8,259 bases of DNA from a virus (taxonomy: Duplodnaviria; Heunggongvirae; Uroviricota; Caudoviricetes): the IMG/VR virus record IMGVR_UViG_2695420676_000017; one strand, given 5' to 3'. The number at the start of each line of letters is the position of its first letter. Positions within the stretch are counted from its first letter, which is position 1. The notes beneath the pieces are model-generated. The model ran no database searches. It saw nothing but the letters and a program-made list of their open reading frames with translations, and was not told the DNA's origin. The position numbers and the translations under genes are program-made. Shown here in pieces: positions 1 to 8,259 of this stretch.

Positions 1-645
<645 letters not shown>

Positions 646-648
646 TCC

Positions 649-1410
649 ATGCATCGTATAGACACGAAAACCGCGCAGAAGGATAAGTTCGGCGCGGGTA
701 AGAACGGTTTTACCCGTGGTAACCCCCAGACCGGCACACCTGCCACCGATCTGGATGATGACTACTTTGACATGTTGCAGGAAGAACTCTGCAGCGTGGT
801 GGAGGCATCCGGTGCCAGCCTGGAGAAGGGGCGGCATGACCAGCTGCTTACCGCGCTTCGTGCGCTGCTGTTAAGCCGCAAGAATCCGTTTGGCGATATC
901 AAATCTGATGGCACGGTGAAAACGGCTCTCGAAAACCTTGGTTTGGGAGAAGGTTCGGCATTACCCGTTGGTGTGCCTGTTCCGTGGCCTTCCGCCACTC
1001 CGCCAACGGGGTGGCTAAAATGTAACGGAGCAGTATTTTCTTCTGAAAAGTACCCAAATCTGGCAAAGGCTTACCCAACATTAAAATTACCAGATTTACG
1101 CGGTGAATTTATTCGTGGCTGGGATGATGGGCGCGGGATTGACTCTGGTCGTAACTTATTATCTGCACAGAATGATGCAATTCAGAATATTGTTGGTTCT
1201 TTTGGGCGTACCCAGCTTTTTAGAGACGTACTTAGTTCAGGGCCATTTAGTCAACATGGGCAAGTATTATCTACAGGTCTAAAGGAAGCCGCAATTATTG
1301 AGGGTTATGGCGCTTATAACTGGACATTCGACGCATCTCGCTCAGTTCGCACAGCATCTGAAACCCGCTCCCGTAACATCGCCTTTAATTATATTGTGAG
1401 GGCTGCATGA
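649..1410 (+). CDS. Phage tail fibre protein: constant N-terminal domain (residues 1 to about 100, ending LENLGLGE) fused at crossover site A to variable C-terminal receptor-binding cassette C1
   Basis: ATG at 649 with GGAG 7 nt upstream. C-terminal part has motifs shared with P2 gpH / Mu S / P1 S fibre tips ([17 protein letters not shown], terminal NIAFNYIVR). Stop overlaps the next start (ATGA at 1407-1410), typical fibre-chaperone coupling. Confidence 0.85.
926..951 (-). other. Crossover site A, 26-bp Hin/Gin/Pin/Cin-type recombination site (inverted relative to sites B and C)
   Basis: Reverse complement reads TTCTCCCAAACC-AA-GGTTTTCGAGAG: two 12-bp half-sites around a 2-bp core, closely resembling hix/gix-type sites (TTnTCnnAAACC nn GGTTT...). 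It lies exactly where the fibre sequence switches from constant to variable (codons for LGLGE). Confidence 0.75.
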
Positions 1411-2012
1411 TAAGTAAAGCTGTATTAAATAATGAACTCATCGCCACAAAGGCCGGAGACATTACCGTTTATAATTATGATGGTGAAACACGGGAATATA
1501 TTTCCACATCAACTGAATATCTTGCTGTGGGTGTTGGTATCCCGGCATGTTCCTGTTTAGATGCTCCTGGCTCATATAAAGCTGGTTATGCAATTTGCCG
1601 TTCTGCAGATTTTAACTCATGGGAATATGTGCCAGACCATCGCGGTGAAATCGTCTATAGCACCGAAACAGGAGAATCAAAAGAAATCACACTTCCGGGT
1701 GATTACCCTGAAAATACAACCACTATCGCCCCGTTAACGTCATACGATAAATGGGATGGTGAGAAATGGGTGACCGATACTGAGGCACAGCATAACGCCG
1801 CAGTAGACGCGGCAGAAGTACGGCGCCAGTCACTGATTGATGCTGCTATGGCTTCCATTAGTCTGATTCAGCTGAAATTGCAGGCCGGGCGGAAGCTGAC
1901 GCAGGCAGAAACAACCCGGCTTAACGCTGTGCTGGATTACATTGACGCGGTGACTGCAACAGATACCAGCACCGCGCCGGATGTCATCTGGCCTGAACTA
2001 CCGGAGGCGTAG
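1407..2012 (+). CDS. Tail fibre assembly protein (Tfa/gpU-type chaperone) cognate to cassette C1
   Basis: Translationally coupled to the fibre gene. C-terminus [24 protein letters not shown] is the conserved Tfa tail. Its 3' end overlaps the convergent tfa gene by 29 bp, as in Mu U/U'. Confidence 0.85.
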
Positions 2013-2427
2013 GCCATTCAATATCTGGAGCACTGGAGGTATCAACCAGTTCCAGTGCGTCCAGATAATCCAGCCATAAATTATATTGTTCCAGCTCGTA
2101 ACCTTTCAGACGACCAATAGCAGCTTTGCCAGGCCACTGATGGGTATTGATGTAGGTATTGACTTCTGAAACCAAAGATATCTTTTTCATTTCAGCCGCC
2201 AGCATCTCATCCTCTTTTGAAGGCGGCGGGGAATTAATCCATATTGGCCGTCCTGAACTGTCAGCGCCAATTTCTTTCCCTTCTGGATGCAGCCCAAGAA
2301 ATTGCTCATATGTTTCTCTGGTAATTTCAATAACATCATCAGGAAGCGTTCCCGCATCCTCATATTCTGGAAACAATTCTTGCAGATAAAAACTTTTACT
2401 TGCGGGTGAAAAGAATACTGAGTTCAT
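1984..2427 (-). CDS. Tail fibre assembly protein (Tfa) cognate to cassette C2
   Basis: Convergent with Tfa1. Conserved C-terminal block [46 protein letters not shown] 2 nt after the stop of the upstream fibre ORF on the minus strand. Confidence 0.85.
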   Translation of the reverse strand: MNSVFFSPASKSFYLQELFPEYEDAGTLPDDVIEITRETYEQFLGLHPEGKEIGADSSGRPIWINSPPPSKEDEMLAAEMKKISLVSEVNTYINTHQWPGKAAIGRLKGYELEQYNLWLDYLDALELVDTSSAPDIEWPTPPVVQAR

Positions 2428-2879
2428 TCTTACCGTCCAATGATTAACGCTGAGACGCTGGTATCTGAAGGAAAGGCTGCATTCAGTGGTTTGTCGACTT
2501 TGAACACAATCGTATTATTCCCCCTGACAGCGGCAAAAGAACAAACCGCCGTCGCGTATGAACCTGTAATATTACTGGATACACCACCATAAGCTGTTGT
2601 TGATACCAGAGGGATAACGCCCAGCACCTTATTAGGAAATACAAAGGGCAATGTGGCTGTGGCAATATAAGACTTATTAGAACCTGTAATGGCATAAGCA
2701 TTATCAGTCATTCCATTCATCGCCACTGGACCGCTTATACTTACAGTAACCATCTGAATGATTAGCCCGTCAGGTTGACGAATCACAAAATTTCCATTGC
2801 CACCAGTAACCGTCCAGAAAGACATATCAGGGATTTGGTTTTCCCCGTTGCCCACATTTCGTTTTGCCGCTTCTCCCAA

Positions 2880-4052
<1,173 letters not shown>

Positions 4053-4072
4053 ATAAATCACCCTGAATAAAA

Positions 4073-4486
4073 TTACTCACCAACAGCCCACCAACTGTAA
4101 TGCATAGATACCGTGTCACTGGTTGATGACGTTCTGTAAGCAGAATTAAAGCCGGTTAACGTAGGGCCTTCTGGAGTCATCACGAACCCTCGCCCAGCGC
4201 CTAAAGGCGCACCGCCATCACCAGAATGGGTAAGAATGGCGCAGTCCGCTTTTTTAGGGAAAGGGATAGGAAATGTAATCCTCATTGTTTGCGTCGATAA
4301 TTTCGGCATAGCCTCGCCTCGACCATATTGCAGAATTTTACCGTTGGGTAATTTCATCCATCCATCACCACTGGCAAAAGAGGCCATGTCCGGTATCTGA
4401 TTTTCCCCTGTCCCTACATCCCGTTTTGCCGCTTCTCCCAAACCAACGTTTATGAAAATGCAGAAATAACGAGCAAATGGCATCAT
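4073..4486 (-). CDS. Tail-fibre variable C-terminal cassette C3 (silent cassette; the ORF extends through site C into the invertase-proximal flank but lacks the constant N-terminal domain)
   Basis: After the site-encoded GLGE it reads [16 protein letters not shown]..., sharing its first ~20 residues with C2 and then diverging. Stop TAA at 4073-4075. The upstream ATGs at 4481-4486 have at best AGGA with 0-3 nt spacing, so independent translation is doubtful. Confidence 0.65.
   Translation of the reverse strand: MMPFARYFCIFINVGLGEAAKRDVGTGENQIPDMASFASGDGWMKLPNGKILQYGRGEAMPKLSTQTMRITFPIPFPKKADCAILTHSGDGGAPLGAGRGFVMTPEGPTLTGFNSAYRTSSTSDTVSMHYSWWAVGE
4433..4458 (+). other. Crossover site C, 26-bp Hin/Gin/Pin-type recombination site next to the invertase gene
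   Basis: TTCTCCCAAACC-AA-CGTTTATGAAAA: variable-side half-site identical to A and B, outer half-site different. Same orientation as B, inverted relative to A. Confidence 0.75.
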
Positions 4487-4512
4487 TCCTGCTTTTGTCA
4501 GGGAGATCTACC

Positions 4513-5067
4513 ATGCTTATTGGCTATGTACGTGTGTCAACAAATGACCAGAACACAGATCTACAACGTAATGCGCTGAACTGTGCAGGATGCGAGCTGA
4601 TTTTTGAAGACAAGATAAGCGGTACAAAGTCCGAAAGGCCGGGACTGAAAAAACTGCTCAGGACATTATCGGCAGGCGATACGCTGGTGGTCTGGAAACT
4701 GGACCGACTGGGGCGCAGTATGCGGCATCTTGTCGTGCTGGTGGAGGAGTTGCGCGAACGAGGCATCAACTTTCGTAGTCTGACGGATTCAATTGATACC
4801 AGTACCCCAATGGGGCGCTTTTTCTTTCATGTGATGGGGGCCCTGGCTGAAATGGAACGAGAACTGATTGTTGAACGAACAAAAGCTGGACTGGAAGCTG
4901 CTCGCGCACAGGGACGAATTGGTGGACGTCGTCCCAAACTTACACCAGAACAATGGGCACAAGCCGGACGATTAATTGCATCAGGAGTTCCGCGCCAGAA
5001 AGTTGCGATTATCTATGATGTTGGCGTATCGACTTTGTATCAGAGGTTTCCGGCAGGAGATAAATAA
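4513..5067 (+). CDS. pin: Serine-recombinase DNA invertase of the Hin/Gin/Pin/Cin family
   Basis: 184 aa, MLIGYVRVSTNDQNTDLQRNAL... with the catalytic-serine motif (VRVSTNDQ), the WKLDRLGRS block and a C-terminal HTH, classic for this family. GGGAGA SD 6 nt upstream of ATG. Immediately flanked by crossover site C, as gin/cin/pin are in Mu/P1/e14. Confidence 0.92.
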   Translation: MLIGYVRVSTNDQNTDLQRNALNCAGCELIFEDKISGTKSERPGLKKLLRTLSAGDTLVVWKLDRLGRSMRHLVVLVEELRERGINFRSLTDSIDTSTPMGRFFFHVMGALAEMERELIVERTKAGLEAARAQGRIGGRRPKLTPEQWAQAGRLIASGVPRQKVAIIYDVGVSTLYQRFPAGDK

Positions 5068-5265
5068 AGACACAGCTCGTCGAATTCAAGAACGTGTGAG
5101 CCAATCTCATGATGATTCATTATTTTCACATAGAGTCAATGACAAAAAACGGCTGCAAGGTAAACCACAACGATGGCTTTGTTAATTGATAGCGGTTTTG
5201 GTACTAAATGATACAAATTAAAATGAATATCCTAGTGAATTACAACAATTTCAGGAGGAAATAGT

Positions 5266-5478
5266 ATGCCAAGAAAAACGCTAGAAAATTTGGTAAATGT
5301 TGCACGTCAGACTCAGGAAATAGCGGATAAGAGAAGCCGTTTTTTCGGGTATCTTGAACAGCATGGCTTGAAGAGGAATGAGGATAGTGCTCACCTTTTT
5401 GCTATGCATTTACGGTTGCAACACAATGAAAGAGATAATCTTGTCCATGAACTGATGTCCGGATTACATCATAAATAG
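5266..5478 (+). CDS. Hypothetical small protein (70 aa), AT-rich cargo gene
   Basis: Strong SD AGGAGG 7 nt upstream of ATG. No family recognised. Lies in the low-GC block. Confidence 0.45.
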   Translation: MPRKTLENLVNVARQTQEIADKRSRFFGYLEQHGLKRNEDSAHLFAMHLRLQHNERDNLVHELMSGLHHK

Positions 5479-5512
5479 TGCATCATTCGAGCAAGAATAT
5501 TATAAGACAATA

Positions 5513-5535
5513 AACCAGCCAAAAACTGGCTGGTT
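5513..5535. terminator. Putative hairpin between convergent genes (possible terminator for the minus-strand operon and/or the small plus-strand ORF)
   Basis: AACCAGCC-aaaaact-GGCTGGTT, 8-bp stem; on the minus strand it is followed by a U-rich tract (UAUUGUCUUAUAAUA). Confidence 0.4.
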
Positions 5536-5562
5536 GAACGTTAACTTTTTGAATTTAATCAA

Positions 5563-5907
5563 TTAACTTTGGTGTATGTCTTGGTAAGTCTCATCCGTCA
5601 GAGCCAATTTCATGCAAATATCATCGTTAAGACTGACAATATCTTCGATCAGTTTATTGATCTCGAAATCGTTAAGTTTTGATACTGTTGCTTGAACTCG
5701 CCCCTCATCGCCAGTGGCATCAAACTTAGTCAGTTCCTTACATAATTCATCGAACCTGCTTTGTAAGGCATTTGGAATATCATCGGCTGTTTTAAGATGC
5801 CCAAGGCTAAAAACATACGAATTAATCAAGCGTTCTTGAATACTTCCATGGCCCGCAAGAGTAAGTACTGCAGTATGAAATTTTTCATGTGCATACTTTA
5901 AGGACAT
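5563..5907 (-). CDS. Hypothetical protein (114 aa), second gene of a two-gene AT-rich operon
   Basis: ATG with GGAG 7 nt upstream, 51 nt after the stop of the upstream gene. No transmembrane segment and no motif I recognise. Confidence 0.6.
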   Translation of the reverse strand: MSLKYAHEKFHTAVLTLAGHGSIQERLINSYVFSLGHLKTADDIPNALQSRFDELCKELTKFDATGDEGRVQATVSKLNDFEINKLIEDIVSLNDDICMKLALTDETYQDIHQS

Positions 5908-5958
5908 ATCTGGTCTCCGTGACTTATAACCTCAACCGACATAAATGGGGTTAAGTGA

Positions 5959-6990
5959 TTATTCTGAAACAATAGTGTTGAACTGACCTATAGAAACAGC
6001 ACCCTTTTCAATTACCTCTAAGTAACTGATTTTAATATGAGAGTTGTTTGACAAAGCGTCAACAATAGCTGTCAACTCATCTTGGGTGATAACATCAGCT
6101 GAAGCTTTGATTGTGAAGCATTCGTCATTAGAGACCCTAACAACGTTAATATTAATATCCTGATTTGTTGGCCCTGTTCTGGTTACACCTTTGATGGAAA
6201 ATATATCAGTTCGTTCTTTACGTTCTCTATCTACAGATTGTCGGCTGTTGTAGGTATTTAGGTCTTGTCGTGTTAGTTTCTCATTTCCTAAAGTCACGGT
6301 TTCGACAGTAGGATCAGCAGCTAATTGCTTCACTAAAGCACTTTTACCTGCTTGTCCGTGACTAGTAACTTTATCGCTAATCGCTGATTTCCCATAGATT
6401 TTATAATCTAATGTTGCTTCTATGGCTTTGTTTATGCCATCGGATGTGGTTTTTGCAATTTCAACCTGCCGATCAGTTGCATGTCTTTCTGTTACGGCAT
6501 TTTCTGAAATGTAGTGATAACCACATGTGCTGGCCGCGCCAACCATTGTGATTATAACAAGCATTTTCTGCCAGCCGTTCAGTCCAGACATAGTATCTCG
6601 CAAAAAATCAGTTACTGCGTTGATGATCTTGTCAGTGGTGCCTTCCGCATCACTAGAACCTTCGCTAATTTTAAAATTTATATCAAGTCGTTGCTTGTCT
6701 TCATTAGTCAAGCGTTGAAGATTCTGCGATCCGTATCGTATGGTTGCAAACGCCCGCTGTATCTCCTCGTTGAGCATTGACATACCAAACAACATTGCTG
6801 ATGTAATTGATGAATGATACCGCTCTCCTTTTACATTTATGTCTAAGGATGGCCAGCCTGCAAACTTTACGTTAGGGAAAATAAACTCTTTAGAATCAAG
6901 CCCCTCTCGGGCTTTCATTTCTTCCAGAAAGTTTAGAAAATCATCTTCACTACGGATCAGAAAATCAATCGAATCCACAGTAGCTTCCAT
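5959..6990 (-). CDS. Hypothetical single-pass membrane protein (343 aa), first gene of the operon
   Basis: ATG at 6990 with AAGGA 7 nt upstream. One hydrophobic stretch (about residues 141-158, MLVIITMVGAASTC...) between a ~140-aa N-terminal domain and a ~180-aa C-terminal domain. No recognisable catalytic motif. Confidence 0.7.
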   Translation of the reverse strand: MEATVDSIDFLIRSEDDFLNFLEEMKAREGLDSKEFIFPNVKFAGWPSLDINVKGERYHSSITSAMLFGMSMLNEEIQRAFATIRYGSQNLQRLTNEDKQRLDINFKISEGSSDAEGTTDKIINAVTDFLRDTMSGLNGWQKMLVIITMVGAASTCGYHYISENAVTERHATDRQVEIAKTTSDGINKAIEATLDYKIYGKSAISDKVTSHGQAGKSALVKQLAADPTVETVTLGNEKLTRQDLNTYNSRQSVDRERKERTDIFSIKGVTRTGPTNQDININVVRVSNDECFTIKASADVITQDELTAIVDALSNNSHIKISYLEVIEKGAVSIGQFNTIVSE

Positions 6991-7044
6991 ATGAATATCC
7001 TTATTAAATTCTCATTCGGTTACTGTTTATTGTTGACTGATCAA

Positions 7045-7075
7045 TAAAAAAGCCCGCAATTTGCGGGCTTCTTTC
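7045..7075. terminator. Bidirectional rho-independent terminator (downstream of ssrA on the minus strand)
   Basis: AAAAAA-GCCCGC-aattt-GCGGGC-TTCTTTC: GC-rich stem flanked by an A-run on one side and a T-run on the other, so it reads as a terminator on both strands. Confidence 0.6.
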
Positions 7076-7199
7076 ACACTTGAGAGCCGCGGCTCCTTTG
7101 CGTATCCTTTTTTGTCTCCTCACCGTCTGGTCGGTGTCCTGCTGAGACTGCTAACTTCCTGTTTTTGTTGGTGTTGTCCTTACACCGTCCAATCATGAT

Positions 7200-7562
7200 T
7201 GGTGGAGCTGGCGGGAGTTGAACCCGCGTCCGAAATTCCTACATCCTCGGTACTACATGCTTAGTCAGTCTTTACATTCGCTTGCCAGCTGCGGACGGAC
7301 ACGCCACTAACAAACTAGCCTGATTAAGTTTTAACGCTTCAACCCCAGGCAGGGCTTCCACGCGATCTCTTTTGGGTTTGACCTCTCTTGATCCCCGTCC
7401 TAAGAGCGGAGGCTAGGGAGAGAGGGCTCTAAGCAGGTTATTAAGCTGCTAAAGCGTAGTTTTCGTCGTTTGCGACTATTTTTTGCGGCTTTTTACGAGG
7501 CCAACCGCCCCTCGGCATGCACCTTGGGTTTCGCAAATCCCGTCGAATCCAGAATCAGCCCC
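7200..7562 (-). ncRNA. ssrA: tmRNA (SsrA, 10Sa RNA), complete 363-nt mature sequence
   Basis: Minus strand reads GGGGCUGAUUCUGGAUUCGACGGG ... GGUUCAACUCCCGCCAGCUCCACCA, which matches the enterobacterial tmRNA as I recall it, including the 3' CCA end, and lies downstream of smpB as expected. Confidence 0.95.
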
Positions 7563-7576
7563 AATGTGTAAAGGTA

Positions 7577-7606
7577 AGTATACCAGATTTATGAGCGCCA
7601 TGACCA
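7577..7606 (-). promoter_or_regulatory. Candidate sigma70 promoter of ssrA
   Basis: On the minus strand: TGGTCA (-35-like), 18-bp spacer, TATACT (-10-like), ending 14 nt before the mature tmRNA 5' end, consistent with a short processed leader. Pattern match only. Confidence 0.4.
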
Positions 7607-7776
7607 GCCTCAATGGCGTTATCGTTAAAGATTTAGCACCCATGTAGCCTGATTTTTATTCGATTAAGCAATGGGATGGCAACATTTGTGTCGGATGTGA
7701 TAGCCAATAAGATGTTGATTCGCGCCGCCGGAGAGGGAGGCGCGGTGAGGAACTGGTCAATAATTGGAGTGCAGGT

Positions 7777-8259
7777 TTAACGGTGGGCGTTTTTCATGAT
7801 ACGTGCTTTATCCACCTGCCATTCGCGTTCTTTGATATCTGAACGTTTATCGTGCTGTTTTTTACCTTTGGCGACGCCGATTTTCACTTTGCACCAGGCA
7901 TTTTTCCAGTACAGGGAGAGCGCCACTACGGTATAGCCTTCTCGATTGACGCGACCGTACAATGAGTCCAGTTCGCGCTGGTTGAGAAGTAACTTGCGGG
8001 TACGGGTAGGATCGCACACCACATGCGTGGAGGCCACGGCCATTGGCGTGATGTTAGCGCCAAACAGAAATGCCTCTCCGTCACGCAGAAGGACGTAGCT
8101 GTCGCTGATATTGGCTTTTCCTGCGCGCAGGGATTTAACCTCCCAGCCTTGCAGGGCAAGTCCCGCTTCGAACTCTTCTTCGATAAAGTATTCGTGACGG
8201 GCGCGCTTGTTAAGCGCGATGGTCGCTGAACCAGGTTTATGTGCTTTTTTCTTCGTCAT
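7777..8259 (-). CDS. smpB: SsrA-binding protein SmpB (complete, 160 aa; start codon at the last bases of the window)
   Basis: Translation [47 protein letters not shown]... is recognisable as SmpB; conserved smpB-ssrA synteny. Confidence 0.95.

Follow-up and report, generated by a model that had tools for sequence, protein, structure and literature searches.

The question raised by this locus is whether a 70-codon open reading frame (ORF) at the edge of an Escherichia coli prophage is a gene and, if so, whether its product serves the two genes that face it or acts independently of them. The original prediction had described it as an AT-rich orphan ORF with a strong ribosome-binding site, and had proposed that it might be functionally linked to the neighbouring operon as a regulator, an antitoxin or an anti-defence factor. 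The stretch of DNA analysed here, referred to below as the window, is 8259 nt long and corresponds to the right end of a temperate E. coli prophage together with the host genes to its right. To the left of these host genes lies a Mu-type baseplate/tail-fibre module with a Pin invertase, followed by the 70-aa ORF and then by two convergent genes. The features concerned are the following.

4477/4513-5067, plus strand: gene of a Pin-type serine invertase (Resolvase and HTH_7 domains), upstream of the 70-aa ORF
About 5097-7038: strain-variable cargo block (70-aa ORF, 114-aa and 343-aa genes) at the att-proximal end of the prophage
5228-5233, plus strand: -10-like hexamer TATCCT, 32 nt upstream of the ATG, putative promoter of the 70-aa ORF
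5253-5258, plus strand: Shine-Dalgarno sequence AGGAGG, followed by 7 nt and then by the ATG at 5266
5266-5478, plus strand: 70-aa ORF, from the ATG at 5266 to the TAG at 5476-5478, encoding 70 aa
5513-5535: 9-bp GC-rich hairpin AACCAGCCA/TGGCTGGTT, a perfect inverted repeat between the convergent genes
5563-5907, minus strand: 114-aa gene, convergent with the 70-aa ORF
5959-6990, minus strand: 343-aa gene, convergent with the 70-aa ORF
7200-7562, minus strand: ssrA, the tmRNA gene of the host
7777-8259, minus strand: smpB, a host gene

These coordinates agree with the placement of the ORF between the invertase and a convergent two-gene operon, as originally described. In strain EC1515, which carries the full prophage, regulation is lambda-like, the terminase is of the P27 type and the tail is contractile; the integrase gene occupies the opposite end and, as is the case in lambda, is directed outwards. 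Positions 7039-7199 match more than 4200 E. coli genomes with 88-94% identity, and their K-12 counterpart lies beyond the far end of CP4-57, adjoining ypjA. This segment is therefore native DNA downstream of ssrA and not phage DNA, and its location between ssrA and the prophage places the junction approximately 160 nt beyond the end of ssrA and not within this gene. The separating segment includes the terminator hairpin of ssrA (about 7046-7070). At the left, the likeness to other pin-carrying E. coli prophages ends at about position 5096: the adjacent pin gene is matched in 4721 of 5426 E. coli genomes, whereas only about 45 match beyond that point. As similarity ends there and native ssrA-downstream DNA restarts at about 7039, the cargo block was delimited to approximately 5097-7038. 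Only about 50 nt of prophage DNA precede the start of the 343-aa gene, so that its promoter is expected at the junction itself, unless the gene depends on read-through from ssrA.

The part of the window upstream of the invertase contains a perfect 672-nt inverted repeat (281-952 versus 2870-3541), which comprises the 3' part of a gp48/YmfQ-like gene and the constant N-terminal part of the tail fibre, as well as a perfect 85-nt direct repeat (1-85 versus 3569-3653). These repeats indicate a large duplication within the invertible tail-fibre region, where three alternative fibre-tip/assembly cassettes (1407-2012, 1984-3173 and 3624-4486) precede the invertase gene. The end of pin and the next 90 nt (5046-5155) show about 80% identity to the region of the yedL (GNAT acetyltransferase) locus in many E. 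coli genomes.

The AGGAGG motif is present twice in the window when both strands are considered. The other copy, at position 3955 on the minus strand, has no usably spaced start codon, and the motif of the 70-aa ORF is thus the only correctly spaced one, in keeping with the strength originally ascribed to this ribosome-binding site. The low GC content was likewise confirmed, with 39.9% for the ORF and 36.8% for the 495-nt spacer, against 46.8% for the window. No consensus -35 element was found near the -10-like hexamer at 5228-5233, and the promoter scan called no plus-strand promoter there. The length of the ORF alone is no evidence for a gene, as dinucleotide-shuffled versions of the 495-nt spacer have ORFs of 70 codons or more in 25% of cases; its significance lies in the ribosome-binding site and in its homologues. 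RefSeq/PGAP annotates the product as a hypothetical protein (WP_001137529.1), and the exact sequence is present on more than 1000 contigs, mostly from E. coli and one from Salmonella Derby, always under the name hypothetical protein. A literature search with the RefSeq accession found no paper on it. In one IMG/VR contig of 6377 nt (L039), the ORF occurs twice in opposite orientations (2785-2994 on the minus strand and 6165-6377 on the plus strand), which may reflect an inversion or an assembly artefact.

Homologues of the 70-aa protein are few. An exhaustive phmmer search of 1.84 billion representative proteins retrieved five small relatives with 40-58% identity, and two profile searches of 5.8 billion proteins enlarged the family to about 16 clusters, after which it did not grow further. 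Most members are 67-84 aa long, and longer calls (e.g. 96 or 90 aa) are artefacts of upstream start codons. All named sources belong to the Enterobacterales (Escherichia, Citrobacter, Scandinavium and Pantoea). A degenerate-pattern search detected only two true loci and one chance match in 185,579 species genomes, and ten loci in IMG/VR. With tblastn, the protein had no match in phages, and in plasmids only a 2.6-kb E. coli record with the same block, plus a chance match. The designation as an orphan is thus correct in that no curated family matches, but it has to be amended, as the protein is listed by PGAP and belongs to a small family.

Nine residues are invariant among 15 family members, and the motifs ARQTQ, NExSAHxFA and RxNLVxxLMSG recur. 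Among eight coding sequences, pN (0.15-0.46) was lower than pS (0.30 to >0.75) in all 28 pairs, synonymous sites were saturated, and dN/dS ranged from 0.09 to 0.44 where it could be computed. Third-codon positions diverge far more than first and second positions, e.g. 0.46-0.77 versus 0.18-0.49. The closest pair, from loci L020 and L027, shows relaxed constraint (dN/dS of 0.44) and an altered C-terminus. An ATG with a purine-rich Shine-Dalgarno sequence is kept at every homologue locus, and a TATAAT, TATACT or TAAAAT hexamer lies 24-32 nt upstream of the ATG in nine of nine distinct loci.

A chance reading frame, in which the conserved element would be DNA or RNA (a promoter, an att-arm sequence or an RNA antisense to int read-through), could be argued from the frequency of ORFs of this length in the shuffled AT-rich spacer and from the fact that the locus abuts att arms; moreover, in the excised phage, an int transcript crossing attP would run antisense to the ORF. 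Against it stand the excess of third-position changes and the uniformly lower pN, together with the preservation of frame, start codon and Shine-Dalgarno sequence at 40-58% amino acid identity. Furthermore, Rfam gave no match in positions 4900-7250 apart from the edge of the tmRNA, and the RNA structure around the start of the ORF is not unusual (z = -1.3). This alternative was therefore considered highly improbable. Purifying selection and the kept frame, start and Shine-Dalgarno sequence imply that the ORF itself, at a similar length, and not merely the nucleotide sequence is conserved. Conservation of the nucleotide sequence alone, which would have spoken against the original prediction, was thus not what was observed, and on comparative grounds the 70-aa ORF is almost certainly a real protein-coding gene. 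To this extent the original prediction was supported: the ORF is a genuine small gene, and it occupies a cargo slot at the end of the prophage. Selection for an important function is nevertheless not obvious, because the family is so small, with about 16 clusters among 5.8 billion proteins.

Structure prediction, which had been proposed as a check, yielded a three-helix model with a pLDDT of about 81 and no significant structural match. AF2 gave the same three-helix bundle (helices 4/6-33, 39-48 and 53-65) with alignments of 6 and 15 sequences (pLDDT of 80.7 and 80.6, respectively). The protein of the window is basic (pI of 9.4), as are most family members (pI of 8.1-10.1 in 12 of 15). The 70-aa protein is predicted to be soluble, and no transmembrane segment, signal peptide or catalytic motif was detected in it. 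Searches of Pfam, PHROGs, PADLOC and NCBIfam with this single protein gave no match at E < 0.05, and searches of Pfam and PHROGs with all 15 members gave chance-level matches only, Pfam having none at E <= 10. Among PDB sequences, a cytochrome P450 (E = 0.06) was all that a profile search detected.

Several candidate identities were examined and rejected. The similarity to an AsiA-type anti-sigma factor (phrog_1166) was limited to the window protein, one of 15 members, with E = 0.11. An origin from a truncated integrase was discarded, as hhalign gave probabilities below 2% against five recombinases (locus integrases and XerD). An excisionase of the Xis/AlpA/TorI type does not fit the model, which is all-alpha and not a winged helix with beta strands. 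Nor does the context suit such a role, since the gene lies across attP from int and locus L026 has its own Exc gene. The integrase types also differ between homologue loci, so that no co-variation with the integrase was seen, and an excisionase PHROG was matched by only one of 15 members (E = 0.15).

The possibility that the 70-aa protein is a dedicated partner of the 343-aa and 114-aa proteins, i.e. an antitoxin or immunity protein, a regulator or a self anti-defence factor, was evaluated from the distribution of the three genes. In E. coli the ORF has not been observed without the pair: all 46 complete genomes with the spacer carry the whole 2.1-kb query, the three genes are intact together in each of them, and the spacing is fixed in all ten contexts shown. 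The block has also been transferred as a unit to another phage backbone with a lambda-like tail (L005). However, co-occurrence is confined to one 1.9-kb block carried by 46 of 5426 E. coli genomes, and with an identity of at least 99% among all copies, it amounts to one inherited block and does not provide independent evidence. In L010 (E. coli CP123010.1, 1438-5802), genes for glycolysis (Gp_dh, PGK and F_bP_aldolase products) directly precede pin, the ORF and the 114-aa and 343-aa genes and replace the tail genes, which points to a rearrangement of the chromosome that had one of its breakpoints at pin or close to it.

Outside this block the association disappears. No 343 or 114 homologue was found within about 6 kb of any divergent homologue of the ORF; a 114-aa gene in L023 and Orf10 of phi458 were considered as 114 homologues and rejected for lack of similarity. 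The 343-aa protein is a member of phrog_6191 (E = 7e-38). A hydrophobic stretch (WQKMLVIITMVGAAS) lies in its central part, and PADLOC gave no match for it. Its homologues in phages phi458 (46% identity) and PhiR12 (26% identity) are encoded directly downstream of cI, at the following coordinates.

L002, 4001-5047: 343-aa phage-homologue locus, directly downstream of cI
L003, 3899-4924: 343-aa phage-homologue locus, directly downstream of cI

The position directly downstream of cI is that of rexAB in lambda. The 343-aa gene is thus a candidate exclusion or defence gene, and an exclusion system of this kind might need control, which would favour a partner. Yet neither an ORF70 nor a 114 homologue was found near the 343 homologues of phi458 and PhiR12, and the 70-aa ORF is intact in two loci in which the 343 gene is disrupted (L006 and L038).

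The transcriptional arrangement also bears on this point. The hairpin at 5513-5535, 35 nt past the stop codon of the 70-aa ORF, is common to the ORF and the pair and to that extent joins them. It has folding energies of -18.6 and -18.5 kcal/mol (z-scores of -3.0 and -2.3), and the terminator scan found a good T-tract on the minus strand only. It is clearly an intrinsic terminator of the 114/343 transcript on the minus strand and possibly a weaker stop for the transcript of the 70-aa ORF. The ORF is convergent with the 114/343 pair, with a terminator hairpin between them, and is not co-transcribed with it. A repeat search revealed no operator-like repeats around the ORF beyond this terminator. 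With respect to antitoxin or defence functions, the 70-aa protein had no match in PADLOC, Pfam or NCBIfam. Thus, the synteny check proposed with the original prediction showed that the ORF travels with the 343/114 pair only within one nearly invariant block, and the suggested functional link, including a role as regulator, antitoxin or anti-defence partner, was not supported. Such a partnership is unlikely, and the comparison of loci argues that the 70-aa gene is very probably autonomous, although a functional link limited to the E. coli lineage is conceivable, since there the pair has accompanied the ORF in 46 of 46 genomes.

The one constant feature of the family is its position. Wherever the homologue loci include flanking sequence, the gene closes a series of tail-fibre, tailspike or cargo genes and is oriented towards the attachment site, and in every divergent context with sequence on both sides it is separated by 150-350 nt from the att core or the host junction. 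The window prophage is integrated beside ssrA, and its 114-aa and 343-aa genes separate the 70-aa ORF from the junction, whereas in the relatives only the att arm intervenes. The attachment sites of these relatives differ, and several of the loci share a tRNA fragment upstream of the gene.

L014, L017-19 and L024-26: icd 3' fragment (e14-type att)
L016 and L023: tRNA-Leu 3' fragment att
L020-22 and L027: frmR-adjacent junction
L016, 5871-5902, minus strand: tRNA-Pro 3' half
L017-19, 5876-5907, minus strand: tRNA-Pro 3' half
L024-26, 5958-5989, minus strand: tRNA-Pro 3' half
L035, L036 and L040: tRNA-Pro 3' half also present

In K-12 e14, the slot between pinE and the att arm is occupied by the restriction gene mcrA, and no homologue or remnant of the 70-aa ORF was found there. 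The att arm of e14 is nevertheless 81% identical to DNA that starts 53 nt past the stop codon of the Citrobacter homologue. The other occupants of this slot among the relatives are Abi_alpha, AbiC, DinI, SRAP and UmuDC.

The shared fragment is a 32-nt, proL-like tRNA-Pro 3' half (GGTCGGAGGTTCAAATCCTCTCGTGCCGACCA). Together with an intrinsic terminator, it lies 60-90 nt before the ATG of the homologues and on the other strand. Its conservation is 100%, against an identity of 40-58% for the ORF, and it is absent from the window. ARAGORN called no tRNA at this fragment, which looks like a fossil or secondary att site inside these phages. The upstream terminator and the tRNA-Pro fragment are expected to block read-through from the left in the relatives and suggest a promoter of its own for the gene. 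The stem AACCAGCCA/TGGCTGGTT at 5513-5535 of the window, preceded by AATAAA, is near-identical to the stem of this tRNA-Pro-side terminator (about 5922-5943 in L024 and 5838-5859 in L016), a likeness that may be a coincidence or a relic of a rearrangement. In L024 and L026, positions 6292-6830 contain serial att-like remnants, namely a tRNA-Leu-type arm with a partial core (ataacacgcgtgatttaaaa), shared with L016 and L023, followed by the icd 3' fragment that is used. These remnants suggest stepwise accretion or swapping of att modules at this end of the phage.

The constant vicinity of the attachment site raises the question of whether the 70-aa protein might be an att-site accessory. It would then consist of a single DNA-binding domain similar to the core-binding (SAM-like) N-domain found in tyrosine recombinases, and would bind the adjoining att arm and modulate integration or excision. 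In the phage form of L026, the order of genes is ORF, icd', int, xis, and the gene faces int across attP. The core-binding domain of tyrosine recombinases (Cre, XerC/D, IntI4) has four or five helices and differs in this from the three-helix model of the 70-aa protein. Moreover, the protein has no profile similarity to this domain and no catalytic domain, and its gene is not tied to a particular type of integrase. Membership of the domain at the sequence level was rejected, since hhalign gave less than 2% and Pfam no Phage_int_SAM match. We regard such an accessory as quite unlikely.

More generally, it is improbable that the position beside the att arm, facing int across attP, is itself functional, be it through the protein or through the transcript. 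If through the protein, a stand-alone core-binding-like DNA binder would tune site-specific recombination whatever the type of integrase. If through the transcript, the convergent RNA would pair with int read-through RNA, and would do so only when the phage is excised and circular, as a trans-acting analogue of lambda sib retro-regulation, and in the relatives the tRNA-Pro fragment with the terminator upstream of the ORF could act as a stop for the int transcript.

The features of the gene are better accounted for by an autonomous moron in the variable att-proximal cargo slot, with a product acting by binding, a reading that we somewhat favour as a whole. Morons of lambdoid prophages are autonomous accessory transcription units, such as bor and lom of lambda. 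Like them, the 70-aa gene is small and supernumerary, has translation signals and perhaps a promoter of its own, and has a lower GC content than its surroundings (39.9% for the ORF and 36.8% for the spacer, against 46.8% for the window), i.e. a distinct base composition. It is also present in some and absent from other otherwise similar prophages, in a non-essential region between the tail genes and att; this polymorphism is reflected in the numbers of genomes matching pin (4721 of 5426) and the DNA beyond about 5096 (approximately 45), and in the presence of mcrA in the slot of e14. In contrast to characterised moron products, the 70-aa protein is related to none of them in sequence or structure.

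The gene would thus be an independently transcribed accessory gene inserted between the tail-fibre/invertase module and the attachment site. In the lysogen, it would be transcribed from its own weak sigma-70 promoter with the -10-like hexamer at 5228-5233, and efficiently translated from the consensus ribosome-binding site. Its product would act stoichiometrically by binding a partner, which may be a host or phage protein or a nucleic acid, rather than as an enzyme, and would do so independently of the 343-aa and 114-aa genes. The likeliest role would be a function of benefit to the lysogen, as is usual for this slot, that is, phage exclusion or defence-related modulation, or the modulation of host genes. 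That the 70-aa protein is such a binding-type lysogen-benefit factor can be put forward only tentatively.

Two known systems illustrate what such a gene may resemble. The slot of the 70-aa gene, with the Pin invertase immediately before it and the att arm immediately after it, is that of mcrA in e14, and homology to the att arm of e14 is seen in the DNA that follows the family member in Citrobacter. McrA differs in being a type IV restriction enzyme, with a gene of 834 bp, whereas the 70-aa product is helical and has no nuclease motif. DicB, a small protein of the cryptic prophage Qin, is reported to inhibit inner-membrane receptor proteins and in this way to block infection by phages (PMC6832061). 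The 70-aa protein is similar to DicB in that it is small, prophage-encoded, retained in degraded prophages and plausibly partner-binding. On the other hand, the 70-aa ORF has no Pfam match and is found at the att end, unlike DicB, which belongs to the immunity region, and a protective phenotype is purely hypothetical.

The conserved 70-aa gene is an ordinary prophage accessory gene from a tiny, uncharacterised family restricted to the Enterobacterales. At present the result is of little consequence, with a further small gene of prophages validated. It nevertheless indicates that the gene should be kept apart from the 343/114 module when this module is tested for phage defence. In addition, the family marks the att-proximal hotspot for cargo in e14-like prophages and their relatives, where e14 has mcrA, and can be used as an anchor for finding cargo and defence genes. 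If the position beside attP proved to be functional, the 70-aa gene would represent a new small regulator of prophage integration or excision.

What the first reader, a model, noticed from the sequence alone, without database searches (positions are those of the whole stretch)
5563..6990. Unassigned AT-rich two-gene operon (343-aa membrane-anchored protein + 114-aa protein) in the cargo slot between the tail-fibre invertase and ssrA
Two tightly linked minus-strand genes, each with a good SD, sit in a block of roughly one-third G+C (hand counts of 60-bp lines at 5161 and 6001 give about 32-33%), against about 60% in the neighbouring fibre constant region. The position, just past the fibre/invertase module and next to the ssrA integration hotspot, is where prophages and islands carry morons and anti-phage defence genes (in e14 the restriction gene mcrA sits beside pinE). 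The larger protein has one predicted transmembrane helix between two soluble domains; the smaller has none. I recognise neither as a known defence, toxin-antitoxin, lysis or superinfection-exclusion family, so this is the best candidate for an undescribed system. Function is entirely inference.
Basis: partly seen in the sequence, partly recalled or inferred. Interest (0 to 1): 0.8.

Follow-up and report, generated by a model that had tools for sequence, protein, structure and literature searches.

The report
Orphan prophage membrane protein beside ssrA
The larger of the two genes belongs to a widespread but unstudied family of single-pass membrane proteins that temperate phages carry as a stand-alone cargo gene, very often right behind their repressor gene where phage lambda keeps its rexAB exclusion genes, so it is a good untested candidate for a new anti-phage protein; the small second gene is a local add-on, not a conserved partner.

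Summary
Both genes are real. A343 (5959-6990, minus strand) and B114 (5563-5907, minus strand) lie 51 nt apart between two strong hairpin terminators in a 39% G+C block next to ssrA in an E. coli prophage remnant. They do not form a conserved two-gene system.

A343:
- It belongs to a large family (833 representatives at 50% identity) with no Pfam, NCBIfam, PADLOC or PDB-sequence match.
- The confident AlphaFold model (pLDDT 86.6) shows an N-terminal alpha/beta domain, a conserved hydrophobic helix, a helical hairpin and a C-terminal OB-fold.
- Relatives stand alone in cargo slots of lambdoid, Mu-like and P2-like prophages.
- In 16 of 38 viral contigs, and in phages phi458, PhiR12 and Acinetobacter prophages, the relative follows the cI repressor directly, in lambda's rexAB position. 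It shows no homology to RexA or RexB.
- A published machine-learning screen (DefensePredictor, 2026) lists this cluster as a predicted defence gene. I found no record of a test.

B114:
- It occurs only beside near-identical A343 copies.
- It is under purifying selection (dN/dS 0.15).

Best reading: A343 is a lysogen-expressed, membrane-anchored, single-protein exclusion or defence factor. The mechanism is inferred.

The parts
5959..6990 (-). A343 gene (343 aa; RefSeq WP_021530618.1), a member of a large uncharacterised family (phrog_6191)
   Evidence: ORF. It is 100% identical to the annotated CDS in NZ_CP070071. phrog_6191 matches at 6.8e-38. The word-index search found 76 clusters and the full profile search found 833 representatives. 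No Pfam, NCBIfam or PADLOC hit.
6586..6966 (-). A343 N-terminal alpha/beta domain (aa 9-135). It is the most conserved part of the family, with motifs GWPxLxINVKG and EGS[ST].
6511..6576 (-). A343 hydrophobic helix (aa 139-160), a putative single transmembrane segment
   Evidence: An uncharged hydrophobic stretch of 19-33 residues lies at the same alignment position in nearly all of the 66 diverse relatives. Kyte-Doolittle hydropathy is 1.6 or more in 46 of 66 (1.41 in the window copy). Flanking charges do not settle the topology.
6319..6465 (-). A343 helical hairpin (aa 176-224), preceded by a low-confidence linker (aa 163-178)
   Evidence: Secondary structure and pLDDT of the second model.
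5971..6306 (-). A343 C-terminal OB-fold domain (aa 229-340)
5908..5958 (-). 51-nt spacer between A343 and B114, carrying the B114 Shine-Dalgarno sequence (GGAG)
   Evidence: Sequence. There is no terminator-like structure (z -0.07).
5563..5907 (-). B114 gene (114 aa, acidic, no hydrophobic segment; WP_000054185.1), a lineage-restricted companion of A343
   Evidence: ORF. pI is 4.9. Only close relatives exist. dN/dS is 0.14-0.15. No hit in Pfam, PHROGs, NCBIfam, PADLOC, PDB sequences or the phage collection.
5513..5535 (.). Hairpin terminator shared by the convergent genes B114 (-) and C70 (+)
   Evidence: Terminator scan. Fold energy is -15.2 kcal/mol, z -4.8.
5266..5478 (+). C70: a 70-aa basic ORF (WP_001137529.1) in the same AT-rich insert, on the opposite strand. 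It travels with pin and is not part of the A343 cassette.
   Evidence: ORF. pI is 9.4. No family or phage hit. It is present with pin in L015 but replaced by an SRAP/YedK-like gene in L033 and L034.
7046..7074 (-). ssrA terminator hairpin, the upstream limit of the cassette. The 55 nt from here to the A343 ATG hold the Shine-Dalgarno sequence but no good sigma-70 promoter.
   Evidence: Fold energy is -19.3 kcal/mol, z -5.5. Promoter scan. Sequence.

Best explanation
A343 is a stand-alone accessory ('moron') gene of temperate phages. It encodes a single-pass inner-membrane protein made in the lysogen, and it most likely protects the lysogen against other phages by superinfection exclusion or abortive infection at or near the DNA-entry step.

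Proposed working (inferred): the conserved N-terminal alpha/beta domain, which has no signal peptide ahead of a 140-residue fold, stays in the cytoplasm. The hydrophobic helix spans the membrane. The helical hairpin and the more variable C-terminal OB-fold face the periplasm, where they would recognise a component of an incoming phage or the host entry machinery. The N-terminal domain would be the conserved effector or oligomerisation module.

B114 is a small acidic cytoplasmic protein added to the cassette only in the E. coli-type lineage. It may modulate A343 or be an unrelated passenger.

Shown:
- The genes, the cassette anatomy, the fold, the family size, the recurrent position behind cI, and the lack of homology to known systems.

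Inferred:
- Membrane insertion and topology, expression in the lysogen for this copy, the anti-phage role, and the division of labour between the domains.
For: 1. Position of relatives.
- A343 relatives lie 25-141 bp downstream of, and co-oriented with, a cI-type HTH + Peptidase_S24 repressor in 16 of 38 IMG/VR loci, with eight different repressor sequences.
- The same arrangement is seen in metagenomic lambdoids between cI and N, in phage phi458, in PhiR12_2 (read; PhiR12_1 and _4/_5 match likewise), in Photorhabdus and in Acinetobacter prophages.
- This is the slot of lambda rexA-rexB, which is transcribed with cI in lysogens (established knowledge).

2. Other positions are also typical cargo slots.
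- Prophage ends next to ssrA, tRNA-Pro or icd|int.
- The provirus edge in 9 of 38 IMG/VR loci.
- Next to DinI and tail fibres, next to an Arc/Ant immI-like region inside a tail module, in a Mu-like head module and in a tail module.
- No partner gene is conserved across these contexts.

3. Cassette signature: 39% G+C against about 50-57% in the flanks, bracketed by terminators.

4. The hydrophobic helix is conserved in position across relatives that are 15-80% identical.

5. The C-terminal domain is a confident OB-fold. Its best structural matches include periplasmic or secreted OB proteins (SilF/CusF, AB5 toxin B subunits, YgiW).

6. Independent computational support: DefensePredictor Table S10 lists the 30%-identity cluster whose representative is WP_021530618.1, which is this protein. 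It is labelled 'Predicted novel defense gene', with a member scoring mean log-odds 6.86. In that study 45% of the predicted units that were tested validated, and the validation rate rose with log-odds.

7. Precedents.
- DS-34, a non-homologous membrane protein cloned together with its upstream cI gene, is a validated defence system.
- SNIPE shows that a membrane-anchored protein can act at genome injection.
Against: - No experiment on any family member was found.
- No catalytic or known effector motif was identified in the N-terminal domain.
- Topology is unresolved by the positive-inside rule: mean K+R is 2.0 on the N flank and 2.3 on the C flank.
- The window copy's helix has modest hydropathy (1.41), so membrane insertion is not proven.
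- The window copy is not behind a repressor, and no good promoter was found upstream. Its expression may depend on read-through of the ssrA terminator.
- OB-folds are functionally promiscuous.
- A position in a cargo slot fits any lysogenic-conversion function.
- PADLOC models give no hit for A343 or for 68 relatives.
- The Foldseek link to a DUF6575-containing phage protein (E 2e-6, TM-score only 0.27) is too weak to transfer a function.
Confidence: 0.5

Rival explanations
1. One reading: A343 and B114 form an obligatory two-gene defence or toxin-antitoxin-like system. A343 would be a membrane toxin or effector, and B114 its cytoplasmic inhibitor or sensor.
For: - The genes are co-oriented, with a 51-nt unstructured spacer, each has a Shine-Dalgarno sequence, and one terminator follows the pair.
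- Base composition matches: G+C 0.395 and 0.386, GC3 0.337 and 0.339.
- The pair is kept together in two different downstream contexts: C70 + pin in the window and L015, and an SRAP-like gene in L033 and L034.
- B114 is under purifying selection.
- The trio is annotated as consecutive genes in Salmonella Derby, and near-identical (same 90% cluster) copies of A343 in Citrobacter and of B114 in Klebsiella.
Against: - B114 is confined to neighbours of A343 copies that are at least 97% identical.
- It is absent from the 81%-identical ssrA-adjacent relative and from every other context examined.
- No analogous small partner is conserved next to relatives.
- There is no match to a toxin-antitoxin or defence model.
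- Synonymous divergence of B114 (0.5) is about twice that of the adjoining A343 3' end (0.25), which hints at separate histories.
Confidence: 0.15
2. A343 is a lysogenic-conversion factor unrelated to phage defence. It would be an envelope protein that alters host physiology, for example metal or envelope-stress handling, adhesion or serum resistance, in the manner of lambda bor/lom-type cargo.
For: - It occupies cargo slots and is presumably expressed in lysogens.
- The hosts are enteric, plant-associated and marine bacteria.
Against: - SilF/CusF identity is only 13%, and no metal-binding motif was shown.
- The family's most frequent slot in the viral contigs sampled (16 of 38) is the immunity region, where the characterised cargo consists of exclusion systems (rexAB, DS-34).
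- The machine-learning model trained on defence proteins scores it positive.
Confidence: 0.2
3. A343 serves the phage's own life cycle, for example a membrane-bound modulator of the lysis-lysogeny decision, of induction, or of the phage's own DNA entry or lysis timing. It would not protect the host.
For: - It is adjacent to and probably co-transcribed with cI in many phages.
- It occurs inside head or tail modules in some phages.
Against: - Its positions vary across unrelated phage types (lambdoid, Mu-like, P2-like remnant), and one relative lies in a non-phage context.
- In the phage collection searched, only 7 records hold a relative, so most sequenced phages lack it.
- It persists in a degraded prophage remnant next to ssrA, at 99% identity or more across the 46 of 5426 complete E. 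coli genomes that carry it. That fits a host-beneficial gene better.
Confidence: 0.1

Closest known systems
Phage lambda RexA/RexB (abortive-infection exclusion system in the immunity region)
   Same: Relatives of A343 occupy the same slot, immediately downstream of and co-oriented with cI and, where seen, before N. Both include a membrane component and are prophage cargo.
   Different: There is no sequence relationship: hhalign probability is 0.2% to RexA and 0.3% to RexB. A343 is one protein with one hydrophobic helix and an OB-fold, whereas Rex is a soluble sensor plus a four-helix channel protein. The window copy is not next to a repressor.
DS-34 of DefensePredictor (cI + 323-aa AbiZ/DUF6161-like membrane protein; validated against phages Bas3 and Bas19)
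   Same: It has the same genomic logic: a hypothetical membrane protein transcribed behind a prophage cI. It is of similar size, and the same study predicts both as defence genes.
   Different: It is not homologous (hhalign probability 0.1%). DS-34B has a coiled coil at 77-142 and a transmembrane region at 184-237 and no OB-fold. DS-34 has been tested and A343 has not.
SNIPE / PD-lambda-1 (membrane-bound GIY-YIG nuclease that cuts phage DNA during injection)
   Same: It is a single protein anchored by one transmembrane helix, constitutively present, and it acts where the phage genome enters. That makes it a plausible functional analogue.
   Different: SNIPE has an N-terminal transmembrane helix, DUF4041 and a GIY-YIG nuclease, all cytoplasmic. 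A343 has a central helix and no nuclease, DUF4041 or PD-lambda-1 model match.
Classical inner-membrane superinfection-exclusion proteins (P22 SieA, HK97 gp15, T4 Imm/Sp, lactococcal Sie2009) - comparison from general knowledge and the titles and abstracts
   Same: They are prophage- or phage-encoded cargo proteins, membrane-anchored and expressed in the lysogen, and they block DNA entry.
   Different: There is no detectable homology. Those proteins are mostly much smaller and lack an OB-fold or a 130-residue conserved N-terminal domain. I did not compare their sequences directly.
OB-fold proteins (SilF/CusF, AB5-toxin B subunits, SSB/PriB, YgiW)
   Different: Sequence identity is 5-13% and no ligand-binding motif is shared. 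The fold alone does not indicate a ligand.
DUF6575-containing phage protein (BFVD A0A8S5QA00). DUF6575 is named among the domains of the validated defence systems of Vassallo et al. 2022.
   Same: Foldseek aligns almost the full length (320 columns, E 2.3e-6). DUF6575 occurs in one validated defence system.
   Different: TM-score is only 0.26-0.27. No Pfam DUF6575 hit appears for A343 or for 68 relatives, and no PD-system model hit appears either. I could not find which system carries DUF6575.

Membership tests
phrog_6191 (PHROGs family of unknown function) | Full-length match to the family profile | tested here: met
   E 6.8e-38, residues 7-340 against profile positions 5-331 of 338.
Lambda RexAB | Sequence homology to RexA or RexB | tested here: not met
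   hhalign of the 68-sequence family profile against RexA (probability 0.2%) and RexB (0.3%).
Lambda RexAB | Located directly downstream of cI on the same strand, in the immunity region | tested here: inconclusive
   Met by many relatives. Not met by the window copy, which lies between ssrA and the pin invertase.
Lambda RexAB | Two components: a soluble sensor plus a polytopic membrane channel | tested here: not met
   The family is a single protein with one hydrophobic helix and no conserved partner.
Any defence system in PADLOC-DB v2 (includes the PD-T4, PD-T7 and PD-lambda systems) | Match to a system protein model | tested here: not met
   No hit at E up to 1 for A343, B114 or C70. Among 68 diverse relatives there were only scattered single-member hits at E 1e-4 or weaker.
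Type II toxin-antitoxin pair (A343 + B114) | Conserved co-occurrence of the two genes across diverged homologues | tested here: not met
   B114 occurs only beside A343 copies that are at least 97% identical. It is absent at 81% identity and below.
Type II toxin-antitoxin pair (A343 + B114) | Match to known toxin or antitoxin domains | tested here: not met
   Pfam, NCBIfam and PADLOC found nothing significant.
Type II toxin-antitoxin pair (A343 + B114) | Toxicity of one gene relieved by the other | not testable with these tools
   Needs expression experiments.
Phage 'moron' (autonomous accessory cassette) | Base composition unlike the neighbours, its own terminator, and variable presence and position among related phages | tested here: met
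   G+C is 39% against about 50-57% in the flanks. Terminators lie on both sides. Relatives occupy at least seven kinds of slot and are absent from most phages. The cassette's own promoter was not found.
OB-fold superfamily (C-terminal domain only) | Five-stranded closed beta barrel superposable on solved OB domains | tested here: met
Bitopic inner-membrane protein | One membrane-spanning helix, with membrane localisation and a defined topology | tested here: inconclusive
   The hydrophobic stretch is conserved in position, but hydropathy in this copy is modest (1.41) and flank charges are ambiguous. Localisation needs experiments.
DUF6575-containing proteins | Match to Pfam DUF6575 | tested here: not met
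   No such hit for A343 (E up to 1) or for 68 relatives (E up to 0.01). The only link is a low-TM-score Foldseek hit to a phage protein annotated with that domain.
Experimentally validated DefensePredictor systems (DS-1 to DS-45) | Listed among the cloned and validated units | tested here: not met
   Accessions WP_021530618 and WP_001272876 occur only in Table S10, which holds predictions. The family motif strings searched (INVKG, LHINVKG, HSSLTSSM, YLEVIE and YLEVTEN) occur nowhere in the held supplementary sequences. No validated protein has a transmembrane segment near residue 140-160. Some tables were cut when stored.

The most novel reading that the evidence does not exclude
A343 founds a new class of one-protein transmembrane immune sensors that temperate phages from Enterobacterales to Acinetobacter and Shewanella use in place of RexAB. 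A variable periplasmic OB-fold would detect an incoming phage's tail-tip, tape-measure or ejection proteins, or its DNA, at the entry site. A conserved cytoplasmic domain of a so-far unmatched fold would then block entry or kill the cell. B114 would be a lineage-specific regulator of that switch.
Probability: 0.3. Interest if true: 0.75.

Novelty: new variant of a known kind. Interest (0 to 1): 0.55.

Why it matters
The immunity region of lambdoid phages is one of the best-studied stretches of DNA in biology, yet how its classic cargo RexAB works is still debated.

Here an unrelated and unstudied protein family takes the same slot behind at least eight different repressors. It also appears as a stand-alone cassette in Mu-like and P2-like prophages. 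It has 833 representatives at 50% identity and no Pfam entry.

If it excludes phages, it adds a widespread single-gene defence that current detection tools (PADLOC, Pfam-based) miss. It would also give a simple system for asking how a membrane protein senses infection across the inner membrane: one gene, two well-folded domains and one helix.

It is also directly testable. Isolated phages that carry a relative exist (phi458, the PhiR12 series), as do E. coli strains with this exact allele.

Tried and rejected
1. Known-family assignment. Pfam, NCBIfam, PADLOC and PHROGs were scanned for all three ORFs. Only phrog_6191 (unknown function) matched.

2. Looking for a family link through distant relatives. 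I scanned 68 diverse members against Pfam and PADLOC and searched a profile against PDB sequences. Only scattered single hits and transmembrane or coiled-coil noise such as MotB came back.

3. The first AlphaFold model, from 27 sequences, was poor (pLDDT 62). It was replaced by a 66-sequence model (pLDDT 86.6).

4. Fold searches.
- The afdb50 library was unavailable.
- BFVD gave three full-length but low-TM-score hits to uncharacterised phage proteins.

5. The DUF6575 lead. The domain is named in Vassallo et al. 2022, but I could not find which system carries it, and no HMM link exists.

6. Homology to RexA, RexB and DS-34B was rejected by hhalign.

7. B114 and C70 gave no hit in the phage collection or PDB sequences. 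Three of the six B114 'homologues' proved to be frameshifted or truncated copies.

8. No RNA family lies in 5000-7700 other than tmRNA.

9. Literature.
- No paper mentions WP_021530618 or phrog_6191 in its main text.
- PhiR12 gave no relevant paper. The phi458 paper found, by its title and abstract, concerns biofilm formation and virulence; I did not read it.
- Brenes & Laub 2025 (Cell Host Microbe, prophage defence systems against temperate phages) is not held, so I could not check whether it tested a relative.

11. Defining the island by att repeats. The only second copy of the ssrA 3' end in the reference strain is inverted, so simple attL/attR boundaries could not be drawn.
Full report
**What is in the window.** The window is E. 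coli chromosome. Bases 5100-7200 are 100% identical to NZ_CP070071.1 and several other complete genomes. From right to left on the minus strand it carries:
- smpB (7777-8259) and ssrA (7200-7562);
- a strong terminator hairpin (7046-7074; -19.3 kcal/mol, z -5.5);
- A343 (5959-6990) and then B114 (5563-5907);
- a second hairpin (5513-5535).

On the plus strand lie a 70-aa ORF, C70 (5266-5478), convergent with B114, and the pin-type invertase (4477-5067; Resolvase 1.8e-51). To the left are invertible tail-fibre segments. RefSeq annotates all three small genes as hypothetical proteins: WP_021530618.1, WP_000054185.1 and WP_001137529.1. So does every source in the protein collection.

**Checking the observation.**
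- The spacer has no structure, so the two genes would be co-transcribed.
- The block is 39.4% G+C with GC3 0.34. The fibre constant region is 55-57%, and smpB and ssrA are 52-53%.
- A343 has one hydrophobic segment and B114 has none.
- B114 is a genuine gene. Against its only diverged relatives (85% identical), dN/dS is 0.14-0.15 at dS about 0.5.
- No sigma-70 promoter scoring 9 of 12 or better lies in the 55 nt between the ssrA terminator and the A343 start. The best hand-read candidate scores 8 of 12 and would remove the leader.

**The pair is not a conserved unit.**
- B114 has six clusters among 5.8 billion proteins.
- Three of them are frameshifted or truncated copies of the same allele.
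- The two real variants sit beside A343 copies whose C-terminal ends are about 97% identical to the window's.
- In complete E. coli genomes the B114 + C70 DNA occurs in exactly the 46 of 5426 genomes that hold the whole region, all at 99% identity or more. That is a single lineage.
- The 81%-identical A343 of Mangrovibacter, likewise placed between ssrA and a pin invertase, has no B114 or C70.
- No more distant relative has B114 or any other recurrent neighbour.

In favour of some link, A343 and B114 share base composition. They also stay together in two different downstream contexts: C70 + pin, or an SRAP/YedK-like gene.

**A343 belongs to a large, unnamed family.**
- The word-index search found 76 clusters across Enterobacterales.
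- A full profile search found 833 representatives at 50% identity, nearly all 315-360 aa long.
- A second profile search added Shewanella, Oceanimonas, Zobellella and Acinetobacter.
- Pseudoalteromonas and Pseudomonas relatives were found at the DNA level.
- The only family hit is phrog_6191, of unknown function.
- Neither A343 nor 68 diverse relatives match any Pfam or PADLOC model consistently. A profile search of PDB sequences gave only noise from transmembrane segments.

**Structure.** With 66 sequences, AlphaFold2 gave a confident model (pLDDT 86.6, pTM 0.69):

| Residues | Predicted element |
|---|---|
| 9-135 | alpha/beta domain |
| 139-153 | helix within the hydrophobic stretch (139-160) |
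| 163-178 | low-confidence linker |
| 176-224 | helical hairpin |
| 229-340 | beta barrel |

- The N-terminal domain got no match, because the hit list is filled by OB proteins. It carries the family's invariant motifs (GWPxLxINVKG, EGS[ST]) and is the most conserved region in the broad family (0.28 against 0.19 mean pairwise identity).
- The hydrophobic stretch is conserved in position in nearly all of the 66 relatives and reaches Kyte-Doolittle 1.6 or more in 46.
- Flanking charges do not fix the orientation.
- I infer N-in/C-out, because a 140-residue folded N-terminal domain without a signal peptide is rarely exported (general knowledge of membrane-protein biogenesis).

**Genomic context is the main functional clue.** In 16 of 38 IMG/VR loci the relative starts 25-141 bp after a co-oriented HTH + Peptidase_S24 repressor, and eight different repressor sequences are involved. 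The same arrangement appears in:
- metagenomic lambdoids, with the order cro<, cI>, relative>, N>;
- phage phi458 and PhiR12_2, where the product is annotated 'T2SS GspM containing protein'; PhiR12_1 and _4/_5 match likewise;
- Photorhabdus;
- Acinetobacter prophages.

This is the rexA-rexB position of lambda. Elsewhere the gene sits:
- at prophage ends next to ssrA, tRNA-Pro or icd|int;
- at the provirus edge, in 9 of 38 loci;
- beside DinI and tail fibres;
- next to an Arc/Ant region within a tail module;
- in a Mu-like head module and in a tail module;
- once beside a 1414-aa AAA_11/AAA_12 helicase, outside any recognisable phage.

A stand-alone, compositionally distinct cassette that moves between such slots is the hallmark of phage accessory genes expressed in lysogens.

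**Comparison with the known.**
- A343 is not homologous to RexA or RexB.
- It is not homologous to DS-34B, the validated membrane protein cloned together with its upstream cI gene in the DefensePredictor study.
- SNIPE/PD-lambda-1 shows that a one-helix membrane protein can act on injected DNA, but its domains differ.
- DefensePredictor's Table S10 lists the cluster represented by WP_021530618.1 as a 'Predicted novel defense gene', with a member at log-odds 6.86. Of the predicted units that study tested, 45% validated.
- The family is not among the tested units as far as the held tables show.
- Foldseek against viral models gave three full-length hits (E 2e-6 to 1e-5, TM-score 0.25-0.32). One carries DUF6575, a domain named among validated defence domains by Vassallo et al. 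2022. No HMM supports that link.

**Conclusion.** A343 alone is the conserved entity. Its most likely role is lysogen-expressed, membrane-anchored exclusion of other phages (confidence about 0.5). The proposed N-in/C-out sensor-effector mechanism is inference. B114 is a lineage-restricted companion of unknown role. The rival readings are listed with their tests: an obligatory pair, non-defence lysogenic conversion, and a phage life-cycle function. The finding is a solid and cheaply testable candidate rather than a surprise. The family has already been flagged computationally as one of 1,041 predicted clusters, and prophage-borne membrane exclusion proteins are a known kind.

Noticed in passing
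window 281-952 and 2870-3541; also 933-952, 2870-2889, 4432-4451; 1-85 and 3569-3653: A 672-nt perfect inverted repeat duplicates the end of the upstream tail gene and the constant 5' part of the fibre gene. Three copies of a Gin/Pin-type crossover core, AAACC(T/G)TGGTTTGGGAGAAG, point to a multi-site fibre inversion switch with three alternative C-terminal cassettes. An 85-nt exact direct repeat lies at 1-85 and 3569-3653. An inverted repeat this long and this perfect is unusual for such switches, and it could also be an assembly or rearrangement product.
   Followed up: partly
window 5266-5478 (+): C70 is a 70-aa basic ORF (pI 9.4) convergent with B114 and sharing its terminator hairpin. It has no relative outside this island and no family, phage or PDB hit. 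It travels with pin, not with A343.
   Followed up: partly
L001 (NZ_CP070071.1) 8863-8887 and 22101-22125: The only second copy of the 25-nt ssrA 3' end lies 13.2 kb away in inverted orientation. The P2-like tail remnant, fibres, pin, C70, B114 and A343 are therefore flanked by inverted rather than direct att-like repeats, which suggests a past inversion or a composite of elements.
   Followed up: no
L001 6443-7762: A SecB-like chaperone gene plus two hypothetical genes sit next to a site-specific integrase about 13 kb from A343. The trio resembles the three-gene SecB-containing defence system described in Vassallo et al. 2022. I did not verify identity.
   Followed up: no
window 7075-7199; L002 7774-7900; L040, L043: About 125 nt directly after the CCA end of ssrA are conserved between E. 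coli, Mangrovibacter and two IMG/VR contigs. They are followed in each by a hairpin terminator of different sequence and then the A343 relative. A purine-rich stretch, GACAAAAAAGGATACGCAAAGGAGCCGCGGCTC, is invariant. Its function is unknown; it may be a phage-supplied att region.
   Followed up: no
L033 896-1276; L034 726-887: In two short metagenomic contigs, a gene whose product begins MCGRFAQ, which I recognise as the SRAP/YedK (SOS-response-associated peptidase) type without having run a family scan on it, follows B114 in place of C70 and pin. This is a second downstream context for the A343-B114 pair.
   Followed up: partly
L031 4001-4990 and 5143-8990: A distant A343 relative (329 aa) lies outside any recognisable prophage. 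It is convergent with a 1414-aa AAA_11/AAA_12/AAA_30 helicase-like gene, which may mark a defence-island context.
   Followed up: no
window 6034-6062 (-): A promoter-like site (TTGACG, 17-nt spacer, CATATT) inside the 3' end of A343, about 130 nt upstream of the B114 start, could give B114 its own transcript. The region as a whole has fewer promoter-like sites than shuffled sequence, so this may be chance.
   Followed up: no
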